The notes beneath the pieces are model-generated. The model worked only from the letters and a program-made list of their open reading frames with translations, was not told the DNA's origin and made no database searches. Shown here piece after piece: positions 1 to 64,000 of a stretch of 64,000 nt of DNA. Position 1 is the stretch's first letter; each line of letters opens with the position of its first letter. The position numbers and the translations under genes were made by a program. The stretch comes from Candidatus Vogelbacteria bacterium RIFOXYD1_FULL_44_32. GTDB taxonomy: Bacteria; Patescibacteriota; Minisyncoccia; Phycocordibacterales; XYD1-FULL-46-19. The DNA is taken from contig MHTJ01000003.1 of the NCBI GenBank assembly GCA_001823065.1, positions 253,283-317,282 of the forward strand. Reading direction: 5' to 3'.

Positions 1-1
1 A

Positions 2-529
2 CTAGCCACATTTTCCGCTATCAACGATGCGCTGACTAAATATTCAGATTTCGTTATTTTAGATATTAGTGGAGAAATTACTGACATCATAATTGTCCGA
101 CATCATACTATTGCTACGATTGCTTCCATCCCAATCGGCACTTACACGGTCGCTAGACGTTTGGCTAAAAAGACTGGTCAAAATGTAGTTAGTGCTTATT
201 CCTCACTAAAATTACTTGGTGAAAATATTCTCCAAAATCATTCTCACCACGATTTTGATACCCTGGTCGCCGATGTAAAGCAAGAATGGCTGTATGACTT
301 AATGACTGTTTTAAATTCCTACGAAACAAAAGATGAAAATTTACCCCTAGTTGTTGTTGGCGATGACAAAAGCGCGACAGTTTTGGGGGATTGGGCCAAA
401 TTTGCGGGTAGTCGAGAATCAATGATAGCTGATGAAGAATTACTAGCTGATCTATACCCTAGTAGGCGGTCACCGTCAAGAGTGACTGGGCACCTTGTTG
501 GCCAGTTGTTTGCTCAGAAATACTTGTGA
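2..529 (+). CDS. C-terminal portion of an FtsA/PilM-family actin-fold protein (gene starts upstream of window)
   Basis: Frame is open from the window edge to TGA at 527-529. Motif VILDISGEITDIIIV resembles the nucleotide-binding Gly/Thr-rich motif of FtsA/PilM/MreB-type ATPases. The ORF track begins at an internal TTG (161). Confidence 0.4.
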   Translation, partial: LATFSAINDALTKYSDFVILDISGEITDIIIVRHHTIATIASIPIGTYTVARRLAKKTGQNVVSAYSSLKLLGENILQNHSHHDFDTLVADVKQEWLYDLMTVLNSYETKDENLPLVVVGDDKSATVLGDWAKFAGSRESMIADEELLADLYPSRRSPSRVTGHLVGQLFAQKYL

Positions 530-570
530 TATACTAGATTGAGTATTATCGGAGGTTAAATAATAATGCT

Positions 571-1905
571 GTGTCAGAAGAACTTACCAATAATCATAAG
601 AAGAGTTTGCGCGAAATTTTACCAAAAGGGAACGGTCGATCATATCGCCGTTCTATCCCTTTTAATCCTGGCACAATTGGCCAAGAGGAAGAGGGAGTTA
701 ATAACCATATTGCGGGGGATGCGGAAGCTATCCTTCGCTCACGCCGTATGCCAAAAATTCCAAAATATCTGATTTGGGGGCTAGGACTTGCCTTCATCAT
801 AATTATAGTTTTTGTGGTTAGCTCTGTTTTTGCTCAAGCGACTGTCTATATATCACCCAAACAAGCCAAAATAAATTTGACAGAGACTTTTACGGCCTAT
901 CAATCGGCCGCCGCGGGCGAGTTGGAATTCGGAACAATTACCAATTCAATTTCAGAAGCAGTCGTTGTTAAAGCTTCAGGAACTAAAGATGTAGCTGAAA
1001 AAGCGACTGGTCAAATAACAATTTTCAATGATTTTAGCTCGGAACCACAAACTCTAATCGCCAAGACCCGTTTTGAGACTAGTGATGGTAAAATTTTTCG
1101 CATTACTAAAGAAGTAGTGGTTCCGGGCCAAAAGATTGAAACTGGTAAATCTACCCCCGGGCAGGTTACCACTACTGTTGTAGCCGATGTCGCCGGAGCT
1201 GAATATAATGTCGGTCCAGCGGAATTTACTATTCCAGGGTTTAAAGACACTCCTCGTTATGATAAATTCTCCGCTCGCTCCAAAACAGCCATGGTTGGCG
1301 GGTTGGTTGGCAAAACTAGTACTATTTCCGAAACTGATCGCCAGGACGCAGAGGCTGAATTAAAACAAAAATTAGCTACAAAATCTGGCGACAAATCAGC
1401 TATTACGGTCCCGTCTGGACAAATCCTATTCAAAGATTCTTTGTTGACCAGCACCACCTTTGAAACAAAAGCTGGATCAAAAAGTGGTGAAGCCCAAGTC
1501 GTCGGCACACTGACCTATACTGGGATTGTGTTTAATGAAGAAAAGTTGGCTGGCTATCTCGCTTCTCGCTATATTCCTGATTATGATGATGAGCCAGTTA
1601 CAATTGCCAATGAAGATGCCTTAAATTTAACTATTGTTGATAAAGATAAAATTGACCCTCAAGCACTAACTGAAATAAACATTAAAGCGGGCGGAACTGC
1701 ATACCTAATTTGGCAGGTTGATATTGCTGGGTTTAAAAAAGCTTTGACTGGCTACAATAAAGGAAATTTTGAAATGGCCTTGGCCGATTTTCCAGCCATT
1801 GAGAGCGCTAAACTAAAGCTATCTCCACCGTGGGCCTCATCCATACCAGATGATACTGAAAAAATTACGATTGAGGAGGTGCTTCAAGGTGAAACAGCTA
1901 AATAA
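571..1905 (+). CDS. hypothetical bitopic membrane protein (about 60-aa cytoplasmic N-terminus, one TM helix, about 370-aa extracytoplasmic domain); possibly pilus-assembly related given the upstream PilM-like gene
   Basis: 444-aa ORF with GTG start. Hydrophobic segment YLIWGLGLAFIIIIVFVVSSVF. A GGAGG lies about 15 nt upstream, so the exact start is uncertain. Confidence 0.55.
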   Translation: MSEELTNNHKKSLREILPKGNGRSYRRSIPFNPGTIGQEEEGVNNHIAGDAEAILRSRRMPKIPKYLIWGLGLAFIIIIVFVVSSVFAQATVYISPKQAKINLTETFTAYQSAAAGELEFGTITNSISEAVVVKASGTKDVAEKATGQITIFNDFSSEPQTLIAKTRFETSDGKIFRITKEVVVPGQKIETGKSTPGQVTTTVVADVAGAEYNVGPAEFTIPGFKDTPRYDKFSARSKTAMVGGLVGKTSTISETDRQDAEAELKQKLATKSGDKSAITVPSGQILFKDSLLTSTTFETKAGSKSGEAQVVGTLTYTGIVFNEEKLAGYLASRYIPDYDDEPVTIANEDALNLTIVDKDKIDPQALTEINIKAGGTAYLIWQVDIAGFKKALTGYNKGNFEMALADFPAIESAKLKLSPPWASSIPDDTEKITIEEVLQGETAK

Positions 1906-1971
1906 TAGTTATTCCTATCGACATCTTGACTAATATTACCAAAATCTGCTACTATATATCGGGTATCAAAA

Positions 1972-2205
1972 ATGAATACCAATAAAGAAGGCTCGACACC
2001 AAAAAGTGGCGAGCAGATAGTGTCTGGTGTGGTTTTGGAGGCATTGCCTAACACCCACTTTAAAATAAAGGTGGGTGATAATGTTTTGCTTTCATATCTC
2101 GCTGGCAAGATGCGTTTACACCGAATTAGAGTCTTGGTTGGCGACAAAGTAGAGGTTCTCCTCGATTCATATGGTGGCAAAGGCAGAATTATAAAACGGT
2201 TGTAA
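1972..2205 (+). CDS. infA: translation initiation factor IF-1
   Basis: 77 aa. S1-like OB fold sequence GVVLEALPNTHFKIKVGDNVLLSYLAGKMRLHRIRVLVGDKVEV is typical of IF-1. It lies immediately upstream of rpmJ as in the conserved cluster. Confidence 0.9.
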   Translation: MNTNKEGSTPKSGEQIVSGVVLEALPNTHFKIKVGDNVLLSYLAGKMRLHRIRVLVGDKVEVLLDSYGGKGRIIKRL

Positions 2206-2222
2206 TTTATTGTTTATATAAG

Positions 2223-2339
2223 ATGAAAGTTCGGTCAACAATCAAGCAACGTTGTCCACAGTGCAAGATGGTAAAGCGTCGTGGTCATCTATACATAATT
2301 TGTAAGAATAAGCCTCGACATAAGCAGAAGCAGGCTTAA
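2223..2339 (+). CDS. rpmJ: 50S ribosomal protein L36
   Basis: 38-aa ORF MKVRSTIKQRCPQCKMVKRRGHLYIICKNKPRHKQKQA with CxxC...C...H zinc-ribbon pattern. It is too short for the ORF track and was found by reading the infA-rpsM spacer. Confidence 0.9.
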   Translation: MKVRSTIKQRCPQCKMVKRRGHLYIICKNKPRHKQKQA

Positions 2340-2352
2340 TTTAATTTATTAT

Positions 2353-2733
2353 ATGTTACGTATTTCTGGTATTACAATTCCTGATAATAAAAGACTAGAG
2401 ATCGGTCTGACCGCTATTTATGGTATTGGGCGTAATCGCGCTAAATCCATTCTTAATAATCTCAAAATTGAACACGGTCGCCGTCCCGCCGAACTTTCAG
2501 CTGGTGAGGAAAACGATATTCGTAAAGCTGTCGAAATATTTAAAATTGAGGGTGACCTAAAACGAGAGGTTAGTGGCAATATTAAAAGATTGAAGGATAT
2601 TAAATCCTATGTCGGCATTCGACACACTCGTGGGTTACCAGTCAGAGGCCAAAGAACCAAAACCAATGCGCGGACTCGTAAAGGTCCTAAAAAGACTATG
2701 GGTTCAGGTAAAAAGAAAGTTGATAAAAAATAA
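2353..2733 (+). CDS. rpsM: 30S ribosomal protein S13
   Basis: 126 aa with a lysine/arginine-rich C-terminal tail. The family match (MLRISGITIPDNKRLEIGLTAIYGIGRNRA) is unambiguous. Confidence 0.95.
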   Translation: MLRISGITIPDNKRLEIGLTAIYGIGRNRAKSILNNLKIEHGRRPAELSAGEENDIRKAVEIFKIEGDLKREVSGNIKRLKDIKSYVGIRHTRGLPVRGQRTKTNARTRKGPKKTMGSGKKKVDKK

Positions 2734-2740
2734 TTAATTT

Positions 2741-3172
2741 ATGGGAAAAAAACGAATTATTAAGCAAGGCGGTCATGATTCAGGGGGAGCAAAAACCCGG
2801 GCTCTTGGTCGAGTGTCAAAAAAGAAAATTGAGCTGGGGATTTTGCACGTCAAGGCCACCTACAACAATACGGCCCTCCTCCTCACCGATGCCACAGGCA
2901 ATGCCATTTTGGCCTCATCGAGTGGGGCGCTAGGTTACAAAGGTTCTAAGAAAGGAACGCCCTACGCGGCTGGTAAAGTCGGTGAGCTCCTAGCCGAAAA
3001 GGCTCAAGCGATGGGTTTAAAGGAGGTTGATGTGATTATTAGGGGTGTCGGTTCGGGTCGAGAATCATCCGTTCGGTCTTTTATTGCTAAAGGAATAAAT
3101 ATTTTGTCGATAAAAGATAAAACACCGGTGCCGTTTAATGGCCCGAAGGCTCCGAAGCCAAGACGGGTTTAA
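2741..3172 (+). CDS. rpsK: 30S ribosomal protein S11
   Basis: 143 aa. Conserved S11 core GILHVKATYNNTALLLTDATGN...GYKGSKKGTPYAA. Confidence 0.95.
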   Translation: MGKKRIIKQGGHDSGGAKTRALGRVSKKKIELGILHVKATYNNTALLLTDATGNAILASSSGALGYKGSKKGTPYAAGKVGELLAEKAQAMGLKEVDVIIRGVGSGRESSVRSFIAKGINILSIKDKTPVPFNGPKAPKPRRV

Positions 3173-3196
3173 TTTTAATTTAATTTTTTTAATACT

Positions 3197-3817
3197 ATGG
3201 GACTTCGCATTGGACCAAAATATAAAATTGCTCGCCGGTTAGAAGAAAAAATATTTTCTAAAACCCAGACGACTAAATTTGCCATCTCTGGTTCGGAAAA
3301 AAGCGGTAAACAAGGTGGTCGGAAAAAAACTGTTAGTGAATACGGCCGACAGCTTTTAGAGAAGCAAAAAGCTAAATACACTTATGGTGTCAATGAAAGG
3401 CAGTTTTCAAATTATGTCAAAGAGGTGAGGGGTCTTAAAAATATTAATACCTCATCTGAAATGTTTAGACTACTTGAGTCCCGCTTAGATAATATTGTCT
3501 TTCGGCTTGGTTTAGCTAACTCACGCCTTTTGTCGCGGCAGATGGTCTCCCATGGGCATATTCTCGTCAATGGTCGGCGGGTCACAGTACCTTCGGCGCG
3601 GGTGCGAATCGGCGACAAAATTTCGGTCCGAGTTCAAAGCCAGCAAAAAGGAATGTTTGCCAGTTTAGCAGAAAGATTAAAAACCTATACCACACCAAAT
3701 TGGCTAATATTTGATGATAAGAGTATGGCCGGTGAAGTGAAGGGTAGTCCGGAGTATGGAGGAAACGAATCCAATCTTAATTTCGCTTCAATCCTGGAGT
3801 TTTACAGCCGGGTTTAA
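3197..3817 (+). CDS. rpsD: 30S ribosomal protein S4
   Basis: 206 aa. S4 N-terminal region and S4 RNA-binding domain (LESRLDNIVFRLGLANSRLLSRQMVSHGHILVNGRRV). Confidence 0.95.
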   Translation: MGLRIGPKYKIARRLEEKIFSKTQTTKFAISGSEKSGKQGGRKKTVSEYGRQLLEKQKAKYTYGVNERQFSNYVKEVRGLKNINTSSEMFRLLESRLDNIVFRLGLANSRLLSRQMVSHGHILVNGRRVTVPSARVRIGDKISVRVQSQQKGMFASLAERLKTYTTPNWLIFDDKSMAGEVKGSPEYGGNESNLNFASILEFYSRV

Positions 3818-3859
3818 AACGATTTATTTTATTTATTAGTATAGCCTAGAAACCCAACT

Positions 3860-4843
3860 ATGCCTGATTTTAATATCATTTTGCCATCCAAACCAATCAT
3901 CGTCTCCGAAGGGGACAATTTTGGGGTGTATGAAATTGAGGGCCTTTATCCCGGATACGGTCATACCTTAGGTAACTCTCTGCGCCGGATTATTTTGTCC
4001 TCCCTACCCGGCTTTGCTGTTACAGCAGTAAAAATAGACGGGGCCAATCATGAGTTTGCGACCCTCGATGGTGTTAAAGAAGATGTGATTTCGATTGTGC
4101 TAAATCTCAAAAAATTAAGATTTAAGGTAGTAGGTGATGATAAAAAAATTGTTACTATTGACTGTTCTGGTATTAAGGAAGTAACCGCCGGTGATATTAA
4201 AACCAGTGGTGATGTTGAAATAGTCAATCCAGATTTGTATATTGCTTCAGTAACTGAAAAGACCGCTAGCCTAAAGATTGAATTAACTCTAGAAAAAGGG
4301 ATGGGGTATGTGCCGAAAGAAGTGCTCCAAAAAGAAAAAGTAGATATCGGAACTATTGCGCTTGATGCTATCTTTACACCTATTCGTCGCGCTAGTTATG
4401 AGGTTGAACAGATGCGGGTTGGTAATCGTACTGATTATAATAAACTTAGGGTTTCGATTGAAACTAATGGCGATGTTTCCCCTCGGGAGGCACTTGAACA
4501 ATCTATTGCTATTATGATCAATCAGCTTAAAGCAATTGTTGGCTTTAAAGAGGACATCGAAGATTTAATAGTGGAAAATGCTGGCACCAATTCTGATGTG
4601 GAAAAGGAAATGGAGGGTGCCCTAAATTCCGAACCGGAAGATGAGGATGTACTAAAGACAAGAATTGACGATTTGAACCTTTCCGGCCGAACTCAAAAAG
4701 CCCTAGCCAATGCTAGTATTCGAACTGTCGGTGGGTTGATTCGCAAAAAAGAAAATGATTTACTAGACATCGAAGGTTTGGGGGATAAGGGTGTACAGGA
4801 GATAAAACGGGCCTTATCAAACTTTGGCATTTTGCTTAAATAA
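3860..4843 (+). CDS. rpoA: DNA-directed RNA polymerase subunit alpha
   Basis: 327 aa. N-terminal dimerisation domain (GVYEIEGLYPGYGHTLGNSLRRIILSSLPGFAV) and C-terminal alpha-CTD helix-hairpin-helix (DLNLSGRTQKALANASIRTVGGL). Confidence 0.95.
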   Translation: MPDFNIILPSKPIIVSEGDNFGVYEIEGLYPGYGHTLGNSLRRIILSSLPGFAVTAVKIDGANHEFATLDGVKEDVISIVLNLKKLRFKVVGDDKKIVTIDCSGIKEVTAGDIKTSGDVEIVNPDLYIASVTEKTASLKIELTLEKGMGYVPKEVLQKEKVDIGTIALDAIFTPIRRASYEVEQMRVGNRTDYNKLRVSIETNGDVSPREALEQSIAIMINQLKAIVGFKEDIEDLIVENAGTNSDVEKEMEGALNSEPEDEDVLKTRIDDLNLSGRTQKALANASIRTVGGLIRKKENDLLDIEGLGDKGVQEIKRALSNFGILLK

Positions 4844-4851
4844 TCCTAAAT

Positions 4852-5202
4852 ATGCAACACCACGGACATACCAGTAAATTAGGGCGAAAAAGCGGCCCGC
4901 GCGAGGCGCTTATTCGTGGTCTCGCTAAAAGTCTAATCGAAAAAGGTCGGATCAAAACGACCGAAGCCAGAGCCAAAGCTTTACGACCATATGTTGAAAA
5001 ATTGGTGACCATAGCCAAAAATAATACAGTCACCGCCAAACGAACTGTGACCGCCCGTTTGGGTGGGGAGGTAAAACTAGAAAAATTGTTCAATGAAATT
5101 GGCCCCCGCTATAAAGAAAGAGCGGGGGGCTTTACCCGTATTATAAAAATGCCCGCCCGCGCTGGTGACGCTAGCCCGCAAGCTATTATTGAATTTGTCT
5201 AA
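4852..5202 (+). CDS. rplQ: 50S ribosomal protein L17
   Basis: 116 aa. Pattern RKLGRKSGPREALIRGLAKSLIEKGRIKTTEARAKALRPYVEKL is typical of L17. Confidence 0.95.
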   Translation: MQHHGHTSKLGRKSGPREALIRGLAKSLIEKGRIKTTEARAKALRPYVEKLVTIAKNNTVTAKRTVTARLGGEVKLEKLFNEIGPRYKERAGGFTRIIKMPARAGDASPQAIIEFV

Positions 5203-5210
5203 ATTATTAT

Positions 5211-5555
5211 ATGGAACACATTCTTGACGCTAGCAATATTAGTTTAGGTCGAATCGCGAGTTCGGCGGCAGTCCTTTTGCGTGGCAAAAACACCCCGGCC
5301 TTCGAGCGGTACGAAAAACCCACTAATAAAGTCAAAATAATAAATGCCTCCAAAATGACAGTGACGGGGCGTAAAATGTCGGATAAAATTTATCTAACTC
5401 ACAGTGGCTATCCCGGTGGCCAAAAGGCTCGCACCTTGACCCAGGTTATTGCCAAAAAAGGTGTTGACGAGGCGATTCGCCAAGCTATTTATGGTATGTT
5501 GCCAGATAATAAGTTGCGAGCAATTATGATGAAAAATTTAGTTATTACTGAATAA
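5211..5555 (+). CDS. rplM: 50S ribosomal protein L13
   Basis: 114 aa with L13 family similarity. The usual rplM-rpsI pair follows directly after rplQ. Confidence 0.93.
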   Translation: MEHILDASNISLGRIASSAAVLLRGKNTPAFERYEKPTNKVKIINASKMTVTGRKMSDKIYLTHSGYPGGQKARTLTQVIAKKGVDEAIRQAIYGMLPDNKLRAIMMKNLVITE

Positions 5556-5560
5556 ACCTT

Positions 5561-5968
5561 ATGGCTACTGAAACTACTAAAAATAAATATATTGAAGCCG
5601 TGGGGCGCCGAAAGACGGCGGTGGTTCGCGTCCGACTTACTGCGGCTAGTAAAAGTTCGTACATTGTAAATGGTAAACCATTGACTACTTATTTTCCGGT
5701 CAAAGAATTGCAGGTGATTGTGCAAAAACCTATGATTGATGCCGCGACCAAGGATTATAGTGTGTCTATTGTAGCCAGAGGTGGGGGTATTCATGCTCAA
5801 GCCGAGGGCGCAGCCATGGGAATAGCTCGGGCCCTAACCAAAGCCGATGCCCTATTACGTTTACCACTTAAAAAAGCTGGCCATCTTACCCGTGACCCGC
5901 GCGCCAAAGAACGCCGTAAATTTGGCCTTAAGAAAGCAAGAAAGGCTCCCCAGTGGAGCAAACGGTAG
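5561..5968 (+). CDS. rpsI: 30S ribosomal protein S9
   Basis: 135 aa. GRRKTAVVRVRL...GGGIHAQAEGAAMGIARAL, with a C-terminal KR-rich tail ending in R. Confidence 0.95.
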   Translation: MATETTKNKYIEAVGRRKTAVVRVRLTAASKSSYIVNGKPLTTYFPVKELQVIVQKPMIDAATKDYSVSIVARGGGIHAQAEGAAMGIARALTKADALLRLPLKKAGHLTRDPRAKERRKFGLKKARKAPQWSKR

Positions 5969-6045
5969 TCCGTGCTCCACTGGGGCTAGGAAAAGGGTCG
6001 GGAAGACTACGAGTTTTCCCGTGGAGGAAGGATTGGGAAAACCGA

Positions 6046-6125
6046 GGGTTTCCCAGACCGCAAGCGGTGCAAGCGGTAGTCCTTTTTTCAATCAAAAAAT
6101 GCCGACTTTGCTGGTCGGTATTTTT
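6046..6125 (+). terminator. tandem hairpins with U-runs downstream of rpsI (intrinsic terminator GCCGAC-TTTGCT-GGTCGG + T-run at 6101-6125)
   Basis: Second hairpin GCCGACTTTGCTGGTCGG is followed by TATTTTT. The first GC-rich hairpin (CCGCAAGCGG...) is followed by TTTTTT at 6084-6089. Confidence 0.6.
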
Positions 6126-6174
6126 AAATTATGAGTCCTTGACCTCTGGCTCTAATATTGTAATATAACCACAT

Positions 6175-6768
6175 ATGGATACTGAACAAACATCATTTCG
6201 CGATGAAGTATCGCGCAACGAGCCAAATAATGAATGGCGCAGTTTAGTCATAACCGCAATCATCGGCATCATTCTTGGCTTTATTATTGGTTATTTTGTG
6301 TTTATTAAAAATATTTTTAACCCCTTGGCCAACAACCCAGCCAATACCGCTACATCAACCTTAGAAGATCTAACTACTAAAACGAGTACTTCGACCGCCA
6401 CAACCAAAACCAATGGGCTGATGACAGTGGAAGTACCAGACCAAACACCTAGTTTGCGCACCAAGATTACCAAACTTGTTTTAAGCGAGGGGGCATGGGT
6501 TGTCACCTTTAGTTCAACCGAAGATATGAGCCGACCTAATTTGATTATTGGCGCCCAATATTTTAACCCGGGGACCTATACCGATATTACCTCATATTTG
6601 GCCCAAGGTTTAGTTGCTGGTGAAAAATATTTTGTGGCATTGTATCAAGACGACGCCGCTGGTTCAACCGAACATGTTTTTGATAGTGTGAAGGATAAGC
6701 CATTTACCAAGGGTGCTTATTGGATAATGGATTCGTTTGAGGTTACAGCTGTTGGAGCACGAGGTTAA
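6175..6768 (+). CDS. hypothetical membrane-anchored protein (N-terminal TM helix, Thr/Ser-rich linker, soluble domain)
   Basis: 197-aa ORF. TM segment LVITAIIGIILGFIIGYFVFI. No recognisable family. Confidence 0.55.
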   Translation: MDTEQTSFRDEVSRNEPNNEWRSLVITAIIGIILGFIIGYFVFIKNIFNPLANNPANTATSTLEDLTTKTSTSTATTKTNGLMTVEVPDQTPSLRTKITKLVLSEGAWVVTFSSTEDMSRPNLIIGAQYFNPGTYTDITSYLAQGLVAGEKYFVALYQDDAAGSTEHVFDSVKDKPFTKGAYWIMDSFEVTAVGARG

Positions 6769-6814
6769 CTAGCTGAATATATTTAGTTTTGCCCTTTAGC
6801 AAATAATTTTTGTT

Positions 6815-7378
6815 GTGATGATTAAAAAGCCCTCAACAGATAGCCATAATAGCGATGACTTTACCTTTGAAGATGAGGAAGCCAGCGCTGATATTGCCAA
6901 AAAACTAAAACAGCTACGGGACAAACTAAAAAACAGCGAGGAAGAAAAGATGACCAACCTGGCCGGTTGGCAGAGAGCCCAAGCCGACTACTCTAATTTA
7001 AAAGCCAATAGTGAAAAAGAGCGACAGGTACTAGCGGAAATAATTAAAGCCGGGCTAATTGATGATTTTATTCCGCTGGCCGACAGCTTTGCTATGGCGA
7101 TGGCCAACCACGAGGCTTGGGAGGCCGTGCCGGCCAATTGGCGCAAAGGAGTTGAACATATTTACAGTCAATTAGGAAATATTTTAGCTAATCAAGGTGT
7201 AGAAGTTATTGACCCGATTGGTAAAATATTTGACCCGATTTGGCATGAGTCGGTTGGGCTAGTGACCACCACTAAACCAGACGAGGATCATATGGTTTTA
7301 GAAGTTATTAAGAAGGGTTATCGTTTAGGTGAGAGGATTATTCGCCCCGCGCAGGTCAAAATAGGGGAGTACAAGTAA
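6815..7378 (+). CDS. grpE: nucleotide exchange factor GrpE
   Basis: 187 aa. Coiled-coil N-terminus then a GrpE C-terminal beta-domain (LADSFAMAMAN...GVEVIDPIGKIFDPIWHESV). It sits immediately upstream of dnaK. Confidence 0.9.
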   Translation: MMIKKPSTDSHNSDDFTFEDEEASADIAKKLKQLRDKLKNSEEEKMTNLAGWQRAQADYSNLKANSEKERQVLAEIIKAGLIDDFIPLADSFAMAMANHEAWEAVPANWRKGVEHIYSQLGNILANQGVEVIDPIGKIFDPIWHESVGLVTTTKPDEDHMVLEVIKKGYRLGERIIRPAQVKIGEYK

Positions 7379-7430
7379 AATATGTTAAAATTAAATTCAG
7401 TCATTAATAATCTAAATTAAATAATACGCT

Positions 7431-9320
7431 ATGGCAAAAATACTTGGCATTGATTTGGGAACTACCAACTCCGCAATGGCGTACGTGGAGGGTGGCCAAC
7501 CAAAAATTATCGAAAATAGCGAGGGGGCGCGAACGACGCCTTCGATTGTCGCTCAATCAAAAACCGGTGAACGCCTCGCCGGCCTTTTGGCCAAACGCCA
7601 AGCTGTGACCAACCCACAAAACACTATTTATGGGGTCAAGCGCCTTATGGGTCACAAATTTGAAGACCCCCATGTGCAAAAAGACAAGGGGCTGGTTTCT
7701 TATACTATTGAACGCTCCGACGATGGTGGGGTCAAAGTGGGTATGGGCGACAAAAAATACCGGCCCGAGGAAATTTCGGCCATGATCTTGTCTAAGTTAA
7801 AGCGTGATGCTGAAGCTCATCTCGGTGAAAAAATCGAGGAGGCGGTTATTACCGTGCCAGCTTATTTTGATGACTCACAACGCAAAGCCACTAAAGATGC
7901 CGGTGAAATCGCTGGTTTCAAGGTCCGCCGGATTATCAACGAACCTACTGCCGCCGCACTTGCCTACGGCCTCAACAAAAAGAAAGATGAAAAAGTTGTA
8001 GTTTATGACTTTGGGGGTGGGACTTTTGATGTATCAGTCCTTGATATTACTGGCGAAGGTGGTGAGCAATCGATCGAAGTAAAGTCAACCGACGGTGATT
8101 CGCATATGGGCGGTGAAGATATTGACCAAAAAATTATTGAATGGCTATTGCACGAATTTAAGGCCGAAACCGCTCTCGACATTTCCAAAGACCACCTCGC
8201 TTTACAACGACTCAAAGAAGCCGCCGAAAAAGCTAAACACGAGCTTTCTAGTGCCGTAGATTCGGAAATTAATATTCCCTTTATTACATCCGATGTCTCT
8301 GGCCCCCAGCATCTAGTCAAAAAAATGACCAGAGCCAAGCTCGAAGAAATCGCTGATGAATTTATCAAAAAATCAATTGAGATTACTAAGCGAGCGGTAG
8401 ACGCATCGGGCTATAAACTTGGTGATATCAACGAGATTATTTTAGTCGGTGGTCAAACACGGATGCCTGGTATTCAGGAGGCGGTGAAAAATCTGTTTGG
8501 CAAAGAGCCAAACCGCTCCATTAACCCCGACGAAGTGGTGGCGATTGGCGCCGCCGTGCAGGCTGGTATTTTCCAAGGTGATGTGAAAGATGTGCTTCTA
8601 CTTGATGTCACCCCGCTTTCTTTGGGGATTGAAACTCTCGGTGGAGTCGCCACTAAGCTGATTGACCGCAATACTACTATTCCCACCTCGCGCAGCCAGA
8701 CTTTCTCCACCGCCGCCGACAACCAGACTTCGGTCGAGATTCATATTGTCCAAGGCGAAAGGGAGATGGCCGCCGATAACAAGACATTGGGGCGCTTTAT
8801 TTTAGACGGTATTCCACCCTCACCTCGCGGTCTACCGCAAGTTGAGGTAAGCTTTGATATCGACGCCAATGGTATTTTGTCAGTCAAAGCCAAGGACAAA
8901 ACTTCTGGTAAAGAACAGTCTATTCGCATTGAGGCCCAATCCTCATTATCTAAAGAGGATATTGAAAAAATGAAGGCCGAGGCACAAACACATGCCGACG
9001 AAGATAAGAAAAAACGCGAAATTGTTGATGCTAAAAATACCGCCGAGCAGATGATTTACACCGCCGAAAAATCACTTCGTGATGCAGGAGATAAAATCAC
9101 AGCCGAAATAAAGGCGGAGGTTGAGGAAAAAATAAAAAATCTTCGTGAGGCCAAAGATAAAGAAGACTTAGAATTGATAAAAAATACCACCCAAGAACTT
9201 TCCACCGCGATGATGAAAATTGGCGAAGCGATGGCTAAAGCGGGTGAGGCCGATAAAACTGCGCCAGAAAACAAGGAGGGGGAGGTGCGGGAGGCGGAGA
9301 CGGAAGAGAAGAAAGATTGA
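7431..9320 (+). CDS. dnaK: molecular chaperone DnaK (Hsp70)
   Basis: 629 aa. Hsp70 signatures [20 protein letters not shown] and [15 protein letters not shown], plus an EEVD-like acidic C-terminus. Confidence 0.97.
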
Positions 9321-9356
9321 GTAAATTAAGGAGCGGGGCGACTATAATTTACCAAA

Positions 9357-9455
9357 CCCGCCCTGTTCTGATACTGACTGTCGGTGAACATTTCAAATAA
9401 AATTGCCGATCGCCAGTTGAGAGGAAGATTAAAGTGAGTATCAGAACAGGGCGGG
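9357..9455 (+). repeat. 19-bp perfect inverted repeat (CCCGCCCTGTTCTGATACT ... AGTATCAGAACAGGGCGGG) enclosing 61 nt in the dnaK-dnaJ spacer
   Basis: Read directly from the sequence. Arms at 9357-9375 and 9437-9455. Confidence 0.8.
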
Positions 9456-9496
9456 GTGAAGAAAAATATATTCACTCCATTCATTATTTTTCATTC

Positions 9497-10579
9497 ATGG
9501 CTAAAAACTATTACGAAATTTTAGGAATTGACAAGAAAGCGTCGAAAGACGATATTAAAAAACAGTTCCGTAAATTGGCCCATAAATATCACCCCGACAA
9601 GGAAGGGGGGGATGAAGCCAAGTTTAAGGAAATCAGCGAGGCTTACCAAACCCTCTCTGACGACAAAAAACGCTCCGAATACGATATGTATGGCCGAGCT
9701 TTTGCTGGTGGAGGCAACCCAGGAGCGGGCCAGGGTTTTAATGGTTTTGGTGCCGAGGGTTTTGATTTTTCCAATTTCGCTGGTGGCCAAGGTTTTGAGT
9801 TTGACCTCGGAGATATTTTTGGTGATATTTTTGGCGGTGGGAGGCAACAACAAAAGCGCGGTCGAGATATTTCTGTTGATATTCAAATTTCGTTTGAAGA
9901 ATCAATCTTTGGCGTCGAGCGAAAAATACTTATCAACAAAGTTGGCACCTGTGAAAGTTGTGCTGGTTCCGGCGCGGAAAAGGGTAGCAAAACTAAGACT
10001 TGTCCCACTTGCAACGGTAAAGGAAAAGTCCACGAAACTCGCCGGTCTTTTTTGGGTTCGGTTTCGGTCAACAAAATTTGTGAAGCCTGTCATGGTAAAG
10101 GTGAAATACCCGAAAAAGCTTGTGCAACCTGTCGGGGCGAAGGAGTGCGCAAAAAAAGTGAGGAAATTAAAATTCAAATTCCCTCTGGGATTGAGTCAGG
10201 TGAAATGATCCGCCTGTCTGGTAAAGGTGAGGCTGTACCTGGTGGCCAAACTGGTGATTTATATATCAAGGTTTATGTGGAGGCCCACAAAATCTGGAAG
10301 CGGGAGGGTGCTGATTTGCGGATGGATTTAAATGTTAAACTAACCGACGCTCTTTTGGGCGCCGAATATAATATTAAAACTTTAGAGGGCGGGGATTTAC
10401 AGATAAAAATTCCGGCGGGTATTTCTTTTGGCGAGATATTGCGGGTCAAAGAGAAAGGGGTACCCATCGACGGCAAACATCGGGGCAATCTGCTTATCCG
10501 CGTCATAATTAACACCCCCCAAAAACTTACCAAAAAGGCCCAGAAACTAGTGGAAGAGCTAAAGGAGGAAGGGGTGTAA
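9497..10579 (+). CDS. dnaJ: molecular chaperone DnaJ
   Basis: J-domain with HPD ([11 protein letters not shown]), a G/F-rich region, four CxxCxGxG zinc-finger repeats and a C-terminal domain. ATG at 9497 ([11 protein letters not shown]) is preferred over the ORF-track start at 9434. Confidence 0.95.
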
Positions 10580-10582
10580 AAG

Positions 10583-10609
10583 TTTGATTTTATTTTGATT
10601 CGGTATAAT
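10583..10609 (+). promoter_or_regulatory. putative sigma70-type promoter (TTGATT-N14-TATAAT) driving a non-coding transcript
   Basis: TATAAT at 10604-10609; TTGATT at 10584-10589 (short spacer). Immediately after the dnaJ stop. Confidence 0.4.
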
Positions 10610-10615
10610 ATATCG

Positions 10616-10945
10616 CCTAGGTGGATGTAGTTAGGTTATGTGGCCAGCTACAGGATATCCACCTTCTTGAGTTCTTTTTTGTGCGGAGGATTTGCTGTGG
10701 GTAATACTTCCTAGCTCCTAGGGCTTGCTTACCGGTTGGTAAGCCCGGATCACGACACAGGTCTTTTGCTACCTTGTGCGTGATCTATTTTAACCGGCGT
10801 CAAAGAGGGCGCATCAAGCCCCAGGGTAGTCTGTTGCTGATTTAAAGCCACCTCACCTCAATGAGCTCTGGACTACTTCAAAACAGTAACCACCCCACCA
10901 TCTTGCCCGAGAGGGAGGATTTGATTCCTCCCCCGGGCCTTTTTA
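10616..10945 (+). ncRNA. candidate structured non-coding RNA of unknown family (about 330 nt) ending in an intrinsic terminator
   Basis: No ORF of 60 aa or more on either strand. Multiple nested hairpins (GGTGGAT...ATCCACC, GCTTACCGGTTGGTAAGC, GATCACG...CGTGATC). Terminator GCCCGAGAGGGAGGA-TTTGA-TTCCTCCCCCGGGC + TTTTT at 10905-10945. Confidence 0.4.
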
Positions 10946-11108
10946 TTTGACAAAAAATTTAGGTATAGTATAGATATAATATGAATCAGTTTTATCACAA
11001 GCGAGATATGGCCACTCTATCCGTCATCGACAACGGCGATTTTTGCCTTTTTCCTAGCTGTGATAATTCTAAAACTATCTAAATAACCCCTCAATCCTGA
11101 TTTAGAAT

Positions 11109-11147
11109 CACCTCAGCTGGGCAAAAGCACCACTGAGGTGATTTTGT
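11109..11147 (+). terminator. intrinsic terminator (CACCTCAG ... CTGAGGTG + ATTTTGTT) just upstream of the GNAT gene
   Basis: 8-bp stem, 16-nt loop, T-run. Confidence 0.55.
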
Positions 11148-11178
11148 TGCAGTTTGGTCTTTGACAAGGAGATTAATC

Positions 11179-11727
11179 ATGGAAAGAGTAATGTGCTTGG
11201 TTGGAAAAGTGGTCTCGCTTGGGCTTTTAACGATTGATGACGTGGACACGCTCACTCGTTGGATAAATCAGGAGGAGATGAGGGAATATCTCTCCACCTA
11301 CCTGCCAATGTATGCGAGCCAAGAGAAAGAGTGGATCGAAAAGTTACCGAGCCGAATGCCAAATGATTTTGTCTTCGGAATCATCGATAACGAGACCAAA
11401 ACATTACTAGGCAACATCGGACTTCATCGGGTAAAGCAAAAGGACGGCCTAGCCCACGCTGGCATATTTATCGGCGATAGGCAAAACCGCAAAAAAGGGG
11501 TAGCAACCGAGGCGGGACAACTACTCTTGAAGTATGCCTTCGACACCCTGAACCTTCGCAAGGTGATACACGAAGCTTTTGCTCACAATGAGGCAAGTAT
11601 TGCCCTGGGTAAAAAGTTGGGAGCCAAACAAGAAGGGGTGATGAAAAGTCACCTCTTCATTAACGGTCGCTATGTCGATGTGGTGATCATGTCTTACTTC
11701 CGACCTGGTTGCGAACCAAAAGATTAG
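11179..11727 (+). CDS. GNAT-family N-acetyltransferase (RimJ/RimL-like)
   Basis: 182 aa from the ATG preceded by AAGGAG. GNAT acetyl-CoA motif region IGLHRV...GIFIGDRQNRKKGVATEAGQLLLKYAFDTLNLRKVIHEAFAHNEASIALGKKLGAKQEG. Confidence 0.85.
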   Translation: MERVMCLVGKVVSLGLLTIDDVDTLTRWINQEEMREYLSTYLPMYASQEKEWIEKLPSRMPNDFVFGIIDNETKTLLGNIGLHRVKQKDGLAHAGIFIGDRQNRKKGVATEAGQLLLKYAFDTLNLRKVIHEAFAHNEASIALGKKLGAKQEGVMKSHLFINGRYVDVVIMSYFRPGCEPKD

Positions 11728-11773
11728 AAAGCCATCTCTGCTACGCCATGGTTGCAAATGCCAGTGTCTCTGC

Positions 11774-11808
11774 GCCGCCTACCCCCACCAGGGAGAGGCG
11801 GCTTTTTT
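11774..11808 (+). terminator. intrinsic terminator (GCCGCCT-loop-AGGCGGC + TTTTTTG)
   Basis: Follows the GNAT stop. Confidence 0.7.
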
Positions 11809-11873
11809 GTTTCAAAATCTACGGTACAGTCAAAATAATTGATTTAAACCCCTTATTTAATATACTAAACTAT

Positions 11874-12872
11874 ATGGAAAAATTTTTATCGCCAGAAAAT
11901 GAACAAAACAATTTTGTCGAAACAAAACTAGATGCTGACCCCAAGCCTGAGTATGATGAAGATATCAATCCTGATGAGATATTTAGAAAAGCGGGAATAG
12001 AAATACAAGAAAATGAGGTTCGGGCAGAAATCATTCAAATAGTTGAGCAGTGGTTTGCCGAAAAAGAATCTCAATTTAAAGAAAAATTGACTGGCTTTGG
12101 CATGAGTGAAAAGGACATCAATCTTAAATTAAGTGTGACAAAAAGTATTTTATTTAACGAACTGCGCACAATCGGCCAATCGTTTAGTGATATAAAGAAA
12201 AAATTACCTGAGATAAAAGACCAATTAAAGAAAACGGCTGATGTAGAATCGGTATACAGCTGGCTGGAAGTGTCTTCACCACTGGCCCTTCTGATATTAT
12301 TTAAACGCAAACTAACAGGCGATATCAATGAGCAGGATAGGAAGATTTTAGCAATAATAGACCACCTTATTCACAATCAAGTGAAAGGGAGCTACAACTC
12401 AATTACAGAAGAGCTAACAATTTCATTTTTTAATGACAGCCCGTTTGAAGACTGGAACAAAACCTTGACCCATGAATTGACTCACTGCGGTCTTAGTCAC
12501 GCCGTACCAGAGGCAACAGATATTTCGTTTAATCAAAGCCTAAAAGCTCGAACTACAGAAAATAACAGAACCAATCAAGTGGCTATTAATAGTTATTTAC
12601 GATTACTACTGGCTATAGACGAATCGGCGGCCCACTTAGCCGAAGGTAGGTCGCCCTCCTATAAATCTTATGCCAATAAAATTAGCCCTCGGACTTTTGC
12701 AATGATTTATGAAGCGCTAAAAAATATTACTGACGGCAAAGATAAAAAAGAAGCCGACCAAATTTTTGTCAAAATCTATAAAGAAATCACTAGTCGATGG
12801 CACGAGGACATAACCCTAGAAGAAGTCGCCGGAATGATTATTGACATCAAAAACAATAAGATAATTCTATAG
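11874..12872 (+). CDS. hypothetical protein with an HExxH (HELTH) metallopeptidase-like motif
   Basis: 332 aa from ATG 11874 (MEKFLSPENEQ...). The longer ORF-track start at 11709 overlaps the upstream terminator. Motif LTHELTHCGLSH. No confident family assignment. Confidence 0.55.
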   Translation: MEKFLSPENEQNNFVETKLDADPKPEYDEDINPDEIFRKAGIEIQENEVRAEIIQIVEQWFAEKESQFKEKLTGFGMSEKDINLKLSVTKSILFNELRTIGQSFSDIKKKLPEIKDQLKKTADVESVYSWLEVSSPLALLILFKRKLTGDINEQDRKILAIIDHLIHNQVKGSYNSITEELTISFFNDSPFEDWNKTLTHELTHCGLSHAVPEATDISFNQSLKARTTENNRTNQVAINSYLRLLLAIDESAAHLAEGRSPSYKSYANKISPRTFAMIYEALKNITDGKDKKEADQIFVKIYKEITSRWHEDITLEEVAGMIIDIKNNKIIL

Positions 12873-12911
12873 GTTTTCAGATATTTGAATTCGCGGTATA
12901 ATCTAAAAACT

Positions 12912-13886
12912 ATGTCTACTAAAAAAATTCTTCTGTCGGGTATCAAACCCACCGGTCGGCCCCATATTGGTAATTATTTTGGGGCGATGAAGCAGTTTGT
13001 CGAGCTCCAGGACGCCCACGACAGCTTCTATATGATCGCCAACTATCATGGACTTAACTATATCCAAAATGGCCCAGAAATGGCCGATTTGACCCTAAAT
13101 CTGGCTATTGACTACCTAGCCGTCGGTCTTGACCCAGCTAAATCAGTTATTTTCAAACAATCCGATATTCCCGAGCATACCGAGTTGGCTTGGATTTTTG
13201 ACACTATTACCACGATGCCTTACCTAATGCGAGCGCATGCCTTTAAGGATGCGGAAGCTAAAAACAAGGAAATCAGCGTGGGCGCATTTAATTATCCCAT
13301 GCTAATGGCGGCCGACATTTTAATTTACGATACCGATGTCGTACCAGTGGGCCAAGATCAAAAACAGCATGTCGAATATGCCCGCGACACCGCCGAAAAA
13401 TTTAACCGCATTTTTGGTGAGACTTTTAAATTACCAGAGCCGAAAATTTTAGAAGATGTTGCCGTGGTACCCGGTCTCGACGGTCAGAAAATGTCTAAAA
13501 GTTATAACAATACCATTCCACTTTTTGCGGAGGACAATGAGATCCGCGCCTTGTGTATGAAAATAGTGACCGACTCTAAATCGCCCGACGAACCCAAAGA
13601 CCCAAGTACCGACAATATATTTGCCCTTCATAAATTATTTGCTCTCGATAATTTAGCCGAGATAGAAACTCGTTATCGCGAAGGTAAAATATCCTACAAG
13701 GAATCTAAAGAAATTTTAGCCGATAATATTATTAAATTTGTTACTCCACTACGAGAGAAAAGAAAAGCTATTGCCACTGACCCAGCTAAAGTCAAAGCGA
13801 TACTAGCCGAAGGCGGGGAAAAAGCCCGTGCTCGCGCTGTCGCCAAAATGAAAGACGTGAAAGAAAAAACTGGGCTTAGTTTCTAA
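12912..13886 (+). CDS. trpS: tryptophanyl-tRNA synthetase
   Basis: Class I HIGH-like motif (KPTGRPHIGN) and KMSKS (GQKMSKS). Length about 324 aa, typical of TrpRS. ATG at 12912 (MSTKKILLSGIKPTG). Confidence 0.92.
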   Translation: MSTKKILLSGIKPTGRPHIGNYFGAMKQFVELQDAHDSFYMIANYHGLNYIQNGPEMADLTLNLAIDYLAVGLDPAKSVIFKQSDIPEHTELAWIFDTITTMPYLMRAHAFKDAEAKNKEISVGAFNYPMLMAADILIYDTDVVPVGQDQKQHVEYARDTAEKFNRIFGETFKLPEPKILEDVAVVPGLDGQKMSKSYNNTIPLFAEDNEIRALCMKIVTDSKSPDEPKDPSTDNIFALHKLFALDNLAEIETRYREGKISYKESKEILADNIIKFVTPLREKRKAIATDPAKVKAILAEGGEKARARAVAKMKDVKEKTGLSF

Positions 13887-13906
13887 TTATTAATAACACC
13901 TAACCA

Positions 13907-15697
13907 ATGGCCAAAAAGAAAACTCTCACTAAAGAGGACTATTTAAAAGGTCTCAAGACTATTTTCCATTACCTAGCCGAACACCGCCAAGCCATGAAAA
14001 TATTGATTGGCGTGGCTTTGGTTTTGTCAGTGACTAACCCGCTTATCCCGTACATCACGGGGAAAATGCTAGATACTATTCTCAAGACTGAAACATTCCA
14101 TTTTGGCTCGTTTGGTTTTCAGGCTGTATATGGCTGGCTCTTGGTTTGGCTTTTAGTTCAACTAATTACCTACACCCTCGAGCAGGTGCGCAGTTTCCAA
14201 ACTGGTGTATTAGATATGACCTTATACGCTAGATACGTGGCCAATGGCTACAACCATCTATTAAATTTACCCCTTTCCTTTCACAAAAAGAAAAAAATGG
14301 GGCCACTTTTAAACTCGATTCAACGTAGTGCCAATATGTTTTCGGATATTTCCACTCGAGTCATCATCAATCTAGCACCACAATTTTTAAGTATTTTAGT
14401 GGCAATCTCTATTACTATTACCGTCAACGCCCAGATTGCTGGCCTGATGCTCTGTGGTGTTTTGGCCTATATTTTAGTACTGATGCGCACGATTGCTCCC
14501 GGCACAGTTATCCAAAGGAAAATCCAAGCGGGGTGGATGAAAGCCTGGCGCGCTGGTCACGATAGTCTAGACAACCTAATGGCTGTCAAGCAGATGACTG
14601 CTGAAAGTTATGAGCAACGAAAAAATATCCGCAATTTCCTGACTGGTGCTCTAGGCAACAATATTCTAATGGTCCAGTTGATGAAAAAAATAGGTTTTTA
14701 CCAAAAACTTATTATTTTGGTCACGCAGACGATCGTCTTTGTCTTGGCTATTATTTTTATTCAAAGAGGTGAGATGACGATTGGCCAGCTGATCGCAATT
14801 ACTAGCTACACAGGTATGCTTTTTGCCCCATTCATAACCCTCGGTGACTACTGGCGCACCGTGCAAAACGGTTTCATTTCTCTAGAAGAGTCTGAAAAAA
14901 TCCTTAAGGCCGTACCCGAGGAATATGAGCCAGCTGGGGCTATCTCCTTACCAAGTATTAAAGGGAAAATTAGTTTTCAAAATGTTCACTTTTCTTATGA
15001 ACCCAAGACACCAGTCCTAAAAAATATTAATTTTGAAATTAAAGCCGGCGAAGTGATTGCTCTAGTGGGAAAATCTGGTGAAGGTAAGAGCACCTTGATA
15101 GATTTACTGTCGGGCTATAATTTTGTCAACAAAGGAAAAATTCTAATTGATGATGTTGATGTCAAAAAAATAAATCTAAAATTCTTGCGTTCCCATATTG
15201 GCATCGTGCCCCAAGAAGTTGTGCTTTTTAATGACACCATCGGCACTAATATAAAGTATGGCAACTTTGAGGCAACTGAGAAAGCGATGTCCCTAGCCGC
15301 CGAAAAAGCCCACGCTCTAGAATTTATTACTAAGTTTCCCAAAAAATGGAAGCAAGTTGTGGGGGATAGAGGGGTAAAACTGTCGGTCGGTCAAAAACAA
15401 AGAGTGGCGATTGCGCGGGCCATTCTCCGTAATCCAGCAATTCTAATTTTAGATGAGCCCACATCGGCCCTCGATGCCGAATCAGAACACTTTATTACCA
15501 ACTCGCTAGAAGAACTAATGCGGGGGCGAACTACCTTTATTATTGCTCACCGCCTTTCTACGGTCCGCCGCGCCGACAAAATTTTTGTTTTTCAGGGAGG
15601 TGAGATTGTCGAAACCGGTAAACACGACGAACTTATTACTAGAGAAAACGGTGTCTACCGCCACCTCTACGAACTTCAGATTGGGCTACATAAATAA
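13907..15697 (+). CDS. ABC transporter, fused permease/ATP-binding protein (type I exporter, MsbA-like)
   Basis: 596 aa with six predicted TM helices. Walker A GKSGEGKST, ABC signature LSVGQKQRVAIARA, Walker B ILILDEPTSALD. Confidence 0.9.
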   Translation: MAKKKTLTKEDYLKGLKTIFHYLAEHRQAMKILIGVALVLSVTNPLIPYITGKMLDTILKTETFHFGSFGFQAVYGWLLVWLLVQLITYTLEQVRSFQTGVLDMTLYARYVANGYNHLLNLPLSFHKKKKMGPLLNSIQRSANMFSDISTRVIINLAPQFLSILVAISITITVNAQIAGLMLCGVLAYILVLMRTIAPGTVIQRKIQAGWMKAWRAGHDSLDNLMAVKQMTAESYEQRKNIRNFLTGALGNNILMVQLMKKIGFYQKLIILVTQTIVFVLAIIFIQRGEMTIGQLIAITSYTGMLFAPFITLGDYWRTVQNGFISLEESEKILKAVPEEYEPAGAISLPSIKGKISFQNVHFSYEPKTPVLKNINFEIKAGEVIALVGKSGEGKSTLIDLLSGYNFVNKGKILIDDVDVKKINLKFLRSHIGIVPQEVVLFNDTIGTNIKYGNFEATEKAMSLAAEKAHALEFITKFPKKWKQVVGDRGVKLSVGQKQRVAIARAILRNPAILILDEPTSALDAESEHFITNSLEELMRGRTTFIIAHRLSTVRRADKIFVFQGGEIVETGKHDELITRENGVYRHLYELQIGLHK

Positions 15698-15734
15698 TTT
15701 GCGAGCCATACGCTTGTTTGCTAGACTCTAAACT

Positions 15735-17054
15735 ATGAATGAACGAACTCTAATTGGCGATTTAAACCAAAAAATTGGGGAAGAGGTACTCATTAAAGGC
15801 TGGGTAGATGTCCGGCGTGACCAAGGAAAAATGGTGTTTTTTGATTTCCGCGATCGTAGCGGTAAAGTCCAGGGAGTGGTCCTGCCTAATAGTCCAGCCA
15901 TTGATATTGCCAAAGAAACCCGCAATGAATTTGTAGTGGCTGTTACTGGTCTTGTTAATAAACGACCAGAAAAAAATATCAAAATTAGCGTCCAAAACGG
16001 CGATATTGAATTGGAAATAATTGGTATCGATGTTTTAGCGGAAGCCGAGGCTCTACCATTTGATATGTCGGCTGATGGTTTTAATCTAGACCTCGTGACT
16101 GAACTAGAGCACCGGGCACTATCGCTCCGCCACCCCAAACTGCAAGCGATTTTTAAAGTGCAAGCAGTTATTATTGATTCCTTCCGTGAGTTTATGAAAT
16201 CTCAAGATTTTTTCGAATTTCAAGCACCAGCGATTGTCCCAGCCACCGCTGAAGGGGGAGCGGAGGTTTTCAAAATAGACTACTTTGACAAAAAAGCTTA
16301 TCTTAGCCAGTCACCTCAGCTTTACAAACAAATTGTTATGACCGCCTTTGAGCGTGTTTTTTCCGTAAATAAAATTTTTCGCGCCGAACCCAGTGCCACC
16401 ACTCGCCACCTCACTGAAGTTGTATCACTCGATGCCGAGATGGCGTTTATTGATTCTTGGCGTGATGTTCGCGATATGTCAGAAAGCTGCGTGCGCCATA
16501 TATTGGAACAAGTAAAAACAAAATGTGAACATGAATTAACTTTTCTAGAAGCCGAGCTACCGGTTATGATAAAAGAAACTCCGACTCTCTCTCTAACAGA
16601 AGCGTTAGAAAAATTAGGAGCACCCACCGACAAAGACCTAAACCCGGAACAAGAGCGTAAACTCTGTGAAATGATTAAAACTGAAACCGGCTCGGACTTT
16701 GTTTATGTTTACGGCTACCCAACCAAACAAAAACCTTTTTATGTTTATCCCAACCCAGCCAACCCTGAATTTAACGAAGGTATGGACCTTCTTTGTCGCG
16801 GTGTTGAGTGGCTTTCTGGTGGCCGGCGTATTAATGACTTCAAACAATTAATGAATCACGTCGAGGAGTGGGGGATGGACCCAGCTAAGATAGAAATGTT
16901 CCTAGAGGCCTTTCGTTATGGTGCCCCTCCCGAAGGGGGGTTTGCCTTTGGCGCCGAGCGGATGACCATGCAGATTTTGGGCCTAAAAAATGTGCGCGAA
17001 GCATGTATGTTCCCGCGTGACCTCAACCGTATTGACGGCCTTTTGTCAAAATAG
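15735..17054 (+). CDS. aspS: class IIb aminoacyl-tRNA synthetase, archaeal-type aspartyl- (or asparaginyl-) tRNA synthetase
   Basis: 439 aa. N-terminal OB anticodon-binding domain, motif 2 FRAEPSATTRHLTEVVSLDAEMAF, motif 3 GGFAFGAERMTMQILGLKNVREACMFPRD. AspRS and AsnRS cannot be separated by eye. Confidence 0.85.
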   Translation: MNERTLIGDLNQKIGEEVLIKGWVDVRRDQGKMVFFDFRDRSGKVQGVVLPNSPAIDIAKETRNEFVVAVTGLVNKRPEKNIKISVQNGDIELEIIGIDVLAEAEALPFDMSADGFNLDLVTELEHRALSLRHPKLQAIFKVQAVIIDSFREFMKSQDFFEFQAPAIVPATAEGGAEVFKIDYFDKKAYLSQSPQLYKQIVMTAFERVFSVNKIFRAEPSATTRHLTEVVSLDAEMAFIDSWRDVRDMSESCVRHILEQVKTKCEHELTFLEAELPVMIKETPTLSLTEALEKLGAPTDKDLNPEQERKLCEMIKTETGSDFVYVYGYPTKQKPFYVYPNPANPEFNEGMDLLCRGVEWLSGGRRINDFKQLMNHVEEWGMDPAKIEMFLEAFRYGAPPEGGFAFGAERMTMQILGLKNVREACMFPRDLNRIDGLLSK

Positions 17055-17058
17055 AGTA

Positions 17059-17086
17059 TTGACAAAAAACTCCTATCTGCTATAAT
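17059..17086 (+). promoter_or_regulatory. consensus sigma70 promoter TTGACA-N16-TATAAT
   Basis: TTGACA at 17059-17064 and TATAAT at 17081-17086, directly after the aspS stop. Confidence 0.7.
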
Positions 17087-17093
17087 ATTTGGT

Positions 17094-17297
17094 AGATGCT
17101 CATTCCTGCCTTGGGACCGTGGCCGAGAGCGGTTGGTAGAGTAGGACCTCCAAGCCTACCTTTACTCCAAACGCCCTAGTGCCGACCGTGATCGCCATGG
17201 TCCCAAGCAGCTGTCTCATAGGGGGCTATCATAATTTCATCTGCCCCCGTTTTATTCCCGAGGCCGACACACCCAGTGTTGGCCTCCTTTTTGTTTT
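17094..17297 (+). ncRNA. candidate small RNA (about 200 nt): long imperfect hairpin closed by an 18-bp stem, then two intrinsic terminators
   Basis: Closing stem CCTGCCTTGGGACCGTGG / CCATGGTCCCAAGCAG. Terminator 1 GGGGGC...GCCCCC + GTTTTATT (17221-17256). Terminator 2 GAGGCCGACA...TGTTGGCCTC + CTTTTTGTTTT (17260-17297). No coding potential. Confidence 0.5.
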
Positions 17298-17324
17298 AAA
17301 GGAAAAAAGTTACAATATAAAAAT

Positions 17325-18053
17325 ATGACAGCCTCCTTTGCCTTAAAACTTGATGATTTTGAGGGACCACTTGACCTATTACTACAACTTATTGAAAAAA
17401 GGAAATTGCATATTAGTAAGGTTAATATTGCCGCTGTTACCGACGATTATATTGCCTATCTTTCACAATTTGAGCATCTACCTAAACACGAGACCGCCGA
17501 TTTTTTGGTGGTGGCTTCAACTTTAATGTTGATAAAATCGTCATCACTACTACCAAATCTAAATCTAACTACCGAAGAAGAAACCGATGCCGCCGAATTA
17601 GAAAGACGATTAAAACTCTATCAATATATTCAAGAAGTAGCCCAGAAACTTAAAAATATTTATGGTCAAAATTCTTTGTATTTTCGAGAACCAAATAAAA
17701 ATATTGTACCCGTCTTTGTCACTACACCAGAAATTACCACACCAAACCTTTTAATGGCAGTAAAAACCGTCCTTCAATCACTTCCTAAACTAGAACTCAC
17801 CCCCCAAGTCATTGTTAAAAAAATACGGAGTTTACAAGAAACGATTGATGACCTGGCGAGCCGGATTCAGCGAGCGATCTCGCTAAAATTTAGTGAGTTT
17901 GCTCCCCGTGACAAAGCGGAAAAAGTAAATGTCATTGTTAGTTTTTTGGGTATGCTGGAATTGGTTAAACAAGGAATGATCGAAGTCGAGCAACATACCC
18001 ACTATGCCGATATAGATATGCAGAGCACTAGACCGGGAATGCCTAGGTATTAA
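17325..18053 (+). CDS. scpA: segregation and condensation protein A
   Basis: 242 aa. N-terminal FEGPLDLLLQLIEKRKLHISKVNIAAVTDDY is the ScpA signature. Confidence 0.88.
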   Translation: MTASFALKLDDFEGPLDLLLQLIEKRKLHISKVNIAAVTDDYIAYLSQFEHLPKHETADFLVVASTLMLIKSSSLLPNLNLTTEEETDAAELERRLKLYQYIQEVAQKLKNIYGQNSLYFREPNKNIVPVFVTTPEITTPNLLMAVKTVLQSLPKLELTPQVIVKKIRSLQETIDDLASRIQRAISLKFSEFAPRDKAEKVNVIVSFLGMLELVKQGMIEVEQHTHYADIDMQSTRPGMPRY

Positions 18054-18057
18054 AAAT

Positions 18058-18084
18058 CCGCGAGCAGGCTAGGCCTGCTCGCGG
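18058..18084. terminator. perfect 12-bp palindromic hairpin (CCGCGAGCAGGC-TAG-GCCTGCTCGCGG) between convergent scpA (+) and the lipoprotein gene (-)
   Basis: A T-run follows on the minus strand and an A-run precedes on the plus strand, so it may act bidirectionally. Confidence 0.6.
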
Positions 18085-18105
18085 TATCGAAGAAATTAGA
18101 AATTT

Positions 18106-18456
18106 TCATTCCTTTTTCTCCGGTGGAATTGACTCGGTTTTGATATGGTAAACCACATCACCCCCGACCTGTTCGGCGACCTCGAGTTTGACTCGGTCAC
18201 CAAATCGGATATTTTCACCAATAGGCATATCCACCGTCACCAGACGGGTAATTGCCCGCCCTCCGCCATCAAACACCACCACACAGACACCGGTCTGCGC
18301 CCCTTTGAAGGCGGTGGGCTTGGTGGTGACCACCCCCTCGGTCATTACCACCCGAAAACCAACTTCAAGTGGGGTGTTGGGGGTTTCGTTTGTGTCTATA
18401 GTGGCACAGCCACAAACAAACCCGGCAAGCACCCCGGCAATAAAAAATCTATTCAT
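18106..18456 (-). CDS. putative lipoprotein (signal peptide with lipobox-like FVCGC)
   Basis: Start assigned at MNRFFIAGVLAGFVCGCATID. No family recognised. Confidence 0.5.
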   Translation of the reverse strand: MNRFFIAGVLAGFVCGCATIDTNETPNTPLEVGFRVVMTEGVVTTKPTAFKGAQTGVCVVVFDGGGRAITRLVTVDMPIGENIRFGDRVKLEVAEQVGGDVVYHIKTESIPPEKKE

Positions 18457-18575
18457 CTCTTTCCTTTTCCTTTCTTGTTCAAACCCGCTTTTTTTTATCA
18501 TATTTAGACCAACGTGTCAATGTTTAACATAACCCCAAGTTTTGATTGGTCAAGATGGTTTTTAAACGGTATAAT

Positions 18576-19148
18576 ATGCCTATTATGAATCTCGCATGCC
18601 AAATAGAGGCGGTGCTTTTTTATAAGGCCGAACCGATGTTATTTTCGGTTTTGGCTAAAATGCTTAGTATCAGTGAAGGCGAACTAAAAGAAGCGGGCGC
18701 TGATTTAGAAAAAAACCTAGCGGGGCGGGGAATAAGGTTGCTATCCACCGAAAGCAGCTACGCCTTAGTAACCGCTGGCGACGCTAGCGAGCTAATTGAA
18801 AAAATTACCAAAGACGAATTAGCTAGAGATATAGGTAAAGCGGGTCTCGAAACCCTGGCGATAATCCTATATCGGGGCCAAGTCAGCCGAGCGGAGATCG
18901 ACTATATCCGAGGAGTTAATTCCAGTTTTATTTTACGTCACCTATTAATTCGCGGTTTAATCTTAAGGGAGACGAGTCCCACCGACCAACGTAGTTTTCT
19001 TTATCAGCCTTCGACTGAACTTATGGCCACCCTTGGTATTGAAAAAGCTCAACAACTGCCAGACTTTGCGGAAATCGAGGAAAAAATTAAAATATTTATG
19101 TCCACCCAAGAGGAAATAGAAGCTAAGGCCACGGAAAATGAGAAATAA
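18576..19148 (+). CDS. scpB: segregation and condensation protein B
   Basis: Winged-helix pair typical of ScpB (IEAVLFYKAEPM..., LETLAIILYRGQVSRAEIDYIRGVNSSFILRHL). Start at MPIMNLACQIEAVLF. Confidence 0.85.
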   Translation: MPIMNLACQIEAVLFYKAEPMLFSVLAKMLSISEGELKEAGADLEKNLAGRGIRLLSTESSYALVTAGDASELIEKITKDELARDIGKAGLETLAIILYRGQVSRAEIDYIRGVNSSFILRHLLIRGLILRETSPTDQRSFLYQPSTELMATLGIEKAQQLPDFAEIEEKIKIFMSTQEEIEAKATENEK

Positions 19149-20061
19149 TTTTAAGCATCCAAAAATTTTAACACGCTTGATTGTTGGTACTATTAGTTTA
19201 GTTCTATTATTTTTTTTGGCCTTATTAATTTGGCCGGCCTGGCAAAATACAAAAAGATTAGAGAGCCAAGTGAGGGCCCAGGTAACAGTGCCTCCTAAAA
19301 TTTTCCCTGCCCTAGAGCTAGAAGCTGATGGCGCCATAATTATGGAAGCCAGAACTGGTAAAATTATTTTTGCCAAAAATTCAACTGCCAAACTACCACT
19401 AGCCTCGATTACTAAGCTGATGACAGCTTATACCGCCAACCAAATATTAGGGGAAACTGAAATTATTCCTATCACCAATTTGGCGCTAGCAGGAGGAAGT
19501 AATGCTGGTCTCTTGGCTGGAGACAGCTGGACAGTGCGCAATTTGACCGACTATATGCTAACCACTTCAAGCAATGGTGCAGCCACCGCTTTAGCGGAGG
19601 CAGTCAACCAACGTGGCTTAAATTTTGAAATTGCGATGAATGATAATGCCGCCAAATTGGGGTTAAGCGCCACCCGCTTTATGAACGAAACAGGGCTCGA
19701 TTTAGCCCAAAATTTTGGGGGCTCATTTGGTTCGGCGGTCGATATTGCCAACCTAATGAAATATATTCTATATAATAATTCGACCTTGCTGGCCACCACT
19801 GTTAAGCCGGTTATATCTGCCACTTCTGCTTCTGGTTTAACCTATTTTGGTAATAATACCAATGATATTGTGAGTAAGATCCCCGGTCTAATCGCTTCTA
19901 AAACCGGTTATACTGATAGTGCAGGAGGAAATTTAGTGATTGCTTTTGATGCTGGCCTCGCTCAACCAGTAATAGTAGTAGTATTGGGTTCGACCAAGGA
20001 TGGGCGCTTTACCGATGTACTAGCCCTGACCCGAGCCACCATTGATTATTATTCCGAATAA
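19138..20061 (+). CDS. D-alanyl-D-alanine carboxypeptidase (S11 peptidase, PBP5/6-like)
   Basis: N-terminal TM anchor. Active-site SxxK (ASITKLMT), SxN (TTSSNGAA) and KTG (ASKTGYT). Confidence 0.85.
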   Translation: MRNNFKHPKILTRLIVGTISLVLLFFLALLIWPAWQNTKRLESQVRAQVTVPPKIFPALELEADGAIIMEARTGKIIFAKNSTAKLPLASITKLMTAYTANQILGETEIIPITNLALAGGSNAGLLAGDSWTVRNLTDYMLTTSSNGAATALAEAVNQRGLNFEIAMNDNAAKLGLSATRFMNETGLDLAQNFGGSFGSAVDIANLMKYILYNNSTLLATTVKPVISATSASGLTYFGNNTNDIVSKIPGLIASKTGYTDSAGGNLVIAFDAGLAQPVIVVVLGSTKDGRFTDVLALTRATIDYYSE

Positions 20062-20076
20062 TATAATGATTATAAA

Positions 20077-21138
20077 ATGATTCTCTCTGTCATAAAGGTT
20101 TTTGCCCCGACCGCCATGGCCTTTTTTGCTGGTATCGCTATTACCCCAATCCTGACTCACTATTTATATAAACATCGGATGTGGAAAAAGAAGGCGGGGA
20201 AAATTGCCCCCGACGGGCGAGCCACTCCAATTTTTGATAAACTCCATGCCCACAAGGAAACTGGCACACCGCGGATGGGTGGAATAATAATCTGGACTAG
20301 TGCATTACTGACGATTGCCCTGATTTGGCTTATCGCGCAAGTTTGGCCAACTGATGTCACCACAAAATTAGACTTTCTCTCCCGTAATCAAACCTGGCTA
20401 CCCCTTTTTACCTTAATTATTGCCTCACTCCTCGGCTTGCTAGACGATGTTTTACAAATTAGAGAACCAAAGGATGGGCGCCCTAATGGTGGTTTGCCGT
20501 TTTGGAATCGATTGGGAATTGTCATTACTCTCGGCCTGGTTGGTGGTTGGTGGTTTTATGCCAAGCTAGGGGTGAGTGCTATTCACATTCCATTTTGGGG
20601 CGATTTAACCATCGGCCTGTGGATTATTCCGCTATTTATATTTGTAATGTCGGTCTTATTTTCCAGTGGTGTCATTGACGGTCTCGATGGTTTGTCAGGG
20701 GGAGTAATGGCCATTATTTTCACCGCCTACGCGGGGATTGCCTTCTTCCAAAATCAAATTGACCTAGCGGCCTTTTGTGCCGTGGTCGCCGGTGGCACCT
20801 TGGCCTTTTTATGGTTTAATATTCCGCCGGCTCGTTTTTATATGTCGGAAACGGGGATTTTGGGCCTCACTACCACCCTAACTGTCGTAGCTTTTCTAAC
20901 CGATTCTGTTTTATGGTTACCGCTAATTGCTTTTCCACTATTAGCCACCTCCGCTTCAGTCGTAATACAACTGACATCAAAAAAACTTCGTCAGGGCAAG
21001 AAAGTTTTTCTAGTCGCACCACTACACCACCATTTTGAGGCCATCGGCTGGCCAGCCTATAAAGTGGTTATGCGCTATTGGATTATTGGCCTCATTACCG
21101 CGATTATTGGTATGATTTTAATTTTACTTGATAAATAA
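20077..21138 (+). CDS. mraY: phospho-N-acetylmuramoyl-pentapeptide transferase
   Basis: 353 aa with 10 TM helices. Conserved GLLDD and PLHHHFE motifs. Confidence 0.93.
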   Translation: MILSVIKVFAPTAMAFFAGIAITPILTHYLYKHRMWKKKAGKIAPDGRATPIFDKLHAHKETGTPRMGGIIIWTSALLTIALIWLIAQVWPTDVTTKLDFLSRNQTWLPLFTLIIASLLGLLDDVLQIREPKDGRPNGGLPFWNRLGIVITLGLVGGWWFYAKLGVSAIHIPFWGDLTIGLWIIPLFIFVMSVLFSSGVIDGLDGLSGGVMAIIFTAYAGIAFFQNQIDLAAFCAVVAGGTLAFLWFNIPPARFYMSETGILGLTTTLTVVAFLTDSVLWLPLIAFPLLATSASVVIQLTSKKLRQGKKVFLVAPLHHHFEAIGWPAYKVVMRYWIIGLITAIIGMILILLDK

Positions 21139-22244
21139 TGCAGACGGCCGCCAAAAATCAAAGTCGTTTTTTTTTATTTTTAGTGGCCCTATTGGCAGGC
21201 TTTGGTTTTTTTATCTTTTTGTCAGCTTCTTTAGGGATGATTGGTACCAATATGGCTGGTTTTATTCATATTGGACTAAAACAATTGGCCGTTCTCGCTG
21301 GTAGTCTAGTCCTAATGCTGGTTTTAGCCAATATTCCATACCGGCTTTGGCGTGAATATTCACTACCCATCTTGATTGCTGGCATAATTGCAACCGCGAT
21401 TATTTTTATTCCTGGTCTAGGCATATCAGCTGGTGGCGCCACCCGTTGGCTAAATTTAGGTTTGTTTTCTATCCAACCAGCCGAACTATTAAAGCTAGGT
21501 CTGGTTATGTACTATGCCGCCTGGCTTACTAGGGCCAAGGATAAAGCGGGGACCCTGTGGTCAGGCCTCGCCCCAATGCTTGTCCTCCTCGGCATAGCTG
21601 GGATTTTACTTATTCAACAGCCAGATATTGGTACATTTATTGTTATTGCTTCTGCCCTCGCTACCCAATATTTTGTGGCCGGTGGAAAATGGCGACATTT
21701 TTTGGGGCTATTCTTTGTGGCTATTTTGGTTTTAGGGTGCCTGGCGATTGCTATGCCCTATGTTCGCGATCGCATAACAACTTTTTTTAATTCCGACAAA
21801 GATGTTTTAAACTCGGCCTATCAAATAAACCAATCACTGATTGCCATCGGTTCAGGCGGACTGTCTGGGCGGGGGTTCGGGCAAAGCCTGCAGAAATTTA
21901 ATTTTTTGCCTCAACCAATCGGCGACTCAATTTTTGCGGTTGCCGGTGAGGAGTTTGGTTTTATTGGTACGATGATTATTTTAATTTTATTTTTACTATT
22001 TGCAGTTTATGGTCTAAAAATTGCCAGTGGTAGTCGTGACAGCTTTGGTGGACTCCTGGCAACTGGTCTTGTTATACTAATAATAAGCCAGTCATTTGCC
22101 AACATTGGAGCCATGCTTGGTTTGATCCCACTAACCGGGGAACCTCTCATATTTGTCTCCCAAGGTGGTAGTGCTCTTTTGTTTGGCTTGTCGGCAGTTG
22201 GGATAATTTTAAATATTTCCCGTTATCAAAAACACTCTAATTAA
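21138..22244 (+). CDS. ftsW: SEDS-family peptidoglycan glycosyltransferase FtsW (FtsW/RodA)
   Basis: 368 aa. SEDS core IFAVAGEEFGFIGTMIILILF. It lies between mraY and murG as in dcw clusters. Confidence 0.88.
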   Translation: MQTAAKNQSRFFLFLVALLAGFGFFIFLSASLGMIGTNMAGFIHIGLKQLAVLAGSLVLMLVLANIPYRLWREYSLPILIAGIIATAIIFIPGLGISAGGATRWLNLGLFSIQPAELLKLGLVMYYAAWLTRAKDKAGTLWSGLAPMLVLLGIAGILLIQQPDIGTFIVIASALATQYFVAGGKWRHFLGLFFVAILVLGCLAIAMPYVRDRITTFFNSDKDVLNSAYQINQSLIAIGSGGLSGRGFGQSLQKFNFLPQPIGDSIFAVAGEEFGFIGTMIILILFLLFAVYGLKIASGSRDSFGGLLATGLVILIISQSFANIGAMLGLIPLTGEPLIFVSQGGSALLFGLSAVGIILNISRYQKHSN

Positions 22245-22246
22245 AA

Positions 22247-23374
22247 ATGAAAATTGCACTGACCGGTGGGGGAACAGGGGGACATTTTTATCCAATTATT
22301 GCTGTAGCCGAGGAACTACGAGATGTTATTTTTGACCAGAAATTAATAGGCACCAAATATTATTTTTTTTCCGACCACCCCTACAGTCCGAAACTACTAG
22401 CGGACAATGAATTAATATTTATCAAAATACCAGCTGGTAAGTGGCGCCGCTATTTTTCGCTCAAAAACTTTACCGACCTTTTTGTATTAGCTTTCGGTTT
22501 TATTGTGGCCCTCTGGAAAATGTTTTGGATTTATCCCGATGTTCTTTTTTCTAAAGGTGGCTATGCTAGTATACCCGCCGTTATGGCCGCCCGAATCTTG
22601 GGCATCCCAATATTTATTCATGAGTCCGACTCACACCCCGGTCGAGCCAATCTTTGGGCGAGCAAGTTTGCTACCCGAGTTGCCCTATCCTACCCCGATG
22701 CCACAACTTTTTTCCCGCCAGAAAAAACCGCCGTGGTTGGCAACCCCCTAAGGCGCGAGATCATGAATCCAGTGCCCGAAGGTGCTAAACGATTTTTGAA
22801 ATTAGAAGAAAATCTACCAATACTTTTTGTCTTGGGGGGTTCCCTCGGTTCTCAGTCTATCAACAATGCTCTCCTAGAAACTCTGCCCGATTTGGTCCAA
22901 AAATATCAGATTATTCACCAGACGGGACGACAAAATTATGATGATGTAGTGGCGAGAGCTGGTGTTATTTTAGCCGGTGATGCTTATCAGGGACATTATC
23001 AAGCCTTTCCCTATTTAGAAAGTTTGGCAATGCGAATGGCGGCTGGTGTCGCCGACTTAGTGATTTCCCGCGCTGGTTCAGCTATATTTGAAATTGCTCA
23101 TTGGGGTATTCCCGCCATAATTATTCCCATCCCTGAAACTGTCAGCCACGACCAGCGCTCCAATGCTTTTGCTTATGCCCGCACAGGGGGAGCAGTGGTA
23201 ATTGAGGAAAATAATCTTGCTCCATCTATTTTAATCGCTGAAATAGATCGTATTTTAAATAATCCGGAGCTAAAAACAAAAATGAGAACCGCGACCAAAA
23301 GCTTTGCCCAACCCGAAGCTGGTCATAAAATTGCCACCGAAATTGTGCAGATGGCCCTCCAACATGAAAGCTAA
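22247..23374 (+). CDS. murG: undecaprenyldiphospho-muramoylpentapeptide beta-N-acetylglucosaminyltransferase
   Basis: 375 aa. N-terminal GGGTGGHFYP motif (LTGGGTGGHFYPIIAVAEEL). Confidence 0.93.
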   Translation: MKIALTGGGTGGHFYPIIAVAEELRDVIFDQKLIGTKYYFFSDHPYSPKLLADNELIFIKIPAGKWRRYFSLKNFTDLFVLAFGFIVALWKMFWIYPDVLFSKGGYASIPAVMAARILGIPIFIHESDSHPGRANLWASKFATRVALSYPDATTFFPPEKTAVVGNPLRREIMNPVPEGAKRFLKLEENLPILFVLGGSLGSQSINNALLETLPDLVQKYQIIHQTGRQNYDDVVARAGVILAGDAYQGHYQAFPYLESLAMRMAAGVADLVISRAGSAIFEIAHWGIPAIIIPIPETVSHDQRSNAFAYARTGGAVVIEENNLAPSILIAEIDRILNNPELKTKMRTATKSFAQPEAGHKIATEIVQMALQHES

Positions 23375-24659
23375 TATCGTCACTCGCTTTGCCCCCAGCC
23401 CCACTGGGCTACTCCATGCCGGCAACTATCGCACGGCGGTTTTTTCCTATCTCTTTGCTCGCCAAAATGGTGGTAAATTTATTTTACGCATTGAGGATAC
23501 CGACCGCGAGCGGAGTAAACCAGAATACGAAGCCAATATTTTAGAATCGCTGGCTTGGCTGGGTTTAGATTTTGATGAAAAATATCGCCAATCGGAAAAT
23601 GCGCCGGTGCACCGTGAATATTTAGAAAAAATGATTGCCTCCGGCCACGCCTATATTTCTAAAGAAACTCCTGTTAAAGAAGGAGACCGGAGTGAGGTCA
23701 TCCGCTTTAAAAACCCCAACAAAGTCGTAACCTTTTCCGACCTTATTCGCGGTGAAATTTCCTTTGACACCACCGAGCTGAAAGACTTCGTGATTGCCAA
23801 GTCCCTAGACGAGCCGGTCTTTCACCTCGCGGTGGTGGTAGACGATTTTACCGAAGGGATGACCCATATTATTCGCGGGGAAGACCATATTTCCAATACT
23901 CCTAGGCAAATCCTCATCCAAGAGGCCATCGGGGCTCCACGGCCTATTTATGCCCATTTACCGCTAGTTTTGGCCCCTGATCGGTCTAAGCTGTCTAAAA
24001 GAAAGGGGGCCTTGGCCCTGACCGAGTACCGCGACCGCGGGTACCTACCCCAAACCCTTTTAAACTTTATGGCCATGCTCGGTTGGAATCCGGGTACCGA
24101 AGAAGAAGTTTTTACTCTGGACCAACTAATTGAAAAGTTTGATTTGGCTAAAGTTCAAAAATCAGGTGCCATTTTCAATGACGAAAAACTCTTGTGGTAC
24201 AACCGCGAGCATCTAAAAAAATTGTCACTCTCCGAGCTAACAAATATTGCCACCGAACGCATTCCCGATTTAGCCCAATTAAATAGCAACCAACTGAAAA
24301 TTTTGGTCCCAGTTATTTTCGAACGTTTAAGTACTTTAGCCGAGCTAGATGAAATGCGCGAGGGCGGGGAGTGGGACTACTTGTTCACCGCCCCCGCTGT
24401 TTCAAAAGAGCTTTTGGGGGAGACCAAATATTTAGCCGAAACGATCGCCCTGCTTGAGAATATTTCAGCCGATAAATTTGTTCCCGAAAAAATAAAAGAT
24501 GCTATTTGGGATTTTGCCACAGAGAAGGGGAGGAAGGAGGTGCTGTGGCCAATGCGCGTGGCCCTAACTGGGAAGGAAAAATCTCCCGACCCTTTTACTG
24601 TCGCCGCGATTTTAGGGAAGGAGGAAACCAAAACTCGACTTTTGGCTAAACTTGACTAA
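23364..24659 (+). CDS. gltX: glutamyl-tRNA synthetase
   Basis: ATG at 23364 (MKANIVTRFAPSPTGLLHAGNYRTAV) overlaps the murG end by 11 nt. HIGH-like HAGN and KMSKS-like KLSKRKG. Confidence 0.9.
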   Translation: MKANIVTRFAPSPTGLLHAGNYRTAVFSYLFARQNGGKFILRIEDTDRERSKPEYEANILESLAWLGLDFDEKYRQSENAPVHREYLEKMIASGHAYISKETPVKEGDRSEVIRFKNPNKVVTFSDLIRGEISFDTTELKDFVIAKSLDEPVFHLAVVVDDFTEGMTHIIRGEDHISNTPRQILIQEAIGAPRPIYAHLPLVLAPDRSKLSKRKGALALTEYRDRGYLPQTLLNFMAMLGWNPGTEEEVFTLDQLIEKFDLAKVQKSGAIFNDEKLLWYNREHLKKLSLSELTNIATERIPDLAQLNSNQLKILVPVIFERLSTLAELDEMREGGEWDYLFTAPAVSKELLGETKYLAETIALLENISADKFVPEKIKDAIWDFATEKGRKEVLWPMRVALTGKEKSPDPFTVAAILGKEETKTRLLAKLD

Positions 24660-24707
24660 GTGTAATATTTAATGCTATAATACAGAAAGAAAGGAGGTGA
24701 CACGGTA

Positions 24708-24851
24708 TGCCCAGACAGAACAAACTAAGGCTTAGCCCGCAGCTAGTCATTAAAGCATACGCTGAAGTGGCTAAAGAATTTGCTGATGCCACAAGAAGAA
24801 CCCTGCCGACACTCACGGAAACCAAAAAACCACCACCCATCCGCAAGTAAG
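24708..24851 (+). CDS. candidate small protein (47 aa, Lys/Pro-rich C-terminus)
   Basis: ATG preceded by the strongest Shine-Dalgarno in the window (AAAGGAGGTG, 7-nt spacer) and a TATAAT at 24677-24682. Below the ORF-track size cutoff. Confidence 0.35.
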
Positions 24852-24922
24852 ACCAGCTCGAGCTGGTCTTTAATTTTAATCACCCTTAATTATTGAACAC
24901 CGAGTGTTCAATAATTAAGGGG
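24852..24922. repeat. two consecutive perfect palindromes: GACCAGCTCGAGCTGGTC (24852-24869) and CCCTTAATTATTGAACAC-CGA-GTGTTCAATAATTAAGGG (24884-24922)
   Basis: Read directly from the sequence. The first is followed by TTTAATTTT (terminator-like). The second, with 18-bp arms, sits about 45 bp upstream of the -10 of the M23 peptidase gene. Confidence 0.8.
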
Positions 24923-24974
24923 TTGAAAAATTTTTAAAATAGACCAAAAGGTTAAAAAAAACTATAATTAACTG

Positions 24975-26258
24975 ATGAATGAAAGGCCTCTACAACTAGC
25001 CACAGTTTTTTTGATTCTAATATCTTTATTTTTGTCATACAACCAAGTTCGCGCCCAATCGGTGGATGAACTGAAAAACCAAATCACTTCTAAAAATAGT
25101 GAAATCGCCCAACTGGAAAAAGAGATTGCCGAATATCAAGTCAAACTAACAGCGACTAAAGGCCAGTCTTCGACCCTAAAAACCGAGCTAGCGCGCCTGG
25201 AGGCCACCAAGAAAAAGCTTGAGACTGATGTAGTTTTGACCAAGAAAAAAATTGATTCCACCACCCTGACCATCAAAAAACTAGGGGGCGAGATAGTCAC
25301 CAGTAGCCAGAAAATTACTAAAAGCGAGTTAGCGGTAGCCGAGGCAATCCGCGCCATTAGTTTTTCTGATAAAGACAATTTGGCAGTGGCCTTACTGGAA
25401 TATGAAAGTTTATCTACTTTTCTCGGTAATACTTTTTCTCTCCAAACTCTCCAACAAAAACTAGGTGACCATATTAAAGAGCTCCGGCAAGCGAAATCTT
25501 CCTATGAAGCCGAAAAAACTGCCTCTGAAAAAGAAAAAGACCGTTTGGCTGGCCTGCAGGTCAAGTTGGCTGACCAAAAGAAAATTGTTGCCCAAAACCA
25601 AAGTCAGAAAAGTACATTATTAACCCAAACCCAAAACCAAGAACAAACCTACCAGCAAATTTTGGCCGACCGTATTGCCAAGAAAAATGCCGTCGAGGCC
25701 GAAATCAAAAATGCAGAAAGTAAATTAAATTTAATTGTGAACCCAAGTGCCCTACCAACCACAGGTAGTGGGGTAATCAAGTGGCCGATGGATAAAGTTA
25801 TCATTACTCAATATTTCGGCAACACCCCTTTTGCCACCGCCAATGCCCAAATTTACCAAGGCAAAGGTCATAACGGGATTGATTTAGCAGCCGCGGTAGG
25901 TACCCCAATTAAAGCTGTTCTCGATGGGGTAGTGCTAGGAGTAGGTGACACCGACACCGCCTGCAAAGGGGCCTCTTATGGTAAGTGGGTAATGATAAAG
26001 CACCCCAATGGCCTGTCGAGCGTTTATGCCCACTTATCACTCGCTAAAGTAAGTGAAAGTCAAACCGTGAAAACAGGGGAGGTGGTCGCTTATAGCGGCG
26101 CCACCGGCTATGTCACCGGTCCGCATTTACACTTCACCCTTCTTGCATCCGACGGTTCACAAGTTGGAACCCTGCAGTCGGCTGTCCCCGGTTGTGGCGT
26201 CTATCGCTTACCCCTAGCCAAACGGGAAGCTGTACTTAATCCATTATCTTATTTATAA
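24975..26258 (+). CDS. M23-family metallo-endopeptidase with N-terminal coiled-coil (EnvC/NlpD-like peptidoglycan hydrolase activator/hydrolase)
   Basis: Signal/TM segment, about 230 aa of heptad-rich coiled coil, then the LytM domain (HNGIDLAA...HLHFTL). Confidence 0.85.
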   Translation: MNERPLQLATVFLILISLFLSYNQVRAQSVDELKNQITSKNSEIAQLEKEIAEYQVKLTATKGQSSTLKTELARLEATKKKLETDVVLTKKKIDSTTLTIKKLGGEIVTSSQKITKSELAVAEAIRAISFSDKDNLAVALLEYESLSTFLGNTFSLQTLQQKLGDHIKELRQAKSSYEAEKTASEKEKDRLAGLQVKLADQKKIVAQNQSQKSTLLTQTQNQEQTYQQILADRIAKKNAVEAEIKNAESKLNLIVNPSALPTTGSGVIKWPMDKVIITQYFGNTPFATANAQIYQGKGHNGIDLAAAVGTPIKAVLDGVVLGVGDTDTACKGASYGKWVMIKHPNGLSSVYAHLSLAKVSESQTVKTGEVVAYSGATGYVTGPHLHFTLLASDGSQVGTLQSAVPGCGVYRLPLAKREAVLNPLSYL

Positions 26259-26265
26259 TTAATTT

Positions 26266-26547
26266 ATGAGAAAAAAAACTTCTTCTGGTTTTATTCAGCT
26301 TGTTGTTATTGTTGTCGTGGTAATAATTCTCCTGGCATATTTTCAAGTCAATCTGCGTGAATTATGGGGATCGGAGACTACGCAAAATAATTTAGATTTT
26401 CTAAAAACAATAGGGGAGAAGGTTTGGGCTGGTTTAGTCTACCTTTGGACCAACTTTATCCGCGAACCAGCCACCTGGATATGGGAAAATTGGATTTTGG
26501 GCTGGGCCTGGCCATTGGTCTCGGGCTGGTTCGCGTCCCAGACTTAG
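26266..26547 (+). CDS. small Trp-rich membrane protein, hypothetical
   Basis: 93 aa. TM helix FIQLVVIVVVVIILLAYF. Confidence 0.5.
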   Translation: MRKKTSSGFIQLVVIVVVVIILLAYFQVNLRELWGSETTQNNLDFLKTIGEKVWAGLVYLWTNFIREPATWIWENWILGWAWPLVSGWFASQT

Positions 26548-26593
26548 CCAAAATACCCTTATTTTAAGCCATAGTTTCACGGACTAAAAATGC

Positions 26594-26622
26594 TTGACAG
26601 CCAATATGGCCTCTGCTATAAT
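26594..26622 (+). promoter_or_regulatory. consensus sigma70 promoter TTGACA-N17-TATAAT
   Basis: TTGACA 26594-26599, TATAAT 26617-26622. Confidence 0.7.
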
Positions 26623-26628
26623 ATTGAC

Positions 26629-26702
26629 GGTTATATATTGTGTGTGTGATAATATATAACCTCAAACAATAATCACGCAAAACACTGCCAAGTGTTTTTT
26701 TG
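26629..26702 (+). ncRNA. short hairpin RNA / leader: 11-bp (TA)-rich hairpin (GGTTATATATT-GTGTGTGTGA-TAATATATAACC) followed by a weak terminator (ACACT-GCCA-AGTGT + T7)
   Basis: Lies between the consensus promoter and the lysozyme-like gene 90 nt downstream. Confidence 0.35.
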
Positions 26703-26795
26703 GTTAAAGTCAGTCGTTCCCACTACAAGTTTCGACTGGCTCTGGCCAATTAAAATCTAGCCCAACGGCTTATATTACGTACTTTACAAATAGGC

Positions 26796-27257
26796 ATGGC
26801 AAGCCTGATAGCTTTCTCGAATATTACTCCCACCGTCGCTGAAGGTCCGGTTTCGACCAGACCCGACGCCCAGGTGGCAGTTGTGCAAATAGTCCAAACA
26901 CCAGCAGTAAGTAAGACTGACAAAAATAATTTGATTCCTGAGCTAATTAATCAAAAAAGCAAGGAACAAGCAGTTGACCCAAACCTGGCCCAAGCTATTG
27001 CATTCTGTGAAAGCACCTACCAGCAATTTAATGCTGATAGTGGGACAGTCCTCCGCGGAATTCATAATCCGCTCGATGTGGGTATTTTCCAAATCAATGA
27101 AAAATACCACTTGGAAAAAAGCCAAACCCTCGGTTTCGATATTTATACGGCTGAAGGAAATATCGACTATGCTTTGTGGCTCATGAGTCACGAAGGCGCC
27201 GGCCATTGGAAATGGAGCAAGCCGTGCTGGTCCCAAAAAATAAACCCTGCTGTTTAA
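26796..27257 (+). CDS. lysozyme-like / lytic transglycosylase-like protein
   Basis: 153 aa. Motifs AFCESTYQQFN ... DVGIFQINEKYH resemble the catalytic Glu and GLMQI-type motifs of SLT/goose-type lysozyme folds. Confidence 0.55.
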   Translation: MASLIAFSNITPTVAEGPVSTRPDAQVAVVQIVQTPAVSKTDKNNLIPELINQKSKEQAVDPNLAQAIAFCESTYQQFNADSGTVLRGIHNPLDVGIFQINEKYHLEKSQTLGFDIYTAEGNIDYALWLMSHEGAGHWKWSKPCWSQKINPAV

Positions 27258-27311
27258 ACCCAGCGGGGTTTATTTTATAAAAATTATCCACAAGGGGAGT
27301 CAGGCACAATT

Positions 27312-27320
27312 TGGTATAAT
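27312..27320 (+). promoter_or_regulatory. extended -10 element TGgTATAAT
   Basis: TGGTATAAT at 27312-27320, upstream of a 41-aa hydrophobic ORF. Confidence 0.4.
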
Positions 27321-27372
27321 AGAGGAGTCGCAATTTACGCGATTTTAATTTTTCAAATTTCCGCCTCACCAT

Positions 27373-27498
27373 ATGGAGCAACTGCAAAGTGATCTGGTTG
27401 AACTTTTTTGGCACCTACCAGCTATTATGCTCTGGGTGCTTTATTTATTATTTAAAAAAGCTAAAACTACCCTGATCAAGGTTAAAGTTGAGGAATAA
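27373..27498 (+). CDS. candidate 41-aa small membrane protein
   Basis: MEQLQSDLVELFWHLPAIMLWVLYLLFKKAKTTLIKVKVEE. No Shine-Dalgarno. Confidence 0.25.
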   Translation: MEQLQSDLVELFWHLPAIMLWVLYLLFKKAKTTLIKVKVEE

Positions 27499-27634
27499 TA
27501 TAAATATATTAATTAAATATTTAAAAAGTAATTTGACTCCCCTGATTTTTGATGAAAAAAGGGGAGGTCTAGCTATTTGGACCATACCAGCCAGCCAAAG
27601 GGATTTTTTATTATAAAGAGACAAAGGTGAGAGG

Positions 27635-27826
27635 ATGACGGGTACATTGGTGCCAGTCCAATACCTAACTTTCGTCTCCGGCGATTTTAGAGGCCAAGAA
27701 ATTAGTGCTCTCAGATTGATTATTAAGATGAGGGCGGAACTGGTTTATTATATAGGCCGTGTCGCAAAAGGTATATTGTGCGACACTATATTCACCAAAC
27801 CTCTGACCTTGACATATACCTATTAA
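27635..27826 (+). CDS. hypothetical small protein (63 aa)
   Basis: ORF-track entry. RBS-like AAGGTGAGAGG precedes the ATG. Lies inside the gene-poor region. Confidence 0.3.
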   Translation: MTGTLVPVQYLTFVSGDFRGQEISALRLIIKMRAELVYYIGRVAKGILCDTIFTKPLTLTYTY

Positions 27827-27921
27827 TATTAAAATTGGGTGGGTTTTTTGTCTCTCCTCTCCCCTTGTTTAACTCACTAATAATTTAAAATATACAAAAT
27901 TATAAATATTATTTCCTCCCT

Positions 27922-27960
27922 CTCCCCCGCGGGTCCACTGGGGGAGTCACTTGCTTTTTT
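27922..27960 (+). terminator. hairpin CTCCCCC-GCGGGTCCACT-GGGGGAG followed by a T-run (GCTTTTTT)
   Basis: One of three hairpins in this region that share the CTCCCC/GGGGAG stem. Confidence 0.45.
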
Positions 27961-28047
27961 ACTAAATTTGTGGAAAATTAAAGGTTGGTGCGCACCTCGA
28001 AAAACCTAACTCTCCTCCCCCAGCGGGAGGAATAGGAGACGGTGACT

Positions 28048-28221
28048 ATGAAGAGCTTTGGCGACAGGCGGTCTCGTTTTTCTCATGAATACCGTTCCTG
28101 CGGAGGGACCAATCCTCCGCCTGCGCTCGTGCACTCCGTGCACATGCTCATGCACAGCAAAATGTTGCCGTGCCAAAAGCGACATCCGAATCCGGAGATT
28201 GAAACCTCCGAAATCTGATTT
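28048..28221 (+). CDS. candidate 57-aa His/Cys-rich peptide inside a GC-rich, highly structured block (could alternatively be non-coding)
   Basis: AGGAGA lies 11 nt upstream of the ATG. The block contains hairpins GCGGAGG...CCTCCGC, GTGCAC-TCC-GTGCAC and CGAAATC-TG-ATTTCG, and ends in the terminator at 28246-28276. Confidence 0.25.
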
Positions 28222-28245
28222 CGCTTTTCGTTCCTGAGTCCCAAG

Positions 28246-28276
28246 CCCCGCAAGCGCACCGCGGGGCTTTTTTTTG
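28246..28276 (+). terminator. intrinsic terminator CCCCGC-AAGCGCAC-CGCGGGG + T9
   Basis: Canonical GC stem with a long U-tract. Confidence 0.7.
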
Positions 28277-28398
28277 TGATAATATAATTTGGATCACCTA
28301 CAAACCCAATGGCAGGATTTCAGCCCTCTTGTCAGCTGGTAAAAGTACGGCCTTTTGAAGCCTGTCGCCAGAAAGACCGTTCCTAGTAGGTGGTCTTT

Positions 28399-28872
28399 TT
28401 ATATTCCCGAGCAATTGGCCGCTGGCGTATAGCCCGCTGACTTGGCCTCGTCGATAGTATTAAACCAAACTTTGTTTTCTTCTTTTATTCGCTTTACCCC
28501 CGAGCAAGTGGGCAAATAATATCTTGTCCCTGATTTAGACGCGACATATTTGGCCTGGGAGGCTAACGGCTGACCAATAGAACTCTCCACCGCTTTAGCT
28601 CCCGCCTTATTATTAGCCAAGATAGCCCCAGCTAATGATCCCGTCACCAGCGCCGGTTGGGTAATTTTGATCGGTTCCCTCTCCCCCACTATTTTAGTCA
28701 GACGACCGAGACCAAAAAATAGGCCAGCAACTAAAATCACCACTAGTAAAATCCAAATGTCTTTTTCGTTTTGCCGAAGCTTTTCAACTAGGGCCAAGGG
28801 CCGGTCCCCCACCCCGCCCAAGCCGACCCTGACTCGGCCCTTGATTTTTTCAGTGATTTCTCTTATACTCAT
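28399..28872 (-). CDS. membrane-anchored protein with a C-terminal Ada-like zinc-binding domain
   Basis: TM helix ILLVVILVAGLFFGL. C-terminus YVASKSGTRYYLPTCSGVKRIKEENKVWFNTIDEAKSAGYTPAANC matches the Ada_Zn_binding pattern (Y..K.....Y....C....I...N...F.S..EA..AGY.PC). Confidence 0.5.
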   Translation of the reverse strand: MSIREITEKIKGRVRVGLGGVGDRPLALVEKLRQNEKDIWILLVVILVAGLFFGLGRLTKIVGEREPIKITQPALVTGSLAGAILANNKAGAKAVESSIGQPLASQAKYVASKSGTRYYLPTCSGVKRIKEENKVWFNTIDEAKSAGYTPAANCSGI

Positions 28873-28903
28873 ATAGTTATTTTAAACACATTATAGTCAT
28901 AAT

Positions 28904-29185
28904 ATGGCCCATCGAAAAGCGGGCGGTACCGCTAAAAACCTCCGCGACTCCAATCCAAAATATTTAGGCACCAAGCTCTATGATGGCGAAGACGCCAAAC
29001 CGGGTGCAATTATTGTCCGTCAGCGTGGCACCAAAGTGCTCGCCGGCGCCAATGTGAAAATTGGCAAAGACCACACATTGTTTGCGGTGGCCCCCGGCCA
29101 AGTCAAGTTTACCCAAAAACGCAAACTCTCCTTCACTGGCAAAACCAAGGTGCACAAGGTGGTGAGTGTGGTTACTAAACAATAA
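28904..29185 (+). CDS. rpmA: 50S ribosomal protein L27
   Basis: 93 aa. [29 protein letters not shown]... is typical of L27. Confidence 0.95.
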
Positions 29186-29203
29186 ATTTTGATTAGAAAA
29201 AAC

Positions 29204-29227
29204 CCGGACCTCTAGTCCGGTTTTTTC
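29204..29227 (+). terminator. intrinsic terminator CCGGAC-CTCTA-GTCCGG + T7
   Basis: Follows the rpmA stop. Confidence 0.75.
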
Positions 29228-29263
29228 TTGCTACTAATATTTTATTACTCCTATTTTCTGAGC

Positions 29264-30067
29264 TTATTTCCGCCAAAAAGCAAGCTTGCCAAAAGTTTTT
29301 TTGAGGAAACCAGCTGGTTTGTTATTGTCTTCATTAGAAGAAACACTACTAGATGTTGAGCGAGCATTTTCAATCTCTTGCTTAAGCATTATTCGCACCT
29401 TACCCCTAATACCCGAGTCATGTGGAATATCTTTGACCAAAGAATCAAGCTCTACCTCATGAGAATCTAGAGGCATCTGCACCCATTTTTTATCATTAAG
29501 TAAAATGCGAAGATTGTCTCGCACTTGATTTATTTTATCAATTGTGGCTGGAGCAGATAGAAATGGCTCCTCATTTTCCCTGCCTAAGTTAACCTGCTTA
29601 AATTGCCCAACTACTTTATAGAGGGTATCAAAGGTCCTTGACTCAGCTACTGCTCCAGTTACATATTCCTTTCGGTTATTTTCGAAAGATTGAGCCATTT
29701 CTTTCTTTAATAGTTCTTTAACTTCAGCTCTAATCCTCTGATCAGCAATCTGGTCTAGATGTTGGCCCAAGGCATTGCGATAGTTATCATTACCGCCATT
29801 TAAAACTCCAATTTGTATCTCCCTCATATGTTGATCAAGATATTTTTTGGTCTCACCGATAGCCTGAGCCGTGGCCTCATCTGATTCACTTAAAATAGCT
29901 TCGAGCGACCGGCTTTGGTTATCAACTGGAACCACTGTTTCTAAAACTGGCTCGGTTGGTTTTGACAGTTCTGTTTCCACCGCCACTGGACCATTTTCTT
30001 TCTCAGTCACTGCTGGTAATTCAGCCGGAACAACTTCTGGTAATCCTTCAAATTTGGGAGACGACAT
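29264..30067 (-). CDS. hypothetical protein (267 aa, acidic N-terminus, no TM segment)
   Basis: Long ORF with no recognisable motifs. Confidence 0.55.
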   Translation of the reverse strand: MSSPKFEGLPEVVPAELPAVTEKENGPVAVETELSKPTEPVLETVVPVDNQSRSLEAILSESDEATAQAIGETKKYLDQHMREIQIGVLNGGNDNYRNALGQHLDQIADQRIRAEVKELLKKEMAQSFENNRKEYVTGAVAESRTFDTLYKVVGQFKQVNLGRENEEPFLSAPATIDKINQVRDNLRILLNDKKWVQMPLDSHEVELDSLVKDIPHDSGIRGKVRIMLKQEIENARSTSSSVSSNEDNNKPAGFLKKTFGKLAFWRK

Positions 30068-30123
30068 AGTTTAAAATAATTATCTGGTTAATTAGATTAA
30101 GTATACTAAATCCTGTTAAAAAT

Positions 30124-30163
30124 ATAACCCCCGCGGCCTTCGGCCGCGGGGGTTATATTTTTG
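30124..30163. terminator. bidirectional intrinsic terminator ATAACCCCCGCGGCC-TTCG-GGCCGCGGGGGTTAT flanked by A/T runs
   Basis: Lies downstream of rplI (-). Confidence 0.75.
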
Positions 30164-30174
30164 TCTATTTAAAT

Positions 30175-30609
30175 TTACTCCGCTTCGACAACCACTATCA
30201 GCTTGTTCCCCTCCCCTATTTCTATCTCGTGCGAACCAGTCGATTTTAGAGCGTGGCCTAAATGAATTTCCGTCGTATCAACTTCAATACCAAGTTGGGT
30301 TTTGATCGCTTCAGCCACTACATCCTTACCCAGACCAGCAAACAAATGCCCATCTTCATTGGCTTTACCAGCCAAAACTATTTTTTTGTCTTCTAGTGCG
30401 CCAAAAATAGCGGTCAATTCGGCGAGGCGATTGGCGGCTGCGTGTAGATGTTTGTCTTGCAAGGCCTTTAGTTTGTCTGCCGAAAAAGACTCGGGTGCAA
30501 CCGCTTTCCCTGAAGGTAGAAGGAAATTACGCGCAAAACCAGACGCGACCTCCTTGACCTCATATTTTTTACCTACCTTGGCCACATCTTGCATCAATAA
30601 TACTTTCAT
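30175..30609 (-). CDS. rplI: 50S ribosomal protein L9
   Basis: 144 aa. MKVLLMQDVAKVGKKYEVKEVASGFARNFLLPSGKAV is the L9 N-domain signature. Confidence 0.9.
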   Translation of the reverse strand: MKVLLMQDVAKVGKKYEVKEVASGFARNFLLPSGKAVAPESFSADKLKALQDKHLHAAANRLAELTAIFGALEDKKIVLAGKANEDGHLFAGLGKDVVAEAIKTQLGIEVDTTEIHLGHALKSTGSHEIEIGEGNKLIVVVEAE

Positions 30610-30686
30610 ATATTTTATTATTTATAGGTTAAAGACCTGTCGATAATATCCTTTTTCAGCCAATTTGTCCAGAGTAAAAATAGGAA

Positions 30687-30717
30687 CACCGCCTCGTGGG
30701 TAGACCACGAGGCGGTG
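30687..30717 (-). terminator. 13-bp perfect hairpin CACCGCCTCGTGG-GTAGA-CCACGAGGCGGTG with a downstream U-run on the minus strand
   Basis: Lies 3' of the minus-strand gene 30723-31082. Confidence 0.6.
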
Positions 30718-30722
30718 AGTTT

Positions 30723-31082
30723 CTAAGCAACAGCAAGTTTCTCGATGGCCATTTGCACCCAGCCATTTTGGGCAGTGGCGTGCTCATAGACCATCGGGTG
30801 GTGAAAATTAGGCACCAGCAAACGTACTGTGACCAATCCTTCCGTGGGAATAATTTCATCGGTCACAATTCCGACAATGCCAGTCCCATTACTGATACCT
30901 TTATAAAGGATAACGAACAAACTCGTCCCAACCGCAACGTAAGGGTAGGTACACCCCACATCGTAGCCCATATATTCGGGCGGTCGAAGCCGAAGCTCGC
31001 ACTCATTTACAAAAATATCCTCACCACACATTAAAACCGTTGTCGCTCTTTCGGTGAGCGAGGGTCTGCCGTCTTCTGGCAT
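30723..31082 (-). CDS. hypothetical protein (119 aa)
   Basis: Start assigned at MPEDGRPS because AAAGGAGAGAGGT precedes that ATG. The longer ORF-track N-terminus would run through a 10-bp hairpin. Confidence 0.5.
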   Translation of the reverse strand: MPEDGRPSLTERATTVLMCGEDIFVNECELRLRPPEYMGYDVGCTYPYVAVGTSLFVILYKGISNGTGIVGIVTDEIIPTEGLVTVRLLVPNFHHPMVYEHATAQNGWVQMAIEKLAVA

Positions 31083-31104
31083 ACCTCTCTCCTTTCCGCC
31101 TTTT

Positions 31105-31130
31105 AGAAGCAAGGCCAATCCTTGCTTCTT
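31105..31130. repeat. perfect 10-bp hairpin AGAAGCAAGG-CCAATC-CCTTGCTTCT between ctpA and the downstream gene
   Basis: On the plus strand it is followed by CCTTCTTTTTTTA. On the minus strand it sits between two co-directional genes. Confidence 0.6.
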
Positions 31131-31176
31131 CCTTCTTTTTTTATCTTAAACCTAAATATTTGGCCTGGCAAATTTA

Positions 31177-32421
31177 CTATTTTTTCAAAAGTTCCACTGC
31201 CTTTTCCAGTTGAGTGTCTCGCCCCTTCTTAAAGGCCTCCACATCCAATTCAACCGGCACGGCCGGCCTCAAACCGGCTTTGGAAATAGACACTCCTTTT
31301 GGTGTCAGCCAGCGGGCAATAGTCACCTTTAGTGAGGTATCAGCGGTCACTGGTACTAATTCCTGCACCGAACCCTTACCAAAAGTAGTCTCCCCGACCA
31401 AGGTCGCAATGTTATATTCGGCCAAGGCCCCTGCCAAAATCTCGGAGGCCGAAGCGGAACCACGATCAACCAAAATAATCATCTTTAGATTTTTATTAAA
31501 GACATTATAGCCCTTGCTCCGATAAGCAGTGTCGGCTTGTTTGTCCCCTTGGTGCTCCCAAACTACCACCTTGCCCTTGGGTAAAAACCAACTGGCCATA
31601 TCCACCGCAGATTCTAAATACCCACCTGGGTTCCCCCGTAAATCTAGGATTAAACGATTGGTCTGGGCTTTAGAAAATTCATTTAAGGCACTGGCAAATA
31701 ATTCCGCTGAATTGGCACTAAAATTATACAAGCGAATAACAAAAACTTTATCGGAACGTAATTCAGTTTCAATAGTTGGGATAGCAATTATCGCCCGCAC
31801 AATTGCCACCTCGCGGGGTAATTTTTCAGCTTCACCCACCGTTAGTGGTGACAGCACCGTCAATTTTATAACACTACCTTCGGGGCCACGAATTTTACTG
31901 ATGGCTTCATCAATCGTCATCTCGGCGGCAATCGCCCCATTTATTTCTAAAATTTTATCCCCCGCCAAAATACCGGCTTTTTTAGCTGGACTATTGGCCA
32001 AAGGCGCCACCACGGTCAAAACCCCATCTTTCACCCCCAGTTCCATTCCCACGCCACTAAAATTCCCGGCAATATCATCTTCAAATTGTTTTTTTTCTTC
32101 TGGTGGCAGAAAAACAGTGTAGGGGTCACCCAAGGCCCCCACCATCCCAGAAATGGCCCCCCAAACTTTTTCTTCATTTTTGACTGCAGTCGTTGAGGTG
32201 CTATTACCATTGACATATTTTTCATTTATAATATTCCACGCTTGCCAAAACGGCGTAAAGTCGACTTCGGCTGGCTTCAACGCTTCTTTATTGGCAACAC
32301 CAACCACTTGCTCAATCTCTGGACGAGAATTAAAACCAATATAAACCCCGCCAAAAAATGCCCCCCCTAAAGCGCAAAGGGCAACTACCACCATCACAAA
32401 AGTTCCCGAGAAACGATTCAT
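31177..32421 (-). CDS. ctpA: carboxyl-terminal processing protease (S41 family, PDZ domain)
   Basis: 414 aa. N-terminal TM anchor, PDZ domain, S41 catalytic region LILDLRGNPGGYLESAV and DRGSASASEILAGAL. Confidence 0.9.
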   Translation of the reverse strand: MNRFSGTFVMVVVALCALGGAFFGGVYIGFNSRPEIEQVVGVANKEALKPAEVDFTPFWQAWNIINEKYVNGNSTSTTAVKNEEKVWGAISGMVGALGDPYTVFLPPEEKKQFEDDIAGNFSGVGMELGVKDGVLTVVAPLANSPAKKAGILAGDKILEINGAIAAEMTIDEAISKIRGPEGSVIKLTVLSPLTVGEAEKLPREVAIVRAIIAIPTIETELRSDKVFVIRLYNFSANSAELFASALNEFSKAQTNRLILDLRGNPGGYLESAVDMASWFLPKGKVVVWEHQGDKQADTAYRSKGYNVFNKNLKMIILVDRGSASASEILAGALAEYNIATLVGETTFGKGSVQELVPVTADTSLKVTIARWLTPKGVSISKAGLRPAVPVELDVEAFKKGRDTQLEKAVELLKK

Positions 32422-32478
32422 ATTTATGTCTTAATTTTAGCACGAGCTAGGCACTAGTGCACGCTTCTTGTAGTTAAA

Positions 32479-33429
32479 ATGCTGACAGGATATAATTTAA
32501 CCCATATGATAAGACAATTTAAACATCGCGAAACAACTTGGATCGATGTCACTTCACCAGCCAAGGAGGAATTAGCCACCCTGGCCCGTGATTATGGCTT
32601 GCATTCGCTAGTAGAAAATGAACTTGGCTCTCCTTCCACCAGAGCTCATGCCGACCTTTATGATAATTATATTTATTTGGTGCTACATTTTCCTCATTGT
32701 GATTTTAGTTTAGGCCCAAATAAAGACGAAGGCGACCAAGAAGTAGATTTTATTGTCGGCAAGGATTTTCTTATTACTATTCACTACGAACCAATTCAAT
32801 CATTAGATGAATTTGGTCAAATTTTTGAAGCCAATTTAGTCAACGAAGATACTAGTAAGAAAAATCAGGCCGGTATTCTTTTCTATCACATTGCCTTATC
32901 TATCTACAAATCACTAGACGCTGGCCTGCTAACGATTAGTGATGAATTACGAAAAGCCGAAAAAGAAATATTTAATGGTAAAGAAAAAGAGATGGTGGTA
33001 GTTTTGTCTAATATTAATCACAAATTGTTTGATTATAGCTGGGCCCTAAAAAATCACGCCGATATATTATTATCCTTTGATGCAGCCTCCGCCACTTTAT
33101 TTGGTAACGATTATAGTCGCTATACTAAAAAAATCTACCATACCTACCGCCGGATCTACTCGACACTAGAGAGTCTAAAGGAAATGTTCGATGATTTACA
33201 GACTACCAATGACTCGCTTTTGTCGATTAAAACCAATGAAATTATGAAGGTGTTAACTATCATGGCTTTTACTACTTTCCCTTTAACAGTCCTGACTTCG
33301 ATGTTTGGGATGAATACTATTCACAACCCAATTCTCGGTATGCGCTACGATTTCTGGGTTATTGTCGCTATGATGCTGGGCGCCGTCGGCGCAATGTTTA
33401 TTTTCTTCCGTTATAAACGTTGGTTTTAA
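32479..33429 (+). CDS. corA: magnesium/cobalt transporter CorA
   Basis: 316 aa. Two C-terminal TM helices and the signature FGMN (MFGMNTIHNP). Confidence 0.9.
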   Translation: MLTGYNLTHMIRQFKHRETTWIDVTSPAKEELATLARDYGLHSLVENELGSPSTRAHADLYDNYIYLVLHFPHCDFSLGPNKDEGDQEVDFIVGKDFLITIHYEPIQSLDEFGQIFEANLVNEDTSKKNQAGILFYHIALSIYKSLDAGLLTISDELRKAEKEIFNGKEKEMVVVLSNINHKLFDYSWALKNHADILLSFDAASATLFGNDYSRYTKKIYHTYRRIYSTLESLKEMFDDLQTTNDSLLSIKTNEIMKVLTIMAFTTFPLTVLTSMFGMNTIHNPILGMRYDFWVIVAMMLGAVGAMFIFFRYKRWF

Positions 33430-33432
33430 GGA

Positions 33433-34836
33433 ATGATGAATCAGCAACCATTATATTTTTTAAATACTCTTTCCCGCCAAAAAGAGGAGTTTGTGCCAAT
33501 TAATCCCAACCTGGTTGGTTTATATTCTTGTGGCCCCACTGTGTATAACTATGCCCATATTGGCAATATGCGTTCGTATCTTTTGTCAGATATTGTCAGA
33601 CGAACCCTCGAACAAAACGGCTACCCAGTTAGGCAAATTATAAATATCACTGATGTCGGCCACCTGGTGGGCGACGCTGACAATGGTGAAGACAAGGTCG
33701 AACAAGCCGCTCGCGCCAGCAACCATACCGTTGCCGATATTATTACCCAATACAAATCGGCTTTTTTGAGTGATTTGAGTGGTTTAAATATCAAGACCAC
33801 CGAGACTATTTTTCCCCATGCCAGCCAACATATTGCCGAACAAATCGAGCTCATTAAAAAATTAGAAAACAAAGGTTTTGTTTACCACCTCGATGATGGT
33901 ATTTATTTTGATACAAAGTTATATGACAAGTATCCCGAGTTGGGCCACCTAAATCTAGACGGACAAACAGCCGGCACTCGCATTGAAGAAAATGCCCAAA
34001 AAAGAAGTCCGGCCGATTTTGCCTTGTGGAAATTTTCTGGTTTGCAATCAACCCGTCTGCAAGAATGGGATTCCCCTTGGGGTGTTGGTTTCCCCGGCTG
34101 GGCTATCGAGTGTTCGGCTATGAGTATCAAATATCTTGGTGCCCATTTTGATATTCACACTGGTGGTGAAGACCATATCCCCGTCCACCACACCAATGAG
34201 CGCGCCCAATCAGAATGTGCCACTGGTGAGACTTTCGTCAATTATTGGCTTCATAATGCTTTTATTACAGTTGACGGTAAAAAAATGGCCAAGTCTGAAC
34301 AAAATTTTTATACCATCACTGATCTAGTCGCCAAGGGCTATTCTCCTCTGGCCTACCGCTATTTTATTTTGGGCGCTCATTATCGTAGTCCGCTTAATTT
34401 TACTTTTGAGGCTCTAGCTGGGGCCAAACGCGCGTGGCAGAAAATCAATAACATGGTTTGGGCTTGGCCTAGTGGTGGACAATGTGATGAGCAATTGCTC
34501 ACTACTTTTATGACCGCCATCAATAATGATTTAAATACTGCCAAGGCCCTAGCAATACTCCACGAAACAATGAATGCCAACTTGGAACCAAGTACTAAAA
34601 GAGCAACAATTGAAAAATTTGACGAGGTGCTAGGTATTTTAAATGAAGCTGAAGTGCTTTCTGCCAGTGAATTGACTCCTATCCCAGAAGAAATTCTCTC
34701 TTTGGTTCAAGACCGCGAAATTGCCCGCGAGCGAGCTGATTGGGGCCGAGCCGACCTTATTCGAGCTGAAATCGAGGCCAAAGGTTATGAAGTAGAAGAC
34801 ACCCCCGAGGGGCCAGCCATAAAATCCAGGAACTAA
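33433..34836 (+). CDS. cysS: cysteinyl-tRNA synthetase
   Basis: 467 aa. HIGH-like HIGN (YNYAHIGNMRSY), KMSKS-like KMAKS and zinc-binding Cys residues. Confidence 0.93.
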   Translation: MMNQQPLYFLNTLSRQKEEFVPINPNLVGLYSCGPTVYNYAHIGNMRSYLLSDIVRRTLEQNGYPVRQIINITDVGHLVGDADNGEDKVEQAARASNHTVADIITQYKSAFLSDLSGLNIKTTETIFPHASQHIAEQIELIKKLENKGFVYHLDDGIYFDTKLYDKYPELGHLNLDGQTAGTRIEENAQKRSPADFALWKFSGLQSTRLQEWDSPWGVGFPGWAIECSAMSIKYLGAHFDIHTGGEDHIPVHHTNERAQSECATGETFVNYWLHNAFITVDGKKMAKSEQNFYTITDLVAKGYSPLAYRYFILGAHYRSPLNFTFEALAGAKRAWQKINNMVWAWPSGGQCDEQLLTTFMTAINNDLNTAKALAILHETMNANLEPSTKRATIEKFDEVLGILNEAEVLSASELTPIPEEILSLVQDREIARERADWGRADLIRAEIEAKGYEVEDTPEGPAIKSRN

Positions 34837-34860
34837 TCCCTAGGTTATCCCCTACTAATA

Positions 34861-34890
34861 CCCAAAATGACAATTTTGGGACTTTTAGAT
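34861..34890 (+). terminator. hairpin CCCAAAAT-GACA-ATTTTGGG followed by a T-rich tract
   Basis: Follows the cysS stop. Confidence 0.5.
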
Positions 34891-34932
34891 AGGATTGTTT
34901 ACCCCAACTTCAGTGTTAGAATATAGTTACCT

Positions 34933-36300
34933 ATGTCTGAAACCGCCACCAAACAAGGCTTTGTTCAATCTCCCCTTAAAATTCCGCCCCAAGATATTGG
35001 AGCGGAGCAAGCTTTGTTGGGGGCAATTATGATCAAGCCCGACTCTATTCATGAAATTCTCGACTTGATCTCAGCTGACAGTTTTTACTCCAACAAACAC
35101 CGTCTTATTTTTAAGGCAATGGTTGATTTAAAGGAAAAAAATGAACCAATCGATGTGGTCACCATGACTTCCTACCTCCGAGGAAAAAAACAATTGGAGC
35201 AGATTGGTGGTGGTAGTTATTTGGCGGAACTAATCTCGGTTGTACCCTCGGCAGCCAATATTGGCTCATACGCTGAAAATGTCAGTAAAAAATCGGCCCT
35301 CCGTAAATTAATTGACTCCGCTGATCGTATTTTAGAACTGGGCTACAATGAATCAGAGTCAATCGACACTATTTTTGATAAAGCCGAGCAACTTATTTTT
35401 AGTCTCGGTTCTTTTGGTCGCAAAACCTATACTGCTCTAAAGGATACCTTAGCCGATGCCTGGGAGCGTTTTGACAAGCTCCACAAATCTCCCGATGGGC
35501 ACCGTGGTATTCCGTCTGGATTTCGCGATTTAGACAATTTGCTGTCCGGTTTTCAAAATTCCGACCTTATAATTTTAGCCGCCCGTCCTTCGGTTGGTAA
35601 AACTTCACTCGCCCTTGATTTTGTCCGTCATGCTGCCTGCAAAGAAAACATTCCAGTTGCTGTTTTTTCACTAGAAATGAGCTCTCAACAGCTAGTTGAC
35701 CGCATCCTCGCCGCCGAAAGCCGAGTCGATTCCTGGAAGATGCGCACAGGGAAAGTCACGGCTCAAGAAGATTTTGACCGTATTCGTGATGCGCTTGAAA
35801 GTTTATCCAAAGCCCCGATTTTTATTGATGACGAACCGGGTAATAATATTATGAAGATGAAGACAGTAGCTAGACGACTAAAGGCTGAGCACGGTTTAGG
35901 TCTAATAGTGGTCGACTATCTCCAACTCATGGTTCCTCGGCGCGAGTCCGACTCAATGGTGCAAATGGTCACCGAAATTTCCCGTTCGCTAAAAGGTTTA
36001 GCTCGTGAGCTTGAGGTGCCGGTTATTGCTCTGTCTCAGCTCTCTCGAGCAGTGGAACAACGCGGGGGTAAACCACGTCTGTCGGACTTGCGTGACTCGG
36101 GTTCGATTGAGCAAGACGCAGATGTGGTAATGTTTATTCACCGGGAAGACCGTTTTGACGAATCGTCGGAAAGAAAAAATATTGCCGAAATTTTGGTCGA
36201 AAAGCACCGCAACGGTCCGGTTGGCAAAGTCGATTTGTATTTTGATGAACACCGTGTCTCCTTTAACACGATTGAAAAAGGTGACTTTGGTTCTTTCTAA
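34933..36300 (+). CDS. dnaB: replicative DNA helicase DnaB
   Basis: 455 aa. N-terminal DnaB domain (QDIGAEQALLGAIMIKPDS). Walker A AARPSVGKTSLAL, Walker B LIVVDYLQLM and the H4 motif. Confidence 0.93.
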   Translation: MSETATKQGFVQSPLKIPPQDIGAEQALLGAIMIKPDSIHEILDLISADSFYSNKHRLIFKAMVDLKEKNEPIDVVTMTSYLRGKKQLEQIGGGSYLAELISVVPSAANIGSYAENVSKKSALRKLIDSADRILELGYNESESIDTIFDKAEQLIFSLGSFGRKTYTALKDTLADAWERFDKLHKSPDGHRGIPSGFRDLDNLLSGFQNSDLIILAARPSVGKTSLALDFVRHAACKENIPVAVFSLEMSSQQLVDRILAAESRVDSWKMRTGKVTAQEDFDRIRDALESLSKAPIFIDDEPGNNIMKMKTVARRLKAEHGLGLIVVDYLQLMVPRRESDSMVQMVTEISRSLKGLARELEVPVIALSQLSRAVEQRGGKPRLSDLRDSGSIEQDADVVMFIHREDRFDESSERKNIAEILVEKHRNGPVGKVDLYFDEHRVSFNTIEKGDFGSF

Positions 36301-36311
36301 TCTAGTCCTTT

Positions 36312-36938
36312 ATGGGAGGTAATTCTTTTGACCAATTAGTAGAAATATTTATTCGTTTTCCGGGAATTGGTCCCCGCCAAGCTCGGCGGTTTGTTTATTT
36401 TCTTTTGGCCCTAGACGCTAGTAGCCTACTGCGCCTAACCAATGCCATCAACTCTCTCCGAGAAGAGTCTGCGCGCTGTGAGCGTTGTGGCTACCACTTT
36501 CTCAAAAAAGGAGGTAAGACTAATCTCTGTCAAATTTGCGCTGACCCTCATCGCAATCGGGAACAATTAATGATTGTGGAAAAAGATTTAGATGTCGATA
36601 GCTTTAAAAAAACTGATTCTTACAACGGTCTTTTTTATATTCTAGGTGGGCTTGTTCCTATTTTAGAAAAGGACCCAAATAAAAAAGTTCGATTGGTACC
36701 CCTCCAGAAAATAGTCAAAGAGGAAACAACAAATAGTAAGCTTAAAGAAATTATTATTGCCCTATCGGCCAACCCCGAGGGTGACTACTCCACACAATAT
36801 ATAAAGGAATTACTGGCACCCCTATTGACCAATACTGCCACTAAAATTTCGATCCTTGGTCGGGGGCTCTCGACCGGTACTGAGGTAGAATATTCCGACC
36901 CCGATACCCTGCGTAGCGCTTTAGAAAATAGACATTAA
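36312..36938 (+). CDS. recR: recombination protein RecR
   Basis: 208 aa. HhH FPGIGPRQARRFVYFLL, C4 zinc finger CERCGY...CQIC and a Toprim domain. Confidence 0.92.
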   Translation: MGGNSFDQLVEIFIRFPGIGPRQARRFVYFLLALDASSLLRLTNAINSLREESARCERCGYHFLKKGGKTNLCQICADPHRNREQLMIVEKDLDVDSFKKTDSYNGLFYILGGLVPILEKDPNKKVRLVPLQKIVKEETTNSKLKEIIIALSANPEGDYSTQYIKELLAPLLTNTATKISILGRGLSTGTEVEYSDPDTLRSALENRH

Positions 36939-36941
36939 AAA

Positions 36942-36980
36942 TTAACCCCCGCCGGCGTAAGCCGGCGGGGGTTAATTTTA
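36942..36980. terminator. bidirectional intrinsic terminator TTAACCCCCGCCGGC-GTAA-GCCGGCGGGGGTTAA
   Basis: Lies between convergent recR (+) and rplU (-). Confidence 0.8.
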
Positions 36981-36981
36981 C

Positions 36982-37299
36982 TTAAGCATTTATTTTTAAA
37001 ATCTTTACTTTCGTATATGGCTGGCGGTGGCCTTTTAGTTTACGGTAATTTACTTTGTTTTTATAGCGGAGAACAAGCTTTTTAGCACCTTTGCCCTCCT
37101 CCACAAATTCTGCGTCCACTGTTACCCCCTTGATAGTTGGGGTACCAATAGTGGCTTTGCCACCGGCTTCCACCAAAAGAACTTCGTCAAATTTTAGTTT
37201 GCCATTATCCTTAAAATCTGGCAGTTTTTCCACGGTCAAAATATCGCCCTCGGCGACCTTATATTGCTTCCCACCTGTCTTAATAACAGCAAAATTCAT
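36982..37299 (-). CDS. rplU: 50S ribosomal protein L21
   Basis: Start at MNFAVIKTGGKQYKVAEGD (105 aa), typical of L21. It is not adjacent to rpmA here. Confidence 0.9.
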   Translation of the reverse strand: MNFAVIKTGGKQYKVAEGDILTVEKLPDFKDNGKLKFDEVLLVEAGGKATIGTPTIKGVTVDAEFVEEGKGAKKLVLRYKNKVNYRKLKGHRQPYTKVKILKINA

Positions 37300-37325
37300 A
37301 CCCGAGTATTGTACTAAAATATATA

Positions 37326-37376
37326 AAAAAAGCAAGAAAAAAGCCCCGGGGCGCGTCTAAACGCGCGCCCCAGGGC
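37326..37376 (-). terminator. GC-rich hairpin GCCCCGGGGCGCGT-CTAA-ACGCGCGCCCCAGGGC with a downstream U-run on the minus strand
   Basis: Follows the gmk stop on the minus strand. Confidence 0.65.
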
Positions 37377-37385
37377 CACAGTCCC

Positions 37386-38153
37386 CTAATACTGCCTCTT
37401 CATCTTGGAGATGACGTGGGCCAGCTCCTTGACGACAGGCAACAAAATGTCGTGGTGGCAGTTCTCGATCCGCCAGAAACCGATGCCGGAATGTGCCACC
37501 ATTGTGTCCCAGCGCTTGTTCCGCGCTTCGCGGAACTCGAGCTCAGATTCGGTCAACCCCCCACGCAATCCCATCCACTCGACCCGGTGGGGCGAGTCGA
37601 TATACAGAGGCACAATGTCCCCCTGGTCAATCCAGGTCACCTCGAGACACTGGAGGATCGTCTCGGGGGTGGCAGTCAAGATACCCACCACCGGCTGAGT
37701 AATAGCCAGGTGGATATCCTCGACAGTGGTACCGTAGAGATACTGTCCCACTGTCACCACCCAAGCAAACTCCCCTTGGGCGGACAAAGCCTTGAACTCC
37801 GCCTCAGTGTGGTGGATATACTCCCCACGGAAGTCGCCCGCCCGCTCTGGCCGAGTGGTATGGCTCGGTATGAGCCGAAACTTGGGCGCCAACCCATAGT
37901 GGGCGGACAACAGATCATCCTCGAAGTACCGGCTCGCTGCCCGCAGGGTATCCTCGTCGATACTGGACCCGTTGTACTCCCGGAGGAGGATACGGAGGAC
38001 AGTGGACTTCCCAGAGCCCATCGTCCCGCTGGGGATCAGGATATGACCCTTGCGAGGCCAATCTTTCTCCGGGTGCCAGCGAAAGCGCTTGGGCTGAGCC
38101 ATCTGAGCCACTTCCCCCACTTGGATCATTTCCCTCATTGTTGTCGGCGGCAT
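37386..38153 (-). CDS. gmk: guanylate kinase, compositionally atypical (about 58% GC)
   Basis: Start at MPPTTM, preceded by AAGGAGA. P-loop GTMGSGKST, guanylate-kinase signature SHTTRPERAGDFRGEYIHH and the YGT motif. Strong G/C bias at third codon positions. Confidence 0.75.
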   Translation of the reverse strand: MPPTTMREMIQVGEVAQMAQPKRFRWHPEKDWPRKGHILIPSGTMGSGKSTVLRILLREYNGSSIDEDTLRAASRYFEDDLLSAHYGLAPKFRLIPSHTTRPERAGDFRGEYIHHTEAEFKALSAQGEFAWVVTVGQYLYGTTVEDIHLAITQPVVGILTATPETILQCLEVTWIDQGDIVPLYIDSPHRVEWMGLRGGLTESELEFREARNKRWDTMVAHSGIGFWRIENCHHDILLPVVKELAHVISKMKRQY

Positions 38154-38276
38154 GTTTTTCTCCTTCTTTTGCCGATGTAAACAAAAAAAGACCACCGAGC
38201 AACAGGCTCGTGTCTGTTTATAACCTTACCACACATAGCCACTTTAAGCTAGGGTAAAATCGCCCAGCTCAGGACT

Positions 38277-39353
38277 TTACTCTTCATCCACTGGTTTATC
38301 TAAAATCAGGGTCTCTACCCCCGCCGACTCGCCCGCAATGCGAAACACATCTTTATCAATCTTTTTAAATTCTTTGTAGGCATTGTTATAGTGGCTCACG
38401 GTCGTCCCTAAAGAACCGCCCATTTTCTGCATAAAGCTGTCATAAACGCCAATATGTTTACCGAGCTCCTCTACCCTCTTCCTTATCTCTTTGGCCGATT
38501 CTTCAATCTGTAGTGCTTTTAGCCCCTGCAAGACTGTTTGTAAATAGGCCAAGAAGGAAGTGGGCGAAACAATAATGACATGGTACTTGTTGGCGGCGCG
38601 CTGGATGAGGTTTTCGGTATCGTCCGTGATGGCGCCAATTTTGTTGACCAACAGGTCGTAGTAAATGGCCTCGTGGGGAATAAACATAAAAGCAAAGTCT
38701 AGTGTCCCCTCGCTTGGGCGAATATATTTGGCTGTTTCTTGAATCCGATTTTTCAGGTCGTTTACAAACAGTTTTTCCAGCCGGTCGCGCTCGGCTTCGT
38801 TTTTCTCTTCCGCCACACGGTTGTAGTTTTCCAGTGAAAACTTAGAGTCCACGGGAATAATTTTATCTTTCACAAACACCGCCGCGTCCACTATTTCCCC
38901 ATCGGCAAACTTGTACTGCATTTGAAAACCCGTCGGCGGTAAAATATTTTTTAGCAAAGTTTCCAAATAATATTCACCTAGTATCCCCCGCTGTTTGGGG
39001 TTCTTCAAAATATCTTGCAAGTCTTTTAGCTGGTCGGTAAAGTTCATGACTTGGCGGTTGGTCTCGTCGAGCTTGGTGAGACGCTCGGTGACATCGGTCA
39101 CTATTTTCATGGAGTCGGAAAATTGGGTCCGCATGGAGTCTTGCATAAAACGCGACGACTCTTTTAGCTCGGTCCGGACATGACCCATACCGTCATCCAT
39201 TCGACGCAACATCTCATTCAGTTGGTTTTGCATTAGCACCAAAGATTCACTATTCCCCTCAGTCGGCTTTTTTCCCCGCGCTAAAAATATAGTGATTATA
39301 GCCACCAAGGAGCCCCCCACCACTACGCCTGCAACGATATAGACAATTTCCAT
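38277..39353 (-). CDS. rmuC: DNA recombination protein RmuC
   Basis: 358 aa. N-terminal TM helix, coiled coil, and the RmuC C-terminal nuclease-like region (GEYYLETLL..., FAFMFIPHEAIYYDL). Confidence 0.88.
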   Translation of the reverse strand: MEIVYIVAGVVVGGSLVAIITIFLARGKKPTEGNSESLVLMQNQLNEMLRRMDDGMGHVRTELKESSRFMQDSMRTQFSDSMKIVTDVTERLTKLDETNRQVMNFTDQLKDLQDILKNPKQRGILGEYYLETLLKNILPPTGFQMQYKFADGEIVDAAVFVKDKIIPVDSKFSLENYNRVAEEKNEAERDRLEKLFVNDLKNRIQETAKYIRPSEGTLDFAFMFIPHEAIYYDLLVNKIGAITDDTENLIQRAANKYHVIIVSPTSFLAYLQTVLQGLKALQIEESAKEIRKRVEELGKHIGVYDSFMQKMGGSLGTTVSHYNNAYKEFKKIDKDVFRIAGESAGVETLILDKPVDEE

Positions 39354-39533
39354 TTGTTTATAATATCAGTAAGCTAGGATTAAATCTAATCACCAAAAAG
39401 ACCACCGTGAGGTGGCCTTTAGGACATCCGAAGATTTGATTCAAAGGATGTCTAATAATTCTAGACCTCTGACAAATAATTAAAATAGCAACTAATAAAT
39501 ATCTGTGGACAAGTCCAAAATCCCCTTTACTGG

Positions 39534-39788
39534 CTAGGATAAATCGCTGTCTATTTTCACCTCCTCAGCTTCGGCACTGGTCGCCAAGTCCAGGATGTCA
39601 GCTGGGGCCCTTGAGGCACTTTTTTCGGTACCATTTTTACCATTACTCCCACTTCTATACTTAGCCGGTAAAAGCTCTTGGGCTAGCTCAAAATCCTTGT
39701 CCTCGGCCTCTTTGACGAGTCTCCTACCCTCTTCATCGAAAATAGGAGTCGGTTTCATCGCTGGGTTTTCTATACCAAATTTTTTCAT
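39534..39788 (-). CDS. hypothetical small protein (84 aa)
   Basis: ORF-track entry. A U-run terminator follows on the minus strand. Confidence 0.4.
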   Translation of the reverse strand: MKKFGIENPAMKPTPIFDEEGRRLVKEAEDKDFELAQELLPAKYRSGSNGKNGTEKSASRAPADILDLATSAEAEEVKIDSDLS

Positions 39789-39902
39789 ATACCCCTTATT
39801 ATACGCCTAAAAAAATTAAACGGAATATATTTGCAAATTTTCATAATCGGGCTAAGATGCAAGCAGAGTATTTCTCACCAACCCAAGAAAGGGGGTACCG
39901 CG

Positions 39903-40001
39903 ATGAATGCCATGTTTTATTTGTTGGAATTTCTCCAGCAAGTTGCCCAGTGGTTGTTGGCCATCTTCGACTTGTACGAGTTGGTCTTGGGGTTCTTTTA
40001 A
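39903..40001 (+). CDS. candidate 32-aa hydrophobic peptide immediately upstream of the BNR lipoprotein gene
   Basis: RBS GAAAGGGGG lies 7 nt upstream of the ATG. Peptide MNAMFYLLEFLQQVAQWLLAIFDLYELVLGFF. Confidence 0.3.
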   Translation: MNAMFYLLEFLQQVAQWLLAIFDLYELVLGFF

Positions 40002-40017
40002 CTGAAGGGGTCTAATC

Positions 40018-40554
40018 GTGAAGAACATATTTGCCTTTATTTTCATCCTCCTCGCCTGTGGCTGCGCTCCAACGGTCAGCCACGAGGCGACATCCGGTAA
40101 CGCCCAATTCCGGATTGAGGGCACAACCCTCCAACGCCAAATTGACGGCGGCGGCTGGGAAAACCTGCAAGAAGCCACGGCCGTAAGTGCCGACCAAGGC
40201 AAGGTGTACATGATTAGTGCTGGCAATGTCTACGAGTCAACTGACCTCGGCGACACCTGGCAAGCAATCTTTTCGCCCTATGACCCCGCCACCGATGTTG
40301 AGGCGGTTGGTGGTTACCTGTGGGTTAGCGTCGCTAGCTGGGGTACATCGTCGGGTATCAACCGCCGTGATTCAAACGGCAATTGGGAAAACCTGCTTTG
40401 GAACAGCTGCTATGCGGTGGACGTCAACCCACGCCACCCAGACAAGCGAGCCAAAGCTCTGGTCAAAGAGGGTGGCTATGACCGCTACTGGGTGTACGCC
40501 CCCCTCTTTCCACCATACCTTTGGGTCAAGCTGTGGCCAGCGTTTACGCCATAG
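40018..40554 (+). CDS. lipoprotein with BNR/Asp-box repeat (STDLGDTW), compositionally atypical (about 55% GC)
   Basis: GTG start after AAGGGG. Signal peptide with lipobox LLACGC. Asp-box SxDxGxTW. Confidence 0.6.
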   Translation: MKNIFAFIFILLACGCAPTVSHEATSGNAQFRIEGTTLQRQIDGGGWENLQEATAVSADQGKVYMISAGNVYESTDLGDTWQAIFSPYDPATDVEAVGGYLWVSVASWGTSSGINRRDSNGNWENLLWNSCYAVDVNPRHPDKRAKALVKEGGYDRYWVYAPLFPPYLWVKLWPAFTP

Positions 40555-40575
40555 CGTCAGAGTCCACCCGTTCCC

Positions 40576-40610
40576 ATGTCCCCCGAAGAATCGGGGGACA
40601 TTTTTCATTT
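40576..40610 (+). terminator. intrinsic terminator ATGTCCCCCG-AAGAAT-CGGGGGACAT + TTTTT
   Basis: Follows the lipoprotein stop. Confidence 0.75.
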
Positions 40611-40651
40611 TAGAATTTTTTAGGTTAGCATATTAAACCTTAAACTATTTG

Positions 40652-40723
40652 TGACCCTACAGAGAATCGAACTCTGATTTAAACCTTGAGAAGGCCTTGT
40701 CCTAACCGTTAGACGATAGGGCC
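40652..40723 (-). tRNA. tRNA-Glu (anticodon CUC)
   Basis: Cloverleaf folded by hand: acceptor GGCCCTA/TAGGGTC, D-arm GTCT-AACGGTTA-GGAC, anticodon stem AGGCC/GGTTT with loop TTCTCAA, T-arm CAGAG-TTCGATT-CTCTG, discriminator A. CCA is not encoded. Confidence 0.85.
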
Positions 40724-40863
40724 AAATAATTGTTAACATCGTGAGTATAGCGAAAAAAATATTTAAAGACAATTGTATTCTATTGTCTACCATAATCCCT
40801 CGATTAGCCGCCTTTTACTTTTACTACCCAATCCGCTAATATTTTTATAGAAAGGAGGCCCCT

Positions 40864-41046
40864 ATGCGCCAAAGATCAGACTTAGAGCTCTCCGCCGAGA
40901 GTGGAGAGTTCCGGCCGTTCATGACCGCCGAGGAATACTACGACTTTCAGGACAGGTTTCAAAAACAGGTTGGCCCCGAGCTCGACCGCCACGCTGAAGC
41001 CAGGCAAGCCAGTGAGAAAGTGGCGAGAGAACATTATGTCCACTAA
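40864..41046 (+). CDS. hypothetical 60-aa acidic protein whose 3' end is duplicated about 760 bp downstream
   Basis: Strong RBS AAAGGAGG. GC-rich. Confidence 0.5.
   Translation: MRQRSDLELSAESGEFRPFMTAEEYYDFQDRFQKQVGPELDRHAEARQASEKVAREHYVH
40974..41039 (+). repeat. direct repeat copy 1 (66 bp; also the 3' coding end of the 60-aa ORF)
   Basis: 63/66 identical to 41738-41803. Confidence 0.85.
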
Positions 41047-41125
41047 CCTCTGTTCGCCCCCTACCCGCGTCTGCTCCCCCGAGCCGGCGCGGATTTTTTA
41101 TTGGGACAGGAGCGCAAACAAGTTT

Positions 41126-41677
41126 TTAGATTAGTTTAGTTTCTAAAAATTTAACGATATGACTAACAAGCAAATAATAATAGTTTGCAATAATTGTCGA
41201 AATAGCTAAAACGCTGAAAATTATAGTCGAGACTGATAGAAATCCATATTTTTGAGCAAAAAAATAAATAACTAGGGCATATCCTGCACAGACAACCAAA
41301 GATATCGCAATCATTTTATGTTTTGTCTTAATAATCAAATCGGCCCCAAATCGTTTATACCACCATTTTTCTACAAAATAAACTATCAAGGTGATAAATA
41401 AGTAAGCATACCAAAAAAAATTTTCTAAATGATAAGTTCTTTGATACTCACCATCAGCAATTGAGAATCCTTGAATTAAAAAATTAAGAATGTTTATAAG
41501 GAAGTCACCAGAATTTACCAAGACAAGCGATATTAAAGCTCCAAATCCTAAGAAAATTGATACGACATTTAATGTGTAGACAAAACTAAATTGACTGGCC
41601 TTAAATAGAAGTAACAATTCTCGCCAAATCATTCTGACAAGATCGGGTTTTTTGTTCACATCTGGAACGATGGACAT
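41126..41677 (-). CDS. hypothetical polytopic membrane protein, AT-rich (about 32% GC), bracketed by the 66-bp direct repeats
   Basis: 183 aa with about 5 TM helices. Composition differs sharply from its GC-rich flanks. Confidence 0.55.
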   Translation of the reverse strand: MSIVPDVNKKPDLVRMIWRELLLLFKASQFSFVYTLNVVSIFLGFGALISLVLVNSGDFLINILNFLIQGFSIADGEYQRTYHLENFFWYAYLFITLIVYFVEKWWYKRFGADLIIKTKHKMIAISLVVCAGYALVIYFFAQKYGFLSVSTIIFSVLAISTIIANYYYLLVSHIVKFLETKLI

Positions 41678-41737
41678 AATAGGCTTATTATAACAATTTT
41701 TATGTTAACTACCCAAAAAAAAGTAAGCTAACCTCTC

Positions 41738-41810
41738 CCCCGAGCTCGACCGCCACGCTGAAGCCAGGCAAGCCAGTGAGAAAGCGGCGAGGGATCATTA
41801 TGTGTCCTGA
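41738..41810 (+). repeat. direct repeat copy 2 (66 bp) and a remnant 3' gene fragment (encodes PELDRHAEARQASEKAARDHYVS*) with its own terminator at 41822-41850
   Basis: Three mismatches against copy 1. Reads in frame to a TGA. Confidence 0.8.
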
Positions 41811-41934
41811 CACTGCTCCCCGCTCAATCCCCGCGCCTACGGCGCGGGGATTTTACTATTTACAATTTACATTTTTTATGTTAGATATATTGCCAGTAAA
41901 ACTGAACCAAAACAACTGAAGAAAGGAAAACCAA

Positions 41935-43191
41935 ATGCGTGATCGGTTGAAGTTTGACGTCACCAGACTCCCAAACGGCATTACTATCTACGCGATGCCT
42001 TGGGATGTCCCCTTTGCCGACATTCGTTTACTTGTCCCCGTCGGACATATAAACAACGTTGGTAAATATTTACCAGGTTCCGCTCACATGCTGGAACACT
42101 TGGTATTTCAACGTTCCGAGGCATTCCCCAAGCCCAGATCTTTTTCTCAAACAATCGAAATGGATGGGGGCGATGCCAGTGCTGGTACATCATTTTCGGT
42201 CACATCGTATGAAATGACGATTGCTGCCGAAGATGTTGACGAAAAACTTGCTTCTTTTATTGAGCATATCTTCCATCCCGTTATCGTCACCGCCGACATC
42301 ATGCATGAAGTCGGCATCATTAGTAACGAAAGACGGAGAGCAATGTCACCTTGGTACCCCGGTGAAGACAAGACCGAGCAACATTGTCGCCTGTATTGGA
42401 AACGCGACTCAGCCCTTTCTATTCGCCAAAGGTTTGGCGACGATCAGGACTTGGCCTTAATGGGGGAAAAGGATCTCCTGTCCTTGCACCAGAACTATTC
42501 TTCCCCAGACACCGTATTGTTTGTGGGCGGAAATTTCCATTTGGACACGATTGTGCGTGTAATGGAAAAAATCAAAACCACACCCCAACGGTTGGAGGAA
42601 AATTTTGAACACCTAAGCTGGGTCAACCCGGAGTATCACGAGGTGTTATGTGAAGAATCAAATCGGTTTTTTTACCACCTTGGTGGAATTGCCGAACCAT
42701 TCTCACCCTTGAGATTTTTTGGGACAAAATTCTTAGGTACCCTACTGACCAATACCGTACAAGGTACATTGTCAGACTGGCTCCGCCACGAACGGGGCTG
42801 GGTCTACAACATAGGGTTTACTGTCAACCGGTCACCAAAACAACGGGCCAACGACTGGGAACTGTATATCCCCCTCAGTGAGTATGAACAAGTGAAGGTG
42901 GTGAGAGGAGAAATTCATGACCGAATACTGAGGGCGATCTCGGATCGTGATCTAATCAACCGAGAGTTGCACCGACAACTTTCAGCCCAGCTCTTCAGCT
43001 ACCAGACATTGGGTTCGGCGATCGATGAGGGAATTTACAATCTCTTAGCCTTTGGCCAACCAATTTCAGAGACAAAAAAGCAAGACATTCTCTGCCAAGC
43101 GGCCAATTCCGAATTTCTCACAGTATTGTACGAGGAATCCTGGATACCCGGCGCCTCCGGAGAATTTCTGGCCCTGCCGGAAAATGTTTGA
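41935..43191 (+). CDS. M16-family (insulinase/pitrilysin-like) zinc peptidase
   Basis: 418 aa. Inverted zinc motif HxxEH (SAHMLEHLVFQRSE). Confidence 0.8.
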   Translation: MRDRLKFDVTRLPNGITIYAMPWDVPFADIRLLVPVGHINNVGKYLPGSAHMLEHLVFQRSEAFPKPRSFSQTIEMDGGDASAGTSFSVTSYEMTIAAEDVDEKLASFIEHIFHPVIVTADIMHEVGIISNERRRAMSPWYPGEDKTEQHCRLYWKRDSALSIRQRFGDDQDLALMGEKDLLSLHQNYSSPDTVLFVGGNFHLDTIVRVMEKIKTTPQRLEENFEHLSWVNPEYHEVLCEESNRFFYHLGGIAEPFSPLRFFGTKFLGTLLTNTVQGTLSDWLRHERGWVYNIGFTVNRSPKQRANDWELYIPLSEYEQVKVVRGEIHDRILRAISDRDLINRELHRQLSAQLFSYQTLGSAIDEGIYNLLAFGQPISETKKQDILCQAANSEFLTVLYEESWIPGASGEFLALPENV

Positions 43192-43200
43192 TCCACAAGT

Positions 43201-43238
43201 CCCGGGCGCTCCCAAGCGCCCGGGCTAAATTTTTATAT
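43201..43238 (+). terminator. intrinsic terminator CCCGGGCGCT-CCCA-AGCGCCCGGG + AAATTTTTAT
   Basis: Follows the M16 peptidase stop. Confidence 0.7.
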
Positions 43239-43322
43239 TTAATTTTTATTTTTGTCACTATATCCCATCAACAGCGTTCTAAAATAGACGCACAGTCTGG
43301 TTTATCTTATAATCATAAGTAT

Positions 43323-43694
43323 ATGAAAAAACTTCAAATATTTTTAGCCCTTGGTATTACTATTCCATATATATTAGCCTCCCTATATGGATTATATGCC
43401 TACGGAAATGATATGGATCCTGGTGATTGGGATGGTATCGAAATTATAATGTTTCTTATGTTGATTGCTTGGCCACTTATAGCGATTTGCTTCCTCTCTT
43501 TTATCTCTAGAATGATTTATTTGAAAGTAAAACAAAGACCGGTCTGGCCTGAATTTATCTGCTTTACAAAATCACTAATAATATTAGGGGTAATAGCAAT
43601 CGGCCTCTGGAATTTTGCTGGTTATTGTAATAAAAATAAATGTGGTTTTTTACCAACAAGAGAAATTCCTAAAAATTCAATGTACGATAATTAA
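43323..43694 (+). CDS. hypothetical membrane protein, AT-rich (about 33% GC)
   Basis: Start at MKKLQIFLALGITIPYIL. Three TM helices and a Cys-rich C-terminus. Confidence 0.45.
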   Translation: MKKLQIFLALGITIPYILASLYGLYAYGNDMDPGDWDGIEIIMFLMLIAWPLIAICFLSFISRMIYLKVKQRPVWPEFICFTKSLIILGVIAIGLWNFAGYCNKNKCGFLPTREIPKNSMYDN

Positions 43695-43716
43695 CTTTTC
43701 CCCGCCTCTCTCTTTG

Positions 43717-43973
43717 GCGCTAATCCAGAAAATTTTGATTATTGCGAGAAGGATAGTAAAAATTAATGAGCCAAGTCGAAAAATTAAACTGTTTGACCCT
43801 GTGGAATAAAAACTTTAGATTTTAGAGAAATAACCTATCACAACACCTATTTTTTTAGTTTGTATTACTTTCAACTTACCTATTCCACGGGGGAGTTTTT
43901 AATTTTTCGCAAACGAGGTGAATATAATTTTCCTAGACTGAAGCATACTAATCAAAATTTTCTGGATTAGCGC
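43717..43973. mobile_element. MITE-like element: 257 bp bounded by perfect 25-bp terminal inverted repeats (GCGCTAATCCAGAAAATTTTGATTA / TAATCAAAATTTTCTGGATTAGCGC), no ORF inside
   Basis: Read directly from the sequence. The right repeat overlaps the murF stop codon (43967-43969). No clear target-site duplication. Confidence 0.55.
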
Positions 43974-45280
43974 TTCAGCCACTCCTCTTCTTGCCGGCAC
44001 AACAGCTCCTCGGCTCTAAGCGGCTCGGCCATTATTTCCACCACCGCTTTTTCCATCCGCATCCCCTGCGACCCTTTTATTAGCACCACATCCCCGGCTT
44101 CAATTATTTTATCCAGCGCCTCACCAGCCTCGCTCGAATTATCAAAATGTTTGATAGCCTCTTCGGCCAAACCTATTTCTCTGGCTTTTTCTTCTATAAA
44201 TTTTGAGCGCAAGCCAACCGTCAGCAACATATCACAATTTTTCGCAACTAGCTCCCCGGCCGCGCGGTGAGCCTCGATCGTATGTTCCCCCAGCTCGAGC
44301 ATATCGCCCAGCACCGCAATTTTTCGGCCCGTAGACTTGATTCCCCCAACTGTAAGCAGAGCAGCCTCGAGCGCGGCTGGCGACGAATTGTAGGTATCAT
44401 CGAGAATAACTGAATTTTTGACTCCCGCCAAAAGGCGCAAGCGCCCCGGTGGAGTTTCGTGTAAATTTTGAATGGTTTCAGCGACCACCACAATATTTAA
44501 ACCCTCGGCGATAGCCACGGCAATGGCGCCTAAAACCGAATATATTTGATGCTTGCCTAATACGCCCCTCACTCTAATCGGGATAATTTGCCCTCGATAA
44601 TCGACCTTAAATGACAACCCGATTGGTAAATCTAGGCCATCTTTATTTTCATACAAAATTTGGGCATTAGATGCTCTAAGGTCGGCCGGCTCATTAAAAC
44701 CATAAGTAATTTTAGCGTGGGGTAAAATACTGATTTTGTCATGCAAAGTAGTATCATCGGAATTGTAAATAATATAGCCATCTTTCCTCACCCCTTGCGC
44801 GAGTGCTATTTTTTCCCTGACCACAGCTTCCCGGTCAGAAAAGAACTCAATATGAGCGGGAATATTAGGTAAGCGGGTCAACACCCCAATATCGGGCTTT
44901 AGCCATTTGGTCATTTTCCGGATATCCCCCGGTCGGTCGGCCCCCACTTCTAGTACCAGCCGTTCGGGGTAAAGGTCATGTTTTAGGCCCTCCAGAGCCC
45001 CTAGAACAATGATTTTCAGCCACCCTAGAGGATTTAGCCAGGCCGATTTTAGACCTAGGATCGTCAGGGGTATACCCATTTCACTGTTATAGCTTTTTTG
45101 GCTTTTACGAGTCCGGAAATGCCCCGCGAGAACGGTAAAAATAGCATCCTTGGTCGAGGTTTTGCCCACACTACCAGTAATGGCAATAATTTTAGGCCGA
45201 TTCTTTTTCAGCACTAAAATCGACTCCTTAATTAGAATCGCCGAAATAATTTGTTTAAAAATATCCTTGACAGCTGACAT
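43967..45280 (-). CDS. murF: UDP-N-acetylmuramoyl-tripeptide--D-alanyl-D-alanine ligase
   Basis: 437 aa. Mur ligase P-loop ITGSVGKTSTKDAI and MurF-like DDTYNSSPAALEAAL. It is the last gene of a minus-strand mraZ-rsmH-ftsL-ftsI-murF array. Confidence 0.85.
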   Translation of the reverse strand: MSAVKDIFKQIISAILIKESILVLKKNRPKIIAITGSVGKTSTKDAIFTVLAGHFRTRKSQKSYNSEMGIPLTILGLKSAWLNPLGWLKIIVLGALEGLKHDLYPERLVLEVGADRPGDIRKMTKWLKPDIGVLTRLPNIPAHIEFFSDREAVVREKIALAQGVRKDGYIIYNSDDTTLHDKISILPHAKITYGFNEPADLRASNAQILYENKDGLDLPIGLSFKVDYRGQIIPIRVRGVLGKHQIYSVLGAIAVAIAEGLNIVVVAETIQNLHETPPGRLRLLAGVKNSVILDDTYNSSPAALEAALLTVGGIKSTGRKIAVLGDMLELGEHTIEAHRAAGELVAKNCDMLLTVGLRSKFIEEKAREIGLAEEAIKHFDNSSEAGEALDKIIEAGDVVLIKGSQGMRMEKAVVEIMAEPLRAEELLCRQEEEWLKR

Positions 45281-45301
45281 ATTTTATTTTCCGTCCGATC
45301 A

Positions 45302-47011
45302 TTAGCGGTCCGGGGGGATTTCGTAATAGTTTAGCAGAAATTCTGCTGTTTCCATAAAGGGCCGAGATAAGCTATCGGAAGAAAACTGAACGCCTTTGGG
45401 ATTAATAATATAGACAAAGGTGATAAACCGAGGCTTGTAAGCCGGGTAATAACCGAAAAAGGAGTGGAGATACTGGTCCTCTAAATAACGACCCTTACCA
45501 TCAGACATCTGGGCCGTACCAGTTTTGGCGGCCACCGTCCAGTTGGCCAGCTTGAGTGAGCCCCCGAGGAGAGCCGTGTCCACCGCCTCAATCAACATCT
45601 CTGTCACGGCTTCGGTGGTCTCACGCTTTAAAACTGGTTTAGTATTAATGTCCGGTTTAATAGTTTTTACTGTCCCCACCGCGTAGCGGATTTCCTTGAC
45701 TACGTGGGGACGGACCATTTTCCCCCCATTGGCCAAAACGGCAAATGCTCGGGTAATACCAATGGGTGTGAGCGCAATCCCCTGACCAAAGGCCGCAGTC
45801 GCGTATTCAATATCCCGCGGGCTGCGTAAATTACTAATGAGACCCGCCACTTCACCCGGTAAATCGATACCCGTTTTTTCACCTAGCCCATAAGACAGCA
45901 TATAGCGGCGAAAACTATCCTTACCTAGCTTTTGCATAATAAACACCGCCCCCGTATTGAGCGAATTATTTATTACTTCTTGCATATTCACCACTCCCAT
46001 CGCTTTTTGGTCATGATTCATAATCGTGCGGTTGTTGAGAACAACCGAACCAGTATCATTGTAGGTGGTAGCCGGATTGACTACCCCCTTATCAATCCCC
46101 GCTGCCAAGGTGAGTGGCTTCACCACACTACCCATCTCAAACACCCTTTCCACGAGGGGGTTGGGTAAAGCGATAATATCTTTTTGTCTTTCCCCAGGAT
46201 TAAAATTGGGCAAAGCCACCATAGCGATTATTTCTCCGGTATGTGGGTCCATCACAACAGCACCTCCAGCATCGGCCTTATATTTGGTCACCGTCTCGGC
46301 CAACATTTTTTCAATCTGATTTTGAACGACAGGCTCAATTGTGAGTACAATATCACCCTCGCCACCCACCGCATCGGTGGACACTGCACTTTTGGCATTT
46401 AAAAATATCTCGGCAAAAAAGCTAGCAAATGAGCCACTACCGCGATGAGTCAGAACATTATTATATTCCCGTTCTAAGCCATAAAGACCAGTATATTCGT
46501 CGTCGCGATAGCCCATAAAGCCCAGTACATGCGAGGCCGTCCGCCCCACTGGGTAATAACGTTTTTTTTCCTTAAAAACGGAAATCCCTTTTATATTTAA
46601 GTTCTGAATTTTTTCGGCTTCGGTAGCTGTTAGTCCACTTTTTATTTCGACATATACTTTTTTCTTATTACCAACCTGAGCTAAAAACTCATCCTTATCT
46701 AGACCGGACAAAATTGGCAGCAAGAGTTTAGCCACTTCATCTGGTTTGGCAATATGTTGGGGATTAGCGGTTAGTAAAAATTCTTGTTTGAGTGACGCGG
46801 CCGGTACCACATTACCGTTTTTACCAGTAAAATAAATTGACCCCCGATCAAAAAAAGTGCGGGCCGAACGCAAATATTGGCGATCGGCCTGGTCATTGTA
46901 TTCCGAGCCCTTAACAATTTGTAAATAAAAAAGTCGGACCGCAAATATGGCCACCACTAAAAAAATTGCTCCACCAATCAACCGTAGGCGCCAAACCGAC
47001 CTAGATTTCAT
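45302..47011 (-). CDS. ftsI: peptidoglycan D,D-transpeptidase FtsI (class B PBP)
   Basis: 569 aa. N-terminal TM helix, SxxK (GSVVKPLT) and KTG (AAKTGTAQ). Confidence 0.9.
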   Translation of the reverse strand: MKSRSVWRLRLIGGAIFLVVAIFAVRLFYLQIVKGSEYNDQADRQYLRSARTFFDRGSIYFTGKNGNVVPAASLKQEFLLTANPQHIAKPDEVAKLLLPILSGLDKDEFLAQVGNKKKVYVEIKSGLTATEAEKIQNLNIKGISVFKEKKRYYPVGRTASHVLGFMGYRDDEYTGLYGLEREYNNVLTHRGSGSFASFFAEIFLNAKSAVSTDAVGGEGDIVLTIEPVVQNQIEKMLAETVTKYKADAGGAVVMDPHTGEIIAMVALPNFNPGERQKDIIALPNPLVERVFEMGSVVKPLTLAAGIDKGVVNPATTYNDTGSVVLNNRTIMNHDQKAMGVVNMQEVINNSLNTGAVFIMQKLGKDSFRRYMLSYGLGEKTGIDLPGEVAGLISNLRSPRDIEYATAAFGQGIALTPIGITRAFAVLANGGKMVRPHVVKEIRYAVGTVKTIKPDINTKPVLKRETTEAVTEMLIEAVDTALLGGSLKLANWTVAAKTGTAQMSDGKGRYLEDQYLHSFFGYYPAYKPRFITFVYIINPKGVQFSSDSLSRPFMETAEFLLNYYEIPPDR

Positions 47012-47321
47012 TATTAGAGGTAAAAGCCACGGTTGGTTTGGCTACTACCGCCACTGTCAGCCCAGCTGGAGCATCGACAAAACCCCGCTCGCGGGCCAGC
47101 TCCATCGTCACCTTCTGCGACAGGTCCATATACTGCGAAACCAAACCGGTAATTTCGGTTTCGGTCAGTGAAATCATTTCCTCGGCTTCTTTTCTGACAA
47201 CCACATTATAAATAGAATTATTAACCAAATAAATATAGACGAAGGCCTCGAGTAAAAGCACCGCACCAAAAACCAAAATAATTTTCTGTTCAAAATTTCT
47301 GAGGGCAAGAGACCTAGTCAT
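47001..47321 (-). CDS. ftsL: cell division protein FtsL-like (small bitopic protein)
   Basis: 106 aa with a single TM helix. Position between rsmH and ftsI. Confidence 0.6.
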   Translation of the reverse strand: MTRSLALRNFEQKIILVFGAVLLLEAFVYIYLVNNSIYNVVVRKEAEEMISLTETEITGLVSQYMDLSQKVTMELARERGFVDAPAGLTVAVVAKPTVAFTSNNEI

Positions 47322-47338
47322 CGCTATATATTTAATTA

Positions 47339-48241
47339 TTAATTTTTACTTATTACTCGAAGCTCGGCACTACGACTGCGGGGATTTGCTTTGACCTCGT
47401 CCCGAGTTGGCTTGATCGCATGTTTATTGATTAAAGTACCAATGCCTGCCTGTTTTTTACTCACAAAAAACTTTTTTACTATCCGTGCCTCTAAACTATG
47501 AAATGAAATGACGGCCAATCGACCAGAGACAGACAGGAGATCCCAAGCACCGGCCAATCCATCTTCTAAGGCCCCTAGTTCATCGTTGACGGCAATCCGT
47601 AATGCTTGAAAGGTTTTGGTGGCCGGATGAATTTTACGTTTGGTATACCAAACCGGTACTGCCCCTTCAATAATCTGCGTCAGGCGACCAGTGGTCGTGA
47701 TTGGCCCTCCGTCCGACCGGGCTTTGACGATGGCGTCGGCAATTTGACGAGAAAAACTTTCTTCACCGTAGCCATAAATGATCCCCGCCAACGCTTCGCT
47801 TCCTAAAGTATTGACCAAATCAGCTGCGGTCAGATTTTTTTTATCTGGGCTATCATCTAGAGTCATCAGTAGAGGTTCATCACGGCGGAAAGAAAACCCA
47901 CGCCCCGACAAATCCAATTGGCTAGAATTGACCCCCAAATCAAGCAGGATAGCGTTCGCACTTTCAATCTCGAGATCACGACACAAGCTTTTCAGCTGGC
48001 GAAAATTGCCTTTAACCAACAACTGTCGACATGGCTGGTTGGCTAGATTTTTTTCCGCTTGGTGCAAAGCCGTCGCATCGGCATCGATACCCACTAGCGT
48101 TCCGGTCGGACCGATTTCGTCACAAATTTTGGTCGCGTGCCCCCCAAAACCAAGCGTGCCATCGACTACGGTCGAGCCGATTGTCAAATTCAAATTTGCT
48201 ATAACTTCATTTAAAAGAACAGGCGTGTGGAGCTTTTCCAT
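47339..48241 (-). CDS. rsmH: 16S rRNA (cytosine1402-N4)-methyltransferase RsmH (MraW)
   Basis: 300 aa. HTPVLLNEV...VDGTLGFGGHA SAM-binding signature. Confidence 0.93.
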   Translation of the reverse strand: MEKLHTPVLLNEVIANLNLTIGSTVVDGTLGFGGHATKICDEIGPTGTLVGIDADATALHQAEKNLANQPCRQLLVKGNFRQLKSLCRDLEIESANAILLDLGVNSSQLDLSGRGFSFRRDEPLLMTLDDSPDKKNLTAADLVNTLGSEALAGIIYGYGEESFSRQIADAIVKARSDGGPITTTGRLTQIIEGAVPVWYTKRKIHPATKTFQALRIAVNDELGALEDGLAGAWDLLSVSGRLAVISFHSLEARIVKKFFVSKKQAGIGTLINKHAIKPTRDEVKANPRSRSAELRVISKN

Positions 48242-48244
48242 ATT

Positions 48245-48679
48245 TTAGATGGCTCCAATCTCACCCAATTTTTCGGCCAACATATCGGCCTGTTTTTTGA
48301 TCCGGCCGGTATACTCTTTCCACCGGTCCTCATCCCAAATTTCGAGCCGAGAGTGAATACCCGCGACAACCACCTTGGTGGAGAGTCCTGCAAACTCTCG
48401 CTGGAAGTCGGGTATGAGAATACGTCCCATGGCATCAACGTCTGTCTCCACTGCGCCTCCAAGTATAAAACGATTGAAGTCGCGAGTACTCGCCTGGCCG
48501 AAGGAGAGAGCAGCGAGCCCTTGCGCTACTTCTCCCCACTCCTTTAGGGGATAAACAAAAAGACAGTTATCGAGTCCATAAGTGACTACCACCTTTTTGC
48601 CTAACTCCTGCCTAAACTTTGCGGGTAAAGATAACCGATTTTTGGCATCAATTGTGTGTCGGTGTTCGCCAATTAGCAT
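48245..48679 (-). CDS. mraZ: transcriptional regulator MraZ
   Basis: 144 aa. Duplicated MraZ domain with the DAKNRLSLP motif. Confidence 0.92.
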   Translation of the reverse strand: MLIGEHRHTIDAKNRLSLPAKFRQELGKKVVVTYGLDNCLFVYPLKEWGEVAQGLAALSFGQASTRDFNRFILGGAVETDVDAMGRILIPDFQREFAGLSTKVVVAGIHSRLEIWDEDRWKEYTGRIKKQADMLAEKLGEIGAI

Positions 48680-48701
48680 GATAGTTTTCGGTTAATTATT
48701 A

Positions 48702-48748
48702 CCCCACTTCTTCCCACTACATAGATAGTATATCCCACCTCCCGCCAC
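48702..48748 (-). promoter_or_regulatory. MraZ-box-like direct repeats (GTGGG-N5-GTGGG plus additional GTGGG/GTGGCGGG copies) in the mraZ promoter region
   Basis: Minus-strand reading GTAGTGGGAAGAAGTGGGG, and upstream GGAGGTGGGAT. A TATACTAT -10-like element lies between them. Confidence 0.5.
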
Positions 48749-48775
48749 TTTACCAAATCAAGTTATCCACATCCG

Positions 48776-48841
48776 GTAGTGAATTTTGACCTCGCTGGAC
48801 TGTGAATTCAGCGCGCTAAGCGCAAGGTCAAAATTCACTAC
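48776..48841. repeat. 17-bp perfect inverted repeat (GTAGTGAATTTTGACCT / AGGTCAAAATTCACTAC) with a 32-nt spacer containing the GCGCGCTAAGCGC palindrome
   Basis: Read directly. Located about 100-160 bp upstream of mraZ. Confidence 0.8.
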
Positions 48842-48911
48842 TGGATTCACATAAAATAGGTCAAAAAAAGAAAACCGCCCCCAACAGTTTTCTTGTCGGA
48901 AGACGGCTAGA

Positions 48912-49547
48912 CTAAACCCACGCTCGCATTGCCCCAATTAGTTCCTCCGGATGTGTGACGACCGGAAAATTATATCGTGACAATTGAGAGTGGGTCGAAA
49001 AACCACTGGTTATTGCCACCACCTTGGTGAGACCAGCTAAAACTGCTTCATCCAAATCACGCTCCATGTCTGTGATGAAAGCAATCTGGTCAAGAGGTAT
49101 TTGGAAGCGCTCGGCCAACTCGGTAAACACTGCCGATTTCTTTTCCCCACCATGAATTTCAGCGAAAAAATCACGCAACCCAGCATGGTAGGAAATTTTC
49201 GCCTCTGTCACCTCAACACTACACGCACTAGCAAGATGGATAAGCACACCATACTGCTGGAGCAAAGATAAGATCGAGCGAATTCCCGGTCTTTCTTTAT
49301 AGCGCCAGGCTTGAGCAAATAACTCGTGGATATACCCATCAAAAGCCCCTAAATCCTCTTCGAGAACACCTTGGTTAAGGAGAAAATCCCGATGAGAACC
49401 GAGGGTATTTTTTTGGTACCAATCATACCCAATTACTTGCCCACGAAAGTTAAGGAAACCCTCGTTAAGGGCATCGACAACGCCAAAATGGGAATCAAGA
49501 ATGACCCCATCAACATCAAAGACGGCAAGTGCTATTTCCCCAGACAC
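48912..49547 (-). CDS. HAD-superfamily hydrolase (phosphatase)
   Basis: 211 aa. Motif I AVFDVDGVILDS and a later motif IV-like DMERD region. Confidence 0.75.
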   Translation of the reverse strand: MSGEIALAVFDVDGVILDSHFGVVDALNEGFLNFRGQVIGYDWYQKNTLGSHRDFLLNQGVLEEDLGAFDGYIHELFAQAWRYKERPGIRSILSLLQQYGVLIHLASACSVEVTEAKISYHAGLRDFFAEIHGGEKKSAVFTELAERFQIPLDQIAFITDMERDLDEAVLAGLTKVVAITSGFSTHSQLSRYNFPVVTHPEELIGAMRAWV

Positions 49548-49651
49548 TGTAAATCACCTCCTTTCAGTTTTTCTATTTAAATTACTACAACAAAAAAATA
49601 CTCACGTCAAGAGTTTTTAATTGGGAACTATATACTTAATTACCCTAGGGA

Positions 49652-49840
49652 TTAATATGACCTATCAGGGCTACCAACAACTTCTCTGGCATCCAGGTAC
49701 TGATTACATTCATATTCAGAAAAACCATAACAAGTTCCTCCTTCGTCATATAAACCAGGTTCTTGGCGAATAAACATTCCATAGATTACGGCTCCAATTA
49801 AAAGCGCTAGCGCTAATAAAAGTCCTAATCCGTCTTTCAT
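49652..49840 (-). CDS. IS passenger: 62-aa membrane peptide with a Cys-containing tail (GGTCYGFSEYECNQY)
   Basis: Its ATG overlaps the stop of the upstream 45-aa ORF (ATGA), and its stop lies next to the left IR. Confidence 0.45.
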   Translation of the reverse strand: MKDGLGLLLALALLIGAVIYGMFIRQEPGLYDEGGTCYGFSEYECNQYLDAREVVGSPDRSY

Positions 49841-49974
49841 TTTTTCTTGGACTTAACTTTTAATGTTTTCTTATCCTTATACCCAGAACCAGCAATAGCC
49901 CCTAAGACTTGGTCAAAGGAGGCTGGTACTGGTTCGTGTTTCTTTGGTTTTCGTCCCCTAGTTTCTTTTTTCAT
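49837..49974 (-). CDS. IS passenger: 45-aa highly basic peptide
   Basis: MKKETRGRKPKKHEPVPASFDQVLGAIAGSGYKDKKTLKVKSKKK. Overlaps the end of the 170-aa ORF and is coupled to the next ORF by ATGA. Below the ORF-track cutoff. Confidence 0.4.
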   Translation of the reverse strand: MKKETRGRKPKKHEPVPASFDQVLGAIAGSGYKDKKTLKVKSKKK

Positions 49975-50470
49975 CAGGTTTATCTAAGTCTTCTGGCTTA
50001 AAGTTGTATTTCTCTAATAAAATATCTCTGAAATAAATACCCCCTATCCTACGCATTGTTTCAATACTCCAACCATACAAGAAAGAACTTTGCTTTATTT
50101 TTTCGTTGAAATCTCCAAAATCCACAGAGTCGAATAATTTAAAAGCACATTCTTGAATGTTGTATTGATTTTGTATATCATTTTTTGTCTCACATTCCAT
50201 AAGTAGTTTTCCTTTATTTTTGTCTATCCAGTCTTTTAGTCCACTTTCTTCTAATGCTTTAATCCCAGTTGGTTTTAATGCAATGGGAGAAGCGTTAGCA
50301 AAAGCATCATTCATTCTTCCTTCAAGTTTTGTAATACTTTCTTTAATCCAAGTTATCGAAGTTTCTATAGCAGAAAAACGACTGCCTGATTTCCACGCAA
50401 TAACAATGAGAGCACCCATTATGCCCAAAAAATAAATCCAGTCTATTTGTATTACAAGAGGCTCAGTCAT
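49958..50470 (-). CDS. IS passenger: 170-aa protein with an N-terminal TM helix, no recognisable family
   Basis: Lies 20 nt downstream of the transposase stop on the same strand. Confidence 0.55.
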   Translation of the reverse strand: MTEPLVIQIDWIYFLGIMGALIVIAWKSGSRFSAIETSITWIKESITKLEGRMNDAFANASPIALKPTGIKALEESGLKDWIDKNKGKLLMECETKNDIQNQYNIQECAFKLFDSVDFGDFNEKIKQSSFLYGWSIETMRRIGGIYFRDILLEKYNFKPEDLDKPDEKRN

Positions 50471-50490
50471 AAATATATTATAACAGATAA

Positions 50491-51375
50491 CTAAGCAGTT
50501 AATTGTTTATATAATAATTTATCACTTTTTGCAATTTTTAGTGTCACTAGGTCGAATTTCTCGGCTAGACTATCTTGACGGTTATTGAAGCGAAAGGTTA
50601 TTTCATCAATGTAGCGCTGTAAGTGCTTTTTACTCATTGAGTGATAGGTACCGTGATAATTACGCTTAAACAAAGCCCAGAAGCTCTCGATTGAGTTGGT
50701 GTGGACATTGCCACGGACATACTGCTTGCGACTGTGTTTAATTGAATCGTGCTTAAAGCCAATCCGAACTAGTTTACGATAAACACCAGCGTCATCGGTC
50801 ATTAGATAGGCTTTAGGATTAACATTTTTTGTTACCGCATTAAGAACGGTGTGTGTCTGACGGTCTGGGATTTGGAAAGCTCGAAGTTTACCGCCTCGCT
50901 CTGTCATTCCCATAACAGCCGACTTTTTTGAGAAGCCGTGTTTGCGATTATGCTTTCCACCTAGATAGGTTTCGTCAATTTCTACAGTACCAATCAGTTT
51001 ACCTTTATTTTGCTTTAGAGCTTCACGAATACGCATATCCATAAACCAAGCGGTCTTTTGGGTTACGCCGACTTGCTCGGATAAGTAAATTGAAGAAACT
51101 CCCTTTTTAGAAGTTGTCAGAAGATAAATGGCAATAAACCATTTTTGCATCGGGATTTTGCTTTCACCAAAGAGGGTGCCTGTCTTAACAGTGAAGTCTC
51201 GTTTACAGCTATCACAACGAAAGCGTTTACCGTCTTTGAAACGGAAAATCTTATTGTGCTTACAGTGAGGGCAATAGTCCCCACCAGCAAAGCGCACATC
51301 CTCAAAGTGCTTTCGACAGACTTCCTCGTTGTGGAAGTGGGATATAAATTCGGCTAAGGTCTTAAAGTTTGTCAT
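50491..51375 (-). CDS. IS1595-family (ISXO2-like) DDE transposase
   Basis: 294 aa. N-terminal zinc ribbon CPHCKHNKIFRF...FRCDSCKRDF, then IPMQKWFIAIYLLTTSKKGVSSIYLSEQVGVTQKTAWFMDMRIREA and the DDE core (TVEIDETYLGGK...). Confidence 0.92.
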   Translation of the reverse strand: MTNFKTLAEFISHFHNEEVCRKHFEDVRFAGGDYCPHCKHNKIFRFKDGKRFRCDSCKRDFTVKTGTLFGESKIPMQKWFIAIYLLTTSKKGVSSIYLSEQVGVTQKTAWFMDMRIREALKQNKGKLIGTVEIDETYLGGKHNRKHGFSKKSAVMGMTERGGKLRAFQIPDRQTHTVLNAVTKNVNPKAYLMTDDAGVYRKLVRIGFKHDSIKHSRKQYVRGNVHTNSIESFWALFKRNYHGTYHSMSKKHLQRYIDEITFRFNNRQDSLAEKFDLVTLKIAKSDKLLYKQLTA

Positions 51376-51814
51376 ATTTATAGCTTATACCTATTCGATA
51401 GGGTTGTCAAGTTCCTTAAATAAATAGGGGTAGGTTGACAGCTTTTCTAGATTTGGTATTATTTACGGTAGCCTTTCACAATAAGTGGGACTGGTACTCC
51501 CCAATAAGAAGCAAACCAAAGACAGAAACCTGTCTCAAGTGTGGCGTGGGTATCTAAAAGTACCATACGCCTAGTGCGTATTCCCGAAAGGGTTTGCTCA
51601 CCTACGTCACACTTGGAACGGGTTTTTTCTGTAAACGAAAACACCCCCGTGAGGGGGCGGTAAGGTGACTGGAAGCCGGAAACTATCAAAATGGGGATAA
51701 GGGAGAGACAGACTCCCAAAACTTGTACAAGGTCCCAAGTCCTACTGCAGTAGGGCGAACTAAAGCTTCGAAGCGTGTCACTTTAATTCCTCCTCCTTGG
51801 GGGTGTTTTTGTAA

Positions 51815-51900
51815 GCGCCGATGACGAAAATGGTATCCGTCCTCGTTCTGTAAACGAGGGTTCCTCCCAGAACTTACGGGTTCGAATCCCGTTCGACGCA
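51815..51900 (+). tRNA. class II tRNA-like element (long variable arm), possibly a pseudo-tRNA, inside the IS
   Basis: Canonical T-arm ACGGG-TTCGAAT-CCCGT. Acceptor GCGCCGA/TCGACGC has one C-A mismatch. 3-bp D-stem with an 11-nt D-loop as in tRNA-Leu/Ser/Tyr. 17-nt variable arm. The anticodon loop TCTGTAA has C at position 33, so identity is unclear. Confidence 0.3.
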
Positions 51901-52085
51901 CAGAGTATTGACGAAAAGCGTCATCTGTATCCTAGCAGGATATGGGGACTTTGTCAATATTCAAAGTATAACACTTGGGGAGTTGTCCACGCCAACATTT
52001 TTATCAATTTTTCTGTTGATAAGGTGTACAGGGGCTATAATGGCAGCTTTTTATTATGGTAGGCGTAGTATGTTATAGTTAAGAA

Positions 52086-52244
52086 ATGACAATTATACCC
52101 TATATTATATTGGCAGTTTTGCTTTTTGGTTTGTTTAATGCCTACAGAGATTTTAAGAGTCAAATCGGATGGCTACATAGAAGGTTGGAGAAATTGGAGA
52201 AGAAAGTTGGTATTAGTGAGAAGGAAACTCAAGATTTACTCTAG
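52086..52244 (+). CDS. IS-internal small membrane peptide (52 aa)
   Basis: MTIIPYIILAVLLFGLFNAY... N-terminal TM helix and a charged C-terminus. Confidence 0.35.
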   Translation: MTIIPYIILAVLLFGLFNAYRDFKSQIGWLHRRLEKLEKKVGISEKETQDLL

Positions 52245-52293
52245 GGTAACGGATATAAATTTTAGAAAACATTAAAAGGTATAAAAATAAAAA

Positions 52294-52458
52294 ATGACAT
52301 TAATAATTATATTAGCTTTGGCTGTAATAATCTTTGGCCTTTTTGTTATAAGTAAGCAGTTAGGTGATACTTATAAATTACTTGACGGAAAGTTTAATAA
52401 TAATAAAGACGAGTCAGAAATTGTTGGTAAAAAGCATAAAATTGATTTAGAAGCCTAG
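52294..52458 (+). CDS. IS-internal small membrane peptide (54 aa), paralogous in architecture to 52086-52244
   Basis: MTLIIILALAVIIFGLFVIS... Its stop lies inside the right terminal repeat. Confidence 0.35.
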   Translation: MTLIIILALAVIIFGLFVISKQLGDTYKLLDGKFNNNKDESEIVGKKHKIDLEA

Positions 52459-52595
52459 GGTAATTAAGTATATAGTTCCCTTTTAATTTGTATTTTTCCC
52501 AACTTAGAGAGCTTCCTTCCTTTCCGACCACTGTAAAGGGATAGTAAAAATCAAGGGGTGAATAAACAGGCCGGTGGTCAATGATATTTTTTCTA

Positions 52596-52991
52596 CTAAT
52601 ATTTAGCCACCTTAGATTTTAGGTTAAACTGAAATATTATCTCAAATAAAGATAAAGCTATGGGCAGAATAATGTATGGCATCCATAATATATAATATAC
52701 AAAATCAGTTAAAAGTAGATAAATAAGCCAAATTAAATCAATAATAAATAAAATGTTCAATAAATAAGGCACTAGAGCGATATTTAATTTTTTAAAAATA
52801 CATATTGATATGTAAATTCTATTTGCAAACAAAAGAATAAAAACACCTACCCACAAGAAAAAGCGTAGTGGTACCGAATTTATATTAGCAAAACTACTAA
52901 TAAATAAAAATAAAAAAGAAAAATATAAAAAAATGACAAAATAAGCAAGATTAGAAATTATAAGATAATCTTTATTTATTATATTTATCAT
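52596..52991 (-). CDS. hypothetical polytopic membrane protein in an extremely AT-rich (about 22% GC) block
   Basis: 131 aa, very hydrophobic (Ile/Leu/Phe-rich). Lies between the IS and lysS. Confidence 0.4.
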   Translation of the reverse strand: MINIINKDYLIISNLAYFVIFLYFSFLFLFISSFANINSVPLRFFLWVGVFILLFANRIYISICIFKKLNIALVPYLLNILFIIDLIWLIYLLLTDFVYYILWMPYIILPIALSLFEIIFQFNLKSKVAKY

Positions 52992-53004
52992 AAAAATTTA
53001 TTTT

Positions 53005-54471
53005 CTAATTAAGGTCTTTCGGTCGCATTAAGGGGAAAATCTGCGTCTCACGAAGAGGTTTATCAAGCAAAATCGCTAATAAACGCTCCCCAAAACCATT
53101 ACCAAAGGCTGGGGGCATACCATGTTCCAACATTTCCACAAATTCCCAATCGGGCATCATGGCTTCTTTGTCCCCGCGGTCAATTAATTGTTGTTGAAGT
53201 TCAAACCGTGCCCGCTGGTCGAGTGGATTGTTAAGTTCCGAAAAACCATTGGTTGCTTCCGCCCCCGCCAAAATAAGCTGGACTCGGTTGGTCAGATCAG
53301 GATTGTCTATACGGGCCTTGGCTAAAGGCGAGACTAATTTAGGGTGTCCAACCAACCAAGCCGGCCCAGCAATCTGCTTGCGACAATATTTCCACAGAGT
53401 GTCGGTAAGACGCTCGCGATTGTCGCCGGTGTATTTAACCCCCAATTCATCTAGTTTATCTTTCATCTCCTCTTCACTGGCACTAAGCACATCAAGACCT
53501 GTCATTTCTTTAACTTTCGCCACATATTCAATTCGTGGCCATGCTCCGACGGGAAATTCAAAAGTAAAACCACGGGTAGAAAAAACTGTTTTACCAAAAA
53601 CATCACGAACCAAGCCGCGAATTAATTCTTCGGTTAATTTTATACCCCCCTCCAAATCCATATAAGCGGCATAAAACTCTAGATTAGTAAATTCTTGGGC
53701 ATGGTCAGGACTGGTGCCTTCATTGCGATAGACGCGCCCGATTTCAAAAGTCCGAGGTAAACCAGCCGCCAAAAGCTTTTTTTGCCACAACTCCCCCACT
53801 GAAATACGTAAATACACATCTAAATCATAATCATCGTGATGGGTTTTAAACGGATTCGCTTCAGCCCCGCCAGTGGTAATCTCCAGAGTCGGTGTTTCTA
53901 CTTCAATAAAACCAGCTTGAACCAAATAATTGCGCGTAAATTGCCAAAACTTGGCTTTGAGTTCGATCATTTCCCGCACCGCCGGATTCATTAAAATATC
54001 CAAATAGCGCTTGCGGAAACGCGCTTCTTCATCGGTTAAGCCGTGCCACTTTTCTGGTAGTGGCAACAAAGTTTTGGTCAGCATTTTCCAAGTTTTCACT
54101 TTCACGGTTTTTTCACCGCGATTGGTAACAAACAATAATCCAGATAATTCAACAAAGTCACCAATATCTACGGTGTCGGTAAACAAGTTAAAAACCGCTT
54201 CCTCCATCTCATCTTGTTTTAAAAGACCCTGGATCGTGGCGGTACCATCAAAAATATTGATAAAAACTATCGCCCCTTGGCCCCGAATCGCCATTACCCG
54301 GCCAGCCACAGTCACCGCTTCGCCAGCAGCGAGGCGGTCATCAAAATTGGCAAAAATAGTTTTTAAATCAGCGGTCCGCAAAGTGGCACCAGGATATGGG
54401 TCAATCCCAGTCTCTTTTAGTTTTCCTAACTTTTCCAGTCGCTCAGATTTTATTTCATCGAGAGATGCCAT
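53005..54471 (-). CDS. lysS: lysyl-tRNA synthetase (class II)
   Basis: 488 aa. N-terminal OB fold. Motif 2 FEIGRVYRNEG and motif 3 GFGERLLAILLDKPLRETQIFP. Confidence 0.93.
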   Translation of the reverse strand: MASLDEIKSERLEKLGKLKETGIDPYPGATLRTADLKTIFANFDDRLAAGEAVTVAGRVMAIRGQGAIVFINIFDGTATIQGLLKQDEMEEAVFNLFTDTVDIGDFVELSGLLFVTNRGEKTVKVKTWKMLTKTLLPLPEKWHGLTDEEARFRKRYLDILMNPAVREMIELKAKFWQFTRNYLVQAGFIEVETPTLEITTGGAEANPFKTHHDDYDLDVYLRISVGELWQKKLLAAGLPRTFEIGRVYRNEGTSPDHAQEFTNLEFYAAYMDLEGGIKLTEELIRGLVRDVFGKTVFSTRGFTFEFPVGAWPRIEYVAKVKEMTGLDVLSASEEEMKDKLDELGVKYTGDNRERLTDTLWKYCRKQIAGPAWLVGHPKLVSPLAKARIDNPDLTNRVQLILAGAEATNGFSELNNPLDQRARFELQQQLIDRGDKEAMMPDWEFVEMLEHGMPPAFGNGFGERLLAILLDKPLRETQIFPLMRPKDLN

Positions 54472-54499
54472 ATAAACAGAAAGGCTAATTGCCCTTCTT

Positions 54500-54970
54500 T
54501 TATTTTATATCAACAATCGAATATTGAACATCCCCTTTGGGGGTACTGACCAACACCTTGTCACTCTTTTTTTTATTGAGCAAGGCCGAGCCCAGTGGTG
54601 ACTGATGGGAAATTTTACCCATAGCGGCATTGGCTTCTTCCGAACCAACAATTTGATATTCTATTTTATCACCACCCGCTTTTTGAATTAAAACTTTTGA
54701 TCCAACTACCACTTTATCTTTAGTAGCGGAGCCAGAAATAATAACCGCATTTTTAAGCATCACTTCCAAATCGGCAATCCGATCCTCAATATCAGCTTGT
54801 TTATCACGCGCTTCGTGGTATTCGGCATTTTCTGACAGATCGCCAAGAGATTTGGCATATTCCAGTTGACCAGCAATGTTTTTCCGTTCCACCATTTTTA
54901 AATTTAAAAGTTCAGCCTCTAGTTCCTTTCTTTTTTGTTCACTTAAATATGCCGGGTCGATATTTGTCAT
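54500..54970 (-). CDS. greA: transcription elongation factor GreA
   Basis: 156 aa. N-terminal coiled coil (DLSENAEYHEARDKQ) and a C-terminal FKBP-like domain. Confidence 0.9.
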   Translation of the reverse strand: MTNIDPAYLSEQKRKELEAELLNLKMVERKNIAGQLEYAKSLGDLSENAEYHEARDKQADIEDRIADLEVMLKNAVIISGSATKDKVVVGSKVLIQKAGGDKIEYQIVGSEEANAAMGKISHQSPLGSALLNKKKSDKVLVSTPKGDVQYSIVDIK

Positions 54971-55187
54971 TGTAAATATAATATTGGCTTGATAATACCC
55001 GCCTGTCTAAAAAAGCACGAGTATTATAGCGTCCGGAGCTTCCAAATGCAAGTTGAAAATATTGCCCTACCAACATACCAATAACACGCAAACTCACTAT
55101 TAATATACAAATAAATTCAGCAAATGATACTAATTGGATGCATTATATTTGTTAAATTCGTATGTATTCGGATATTGGTATCGCCTA

Positions 55188-56864
55188 TTATTTTAGATAT
55201 TCTGGGGCATACACCACCATCCAATCTAATAATCGCCTCATCACCATCCCACCCCCAGCATTGGTCGAAAGTGGCCCATTTTCCATTACCACCACAAAAG
55301 AGTAACGCGGTTGGTCGTAAGGGAAAAAACCACTAATCCAAGCATTGATTCGGCTTTTACCCGCCCCCACTTGAGCCGTGCCCGACTTGGCTGCCACGGC
55401 TACCTGTGAAGTATTTAAGACAATGGCCGTACCATTGGTCACTGTCTGCCTCATCCCCTCTCTAATTACTTGAAAATCTTCGGACTTAATATTTATTTTT
55501 TGGGCCACACGGGATTCGGTTGGTCTAGCCCGCAAAGTGGGTTTAAACAATAGCCCATCACTGGCAATCACCGCCACGGCGCGGGCCACCTGTAGGGGTG
55601 TGACCAAATAGCCATATTGACCAATCGCGGTGTGATAGGTGTCGCCTAAACGCCACGGCTCACCATTAAAATTTAACTCTTTCCATTCGGGGTTGGGGAT
55701 AACTCCGGCCTCCTCGGCATTTAGTTCAATGCCCGTTTTTTGGCCAAAACCAAATAATCTTGAATATTTTTCAATTTTTTTAATTCCCAAACCCTTTTGA
55801 CCACCAAAACCACCACCAATAGTATAAAAATAAACATTAGAGGAAACGGCCAAGGCCCGTTTCATATCCACGGCCCCATGGGCCTTATTGTCTTTAAAAA
55901 TACTGGGGCTCTCCGGATGATAGGGATTGGGCACCACCAATTGGCCAGTCGAAACAATAGTTTTAGTCGGACTGATCAGATTTTCCGCCAGGGCCCCAAT
56001 CGCAATATAAAGCTTCATGGTTGAACCAGGGGCATAAAGACCAGACACCGGCCGATTTAAAAATAGGTTACGATTATCATTTAACTGCTGGCGAATGCCC
56101 GCTCCGTCACCGCTGGCCATAATATTAGAATCAAATTCGGGGTATGACACAAGGGCCAATACTTCACCCGTAGTGACATCCATAATAGCGGCCGCCCCAC
56201 CGCTAAAGCCATGTTCATCGGCTAAGTCCTTAATTATTTTATAGAGTTCAGCCTGGACTCGTGAGTCAATGGATATGGCCACACTTTCACCTGGTTTTGC
56301 AATTTTTAAAACATAATCTGACTCAATTTTTCCTAAAGCATTAATCTCTTCAATTTTTACCCCCTTGGCTCCCATTAAAATATCATTAAAAATATTTTCC
56401 ACTCCATTTTTACCAATATATTCTTTAGGATTGAAATCCTTATCTTTTAATTCTAATTCATTGGGAAAACCAATATAACCGAGAATCTGACTAAAACCAG
56501 CGGTCGGAATATATTCTCTCTTGGGGTCATTCCAAGCTAAAGGTACACCATTTCGATCATAGATTATCCCCCGATCGGCAAAAACCAGAGTTTGACGCAG
56601 GCGATTTTGATTACTGCGTTTGGCAAAAACTTCTCCCTCAACCACCTGCAGATATAAAAGTCGACCTAAAAAAAATAAGGCTAAAATAAAAAAAACGGCT
56701 AAAACAATAGTAATTGCCTTTTTACCAATTGGTTTTTCAATTACGCCCTCAAACTGTTGCGTATTAAATGATGGTAAATTACGGGAATCTAAAAAAATTT
56801 CATCCGGATCCAGAATTTGCCTCCGCCTGTAGCCTAACCACATCTTGCGCCATAAGTTCCACAT
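55188..56864 (-). CDS. mrdA: penicillin-binding protein 2 (elongasome transpeptidase)
   Basis: 558 aa. SxxK, SxN and KSGT (AAKSGTAQV). Lies downstream of mreBCD. Confidence 0.88.
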   Translation of the reverse strand: MWNLWRKMWLGYRRRQILDPDEIFLDSRNLPSFNTQQFEGVIEKPIGKKAITIVLAVFFILALFFLGRLLYLQVVEGEVFAKRSNQNRLRQTLVFADRGIIYDRNGVPLAWNDPKREYIPTAGFSQILGYIGFPNELELKDKDFNPKEYIGKNGVENIFNDILMGAKGVKIEEINALGKIESDYVLKIAKPGESVAISIDSRVQAELYKIIKDLADEHGFSGGAAAIMDVTTGEVLALVSYPEFDSNIMASGDGAGIRQQLNDNRNLFLNRPVSGLYAPGSTMKLYIAIGALAENLISPTKTIVSTGQLVVPNPYHPESPSIFKDNKAHGAVDMKRALAVSSNVYFYTIGGGFGGQKGLGIKKIEKYSRLFGFGQKTGIELNAEEAGVIPNPEWKELNFNGEPWRLGDTYHTAIGQYGYLVTPLQVARAVAVIASDGLLFKPTLRARPTESRVAQKINIKSEDFQVIREGMRQTVTNGTAIVLNTSQVAVAAKSGTAQVGAGKSRINAWISGFFPYDQPRYSFVVVMENGPLSTNAGGGMVMRRLLDWMVVYAPEYLK

Positions 56865-56876
56865 GGGCGGATTATA

Positions 56877-57164
56877 TCACGGTTGGAAGAAAAGACGGGA
56901 ATGAATCATTGTGCCAAATTTCATGGCAATGATTAGCAAAACTGTGCCTAGCCAGGCCCATGGGTGCCACCAAGGGCCAGCCGTAGCAGTAATAATTTGA
57001 TATAAAAAAAATAAAACTATTCCTTCCATATACCACGGGAAAATAACTACCCCCACTAAAGCCACCCCCCACAACCAAATTCCTGGCAAATAAAAAGCGG
57101 TCAGGAATAGCGTCAGACCTAAAATAATTCTAGCGCACAATAATAGCGGCGTATCGTAATTCAT
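56877..57164 (-). CDS. mreD: rod shape-determining protein MreD-like
   Basis: 95-aa polytopic membrane protein between mreC and mrdA. Confidence 0.6.
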   Translation of the reverse strand: MNYDTPLLLCARIILGLTLFLTAFYLPGIWLWGVALVGVVIFPWYMEGIVLFFLYQIITATAGPWWHPWAWLGTVLLIIAMKFGTMIHSRLFFQP

Positions 57165-57975
57165 ATATATTTACCGGCGGTTTAATATAAATTTTTTGAA
57201 AAGGGGTTTCCTCATTTTTTCTCACCGTTCCCACCACACCAAGAATATATTCTTGACCATTTTTTTCTGTGCGCACTAAATCATTGTGTAAGACGAGCGA
57301 CGCTGAGGGTAAATTTACTAGGTAATTACCACCACCTAAACCCTCGGCCAGAGCGGGAATATTTTTATTACCAATACGCACCGCTGTTTTGCGCCCCGCC
57401 GCCGAATAAAGTTTAGCTTTAGCTGTCTGGCTATAAACCGCAATAATCTCACCTAGGAGAATATTAGGGCCCGTAATTACCAATTGCCCCGGTTTGATTA
57501 GAGTTGAACTCCCTGTTTTACCCTGGTCGAGAAAAAAATTATCAAAGGAAAAGTAACCCGTCTTTAATATTATTTTACCCGCCACTAGTGAATTGTTTAT
57601 CTCTCCCGTCTGACCTAGTTCTTGTTCAAGAGTTTTTAGCGCTTCAATCCTAGCTTGAGCTGAAATGAGCTCGAGATTTAATAACTTAATTTCACGGCGT
57701 AATTTTTCATTTTCGCTGACAATAGCCGCCCGCCTAGTAAATGGCTGAAACTTCGCCTCAGGCCAGGCAAAAGTCGTCGCCGCCAGACCAATAGCTTGCG
57801 CCACTCTCCCCCCCACAGGACTTGAAATATTGAGCAATATCCCACCCCCAAGAATTAGAATCAAAATTAAAAAAAAATAACCAAAAGGGCCTCCGGTCTT
57901 AGGCCTAGGCCGGTTAGAAAATACCGTTTTCTTATCGAGGAGGTAATTCATCTTCATTGTCGAGGAGAATATCAC
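57130..57975 (-). CDS. mreC: rod shape-determining protein MreC
   Basis: 281 aa. TM helix, coiled coil (LELISAQARIEALKTLEQE) and a C-terminal beta domain. Confidence 0.85.
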   Translation of the reverse strand: MIFSSTMKMNYLLDKKTVFSNRPRPKTGGPFGYFFLILILILGGGILLNISSPVGGRVAQAIGLAATTFAWPEAKFQPFTRRAAIVSENEKLRREIKLLNLELISAQARIEALKTLEQELGQTGEINNSLVAGKIILKTGYFSFDNFFLDQGKTGSSTLIKPGQLVITGPNILLGEIIAVYSQTAKAKLYSAAGRKTAVRIGNKNIPALAEGLGGGNYLVNLPSASLVLHNDLVRTEKNGQEYILGVVGTVRKNEETPFQKIYIKPPVNIYELRYAAIIVR

Positions 57976-58984
57976 GATAATTGGCTAAATTTTCAAGCAC
58001 AATACCTGTCCCACGCACTACAGCAGTATAGGGCTCATCGACCAGGTGAATCGGTATTCGTATTTCCCTTTCCAGTAGGTCCTTCATCCCCAAAAGCTGG
58101 GCCGCCCCGCCGACCAAAACTATTCCCCGATGCATAATATCGGACACTACTTCCGGCGGTGTCGCTTCGAGCACTTCTTTTATTGCTTCGATCAATTGCA
58201 TTATTGAGTCTTGGATCGCTTCTCGAATATCTGAATCAGTAATAATCACTTCCCGCGGTAAACCAGTAACCAAATCCCGTCCGCGAATCGCCGCCTCTAA
58301 GGGTTCGGGCAATTTTTGGGCCGAACCAATGGCCACTTTTACTTCTTCGGCCGTGCGCTCGCCTAATAGAATTTTAAATTCATCGCGAACATAACTAATA
58401 ATATCTTGGTTCAATTTTTCGCCCGCAATATGTAGATTTTTAGCAATAACCACCCCACCCAAAGAAATAACGGCAATATCAGTCGTCCCCCCACCCATAT
58501 CAATAATCATATTACCAACCGGGTCATGCACTGGCAGACGAATCCCAATCGCGGCCGCCATCGGCTCTTCAATAATATGGACTTCCCCGGCCCCAGCATT
58601 TTTGACGGCATCTCTCACCGCTCGCCTTTCCACATTAGTAATACCGGAAGGAACACCAATCACCACCCGCGGGCGGAAAAATTTGCGAGGCATATTTAAA
58701 ATCGCTTTCCGCAAAAAATAAGCCAACATTTCTTCGGCCACTTCAAAATTAGAAATCACACCGTTTTCTAGGGGCCGAATCGCCGTAATATGAGCCGGGG
58801 TCCGACCAATCATTTGACTCGCATCTTCACCCACAGCCACCACCCGACCAGTTTTCTGATTGAGGGCCACAATCGATGGTTCAATCGCCACAATGCCACT
58901 ACCTCGCACATAAATTAAGGTGCTAGCGGTCCCTAGGTCAATGCCAATATCATTCGACATTATTTCGCGCAGACGATCGAGCAT
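57932..58984 (-). CDS. mreB: rod shape-determining protein MreB
   Basis: 350 aa. Actin-fold phosphate motifs GIDLGTASTLIYV and DMGGGTTDIAVIS. Confidence 0.93.
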   Translation of the reverse strand: MLDRLREIMSNDIGIDLGTASTLIYVRGSGIVAIEPSIVALNQKTGRVVAVGEDASQMIGRTPAHITAIRPLENGVISNFEVAEEMLAYFLRKAILNMPRKFFRPRVVIGVPSGITNVERRAVRDAVKNAGAGEVHIIEEPMAAAIGIRLPVHDPVGNMIIDMGGGTTDIAVISLGGVVIAKNLHIAGEKLNQDIISYVRDEFKILLGERTAEEVKVAIGSAQKLPEPLEAAIRGRDLVTGLPREVIITDSDIREAIQDSIMQLIEAIKEVLEATPPEVVSDIMHRGIVLVGGAAQLLGMKDLLEREIRIPIHLVDEPYTAVVRGTGIVLENLANYRDILLDNEDELPPR

Positions 58985-59000
58985 GGCAATTTAGCTTAAA

Positions 59001-60248
59001 TTATTTAATCAACGCTATTATTTCGGTCGCACCGGCAAAACTTGTTTCGCCACTTCGGCGGTTTTTAACTTCAAACTGACCACTCGCGATGGTTTTATCA
59101 CTGACAATTACCCGATAGGGTAACCCAAGTAAGTCGGCATCGGCTAATTTTTCCCCTGCCGATAGCCCCCGATCATCATATAAAACTTCCACACCTTGTT
59201 TCGTCAAATCTTCATACAAATTATCAGCGCCAGTTATCACAGCTGGTGTATTACCTAGCGCCACCAAGTGAATCTGAAACGGGGCAATCGCAAGTGGCCA
59301 AACCAAACCGCCATCGTCGGCATAAATTTCCACAATAGTGCCCATTAAGCGGGAAGGTCCAAGACCATAACAACCCATTATGACCGGCATAGACTTGCCA
59401 GCCTCATCTTGATAAACAAGTCCGAGCGCTTCCGAAAATTTAGTTCCCAGGTGAAAAATATTACCCACTTCAATTGATCTTTTTTCCACCAGCGATTTTC
59501 GGTCAAGCCCGAGCTCAGCCACTACTTCGTCGGACAAAACCTCTTTGTTTATTGCTACCTTTTTTTGCTCATCTAGATAAATTGTATCTTCGCCGGCTTC
59601 ACTCTCAGTCTGAAATTCTTCGGAAAATTTACTAAAAATACCGCCGGAAGCAAAAGTGATATGGGTCTCGTCCCCTAAACCAACTCGCTGGAAGATTTTG
59701 ACATAAGCGGAGCGGGCTTGGGCGTAAAAATTTTGGTGGTCAGCTTCGGTCGCCGAAAAAGAATACAAATCTTTCATTAAAAATTCCCGCCCGCGCATAA
59801 TACCGGCCTTGGCCCGCAATTCATTGCGAAACTTAGTTTGAAATTGATAAGCATAAACCGGTAGATCGCGATAAGACGAAATATGGTCTTTCATAATCTG
59901 AGTCAGTGGCTCTTCGTGAGTAATACCCAAGCCGACCTCCGAACCATTTTTTAGCTTCGTCTTAAACCAGTTATCGACTTTAATGTCATCCCAGCGATCA
60001 GTCTTTTCCCACAGCTCTTTGTCCTGCAAAGCGGTCAACATGATTTCTTGGCCACCAATAGCATTCACTTCCTCCCGAATAATATTTTTTATTTTTTCCA
60101 ATACCCGTAAGCCAAGTGGTAAAAAAGAATAAACCCCGGCCATTTCTTTGTGGATATAGCCAGCACGAATAAGTAGTTTGGCATTTTTGGCTACTTCGTC
60201 CGCCGGGTCCTCCCGCCTGGTTTTGGTAAAGAGTTTAGTTTGTCTCAT
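59001..60248 (-). CDS. proS: prolyl-tRNA synthetase lacking the large editing (INS) domain
   Basis: 415 aa. Class II motifs, bacterial-type N-terminus MRQTKLFTKTRREDPADEVAKNAKLLIRAGYI, and a C-terminal anticodon-binding domain. Confidence 0.88.
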   Translation of the reverse strand: MRQTKLFTKTRREDPADEVAKNAKLLIRAGYIHKEMAGVYSFLPLGLRVLEKIKNIIREEVNAIGGQEIMLTALQDKELWEKTDRWDDIKVDNWFKTKLKNGSEVGLGITHEEPLTQIMKDHISSYRDLPVYAYQFQTKFRNELRAKAGIMRGREFLMKDLYSFSATEADHQNFYAQARSAYVKIFQRVGLGDETHITFASGGIFSKFSEEFQTESEAGEDTIYLDEQKKVAINKEVLSDEVVAELGLDRKSLVEKRSIEVGNIFHLGTKFSEALGLVYQDEAGKSMPVIMGCYGLGPSRLMGTIVEIYADDGGLVWPLAIAPFQIHLVALGNTPAVITGADNLYEDLTKQGVEVLYDDRGLSAGEKLADADLLGLPYRVIVSDKTIASGQFEVKNRRSGETSFAGATEIIALIK

Positions 60249-60324
60249 AACTCTATCATAGACTAAAATACCGAGGGGGTCAAAATCATTTACAAATATT
60301 TATTTTATGTTATTATATAAAGTA

Positions 60325-60621
60325 GAGGAAGTGGGAATATCGGGATGACTTAGAGGAAGTCATTTAAGCTCCCCGTGCAAAGCCAGTGAAATTCTGGGGC
60401 AAAGTAATAGACGTCCGCGAGACTAGGCCAAACCGAGCGAGCTGGGCTAGACCCAGCTTTAAAGGTTGCTATTCCTTTCTGGCAATGGAAACATTGTTAT
60501 TTTGCTGAAAGGGTACCGGATGCAAGTACCCTGTCTATTACCAAGTCGGATTCCGTGATCCCGACGGTCTGGCACGGCCTTTAGCGGGCAGTTTGCGCAA
60601 GCAAACTGCCCGTCTTTTTTT
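60325..60621 (+). ncRNA. candidate structured non-coding RNA (about 295 nt) ending in a strong plus-strand intrinsic terminator (CGGGCAGTTTGC-GCAA-GCAAACTGCCCG + T7 at 60585-60621)
   Basis: No ORF of 60 aa or more. Hairpins GGGTACC...GTACCC, GTCGG...CCGAC and GGGCTAGACCCAGC. AT-rich promoter-like region at 60290-60320. The terminator's U-run is on the plus strand only. Confidence 0.4.
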
Positions 60622-61708
60622 AAAACAACCGCCAAATATCAAAGAAAGTTACCACCAGCATAAGACCGATGAGTAACAAAAAACCAACTAAATTGAAAAT
60701 ATTAGCAATTTTGGGCCGAATTGGTGAACCCTTGACCGCTTCAATTAAAAGGAAAAATAACCGCCCGCCGTCGAGGGCGGGAAAGGGCATTAAATTGATA
60801 ACAGCCAAATCCAGGGAAATAAAAGCGGCAAAAGTTAGCAGATAAACCCAGCCGAGGGAGCGGGCGTCCCCCACTAGACCAGCAATACCCACCGGCCCCA
60901 TCACCGTATCTTTAACACTGCCCCCCGCCCATAACCCTTGAACCATATCACCTAGCCCACTAAAAATCATTTTGGTCATTCCCCAAGTCTGGAAAAACCC
61001 CTTGCTGATAGCTTGTAGTGGTGGTAAGCGTAAGGTACCAATCCCACCCAGAGCAACCCCAATCGCTTTACCCTCTTCGATTAGGCCGGCTTCGGGAACT
61101 AATGATACTTGGCTTTTTTTATCACCGCGCTCATAGCCAATAGTGACTAGGTCAGGAGATTTTTTTATCACTTCTTGAAACCGCGCCACGGTCGGACGAT
61201 TTACATTTTGCCGACCAGAGGCAATATAAGTAATAACATCACCTGTTTTTAACCCCGCCTTGGCTGCGGGCGAACCAGCACTGACCTGAATAATAGCCGT
61301 CCGCACATCGGTCAATTGGACATCGGTCGCTTGGCTAGTGGCTAGTGGCAACCCCGACATAAAACCAATCGAAATAAACAACCACGCTAATAGCCAATTA
61401 AAAAAGACGCCCGCCACTAATATAGTCGCTTGTTGCCACTTCGGCCTAGCGGTCAGACTACGAGCGTGCTCTGGACCAGCTTCGGTATTGGCATCAGGGG
61501 TTTCACCAAAAATTTTTACGAAACCACCAAAAGGAATAAAATTGAGTGAATATTCAGTCTCTCCTAACCGGCGAGCATAAGCGCGGGGAGGAAAACCCAA
61601 ACCAAATTCATCGACGCGAACCCCAAAAAGCTTGGCCGCCAAAAAATGGCCGAGCTCATGGACAAATACCAAGACAGCAATAATAAAAATAAAAAGGACA
61701 ATAGTCAT
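60620..61708 (-). CDS. rseP: RIP metalloprotease RseP (site-2 protease)
   Basis: 362 aa. HExxH in TM1 (VFVHELGHFLAAK), a PDZ domain and the LDG motif (ALDGGRLFF). Confidence 0.9.
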   Translation of the reverse strand: MTIVLFIFIIAVLVFVHELGHFLAAKLFGVRVDEFGLGFPPRAYARRLGETEYSLNFIPFGGFVKIFGETPDANTEAGPEHARSLTARPKWQQATILVAGVFFNWLLAWLFISIGFMSGLPLATSQATDVQLTDVRTAIIQVSAGSPAAKAGLKTGDVITYIASGRQNVNRPTVARFQEVIKKSPDLVTIGYERGDKKSQVSLVPEAGLIEEGKAIGVALGGIGTLRLPPLQAISKGFFQTWGMTKMIFSGLGDMVQGLWAGGSVKDTVMGPVGIAGLVGDARSLGWVYLLTFAAFISLDLAVINLMPFPALDGGRLFFLLIEAVKGSPIRPKIANIFNLVGFLLLIGLMLVVTFFDIWRLF

Positions 61709-61730
61709 AAAATAGTGGTGACCAAATTAG

Positions 61731-62282
61731 TTATAAATTTATTTCTTTTTCCTTAGCCTCGGCCAGAGAAGTCAATTTGGCCGTCGAATTCTCCACTATC
61801 TTTTGCAAATCATCTTTAAATTGAAAACGATCATCTTCGCTTATTTCCTTATTTTTAGTCTTCTCCTCAATATCAATAATTATTTTTTCACGCTCTTTAC
61901 GAATAGAAACCTTACCCTCTTCGAGTTTTTCCTTAATCGCTTTGGCGAGCAGTAGACGCCGTTCACTAGTCAAATCAGGGAAAATTACCCTAATCCCCGT
62001 CGAGTCTGGGGCGGTGGACACTCCTAAATTGGCGGTCGCAATTGCTCCTTCAATATTTTTTACATGATTGCGGTCCCACGGCGTAATCCGTAAGGTTTTA
62101 GCATCTTCGGTCACAATTGTCGCAATATGTTTAATCGGCACCCGCGATCCAAAAGACTCGACCATTACTCCGTCTAATAAAAGGGGTGAGGCCTTACCGG
62201 TCCGGATCGAAGAAAATTCTTTTTTCAGCCAGTCTTCGATTTCAGCAGTGCGCAAATTAAATAGGGAAAAATTATAGCTCAT
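61731..62282 (-). CDS. frr: ribosome recycling factor
   Basis: 183 aa with RRF family similarity throughout. Confidence 0.93.
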   Translation of the reverse strand: MSYNFSLFNLRTAEIEDWLKKEFSSIRTGKASPLLLDGVMVESFGSRVPIKHIATIVTEDAKTLRITPWDRNHVKNIEGAIATANLGVSTAPDSTGIRVIFPDLTSERRLLLAKAIKEKLEEGKVSIRKEREKIIIDIEEKTKNKEISEDDRFQFKDDLQKIVENSTAKLTSLAEAKEKEINL

Positions 62283-62300
62283 AACTTAATTATATCATCA

Positions 62301-62957
62301 TCATTTGGTCTTGGAAAATTGAGGTAGAGCCACCGCTAGATATTCCAAAACCATTTTGGGGAGCAAGGCCCGGTCATAAATATAACGCCGAGCCTGAACT
62401 AAGGCCGAGAGACCAGAGCGATTGGCTTGGGCGACGATTGCTCTTTCAATATCATCAAGGAGACGCCCTAAAAATTCTTTGGATAATTGGTCTGCTTTGT
62501 GCCAGTCGGTGATTGTTTTTAGTCTTTGGGCTGGGCTTTGAATTAGAAATTCTGGCCAGCCAGTCGAGTCTAAAACCTCAGAGTCACTTACGAGTACGAG
62601 CTCACAACGAGAAAGAACTGTCGGTAAAAAAATCTTGGCCGAGCGCGCAATAATAAAAATATGCGCTTCCCCCGCCGGCTCTTCGAGCACCTTGAGCAAA
62701 GCATTTTGCGCTTCAGCGGAAGTCGAACCAATACTAATTAGGAAAAATTTCCGTCCGCCACCAAAAGCACGCGCATTGATCCGCTGTTTTAACTCTCGGC
62801 TGTCATCCACACCAAACAAGTCGTGGTCCGCCAAATAAAAATCAGGGTAACCAACTAATTCTAGACCTAAATTGGCAGTGATAGATTTTTTAATTAGCGC
62901 CACCGCCGCCTGTCGGTCACCAATGATCAGATATGAGTGATGGGCAAAAGAAATCAC
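62301..62957 (-). CDS. holB: DNA polymerase III delta-prime-like clamp-loader subunit (short form)
   Basis: 218 aa. AAA+ clamp-loader motifs NALLKVLEEP and LPTVLSRC. Confidence 0.7.
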   Translation of the reverse strand: MISFAHHSYLIIGDRQAAVALIKKSITANLGLELVGYPDFYLADHDLFGVDDSRELKQRINARAFGGGRKFFLISIGSTSAEAQNALLKVLEEPAGEAHIFIIARSAKIFLPTVLSRCELVLVSDSEVLDSTGWPEFLIQSPAQRLKTITDWHKADQLSKEFLGRLLDDIERAIVAQANRSGLSALVQARRYIYDRALLPKMVLEYLAVALPQFSKTK

Positions 62958-62963
62958 CGTCGG

Positions 62964-63977
62964 TTATTTTTTACTGATAATACTTTTTTTATAAGTATCC
63001 AAATGCTCCAACGCCACGCCGGTACCTTTGGCCACGCAAAATAAAGACTCATCGGCAAGCACCGCTTTCACACCAGTGCGCCGAAAAATAAGTTCGGGTA
63101 GGTTACGCAATTGGGACGAACCGCCAGTCATAATAATCCCTGACTCAATAATATCCCGCGACAGCTCCGGCGGTGTCTCTTGAAAAACATGTTTGATCGC
63201 TTTAATAATTTCCCGCAATTCATTGTCAATCGCTCGCACTATTTCATTGGTTTTTATTTCCGCGCCGCGGGGTAAACCGGTCATAAAGTCTCGCCCCTTG
63301 ATGGTGTAAGTCATTTCTTCCTCGGTCGGGATAGCCGAGCCAATGGCAATTTTTACTTCTTCGGCCGTTTTATCGCCAATCGCCAAGTTGAAAGTTTTTT
63401 TGATATAGTCGGCAATCGCTTGGTCGATTTTGTTGCCCGCATATTTGACGGAAGTGGACGCCACAATACCGCCGAGCGAAATTACCGCCACATCGGTCGT
63501 ACCCCCACCAATATCCACCACCATATGACCCTTGGCTTCATAAATCGGAATACCAGCCCCAATCGCCGCGAGGATCGGCTCTTTCACGACATAAGCATTT
63601 TTGGCGCCAGCTTTCATCGTTGCCTCAATCACGGCCCGTCGTTCGGTGGAAGTCACCCCGGCCGGCACCGAGACCATGACATCGGGTTTCCAAAAGTGCC
63701 ACGGCCCAAGTGCCTTGGCAATATAATATTTCAGCATCGCTTCGGTTACCCGATAATCAGCAATCACTCCATCTTTCATTGGTCGGTAGGCCCGAATATT
63801 ATCCGGCGTTTTACCAATCATTTCTTTCGCTTCATTACCCACCGCTACCACTTTATTATCAAATTCTGACACAGCTACCACCGACGGCTCATTTAAAACT
63901 ATCCCCTGCCCTGGCAAAAAAACCAAAGTATTGGCCGTACCCAAATCAATCCCCAATTTTTTAGTAAAAATTCCCAT
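62964..63977 (-). CDS. mreB: MreB-family actin-like protein (second paralogue)
   Basis: 337 aa. LGIDLGTANTLVFL and DIGGGTTDVAVIS. About 50% identical in the motifs to the MreB at 57932-58984. Confidence 0.88.
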   Translation of the reverse strand: MGIFTKKLGIDLGTANTLVFLPGQGIVLNEPSVVAVSEFDNKVVAVGNEAKEMIGKTPDNIRAYRPMKDGVIADYRVTEAMLKYYIAKALGPWHFWKPDVMVSVPAGVTSTERRAVIEATMKAGAKNAYVVKEPILAAIGAGIPIYEAKGHMVVDIGGGTTDVAVISLGGIVASTSVKYAGNKIDQAIADYIKKTFNLAIGDKTAEEVKIAIGSAIPTEEEMTYTIKGRDFMTGLPRGAEIKTNEIVRAIDNELREIIKAIKHVFQETPPELSRDIIESGIIMTGGSSQLRNLPELIFRRTGVKAVLADESLFCVAKGTGVALEHLDTYKKSIISKK

Positions 63978-64000
63978 ATTAAAAGGGTGTGGAGCTACTC

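Follow-up and report, generated by a model that had tools for sequence, protein, structure and literature searches.

A 257-nt palindrome embedding the murF stop codon in a Vogelbacteria genome: mobile element or 3′-end stem-loop?

At the 3′ end of murF in a CPR/Parcubacteria genome, a 257-nt unit is bounded by long inverted repeats, one of which runs into the gene itself. Is this unit a small mobile element that landed beside murF, or a structure that belongs to the locus? We examined this question in a window of 64,000 nt (the whole stretch of DNA analysed), part of a 495-kb scaffold assembled from a Rifle groundwater metagenome; the encoded MurF is the same as in Candidatus Vogelbacteria bacterium RIFOXYD1_FULL_44_32. 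Our preferred answer, to which we assign a probability of roughly one half, is that the unit is a vertically inherited, locus-specific extended stem-loop, probably a 3′-end structure for both convergent transcripts, and not recently mobile. The initial annotation had described a MITE-like element in which a perfect 25-bp inverted repeat surrounds an AT-rich, non-coding core of 207 bp, the right repeat lies over the TAA stop of murF, and the whole sits between convergent genes. Reading of the sequence and a repeat search confirmed this layout: the arms are exact reverse complements (25 nt, 100%, with 207 nt between them), the stop codon at 43967-43969 was located from both the sequence and the ORF, and the + strand ORF ends at 43694 with murF on the - strand. 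The features are as follows, L098 and L100 being two relatives whose murF-downstream regions are compared below.

43201-43250, + strand: intrinsic terminator of the M16-peptidase gene plus AT-rich motif AATTTTTATATTTAATTTTTAT; both conserved beside the L098 and L100 hairpins
43323-43694, + strand: convergent 123-aa ORF without Pfam match; hydrophobic and membrane-like; stop 22 nt before the hairpin
43695-43716, read on the + strand: pyrimidine-rich spacer, CTTTTCCCCGCCTCTCTCTTTG
43717-43741: left, murF-distal arm, GCGCTAATCCAGAAAATTTTGATTA; forms the 25-bp perfect closing helix
43742-43948: AT-rich interior of 207 nt, 31.9% G+C against 43.5% in the window; an imperfect palindrome
43777-43788: conserved inner helix, 5′ half, CGAAAAATTAAA; the L100 version is ..AAAAATGGAA, with the partner changed to compensate
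43787-43797: block AACTGTTTGAC, with the same letters in the homologous L100 hairpin
43797-43808: next helix, 5′ half, CCCTGTGGAATA; pairs with 43881-43893 (TATTCCACGGGGG)
43898-43909: conserved inner helix, 3′ half, TTTAATTTTTCG
43949-43973: right arm of the closing helix; covers the murF stop (43967-43969) and the last sense codon CGC (43970-43972)
43967-45280, - strand: murF (Mur ligase), last gene of an mraZ-rsmH-ftsL-ftsI-murF run; Pfam Mur_ligase_M and Mur_ligase_C

The earlier description of the repeat, its size and its overlap with the stop codon stood, but the self-complementarity of the core had gone unnoticed. The left half of the core aligns to the reverse complement of its right half over ∼85 further positions; the core is itself an imperfect palindrome, and the entire 257-nt unit is therefore one rod-like hairpin. 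The minimum-energy fold of the whole unit has 84 pairs in a single hairpin, and for the 291 nt from 43700 to 43990 the folding energy is -85.4 kcal/mol (z = -7.6). The apical ∼75 nt of the core, which are missing from the L100 element, are the sole part without stable pairing. The closing helix consists of 25 Watson-Crick pairs with zero G-U pairs, so either strand forms it equally well. In the right arm, seven nucleotides come from murF codons and the stop (the 3′ end of the gene reads AAG CGC TAA), and the outer 8 nt of the left arm, GCGCTAAT, are the complement of the last murF codon, the stop and one more base. Within the window, the 25-mer is confined to its two sites even with up to 3 mismatches allowed (expected matches 0.00, from 100 shuffles). 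No gene was called inside the unit in any assembly, and the frame and start codon of its small ORFs are not kept in the L100 element. Four independent assemblies (the ENA scaffold, two Logan runs and one JGI metagenome) show the unit and 400 nt of context with identical sequence and orientation; it is hence not an assembly artefact.

We next describe the flanks of the unit. Close homologues of murF are named UDP-N-acetylmuramoyl-tripeptide--D-alanyl-D-alanine ligase. On the other side, the true start of the 123-aa ORF is likely the ATG at 43323, which lies behind a promoter-like site, and not the TTG at 43188; the 168-aa call from that TTG is probably too long and overlaps the upstream terminator, which the terminator scan located at 43201-43224. 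The ORF sits between the conserved AT-rich motif and the conserved TTAACT spacer in the window only. L098 and L100 lack it in this spacer, which indicates the gain or loss of a small gene. As read directly from the sequences, L098 and L100 also have a similar TTAACT/C+T-rich flank next to their hairpins. Judged from this comparison, 43201-43250 is the far edge of the orthologous intergenic region, and the conservation of this far flank in the window, L098 and L100 argues that the hairpins occupy one orthologous spacer, and against independent insertions.

Regions downstream of murF were retrieved from the nearest relatives and ranked by MurF identity; the homologue search found no strain on record closer than 80% MurF identity. 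In L098 (MurF 80% identical), a 102-nt hairpin with a 20-bp perfect stem (CCCGCAACAAAACACTTTCT...AGAAAGTGTTTTGTTGCGGG) starts directly after the murF stop and is followed by TTTTG. In L100 (71%), two small hairpins precede a 183-nt hairpin closed by AAGATAAATACATC/GATGTATTTATCTT, whose basal stem has 14 perfect pairs plus 6 more. Relatives with MurF identity of 63% or less have short hairpins. Short hairpins of L099, L100, L104 and L105 enclose the murF stop, and in the first three the hairpin reads (A/G)CGCTAaTTT-loop-AAAtTAGCG, its 5′ arm being the last murF codon plus the stop. L105 carries a 19-bp perfect hairpin over the last six murF codons. In L104, the murF stop has changed from TAA to TAG and the partner arm from TTA to CTA. 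With one arm being constrained coding sequence, the other arm must have been shaped to match. The outer 8 pairs, GCGCTAAT/ATTAGCGC, are common to the window and L099, L100 and L104, so about a third of the supposed terminal repeat belongs to the locus and not to an inserted element. As far as these sequences go, a hairpin containing the murF stop codon is a conserved theme of the locus. At the end of murF, ordinary G+C-rich hairpins are found in L102 and L103 (with a partial T-run in L102 only), which marks the position as a 3′-end signal site, and L115 has a plain bidirectional terminator downstream of murF. The initial annotation had offered a non-mobile structural palindrome as its fallback; this is the reading favoured by the long perfect-stem hairpins of the relatives, one of which is homologous to the unit in its interior.

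Several of these relatives showed further features past murF. A ∼60-nt two-hairpin motif, which begins in the last murF codons and reads AACGCTAaTTT-loop-AAAtTAGCGTTCGCCyGAACAaATTTGt-loop-aCAAATtTGTTTTAGGG, was seen at L100:1691-1756, L104:4300-4358 and L099:5309-5366 and 5457-5493. It is 83-85% identical between genomes, where murF third-codon positions are only 41-42% identical; the change of stop codon is compensated in the partner arm, and the motif has no Rfam match. We regard it as a candidate conserved RNA motif, of which the window has only the outer 8 pairs, and as a new RNA motif it may be more promising than the long rod. L099 has a second copy of the final 17 nt of murF (GAGGAGTGGCTAAAACG) ∼75 nt past the stop (L099:5375-5400), again followed by a small hairpin, which suggests a local duplication of a gene-end-plus-hairpin module. 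The L099, L103 and L105 contigs end 44-243 nt past murF, which fits assembly breaks at inverted repeats or hairpins. In L115, a Vogelbacteria relative (MurF 53% identical), a tRNA gene past murF is followed by a ∼1.7-kb unit (L115:4215-5905) with ∼115-bp inverted repeats around a serine-recombinase-like ORF on the minus strand, for which an integrated mobile element is the probable explanation.

The window and L100 hairpins were found to be homologous in both mid-arms, with a global alignment score of 78.5 against 50.0 ± 5.8 for shuffles. Blocks common to both are AACTGTTTGAC, GAGTTTT..ATTTTTCG, ATTTTCCT and GAAGCA. The closing stems and the apical parts are not alignable, and both closing stems pair nonetheless. 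When each minimum-energy fold was mapped on the other sequence, 29 pairs were unchanged, 18 had both bases changed, 12 of these within the closing stem, and 14-17 were broken. The two folds agree column for column in one inner helix of 10 bp, where two double compensatory changes (UU/AA to GG/CC) are seen. Controls in which the partner was slid were slightly worse only (25/37 vs 23/37), owing to A/T runs. Since the column-for-column pairs with both bases changed are only two, both in one helix, and since the sequences number two that are clearly homologous and one that is doubtful, the covariation evidence is thin. These comparisons used the three-sequence alignment A2, with its unreliable L098 row ignored; a two-sequence MAFFT/RNAalifold alignment was discarded because its left arm was misaligned. 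Identity in the interior is 58-62%, modestly above the murF third-codon identity of 48%, and at a third-codon identity this low, neutral arms would have lost their pairing. Both hairpins fold 7-10 standard deviations better than shuffles.

Could the unit instead be a MITE or foldback non-autonomous transposon, which either belongs to a low-copy family or was inserted long ago and kept for its hairpin, in the manner of a Correia/ERIC-like domestication? Of the testable features that define such elements, we found only the inverted repeat and the size, and we consider this reading unlikely. Its appeal is clear, in that a perfect 25-bp terminal inverted repeat bounds a 257-bp, AT-rich, non-coding, intergenic unit. 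Between window and L100, though, the termini are least conserved and the interior most, which is the opposite of what MITE families show, and the outer 8 bp of the arms are a property of the locus, being common to the short stop-codon hairpin of the relatives. The initial annotation had seen no evident target duplication, and this was borne out, as the flanks ...CTCTTTG and TTCAGCC... hold no direct repeat. The sole possible duplication is the palindromic TA/AT inside the arms, which is inseparable from the inverted repeat; an insertion that duplicated TA or AT would leave just this arrangement (GCGC-TA-[ATCCAG...CTGGAT]-TA-GCGC), but a non-palindromic duplication is lacking.

Searches for further copies bear on the same question. 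None was found in the 64-kb window, in 81.6 kb of the source scaffold after both window ends were extended, or in the murF flanks of the relatives. The 21-mer TAATCCAGAAAATTTTGATTA occurred, among GTDB representative genomes (which do not include the source genome), only in 16 Legionellales genomes, once in each, within the coding motif YNPENFD; neither the GCGC prefix nor a partner arm accompanied it. An 18-mer gave 73 single coding or chance matches in viral contigs, the 20-mer GCGCTAATCCAGAAAATTTT gave 3 chance matches without wider similarity in JGI metagenome contigs (from which the source genome is absent), and a degenerate interior motif gave 7 chance coding matches in viral contigs. 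In blastn against phage and plasmid records, nothing matched. In favour of a transposon, the 21-, 18- and 20-mer patterns carried bases of murF and the ancestral short hairpin (TAAT/GCGC), so that copies with different flanks could escape these genome and metagenome scans. Contigs of several relatives also end less than 250 nt past murF, as they do at repeats; against this, short-read contigs and the 495-kb scaffold assemble across the unit.

Also in favour of a transposon, a DDE transposase gene lies 6.5 kb away. It is the single transposase gene of the window, an IS1595-type gene (50491-51375, - strand) with an ISXO2-like DDE domain plus a zinc ribbon. We found no clear terminal repeats for it, and as the source of the arms it was rejected, since the 2.8-kb region around the gene is unlike them. 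The position of the L100 hairpin is the remaining argument for movement. The long hairpin lies inside the stop-codon hairpin in the window and ∼55 nt downstream of the stop-codon hairpin in L100, and this slight shift within the same spacer calls for rearrangement or mobility. Two independent insertions into a ∼300-bp spacer would, however, require a copy number at odds with the single copy in 81.6 kb. L104 was considered as an empty site relative to L100 and rejected, as its downstream sequence aligns to the basal stem region of L100 and is itself structured.

On the preferred reading, a vertically inherited stem-loop at the 3′ ends of both transcripts, transcription of the unit, its mode of action and the upkeep of its perfect stems are what we infer as follows. 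The unit fills the gap between murF, as the last gene of a division/cell-wall operon, and the convergent gene. When transcribed from either strand, it would form a rod ∼110 pairs long with the murF stop codon within the closing helix. Such a rod may hinder read-through into the opposing gene as a roadblock, and may block 3′-to-5′ exonucleases or, with its 25 perfect pairs, offer an RNase III site. The arm sequences would change fast while their self-complementarity is kept, through selection on pairing and possibly because one arm is copied from the other by template switching. This is a known route of mutation at quasi-palindromes, and its putative action on the murF hairpin arms would explain perfect stems that reach into murF codons.

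A function as terminator or insulator, as the initial annotation proposed, is a plausible possibility. At 257 nt and with an AT-rich base, the hairpin fits the canonical intrinsic terminator poorly. Past the closing helix the sequence runs on as TTCAGCC (+ strand) and CAAAGAG (- strand), without a U-tract in either case, and the unit was not picked up by the terminator scan. Bidirectional intrinsic terminators resemble the unit in placing a perfect Watson-Crick hairpin between convergent genes, where both strands fold, but the canonical form has a short G+C-rich stem, a loop of 3-8 nt and a flanking U-tract, whereas the unit is 257 nt long with an AT-rich base, lacks the U-tract and is not called by the scan. 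Other structures of this general kind were seen elsewhere in the window. Two bidirectional terminators of the A-tract/G+C-stem/T-tract type lie at 30118-30162 and 36938-36979, and intergenic hairpins with long perfect stems lie at 9357-9455 (19 bp around 61 nt), at 48776-48841 (17 bp around 32 nt, just upstream of mraZ) and at 24883-24921 (18 bp with a 3-nt loop). Such structures accordingly appear to be common in the genome.

Small palindromic repeats of other bacteria offer a second comparison. Correia repeats are ∼26 bp long and make a TA duplication. The Correia elements of Neisseria (CREE/NEMIS) are, like the unit, small, AT-rich and bounded by inverted repeats, and form a hairpin when co-transcribed. 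RNase III binds and cleaves them, and expression of adjacent genes can change (PMC2649163, PMC10969869). Unlike the unit, they have conserved termini and number more than 100 per genome (PMC10969869); the unit is single in 81.6 kb, has no separable duplication, and is least conserved between species at its termini. The ERIC/IRU, YPAL, RUP and SPRITE repeats lie in transcribed intergenic regions as imperfect palindromes 100-200 bp long, self-complementary over the whole unit as here; ERIC at gene 3′ ends alters mRNA stability (PMC10969869). ERIC-type repeats form multi-copy families with a consensus (30-700 copies), and no family is detectable for the unit. By analogy, the unit might have an effect comparable to that described for Correia and ERIC elements (PMC2649163, PMC10969869). 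With respect to stability, the likeness to lambda sib-type retroregulation and REP-type stabilisers is purely an analogy of mechanism. In those systems, a long 3′ hairpin, when transcribed in full, becomes an RNase III target and so destabilises the message upstream of it, or blocks 3′ exonucleases. Taken in this company, the unit is a further case of the familiar intergenic 3′-end hairpins, in a poorly studied lineage.

An alternative role at the RNA level is that of a stand-alone small RNA on the + strand of the window, antisense to the murF end, for instance a 6S-like or an RNase III-processed rod. We think this rather improbable. In each of the three long hairpins, the more stable fold is that of the strand opposite murF: -46.1 kcal/mol (z = -3.3) vs -35.9 (z = -0.9) for the window core, -73.2 (z = -10) vs -57.4 in L100, and -51.0 vs -48.1 in L098. 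A strand call from G-U counts was rejected as too weak (4 vs 2), this small excess speaks against a small RNA as well, and the perfect Watson-Crick closing stem has no strand bias. The rod shape and size are like those of known regulatory RNAs, and interior blocks are conserved. 6S RNA and other rod-shaped small RNAs share with the unit a length of 180-260 nt, a long imperfect hairpin and a closing stem that varies between species, but the unit has no Rfam match, no evident central bubble and no defined promoter or terminator. With Rfam 15, nothing in the window reached a gathering score, and with a permissive threshold (E up to 10) nothing was better than E = 0.11 locally; in the relatives, there was no match at E ≤0.1. 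A promoter could lie in the conserved AT-rich motif that the L098 and L100 hairpins follow after the neighbour's terminator, but in the window a protein gene separates this motif from the hairpin, and no conserved promoter or terminator surrounds the hairpin.

A bolder version, which we offer as speculation and hold to be of low probability, is that the murF 3′ end in Vogelbacteria and neighbouring Paceibacteria carries an undescribed class of hairpins built around the stop codon. Template copying from arm to arm would maintain their perfect stems, and their role would be that of a regulatory RNA, e.g. an RNase III-controlled 3′ end of the division/cell-wall operon or an antisense small RNA. 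By sequence, the proposed class would range from the strongly conserved 60-nt two-hairpin motif to rods of 100-260 nt, with the window unit as its largest known member. If the favoured stem-loop reading is true, the unit is one more long palindromic 3′-end structure between convergent genes. The locus is of some value there, as transcription termination and RNA processing signals of CPR bacteria are essentially uncharacterised. One orthologous site holds a natural series, from a short stop-codon hairpin to rods of 102, 183 and 257 nt, which may lend itself to studies of the growth and function of such structures. It also carries a caution, in that a MITE cannot be diagnosed from a perfect terminal inverted repeat alone, especially if part of the repeat is the stop codon of the neighbouring gene.

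Two further readings do without a 3′-end RNA. The unit might be a palindrome that works in DNA, as a cruciform or as the binding site of a nucleoid, replication or segregation protein, with no RNA role. The perfect Watson-Crick arms are symmetric between the strands, and long stems that stay perfect across relatives suggest arm-to-arm copying in DNA. We nevertheless judge this very unlikely, given the many interior mismatches and bulges, the different fold energies of the two strands, a position bound to the stop codon of a gene, and the ordinary RNA terminators that hold the same spot in other relatives. It is scarcely credible that the unit is an inverton whose 25-bp repeats are recombination sites and whose 207-bp core flips to change local transcription, for although 25-bp inverted repeats around ∼200 bp fit known inverton geometry and the core holds a weak promoter-like site (43793-43821, 9/12 matches), that site is not kept in L100, both neighbours point inward and leave a flipped promoter no gene to drive, the core is palindromic where invertons have no need to be, the genes examined between 36 and 57 kb include neither an invertase nor a recombinase, and one orientation relative to the flanks was seen in 4/4 assemblies.

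Finally, we note a segment beside the IS1595-type gene. ARAGORN called an 87-nt tRNA-Thr at 51815-51901, which the Rfam tRNA model does not report, and a 26-nt imperfect inverted repeat (51526-51551/51600-51625) lies just upstream of this call. Over 52001-53000, G+C falls to 27%. The stretches 51459-51901 and 52001-53000 may be a foreign or degraded segment beside the transposase gene.

Follow-up and report, generated by a model that had tools for sequence, protein, structure and literature searches.

The window, i.e. the whole 64-kb stretch of DNA which was analyzed, contains a single intact copy of a "transporter" insertion sequence of the IS1595 family, and its features are collected in Table 1. 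The first-pass annotation had delimited this element by 28-bp ends and an 8-bp duplication and had regarded it as intact; these boundaries were confirmed, both repeats, both copies of the duplication and a full-length transposase being found in place. The assignment to the IS1595 family and the proposed zinc-ribbon plus DDE architecture of the transposase were borne out by matches to Pfam DDE_Tnp_IS1595 (PF12762; 6.1e-43, profile positions 1-153 of 153), Pfam Zn_ribbon_IS1595 (PF12760; 3.2e-10, residues 16-59) and NCBIfam transpos_IS1595 (NF033547; 189.7 bits against a cut-off of 75). The transposase domains, the zinc ribbon, the inverted repeats and the 8-bp duplication which mark the family are thus all found here.

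Table 1. Features of the element and its borders (positions in the window).
Feature	Position	Strand	Remarks
IS1595-family element	49623-52480		2858 bp, about 2.86 kb; host Patescibacteria (CPR)
Left target-site duplication, TTTTAATT	49615..49622		8 bp; abuts left repeat
Left terminal inverted repeat, GGGAACTATATACTTAATTACCCTAGGG	49623..49650	+	28 bp
ORF62	49652..49840	-	Small Cys-containing protein, variable cargo; hydrophobic N-terminus, reads as membrane/signal segment
ORF45	49837..49974	-	Basic peptide, 45 aa, MKKETRGRKPK..H.P..ASF..VLGAI..S.YK..K.LK.KKK; conserved transposase companion
ORF170	49958..50470	-	Cargo; predicted N-terminal membrane helix, then all-alpha domain
IS1595-family transposase	50491..51375	-	294 aa, full length; Zn ribbon and DDE domain
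Promoter-like site of transposase, TTGACA-15 nt-TATAAG	51384..51410	-	Read by eye, unreported by scan; mRNA would be leaderless
Near-consensus sigma-70-type promoter, TTGACA-16 nt-TATTAT	51435..51462	+	Upstream TG; directed into leader and tRNA
Leader, 5' part	51465..51634	+	Long hairpin domain; window element only so far
Leader, 3' part	51635..51809	+	Multi-branched RNA domain of ~175 nt; long G/C-clamped closing helix; ends 5 nt before tRNA
tRNA, class II, Leu-like body, anticodon UGU	51815..51901	+	3-bp D stem, variable-arm hairpin GUUC/GAAC, A73
Promoter-like site, TTGACA-17 nt-TAGGAT	51929..51957	-	Consensus match only; would read antisense through tRNA and leader towards transposase gene
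ORF52	52086..52244	+	Small peptide, variable cargo; hydrophobic N-terminus, reads as membrane helix; resembles ORF54 N-terminus
ORF54	52294..52458	+	Small peptide; hydrophobic N-terminus, reads as membrane helix
Right terminal inverted repeat	52453..52480	-	27/28 identical to left repeat, 1 mismatch
Right target-site duplication, TTTTAATT	52481..52488		8 bp; abuts right repeat

Relatives, mobility and protein cargo

At least eight related elements were found in other Patescibacteria (CPR) contigs (related loci are given L numbers here), all having the same inverted repeats and each having a different 8-bp duplication, namely AATAAAAT in L001, CAATCAGC in L002, ATAATTTT in L004, GTTTTTCT in L006, TCAATTTA in L039, CTCATATA in L035, TAAAATTA in L005 and AAGCGAAT in L059. 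The first 13-26 nt of the repeat are kept at the ends of L001, L002, L004, L006, L013, L032, L035, L039 and L059, and the window transposase is 54-73% identical, over nearly its full length, to those of the CPR elements L001-L005. From the differing duplications of the relatives, the 8-bp duplication is a property of the element family. The element subfamily seems to occur, in the data seen here, almost only in Patescibacteria (CPR).

Further copies and empty sites had been named in the first-pass annotation as the check on the insertion, and this was answered by the relatives. The 28-bp repeat recurs at both ends of eight related elements, L013 and L039 are one element at two different sites, and in silico removal of the L004 element gave an empty site in which a reverse-transcriptase ORF of 357 aa is restored. 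For the exact window element, no second copy and no empty site were found among the contigs with the identical neighbour or the identical transposase; all eight contigs having the identical neighbouring HAD-type hydrolase gene, and all seven contigs encoding the identical transposase, have the element at the same site. On these comparisons mobility is demonstrated for the relatives only (L013 versus L039) and not for the exact element of the window.

In the window, the 28-bp repeat pattern (up to 3 mismatches) did not occur beyond the two ends, and in 100 shuffles of the 64 kb no chance occurrence is expected. The octamer TTTTAATT is present in 25 copies against 15 expected, and because of this abundance the duplication taken alone is weak evidence. 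The probability that the repeats and the duplication came together by chance, or that the tRNA is an ordinary host gene lying between two repeats, is practically negligible: the commonness of the octamer and the single copy of the exact element would agree with it, but the recurrence of a repeat with zero chance expectation, the restored ORF of L004 and the linkage of the tRNA to this transposase family (see below) speak against it.

The three overlapping ORFs downstream of the transposase, described in the first-pass annotation as a passenger module, are present, but the 45-aa ORF among them is a companion of the transposase and not a passenger. Its tblastn matches lie immediately behind the transposase gene in L001, L002, L003, L006, L013 and L035, its motif reappears at the N-terminus of the L004 methyltransferase, and it has 18 representatives among 1.8 billion proteins, nearly all of 42-54 aa. 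As it travels with the transposase in the relatives examined, ORF45 belongs to the element core. ORF62 gave no match in Pfam, NCBIfam, PHROGs and PADLOC and no homolog among the related loci. The two small membrane peptides which had been proposed are there as ORFs and both read as such (ORF52 and ORF54), the stop codon of the latter falling within the right inverted repeat.

We infer that ORF170, ORF62, ORF52 and ORF54 are swappable hitch-hikers. The cargo besides the tRNA differs among the relatives and includes restriction-modification systems (L004 and L013), DUF5343 and membrane proteins. The DUF5343 of the relatives, present in L001, L002, L032, L036, L058, L059 and L061, matches the PADLOC candidate PDC-M34A with E 1e-14 to 1e-19, i.e. 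a candidate defence gene, and was not found in the window by tblastn (no match better than E 1.2).

The tRNA and its structured leader

The structured non-coding stretch of about 0.45 kb which had been noticed to end in a "tRNA-like" element is present, and its end is not merely tRNA-like, as it forms a fully covarying cloverleaf. The gene scores 38.5 bits in Rfam (gathering score 29) and is assigned by ARAGORN as Thr-UGU; it encodes no CCA, and the host tRNA-Glu in the window likewise encodes none. Across nine distinct variants 98.6% of the cells are paired, with compensatory change in 16 of 23 pairs; none of 500 shuffles reaches the observed values, and slid controls pair at 30-46%. The acceptor and T stems are 7/5 in all variants, and in each of them the variable region contains a stem of 3-4 bp and a loop of 5-7 nt instead of the 4-5 nt variable loop of class I. 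U8, A14, G18G19, A38 and the T-loop UUCRAAU are invariant or nearly so (alignment A4), C2-G71 is found in all nine aligned variants and G1-C72 in eight, with G-U in L032. U33 is near-universal in tRNAs and is present in six of the nine; the remaining three, from the window, L032 and L038, have C33 in a loop UCUGUAA. The acceptor stem of the window tRNA has a C4-A69 mismatch.

The anticodon is UGU in 9/9 aligned variants and never of the leucine type (NAG or NAA), while the body outside the anticodon loop shares 56-70% identity with E. coli tRNA-Leu(CAG) and 40-43% with tRNA-Thr(UGU); the D-arm matches tRNA-Leu(CAG) at 13-18 of 20 positions. The identity elements of E. coli LeuRS are A73, A15:U48, G18G19 and A20a (PMC9976931), and all of them are present in the body of the element tRNA. 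Judged from conservation and covariation, the gene encodes a genuine conserved cloverleaf whose structural class mismatches its anticodon. The same scaffold is seen with the serine anticodon UGA and A73 in L003, and a tRNA of a phage contig combines it with a His anticodon and with G-1 and C73, which mark His identity.

When 241 million metagenome records were scanned with a strict pattern, this tRNA type appeared in only 13 loci, nearly all near an IS1595 transposase and/or DUF5343. Wherever both element ends are visible the tRNA sits between the repeats. A phage-like contig (L024/L029) has one of the variants, the transposase-less remnant L036 keeps DUF5343, leader and tRNA, and in another such remnant, L058, the tRNA is decayed; among the elements, L059 has a tRNA and L005 has none. 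By this distribution the tRNA, together with its structured leader, is the most conserved passenger of the subfamily, the other cargo being swapped.

The promoter directed into the module matches the consensus at 11/12 and is the best in the region. The structured leader before the window tRNA is ~350 nt long; the whole 441 nt folds at -161.9 kcal/mol (z -4.5; opposite strand z -2.6), and leader plus tRNA at z -4.4. Sequence similar to the 5' part of the leader is absent from the related loci. A covariance model of the leader, built from only four sequences (L029, L036, L058 and L032) with the window excluded, matched the window with 33.8 bits (E about 8e-7, a rough value), exactly in front of the tRNA and in its orientation, and also matched L003 directly upstream of its tRNA. 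On the reverse strands of the sequences from which it was built the model likewise reaches about 30 bits, so that part of the window match reflects a generic long hairpin.

A covarying leader/trailer duplex of 11-16 bp (with different sequences in L003 and L059) clamps the tRNA of seven relatives, and its energy is reached by 0-1 of 300 shuffles in six of the seven, whereas the window tRNA has merely a 5-bp clamp together with its self-contained multi-branched leader. The module is opposite or convergent to the transposase in all relatives except L003. Near the transposase promoter-like site, L002, L030 and L032 retain the sequence of 51399-51424, and L035 retains an adjoining stretch.

It is very improbable that leader and tRNA form a non-decoding device acting in cis or as antisense, that is a signal for transcript-end processing by RNase P and RNase III or an antisense limiter of transposition. 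The clamps of the relatives, the opposite orientation of the module and the promoter-like site 51957-51929 (-), which would make the transcripts overlap, are consistent with such a device, and irregular allo-tRNAs near transposon genes were suggested to be unused in translation (PMC5389517). Against it, the module varies in its position and orientation with respect to the transposase (arrangements A and B, and L003), and UGU, A37/A38, the T-loop, G18G19 and the first acceptor pairs are kept while the stems covary; invariant anticodon and identity positions together with covarying stems indicate selection on decoding and charging, for which a simple processing signal would have no need.

Probable decoding of ACA and charging of the tRNA

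We consider it rather probable, as a joint reading, that the region is an intact cargo-carrying IS1595-family element with a promoter-leader-tRNA module whose tRNA reads ACA as threonine. The transposase would cut at the repeats and insert the complete unit of 2.86 kb at 8-bp targets rich in A and T. The RNA module, on the strand opposite to the transposase, would be transcribed from its own strong promoter, and RNase P and RNase Z would cut the structured precursor back to the ends of the tRNA, perhaps with a contribution of RNase III in those relatives in which leader and trailer pair around the tRNA. CCA would then be added, as the host tRNA-Glu must also receive it, and the mature tRNA would read ACA, probably charged with threonine because G1-C72, C2-G71, G35 and U36 are conserved. 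The element would in this way supply a decoder for a codon which is rare in the host yet frequent in its own genes, and its own tRNA supply may withstand an attack on the host tRNA.

Of the 35 Thr codons of the element 13 are ACA (37%), compared with 135 of 867 in the host (16%; Fisher p = 0.002). As an argument for codon supply this is weak, since the ACA excess may merely reflect the lower G+C of the element. The ACA share in the transposases does not track the presence of the tRNA, being 0.36 in L005 and 0.25 in L059.

Threonine charging is not assured, as the body is clearly of the tRNA-Leu type and carries the full set of LeuRS identity elements. Bacterial LeuRS ignores the anticodon, and the L003 scaffold with anticodon UGA retains A73. 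Charging with leucine, by which leucine would be inserted at ACA as deliberate or conditional mistranslation or as a private recoding of the element genes, is in our estimate improbable. If LeuRS did charge the tRNA, the module would be a portable device of codon reassignment or mistranslation with ACA read at least partly as leucine at any place where the element lands and the leader as dosage switch, an outcome we likewise regard as improbable. The transposases of the tRNA-bearing elements, a small sample of phylogenetically non-independent sequences, give evidence on both sides. Columns with ACA have a hydrophobic majority in 6/19 cases and a T/S majority in 3/19, in contrast to T/S majorities at 12/17 columns for ACC and 15/18 for ACG, and single ACA codons stand at the otherwise conserved Leu/Ile/Val columns 177, 257 and 260, but at columns 41, 98, 101 and 224 ACT, ACC and ACG are found in place of ACA, and at the S/T column 123 ACA is used in 6/6 tRNA-bearing elements.

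The host ACA codons behave as threonine: in DnaK, RpoA and S4 they are aligned to E. coli T or S in 5/10 cases and to a hydrophobic residue in 0/10. A leucine-inserting tRNA would therefore harm the host proteome. The conserved threonyl identity set also stands against leucine, and the His-anticodon sibling, whose G-1 and C73 were switched to fit histidine, suggests that identity follows the anticodon on this scaffold. Decoding of ACA as threonine thus seems the most likely function.

A role as protected spare is rather unlikely: the architecture of the tRNA, with its variable arm and altered anticodon loop, would resist a tRNA-cleaving or inactivating toxin or defence nuclease and so sustain ACA decoding for element and host, or it would give immunity to a toxin carried by the family. 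The defence-type cargo of the family, C33 in three of the nine variants including the window, the variant in the phage-like contig and the remnants that keep the module beside DUF5343 are consistent with it. Phage tRNAs, which are reported to evade tRNA-targeting defences via anticodon-loop changes and to neutralise PARIS and retron effectors, give a precedent (PMC10264068, PMC11464382, PMC11555353).

Comparison with known systems

IS1595 insertion sequences with passengers are the ISNwi1 and ISPna2 "plus" groups and ISNha5 of ISfinder, and family members with passenger genes were reportedly described by Siguier et al. in 2009. The window element shares with them the Zn-ribbon plus DDE_Tnp_IS1595 transposase, the inverted repeats, the 8-bp duplication, the internal passengers and the range of 1.7-4.7 kb, and differs from them in the 45-aa basic peptide with the transposase, in its Patescibacteria hosts and in that its conserved passenger is an RNA module and not a protein gene. 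The subgroup is presumably ISNwi1-like, as the repeat starts with GGnnACTAT and the DDE motif has K 7 residues after E. To our knowledge, insertion sequences are commonly viewed as little beyond a transposase and IS1595 passengers are otherwise protein genes; the best-conserved passenger here is a class-mismatched tRNA behind a large structured leader, a module which moves between Patescibacteria genomes, and we found no earlier description of a tRNA with a long structured leader as insertion-sequence cargo.

With phage-encoded tRNAs the module shares that a mobile element brings its own tRNA, which differs from the host type at or close to the anticodon loop, and that one variant occurs in a phage-like contig. 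The carrier here is a 2.9-kb insertion sequence and not a virus, the structural class is wrong for the anticodon, and there is a structured leader of 180-350 nt. As far as we know, mobile elements with their own translation components have been known mainly for large phages, and a simple Thr decoder moving between Patescibacteria genomes would be a minimal case. If the tRNA were LeuRS-charged or toxin-resistant, it would be a natural portable means to alter or protect decoding and would offer synthetic biology a new tRNA scaffold.

Nematode nev-tRNAs, which reportedly belong to class II, have Gly or Ile anticodons and accept leucine in vitro (Hamashima et al., 2012), have likewise a Leu-type class II body with a non-Leu anticodon, but are eukaryotic chromosomal genes having neither mobile element nor structured leader. 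In rRNA and some tRNA operons the leader/trailer processing stems are RNase III substrates; the flanks of the tRNA in the seven relatives pair and covary in a similar manner, and the window copy differs by its short clamp and multi-branched leader. Allo-tRNAs, some of which are reported to adjoin transposon-related or toxin-antitoxin genes (Mukai et al., 2017, PMC5389517; review PMC7609411), also have a long variable arm and an anticodon unfitting for the body; they have 8/4 or 9/3 acceptor/T stems and Ser/Ala identity, in contrast to the 7/5 stems, A73 and Leu-type D-arm found here, the 7/5 stems being common to all variants. The restriction-modification and DUF5343/PDC-M34A cargo further shows exchange of defence genes among tiny CPR genomes on units of ~3 kb.

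The insertion sequence and its mobile relatives

The first-pass annotation had described an intact IS1595-family element with 28-bp inverted repeats matching at 27 of 28 positions, an 8-bp duplication and a zinc-ribbon plus DDE transposase, and this description holds on the evidence of its ends, its full-length transposase and the duplications of its relatives. The right terminal repeat is the reverse complement of the left one (GGGAACTATATACTTAATTACCCTAGGG) with one mismatch, and the motif, at up to three mismatches, has no further occurrence in the window (0 expected from shuffles). The octamer TTTTAATT abuts the outer side of both repeats; because it is frequent in the window (25 copies observed against 15 expected), the duplication alone is little proof. 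The transposase matches Pfam DDE_Tnp_IS1595 (6e-43) and Zn_ribbon_IS1595 and scores 189.7 bits against NCBIfam transpos_IS1595 (cut-off 75). The G+C content is about 31-37% in the element and about 45% in the flanks, and the drop is seen at both ends. The IS1595 family is a known one and includes passenger-carrying members; the element probably belongs to the ISNwi1 group of the ISfinder tables, in which such members also occur, since its repeats begin with GGnnACTAT and its transposase has K 7 residues after the E of the DDE motif.

Coordinates and details of the element, its neighbourhood and its relatives
Feature	Window position	Strand	Details
Left and right 8-bp duplication	49615-49622, 52481-52488		TTTTAATT
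Left and right terminal repeat	49623-49650, 52453-52480		
ORF62	49652-49840	minus	overlaps ORF45 by ATGA
ORF45	49837-49974	minus	17-nt overlap with ORF170
ORF170	49958-50470	minus	3' of transposase
Transposase ORF	50491-51375	minus	294 aa, full length
Best promoter match	51435-51462		directed away from transposase
Extra 5' hairpin domain	~51465-51634		
Leader-model match	51635-51809	plus	
tRNA, anticodon UGU	51815-51901	plus	called by ARAGORN and by Rfam at 38.5 bits (gathering score 29); 3' end of folded stretch
Exact 12-nt direct repeat	51627-51638, 51846-51857		TTCTGTAAACGA
Promoter-like site	51929-51957	minus	just 3' of tRNA
ORF131	52596-52991	minus	directly right of element
Element in L001			8-bp flanking direct repeat AATAAAAT
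Element in L002			8-bp flanking direct repeat CAATCAGC
Element in L004			8-bp flanking direct repeat ATAATTTT
Element in L005			8-bp flanking direct repeat TAAAATTA
Element in L006			8-bp flanking direct repeat GTTTTTCT
Element in L035			8-bp flanking direct repeat CTCATATA
Element in L039			8-bp flanking direct repeat TCAATTTA
Element in L059			8-bp flanking direct repeat AAGCGAAT
tRNA divergent from transposase			window, L001, L002, L032, L059
tRNA convergent with transposase, downstream of ORF45			L013, L035
tRNA co-oriented with transposase			L003; anticodon UGA

A scan that took one genome from each species located transposase relatives in 12 loci, and the six closest are all from Patescibacteria (Saccharibacteria, Liptonbacteria, Paceibacterota and one unclassified Patescibacteria genome). 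The related elements are 2.4-3.4 kb long with the terminal sequence GGGAACTATATAC...ACCCTA inverted at both ends, and every pair of ends has its own, differing 8-bp direct repeat. The element of L013/L034 is present again in L039 with different flanks, and in silico removal of the L004 element with one repeat copy leaves a continuous 357-aa reverse-transcriptase ORF with the YCDD motif. The earlier reading is supported because the relatives share ends with differing duplications and the L004 frame is restored. Look-ups of identical proteins, for the transposase and for the HAD-type hydrolase next to the element, found no second insertion or empty site of the exact element; the public contigs with the identical transposase (n=7) or the identical hydrolase (n=8) all have the same arrangement, a single locus recovered from several samples. 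The further copies and empty sites that the first-pass annotation had proposed to look for were met with only among the relatives, as shared ends, an element at two sites and one reconstructed empty site. The family is clearly mobile, though the exact copy is seen at one site only. The L004 relative (907-4283), which has identical terminal repeats and is inserted in the reverse-transcriptase gene, is without a tRNA.

A tRNA gene conserved with part of its leader

The stretch of about 700 nt that separates the transposase start (51375) from ORF52, a small ORF of the element, is free of credible ORFs. It contains the region's best promoter match (TTGACA-16 nt-TATTAT with an upstream TG), and the 441 nt after this match, compared with shuffles, have a fold z of -4.5 on the plus strand and -2.6 on the minus strand. 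What had been called a tRNA-like element proved to be a real tRNA call, made by both Rfam and ARAGORN and covarying in nine variants. The tRNA has a 3-bp D stem and A73, is of class II since a variable-arm hairpin is present, and does not encode its CCA, which is likewise absent from the host tRNA-Glu in the window. When all 64 kb of the window are run through Rfam at the gathering threshold, this gene is missed, while it scores 38.5 bits in a 5-kb run; the miss is apparently a filter effect and is relevant to the automated annotation of such tRNAs.

The same tRNA gene is carried by related elements, and wherever both ends are visible it lies between them. In the alignment of nine distinct variants, standard pairs fill 98.6% of cells and both sides have changed in 16 of 23 pairs, values reached by 0 of 500 shuffles; pairing is 30-46% when the 3' partners are slid. 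Covariation is found in all five helices, variable arm included, and the L059 tRNA, found after the alignment, has UCC/GGA against GUC/GAC in the others. None of the nine variants departs from the UGU anticodon, A38, U8, G18G19, the T loop or C2-G71; G1-C72 occurs in eight of them, and C33 replaces U33 in three, the window copy among them. A strict pattern of D-arm and UGU loop, searched in 241 million metagenome records, gave only 13 loci, and in nearly all of them the IS1595 transposase, a DUF5343 gene or both lie nearby. From two looser scans of viral contigs came one further variant (phage-like contig L024, identical in sequence to L029) and otherwise nothing real, and viral-contig scans with the leader motif and a looser tRNA pattern returned known loci only, plus one chance match in coding sequence. 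In E. coli genomes and in phages, BLAST with the tRNA as query gave nothing or T-arm-only matches.

The leader is conserved in part. About 185 nt immediately 5' of the tRNA are similar in L029, L036, L032 and L058 (where the tRNA is decayed) and share a fold in which a long G/C-clamped helix closes around three internal hairpins, with compensatory change at 8 pairs among the four sequences. A covariance model trained on these four only matches the window (33.8 bits, E ~8e-7 as a rough value) and also L003 (1626-1785), in both directly 5' of a tRNA and on its strand; since the training sequences score ~30 bits on their reverse strands too, the signal is partly that of a generic long hairpin. 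The extra 5' hairpin domain of the window has no counterpart elsewhere. In seven variants (L001, L002, L003, L013, L035, L038 and L059) there is a simple hairpin together with an 11-16-bp duplex in which the sequences directly 5' and 3' of the tRNA pair; this duplex covaries, its energy is reached by 0-1 of 300 shuffles in six of the seven, and it resembles a processing stem of the RNase III type. The window tRNA is flanked by a 5-bp duplex only. In comparisons with Rfam (5 kb at permissive E; whole window at gathering scores) the tRNA was the only known RNA family to come up; the leader matched no ribozyme, riboswitch, 6S, tmRNA, GOLLD or ROOL, and matches to Twister-P5 and L2-leader were discarded as weak (E 0.4-0.8).

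Some further features were observed around the tRNA. On the Liptonbacteria contig L003 (1626-1889) a leader and a class II tRNA (UGA, A73), clamped by a perfect 11-bp leader/trailer duplex, are the only visible cargo. Of the two copies of the exact 12-nt repeat in the window, the first lies at the leader base and the second makes up the 5' portion of the anticodon stem-loop. The promoter-like site 3' of the tRNA would read antisense through tRNA and leader towards the transposase gene.

Threonine or leucine identity and the proposed role

With the tRNA genes of E. coli MG1655 as reference, the tRNA body outside the anticodon loop is 56-70% identical to tRNA-Leu(CAG), against 40-43% for tRNA-Thr(UGU), 40-49% for tRNA-Tyr and 40-56% for tRNA-Ser, and the D-arm equals that of tRNA-Leu(CAG) at 13-18 of 20 positions; judged by these identities, the body is of the Leu type. 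The E. coli LeuRS identity set consists of A73, A15:U48, G18G19 and A20a (review PMC9976931). The element tRNA has this set in full, and has also the ThrRS set of the first two acceptor pairs, G35 and U36. Body and LeuRS set would both suit a tRNA charged with Leu and inserting it, a reading which we consider improbable after comparison of codons in an alignment of 13 transposases, with ACA codons taken from the six tRNA-bearing elements. Some of the columns agree with Leu insertion, as 6 of 19 ACA cases fall at hydrophobic-majority columns and only 3 of 19 at T/S-majority columns (T/S share for ACC 12/17, for ACG 15/18), and three single ACA codons stand at otherwise Leu/Ile/Val columns. Against it, ACA alternates with the Thr codons ACT, ACC and ACG at four columns and fills one conserved S/T column in all six elements, and of 10 host ACA codons in DnaK, RpoA and S4, compared with E. 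coli, five are aligned with T or S and none with a hydrophobic residue. Full reassignment of ACA is unsupported, the transposase signal being mixed and the host control fitting the standard code.

A tRNA-His(GUG) with G-1 and C73 was observed on a 114-kb IMG/VR viral contig (L021, 1817-1904), and its D-arm and variable-arm hairpin (GUC-UGUAAUG-GAC) are those of the insertion-sequence tRNAs. His anticodon and His marks on the same scaffold suggest that identity follows the anticodon there, and in mobile DNA other amino-acid identities seem to make use of the Leu-like scaffold as well. Charging of the element tRNA with Thr is favoured because of the ACA/ACN alternation, the S/T column, the host ACA usage and these His marks.

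The nearest precedents are phage tRNAs and allo-tRNAs. Irregular allo-tRNAs occur near transposon and toxin-antitoxin genes (PMC5389517); their stems are 8/4 or 9/3 whereas those of the element tRNA are 7/5, which places it outside the allo-tRNA definition. No description of an insertion sequence with a tRNA as conserved passenger was found in the literature on DUF5343, IS1595 passengers, allo-tRNA and CPR tRNA or insertion sequences, nor one of a class II tRNA that joins a Leu-type body to a Thr anticodon and is preceded by a structured leader of 180-350 nt.

In the proposed mechanism, the DDE transposase would cut and paste the whole 2.86-kb unit, and a leaderless transposase mRNA and a leader-tRNA precursor would be transcribed divergently; the precursor would be matured by endonucleases and receive CCA, and the mature tRNA would decode ACA. 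This codon is minor among the Thr codons of the host (135/867) against 13/35 in the element genes (Fisher p = 0.002). That tRNAs of mobile elements supply codons is a classical idea, and the twofold ACA frequency fits it; the excess may also be a mere effect of lower G+C, and across elements no correlation was seen between the ACA or UCA share in transposase genes and the presence of the tRNA. Rival roles are, besides the Leu-inserting tRNA, a nuclease-resistant spare tRNA, and a leader-tRNA which would act as a non-decoding processing or antisense device.

DUF5343, restriction-modification genes and small proteins

A DUF5343 gene (240-258 aa) lies just upstream of the leader or hairpin in L001, L002, L032, L036, L058 and L059. 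The proteins match the PADLOC candidate defence protein PDC-M34A (E 1e-14 to 1e-19); functional searches gave generic winged-helix matches only, and no mention of DUF5343 was found in the literature. No DUF5343 gene was detected in the window by tblastn, and the leader as a decayed copy of this gene was rejected, the best E of both DUF5343 proteins against the window being 1.2. Restriction-modification (R-M) systems stand in place of DUF5343 in L004 and L013, that of L004 being a type II pair of D12 adenine methyltransferase and PDDEXK_11 nuclease. Transposase-less remnants (L036 7542-8621; L029 6300-6997, equal to L024; L058 4001-5010) keep the leader and at most one terminal repeat, with DUF5343 upstream of the leader in L036 and L058; L036 and L029/L024 have an intact tRNA, whereas that of L058 has decayed, with part of the anticodon arm gone.

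DUF5343 genes outside insertion sequences were also seen to adjoin R-M genes, namely an EcoRI-like nuclease with D12 methyltransferase (L061 2465-3660) and PDDEXK_11 with D12 methyltransferase (L058 5089-6316); a G/C-clamped hairpin follows the DUF5343 gene in both, with no tRNA beyond it in L061. A 7.6-kb IMG/VR "viral" contig (L013/L047, IMGVR_UViG_3300002460_001555) bears a related insertion sequence with R-M cargo, and its viral label may be an artefact because no phage genes were noticed in the 6.8 kb examined.

The three ORFs after the transposase, earlier taken as a passenger module, are present, and one of them leaves the cargo. A basic peptide of the ORF45 type follows the transposase in L001, L002, L003, L006, L013 and L035, with the consensus K-E-T-R-G-R-K-x-K-x-H-x-P-x3-F-x2-V-L-G-A-I...Y-K...K-K-K, and the L004 methyltransferase has the motif at its N-terminus; among 1.8 billion representative proteins only 18 relatives were found, nearly all of 42-54 aa. 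As the same peptide trails the transposase in relatives, ORF45 is on this comparison not cargo. A matching 1377-aa repeat protein (P0070) was judged a chance or low-complexity likeness. ORF170 is a predicted membrane-anchored all-alpha protein with 59 homologs, of which the source-named ones are all CPR hypothetical proteins. Its homologs stand alone in the three contexts examined (serine recombinase with an R-M system; DDE_3 transposase; SecDF), and one is inside the related element L035. ORF62, ORF52 and ORF54, for which searches detected no relatives, are small with hydrophobic N-termini and are read from sequence as having membrane segments. Beside the element, where G+C falls to 23-25% (window 43.5%), the sequence of ORF131 reads as that of a multi-pass membrane protein; this ORF may represent a further foreign insert or what is left of one.

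Follow-up and report, generated by a model that had tools for sequence, protein, structure and literature searches.

An IS1595-family transporter element of a Vogelbacteria genome with small membrane-protein genes, the basic protein p45 and a class II tRNA gene with anticodon UGU

Organization of the element

The window, a stretch of 64,000 nucleotides of contig MHTJ01000003.1 from Candidatus Vogelbacteria bacterium RIFOXYD1_FULL_44_32 (assembly GCA_001823065.1), contains an IS1595-family transporter IS (tIS) of 2,858 bp, which spans positions 49623-52480. The arrangement is identical in two independent assemblies (L001 and L002). The following features were located:

49615..49622, no strand: target-site duplication, copy beside IRR, 8 bp (TTTTAATT), directly flanking the terminal repeat
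49623..49649, no strand: IRR, terminal inverted repeat GGGAACTATATACTTAATTACCCTAGG, 27/27 complementary to 52454-52480
49652..49840, minus strand: p62, small membrane protein: TM helix at the N-terminus, two conserved Cys in the tail; one homologue
49837..49974, minus strand: p45, small basic protein, core second gene of the IS group as judged by conservation and selection
49958..50470, minus strand: p170, passenger with an N-terminal membrane anchor, a coiled coil and an all-alpha C-terminal domain, based on homologues and an AlphaFold2 model
50471..50490, minus strand: leader of the p170 insertion, 20 nt, with TGTTATAAT, an extended -10-like box 6 nt before the ATG
50491..51375, minus strand: IS1595-family DDE transposase with an N-terminal zinc ribbon, 294 aa, identified by Pfam and NCBIfam matches
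51435..51462, plus strand: putative sigma-70-type promoter (TTGACA, 16-nt spacer, TG, TATTAT), pointing to the structured RNA and the tRNA
51436..51814, plus strand: G+C-rich non-coding stretch of about 380 nt with a strong fold on the tRNA strand
51815..51901, plus strand: class II tRNA (long variable arm) with anticodon UGU, discriminator A73 and a leucine-type D-arm; ARAGORN, and Rfam tRNA model at 38.5 bits
52086..52244, plus strand: p52, small protein with a TM helix and a coiled coil, an ORF in DNA of 28-31% G+C
52251..52293, plus strand: remnant of the p45 3' end (GYKF*KTLK...), part of an inverted duplication of about 235 bp of the IRR end (alignment A2)
52294..52458, plus strand: p54, diverged p62 paralogue (alignment A2), with its stop codon inside IRL
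52454..52480, no strand: IRL, terminal inverted repeat, perfect 27-bp partner of IRR
52481..52488, no strand: target-site duplication, copy beside IRL, 8 bp (TTTTAATT), the same as the other copy

The transposase matched the full Pfam profile PF12762 (DDE_Tnp_IS1595; 6e-43), as well as PF12760 (Zn_ribbon_IS1595; 3e-10) and NCBIfam NF033547 (IS1595; 5.9e-56). The zinc-ribbon DDE transposase, the inverted repeats and the 8-bp duplication all place the element in the IS1595 family, and the location of p170, p62, p52 and p54 inside the inverted repeats identifies it as a transporter IS. The boundaries of the element were observed directly.

Through the transposase, 44 related loci were found. The IRR-type repeat is present in about 30 related loci, with at most 7 mismatches over 27 nt, and the repeat consensus of the group is GGGAACTATATAC...TACCCTAG. 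Perfect 8-bp duplications, each of a different sequence and mostly AT-rich in the group, flank 10 other distinct complete elements; three more complete elements, found prospectively via p45 alone, each have their own, which brings the total besides the window element to 13. The distant elements L003 and L071 also have an 8-bp target duplication. Elements of the group measure 2.3-3.9 kb. The cargo of the related elements consists mostly of defence genes, including a STAND/AAA ATPase, Schlafen-AlbA_2, DUF5343 (PADLOC candidate family PDC-M34A), an EcoRI-like restriction-modification pair, and Dam together with a PD-(D/E)XK nuclease. These cargo slots, which sample defence genes, could serve as a route to new ones, the p170 family with its predicted new fold included.

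Genes following the transposase

An earlier note had described p170, p45 and p62 as a tightly coupled trio of passenger genes, reminiscent of addiction or exclusion modules. The ORFs do exist where it placed them, all on the minus strand, with a 20-nt gap between the transposase and p170, a 17-nt overlap of p170 and p45 and an ATGA overlap of the p45 stop and the p62 start. All three lie inside the terminal inverted repeats and the target duplication, in agreement with the proposed location on a mobile element. The p45 product contains 15 Lys/Arg residues as counted from the translation, not 12. Homologues or selection indicate that each of the three is more than a chance ORF.

p45 matches were found by tblastn directly 3' of the transposase in 30 of the 44 transposase-related loci, and the ORF with its start codon is intact in all 19 distinct relatives. 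The protein shares the motif ETRGRKxKxHxP...F..VL..I..S.Y (alignment A4), and a profile search returned at least 222 database clusters of 41-56 aa. In the restriction-modification (R-M) clade the same motif forms the N-terminus of a Dam-type methylase fusion, at about 41% protein identity. Purifying selection on the reading frame is indicated by a mean pN/pS of 0.33, with pN below pS in 171 of 171 pairs, and by a third-position entropy of 51 versus 25 and 20. On this sequence evidence p45 is the element family's own conserved accessory gene, its second gene and not a passenger, so that the passenger label of the earlier note suits p170 and p62 only. In the relatives, the transposase stop and the p45 start usually overlap, meeting in ATGA or TAATG; the ancestral layout would accordingly have had the p45 ATG overlapping or abutting the transposase stop codon, which suggests that the pair is translated as coupled. 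With at least 222 p45 variants, the IS1595 transposons to which the window element belongs make up a large and previously undescribed group, found in CPR bacteria and in other uncultured lineages; our search of the literature on the IS1595 family found no description of p45 or of the tRNA gene.

Conservation of this stretch as DNA or RNA, through subterminal transposase-binding sites or a regulatory element with the 45-aa ORF as an incidental feature, was also considered. The stretch is located in the transposase-distal part, where IS elements often have binding sites, and part of the p45 tail is retained in the non-coding copy at the opposite end. The antisense frame likewise has pN below pS (ratio 0.48), with antisense ORFs in some copies, but an antisense frame is expected to mirror the sense frame in this way, and it is in the sense frame that pN/pS is lowest and variation is concentrated at third codon positions. 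The ORF and start are moreover intact even in those of the 19 copies whose DNA has diverged too far for blastn, and the motif persists at the protein level as the methylase N-terminus. Conservation as nucleic acid is for these reasons very unlikely, and p45 is treated below as a protein-coding gene.

The predicted structure of p45 comprises an extended basic N-terminus and two short helices. Its basic N-terminus with an AT-hook-like RGR(K)P, the short helix FDEVLGAIA and the Lys-rich tail suggest that p45 may be a small protein that binds nucleic acid and acts as cofactor or regulator when the element transposes into AT-rich targets. As a candidate for a new cofactor or regulator of transposition, it should be tractable.

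In comparison with L021, L032 and L036, p170 and its leader form an insertion of about 517 bp placed precisely at the junction of transposase stop and p45 start (alignment A5); relatives have no p170 at the corresponding position. The alignment is best read as the insertion of a cassette, the gene with its leader and extended -10-like box, between the transposase stop and the p45 ATG, with the native p170 tail now reading into the p45 start. The consensus match in the leader could represent a promoter of p170. For the protein itself, 59 homologues (clusters) of 37-65% identity were found (alignment A1), sharing the motif RRIGGIYFRD...PEDLDKP. No family match was obtained in Pfam, PADLOC, PHROGs or NCBIfam, a profile search against PDB sequences gave weak coiled-coil noise only, and Foldseek searches of the AlphaFold2 model (C-terminal domain pLDDT 73-94) had no hit with E below 0.49 in either PDB or BFVD. 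The all-alpha domain is thus predicted to be a new fold among the folds searched, and the positive residues after the TM helix suggest that it is cytoplasmic.

Homologues of p170 follow secDF or adjoin cysS, with RNase R as the neighbour on the other side; a further one is next to a serine recombinase accompanied by restriction-modification genes. Others are associated with IS1595: the distant complete element L003, with inverted repeats and the duplication GAGTTATC, holds one, another adjoins the IS1595 transposase of L005 (a search for the left end of that element did not find it), and the sister element L019 has a distant family member in another cargo slot (hhalign 96.7%). As far as this distribution indicates, p170 belongs to a family of stand-alone genes of CPR variable regions, captured by IS1595 elements at least three more times. 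The defence-type cargo in slots of related elements would suggest a single-gene, membrane-associated defence or exclusion function of p170. As several homologues lie amid housekeeping genes, a host membrane protein would fit equally well. In the strict form of that explanation, p170 is an ordinary CPR envelope protein with a housekeeping role, picked up by chance and with no defence or exclusion function. The conserved-looking neighbourhoods after secDF and between RNase R and cysS speak for it, as does the lack of any defence-model match. It is nevertheless considered rather unlikely in view of the patchy distribution of p170 over 59 clusters only, its neighbours that differ between loci, the homologue adjoining the recombinase and restriction-modification genes, and the independent capture by three kinds of IS1595 elements (window, L019 and L003/L005).

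A search of 1.84 billion representative proteins yielded a single homologue of p62 (P0083; E 3.5e-15, 61% identity), which retains both Cys and lies in a non-IS context. Judging from sequence comparison, p62 is a rare small membrane protein in a variable slot after p45, which relatives fill with unrelated small membrane proteins, likewise by ATGA overlap; unrelated small TM proteins follow p45 in L023, L024, L034 and L036. The whole IRR end (p45 tail, p62 and repeat) has been duplicated as an inverted copy that now forms the opposite end of the element, with p54. Positions 49854-49884 and 52251-52281 form an inverted repeat of 81% identity, pairwise BLASTP of p54 and p62 gave E 0.006, and the N-termini of p52 and p54 are alike. 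The resemblance of the 3'-end DNA of p45 to an intergenic stretch at the other element end had raised the suspicion that p45 is not a gene; this was overturned by its conservation and pN/pS, and that stretch is taken as a remnant of the p45 tail and not as evidence against the gene.

The recurrence of p45 followed by a small TM protein with stop/start overlap, in the window and in L023, L024, L034, L036 and L084, could also point to a two-gene stabilising pair, in which the basic protein restrains a membrane-damaging peptide (here p62) and p170 is an unrelated insertion. The membrane peptides are, however, mutually unrelated, p45 is conserved far better than any partner, and the p62 homologue occurs without p45. 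Complete elements L019, L022, L030 and L038 have the tRNA after p45 instead of such a peptide. A stabilising pair is thus very unlikely, and p62 is better regarded as one of several occupants of a variable slot.

The distribution of p170, p45 and p62 bears directly on the supposed module. A search for the same trio beside other IS1595 transposases gave no BLAST-detectable p170 and no p62 in the 44 related loci, against p45 in 30. Likewise, p45 and p62 are absent from all 12 genome loci with p170 homologues and from all 8 loci of database homologues (four gene contexts), and the locus of the only p62 homologue holds neither p170 nor p45. In keeping with the earlier note, which recognised no family for the three, toxin, antitoxin and defence models (Pfam, PADLOC, PHROGs, NCBIfam) gave no match to any of them. 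An addiction or exclusion trio is at odds with these results, which reveal neither joint inheritance nor a partner of a known toxin, antitoxin or defence family. Tight coupling proved correct in that the stop/start overlap is a conserved feature of the family, but the three genes are not co-inherited.

We consider it probable that p170, p45 and p62, which share the transposase-distal half of one IS1595-family tIS, are unrelated to one another and form no three-part functional module. That the IS instead carries them together as one translationally coupled module, of the addiction, toxin-antitoxin or exclusion kind, deserves very little credence and is largely refuted by the gene distributions. 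The overlaps are real, a membrane protein with a very basic peptide and a small hydrophobic peptide resembles some toxin-antitoxin or exclusion systems, and sister elements carry defence genes; against this, the three genes occur jointly in no other locus examined, p170 appears to be a recent insertion into a pre-existing transposase-p45 junction, and profile matches to toxin-antitoxin or defence families are lacking. Translational coupling of the three, with a secondarily acquired functional interaction, is possible. The tight overlaps had made three apparently unrelated genes look like a single-purpose operon.

The tRNA gene and the region upstream

The tRNA gene is present in all 14 complete elements of the clade, with anticodon UGU in every copy. 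The tRNAs are 83-92 nt long with a variable region of 16-24 nt (counted from the alignment), and a variable-arm hairpin was formed in 10 of 14 single-sequence folds. In the family alignment (A3), 98.6% of cells are paired, 17 of 20 pairs show compensatory change and the anticodon is invariant. The cloverleaf is of the 7/5 type, with a 7-bp acceptor stem and a 5-bp T stem, both supported by covariation.

Several features of the body are those of tRNA-Leu, i.e. the long variable arm, A73 (14/14 aligned sequences) and the leucine-type D-arm and D-loop, while the anticodon is not a leucine anticodon (NAG or YAA). The D-arm is identical to E. coli tRNA-Leu at 22 of 23 positions, and the best phage matches are tRNA-Leu; the family model scored 46-59 bits on phage tRNA-Leu and 27-31 bits on tRNA-Ser, with no match on tRNA-Tyr. 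The identity set of E. coli ThrRS consists of an NGU anticodon with G35 and U36, G1-C72 and C2-G71. The element tRNA has the features of this set, with UGU invariant, G-C at pair 1-72 in 11/14 and C-G at pair 2-71 in 14/14 sequences, both pairs being common in tRNA-Leu as well, but it does not have the short variable loop of class I. Ordinary phage tRNA-Thr(UGU) genes, found in L070 and L080, are 73-76 nt long.

Reassignment of ACA to leucine was rejected: in the transposases, ACA is found at conserved Thr columns, where it provides 38 of 177 codons, and at no conserved Leu column. This pattern also bears, indirectly, on charging with threonine. Within the elements, ACA accounts for 29% of Thr codons, as against 18% in flanking genes; for the window the values are 36% versus 16%. 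Co-divergence of the tRNA with the transposase was also examined and not upheld, the correlation being weak (Spearman 0.23). Elements with 98% identical transposases have tRNAs that are only 67% identical and differently positioned, which indicates that the elements are mosaics.

Comparable mismatched tRNAs were found in two distant IS1595 elements, one of which, L003, combines a class II tRNA body of the serine type with ACG, an arginine anticodon. Since neither LeuRS nor SerRS reads the anticodon (PMC11028032), such mismatched tRNAs would insert Leu at ACA/ACG and Ser at CGN codons. It is tentatively proposed that IS1595 transposons spread identity-mismatched tRNAs, either as mobile, selected mistranslators or as body-swapped decoders that escape a tRNA-targeting toxin, and that these may serve the element against host or phage, beside the defence cargo; this is one possibility, and not the favoured one.

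The element's most novel feature is the obligatory tRNA of the group, with a body typical of one amino acid and an anticodon for another. Charging according to the body would make the elements natural vectors of deliberate mistranslation; charging with threonine would make the molecule a class II tRNA-Thr, of which we know of no earlier example. Literature searches for IS1595 elements with tRNA cargo, class II tRNA-Thr and transposon-borne tRNAs retrieved no description.

The G+C-rich stretch directly upstream (51436-51814) folds with an MFE of -139.4 kcal/mol, at z = -5.8 on the plus strand versus z = -2.4 on the minus strand. Rfam searches, both at the gathering threshold and at E <= 1, gave no family match, and no similar DNA was found in any related locus. 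In sister elements a coiled-coil/winged-helix-like gene lies ahead of the tRNA; derivation of the stretch from a decayed copy of that gene was rejected on comparison. The putative promoter at 51435 is the best site in the region, with 11 of 12 hexamer matches and a TG extension, and this consensus match suggests that the structured RNA and the tRNA could be transcribed from it.

Comparison with known systems

AT-hook DNA-binding motifs have an R-G-R-P core flanked by basic residues. The RGRK(P/S)K sequence near the N-terminus of p45, which is invariant in the family, is likened here to this motif as a presumed resemblance only; the target duplications of the element are mostly AT-rich. p45 differs in that its core is usually RGRKP, canonical RGRP being present in L034 only, and in that the Pfam AT-hook model gave no p45 match.

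With the IS1595 tIS of Siguier, Gagnevin and Chandler (2009), as cited in PMC3129680, the window group shares the zinc-ribbon DDE transposase, inverted repeats, 8-bp duplications and passengers inside the repeats. From the tIS as outlined in that citing source it differs by the transposase-coupled p45, the conserved tRNA gene and its own repeat consensus.

The allo-tRNAs (Mukai et al. 2017, PMC5389517; review PMC7609411) resemble the element tRNA in their long variable arm and in an anticodon unfit for the body, and their aminoacylation is set by the body, not by the anticodon. They also occur near mobile elements, allo-tRNAs and irregular tRNAs having been linked to transposable elements or toxin-antitoxin loci. 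Their acceptor/T arms are 8/4 or 9/3, a geometry that the element tRNA does not have, and their bodies are serine or selenocysteine-like, whereas the element tRNA is 7/5 with a leucine-type D-arm and A73. Moreover, allo-tRNAs are occasional neighbours of mobile elements, while the tRNA described here is a constant, covarying component of a defined DDE transposon.

Phage tRNAs that compensate for differences in codon usage provide a further parallel, in that a mobile element carries a tRNA for a codon used more than by the host. The elements differ from these phages in being transposons of a few kilobases with a single tRNA species, and the body type of that tRNA is the wrong one for threonine.

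Boundaries and relatives of the element

The IS1595-type element in the window carries four consecutive genes on the minus strand and a tRNA gene on the opposite strand:

50491-51375, minus strand: IS1595-type transposase gene, the first of the four
49958-50470, minus strand: p170 ORF (170 aa), separated from the transposase by a gap of 20 nt
49837-49974, minus strand: p45 ORF (45 aa), overlapping the p170 ORF by 17 nt
49652-49840, minus strand: p62 ORF (62 aa), its ATG overlapping the p45 stop as ATGA
51815-51901, plus strand: tRNA of 87 nt with anticodon UGU, called by ARAGORN and Rfam

The positions, spacing and overlaps of the ORFs reported in the earlier note were confirmed by re-reading of the window sequence, but translation of p45 gave 15 Lys/Arg residues instead of the 12 reported. 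The transposase matched the Pfam families DDE_Tnp_IS1595 (6e-43) and Zn_ribbon_IS1595 as well as the NCBIfam entry IS1595. A repeat search of the entire window revealed a 33-nt inverted repeat (49617-49649 versus 52454-52486). The hallmark of IS1595 elements is an 8-bp target duplication. Because perfect 27-bp terminal repeats (GGGAACTATATACTTAATTACCCTAGG) are flanked on either side by the 8-bp direct repeat TTTTAATT, the element could be delimited to 49623-52480 (2,858 bp). Its G+C content is 38%, versus 44% in the remaining window, and an identical structure was present in two independent assemblies.

Just outside the element, 52489-53004 is very rich in A+T (23-31% G+C) and may represent separate DNA of foreign origin. 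Its minus strand contains a gene for a 131-aa multi-TM protein (52596-52991) that matched no family. Elsewhere in the window, two direct repeats of 66 nt (40974-41039 and 41738-41803; 95% identical, 764 bp apart) flank a multi-TM ORF of 183 aa (41126-41677, minus strand), with a tRNA-Glu (40651-40723) some 250 bp away. An integrated cassette is a possible explanation for this region.

Scanning metagenomes with the transposase as query gave 44 loci, and about 30 of these share the repeat family of the window element. A further ten distinct elements were complete, each with its own perfect 8-bp duplication, and all three additional loci reached via p45 homologues alone were also complete elements with duplications. 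The relatives range from 2.3 to 3.5 kb in size. Cargo of these sister elements includes a STAND/AAA ATPase (PADLOC candidate defence family PDC-S59), a Schlafen-AlbA_2/HATPase_c_4 protein, a DUF5343 protein (PADLOC candidate defence family PDC-M34A), an EcoRI-like restriction-modification pair and a Dam methylase with a PD-(D/E)XK nuclease. The element is a transporter IS, which PMC3129680, citing Siguier et al. 2009, treats as a recognised category in the IS1595 family. In two of the related loci (L015 and L017) the transposases are 98% identical, while the cargo differs and the tRNAs are 67% identical and differently positioned; the elements are therefore mosaics exchanging modules.

Origin of the ORFs downstream of the transposase

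The earlier note had interpreted p170, p45 and p62 as one translationally coupled module reminiscent of addiction or exclusion systems. The trio is not a module: at the loci examined, p170 homologues never occur beside p45 or p62, and the p62 homologue lies outside any IS, so that neither p170 nor p62 is conserved as an IS partner, an outcome that the earlier note had itself named as grounds for rejection. The overlaps are inherited from the family layout of transposase, p45 and small ORF, to which one cassette insertion was added.

The 45-aa peptide, previously regarded as a passenger, is a core gene of the element family. By tblastn, 30 loci have a homologue directly 3' of the transposase; the transposases of these loci share 53-81% identity with that of the window. 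The ORF was intact in 19/19 distinct copies, and its start codon usually overlaps the transposase stop as ATGA or TAATG. Purifying selection on its frame was evident from a mean pN/pS of 0.33, with pN below pS in 171/171 pairs and the variation held by third positions (entropy 51 versus 25 and 20); other frames of the region gave 0.48-1.5. The lack of conservation or selection that the earlier note had named as grounds for rejection thus does not apply to p45. A profile search yielded 222 clusters, none of them annotated and nearly all 41-56 aa long. Members of the restriction-modification clade (L040-L043) keep the p45 N-terminal motif as the first ~30 residues of a Dam-type methylase. The AlphaFold2 model contains two short helices and an extended basic N-terminus. 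A role of p45 as a putative small nucleic-acid-binding accessory protein of transposition would agree with its AT-hook-like RGR(K)P motif and with target duplications that are mostly AT-rich. In both complete elements of the restriction-modification clade (L041 and L043), a PD-(D/E)XK nuclease gene follows the methylase fusion gene.

The p170 gene is an inserted passenger. Aligned with related loci L021, L032 and L036, the window is ~517 bases longer, and the surplus lies exactly between the stop of the transposase and the ATG of p45; it corresponds to p170 and its 20-nt leader, which contains TGTTATAAT. The p170 family comprises 59 homologues (37-65% identity) from Paceibacterota, Saccharibacteria and a few others. 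Its proteins combine an N-terminal TM helix with a coiled coil and an all-alpha domain that was modelled confidently (pLDDT 73-94). No match to p170 was found in Pfam, PADLOC, PHROGs, NCBIfam, PDB sequences or Foldseek. Homologues were located after secDF, beside cysS, and adjoining a serine recombinase with restriction-modification genes; neither p45 nor p62 accompanied them at the loci examined. One homologue lies within a complete distant IS1595 element (L003, with a transposase identity of 34% and the duplication GAGTTATC), another adjoins a different IS1595 transposase (L005), and a distant family member occupies a different slot in sister element L019 (hhalign 96.7%). By analogy with the sister-element cargo, which is the only point in favour, p170 might act in defence or exclusion.

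For p62, a single homologue was detected among 1.84 billion representatives, with the TM helix and both Cys kept; its locus has no IS features. The last ~235 bp of the IRR end, containing the p45 tail, p62 and the terminal repeat, are copied inverted at the opposite end, where p54 (52294-52458, plus strand) is a diverged form of the p62 ORF. Other, unrelated small membrane proteins follow p45 in L023, L024, L034, L036 and L084, with overlapping stop and start in the three junctions inspected (L023, L024, L036). No such protein follows p45 in L019, L022, L030 and L038.

A leucine-type tRNA with a threonine anticodon

The same kind of tRNA was present inside the repeats of 14/14 complete clade elements, with called lengths of 83-92 nt and a long variable region in every copy. 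Both its strand and the side of the transposase on which it lies vary. Leucine-type tRNA(UGU) was found in the window and in L015, L017, L019, L022-L024, L027, L028, L030-L039, L081, L084 and L085; it is absent from both complete elements of the restriction-modification clade (L041, L043). Alignment of 14 distinct sequences gave 98.6% paired cells and compensatory changes at 17/20 pairs, values reached by 0/500 shuffles. The anticodon UGU (threonine) is invariant and A73 occurs in all aligned sequences. The D-arm matches E. coli tRNA-Leu at 22/23 positions, and the top phage matches are tRNA-Leu. With the tRNA family model, phage tRNA-Leu scored 46-59 bits, tRNA-Ser 27-31 and ordinary tRNA-Thr 45-53. 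The clade tRNA belongs to class II and combines a leucine-type body with the threonine anticodon UGU.

The ~380 nt directly 5' of the tRNA (51436-51814, plus strand) are non-coding, with a folding z of -5.8 versus -2.4 for the opposite strand and a near-consensus promoter at the start (span 51435-51814). The stretch has no Rfam family and no counterpart in the sister elements. In that position L015, L019, L034, L036 and L038 carry a gene for a 122-155-aa coiled-coil protein, always on the strand of the tRNA, whichever way the pair faces relative to the transposase. By eye, its C-terminal region looks winged-helix-like, without model support; two members tested gave no Pfam match.

Genes for tRNA-Ile with the uncommon anticodon UAU were noted 0.8-2.6 kb outside two different elements (L018, 7069-7142; L024, 5777-5849; also L025 and L026). 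IMG/VR contigs contain leucine-type tRNA-like genes of 112-128 nt with ~32-44 extra nt in the anticodon-arm region, none of which is called by ARAGORN:

L073, 3933-4044
L075, 1225-1351
L076, 3544-3671
L077, 4512-4637
L079, 3826-3949

Role of the tRNA and comparison with known systems

The clade tRNA may supply threonine decoding to the element. This reading is favoured by the element transposases, in which ACA occurs at conserved Thr and never at conserved Leu, and by enrichment of ACA in element genes relative to flanking host genes (29% versus 18% overall; 36% versus 16% in the window). Alternatively, the tRNA may be charged by an anticodon-blind synthetase and misread codons. LeuRS and SerRS ignore the anticodon (PMC11028032), and two different anticodon-blind body types recur on IS1595 elements, which favours mistranslation.

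The mismatched-tRNA theme is repeated in two distant IS1595 elements. The transporter IS in L071 (140-4003; 3,864 bp; duplication AAAAAGTC), on a contig listed as viral in IMG/VR with flanking DNA of 66% G+C, encodes a transposase 28% identical to that of the window. Its cargo includes a leucine-type tRNA(UGU) and dCTP-deaminase-like, GIY-YIG-like and DUF6471 genes. The L003 element (4661-7321) carries an 89-nt class II tRNA of serine type (arginine anticodon ACG, discriminator G73), besides the p170 homologue and two small TM peptides, one of which has Cys in its tail.

An obligatory identity-mismatched tRNA would surprise specialists, and no description of this tRNA-IS1595 association was found in the literature. 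Irregular tRNAs near transposons have been noted earlier in the form of allo-tRNAs (PMC5389517); these have 8/4 or 9/3 arms, whereas the clade tRNA has the 7/5 arrangement.
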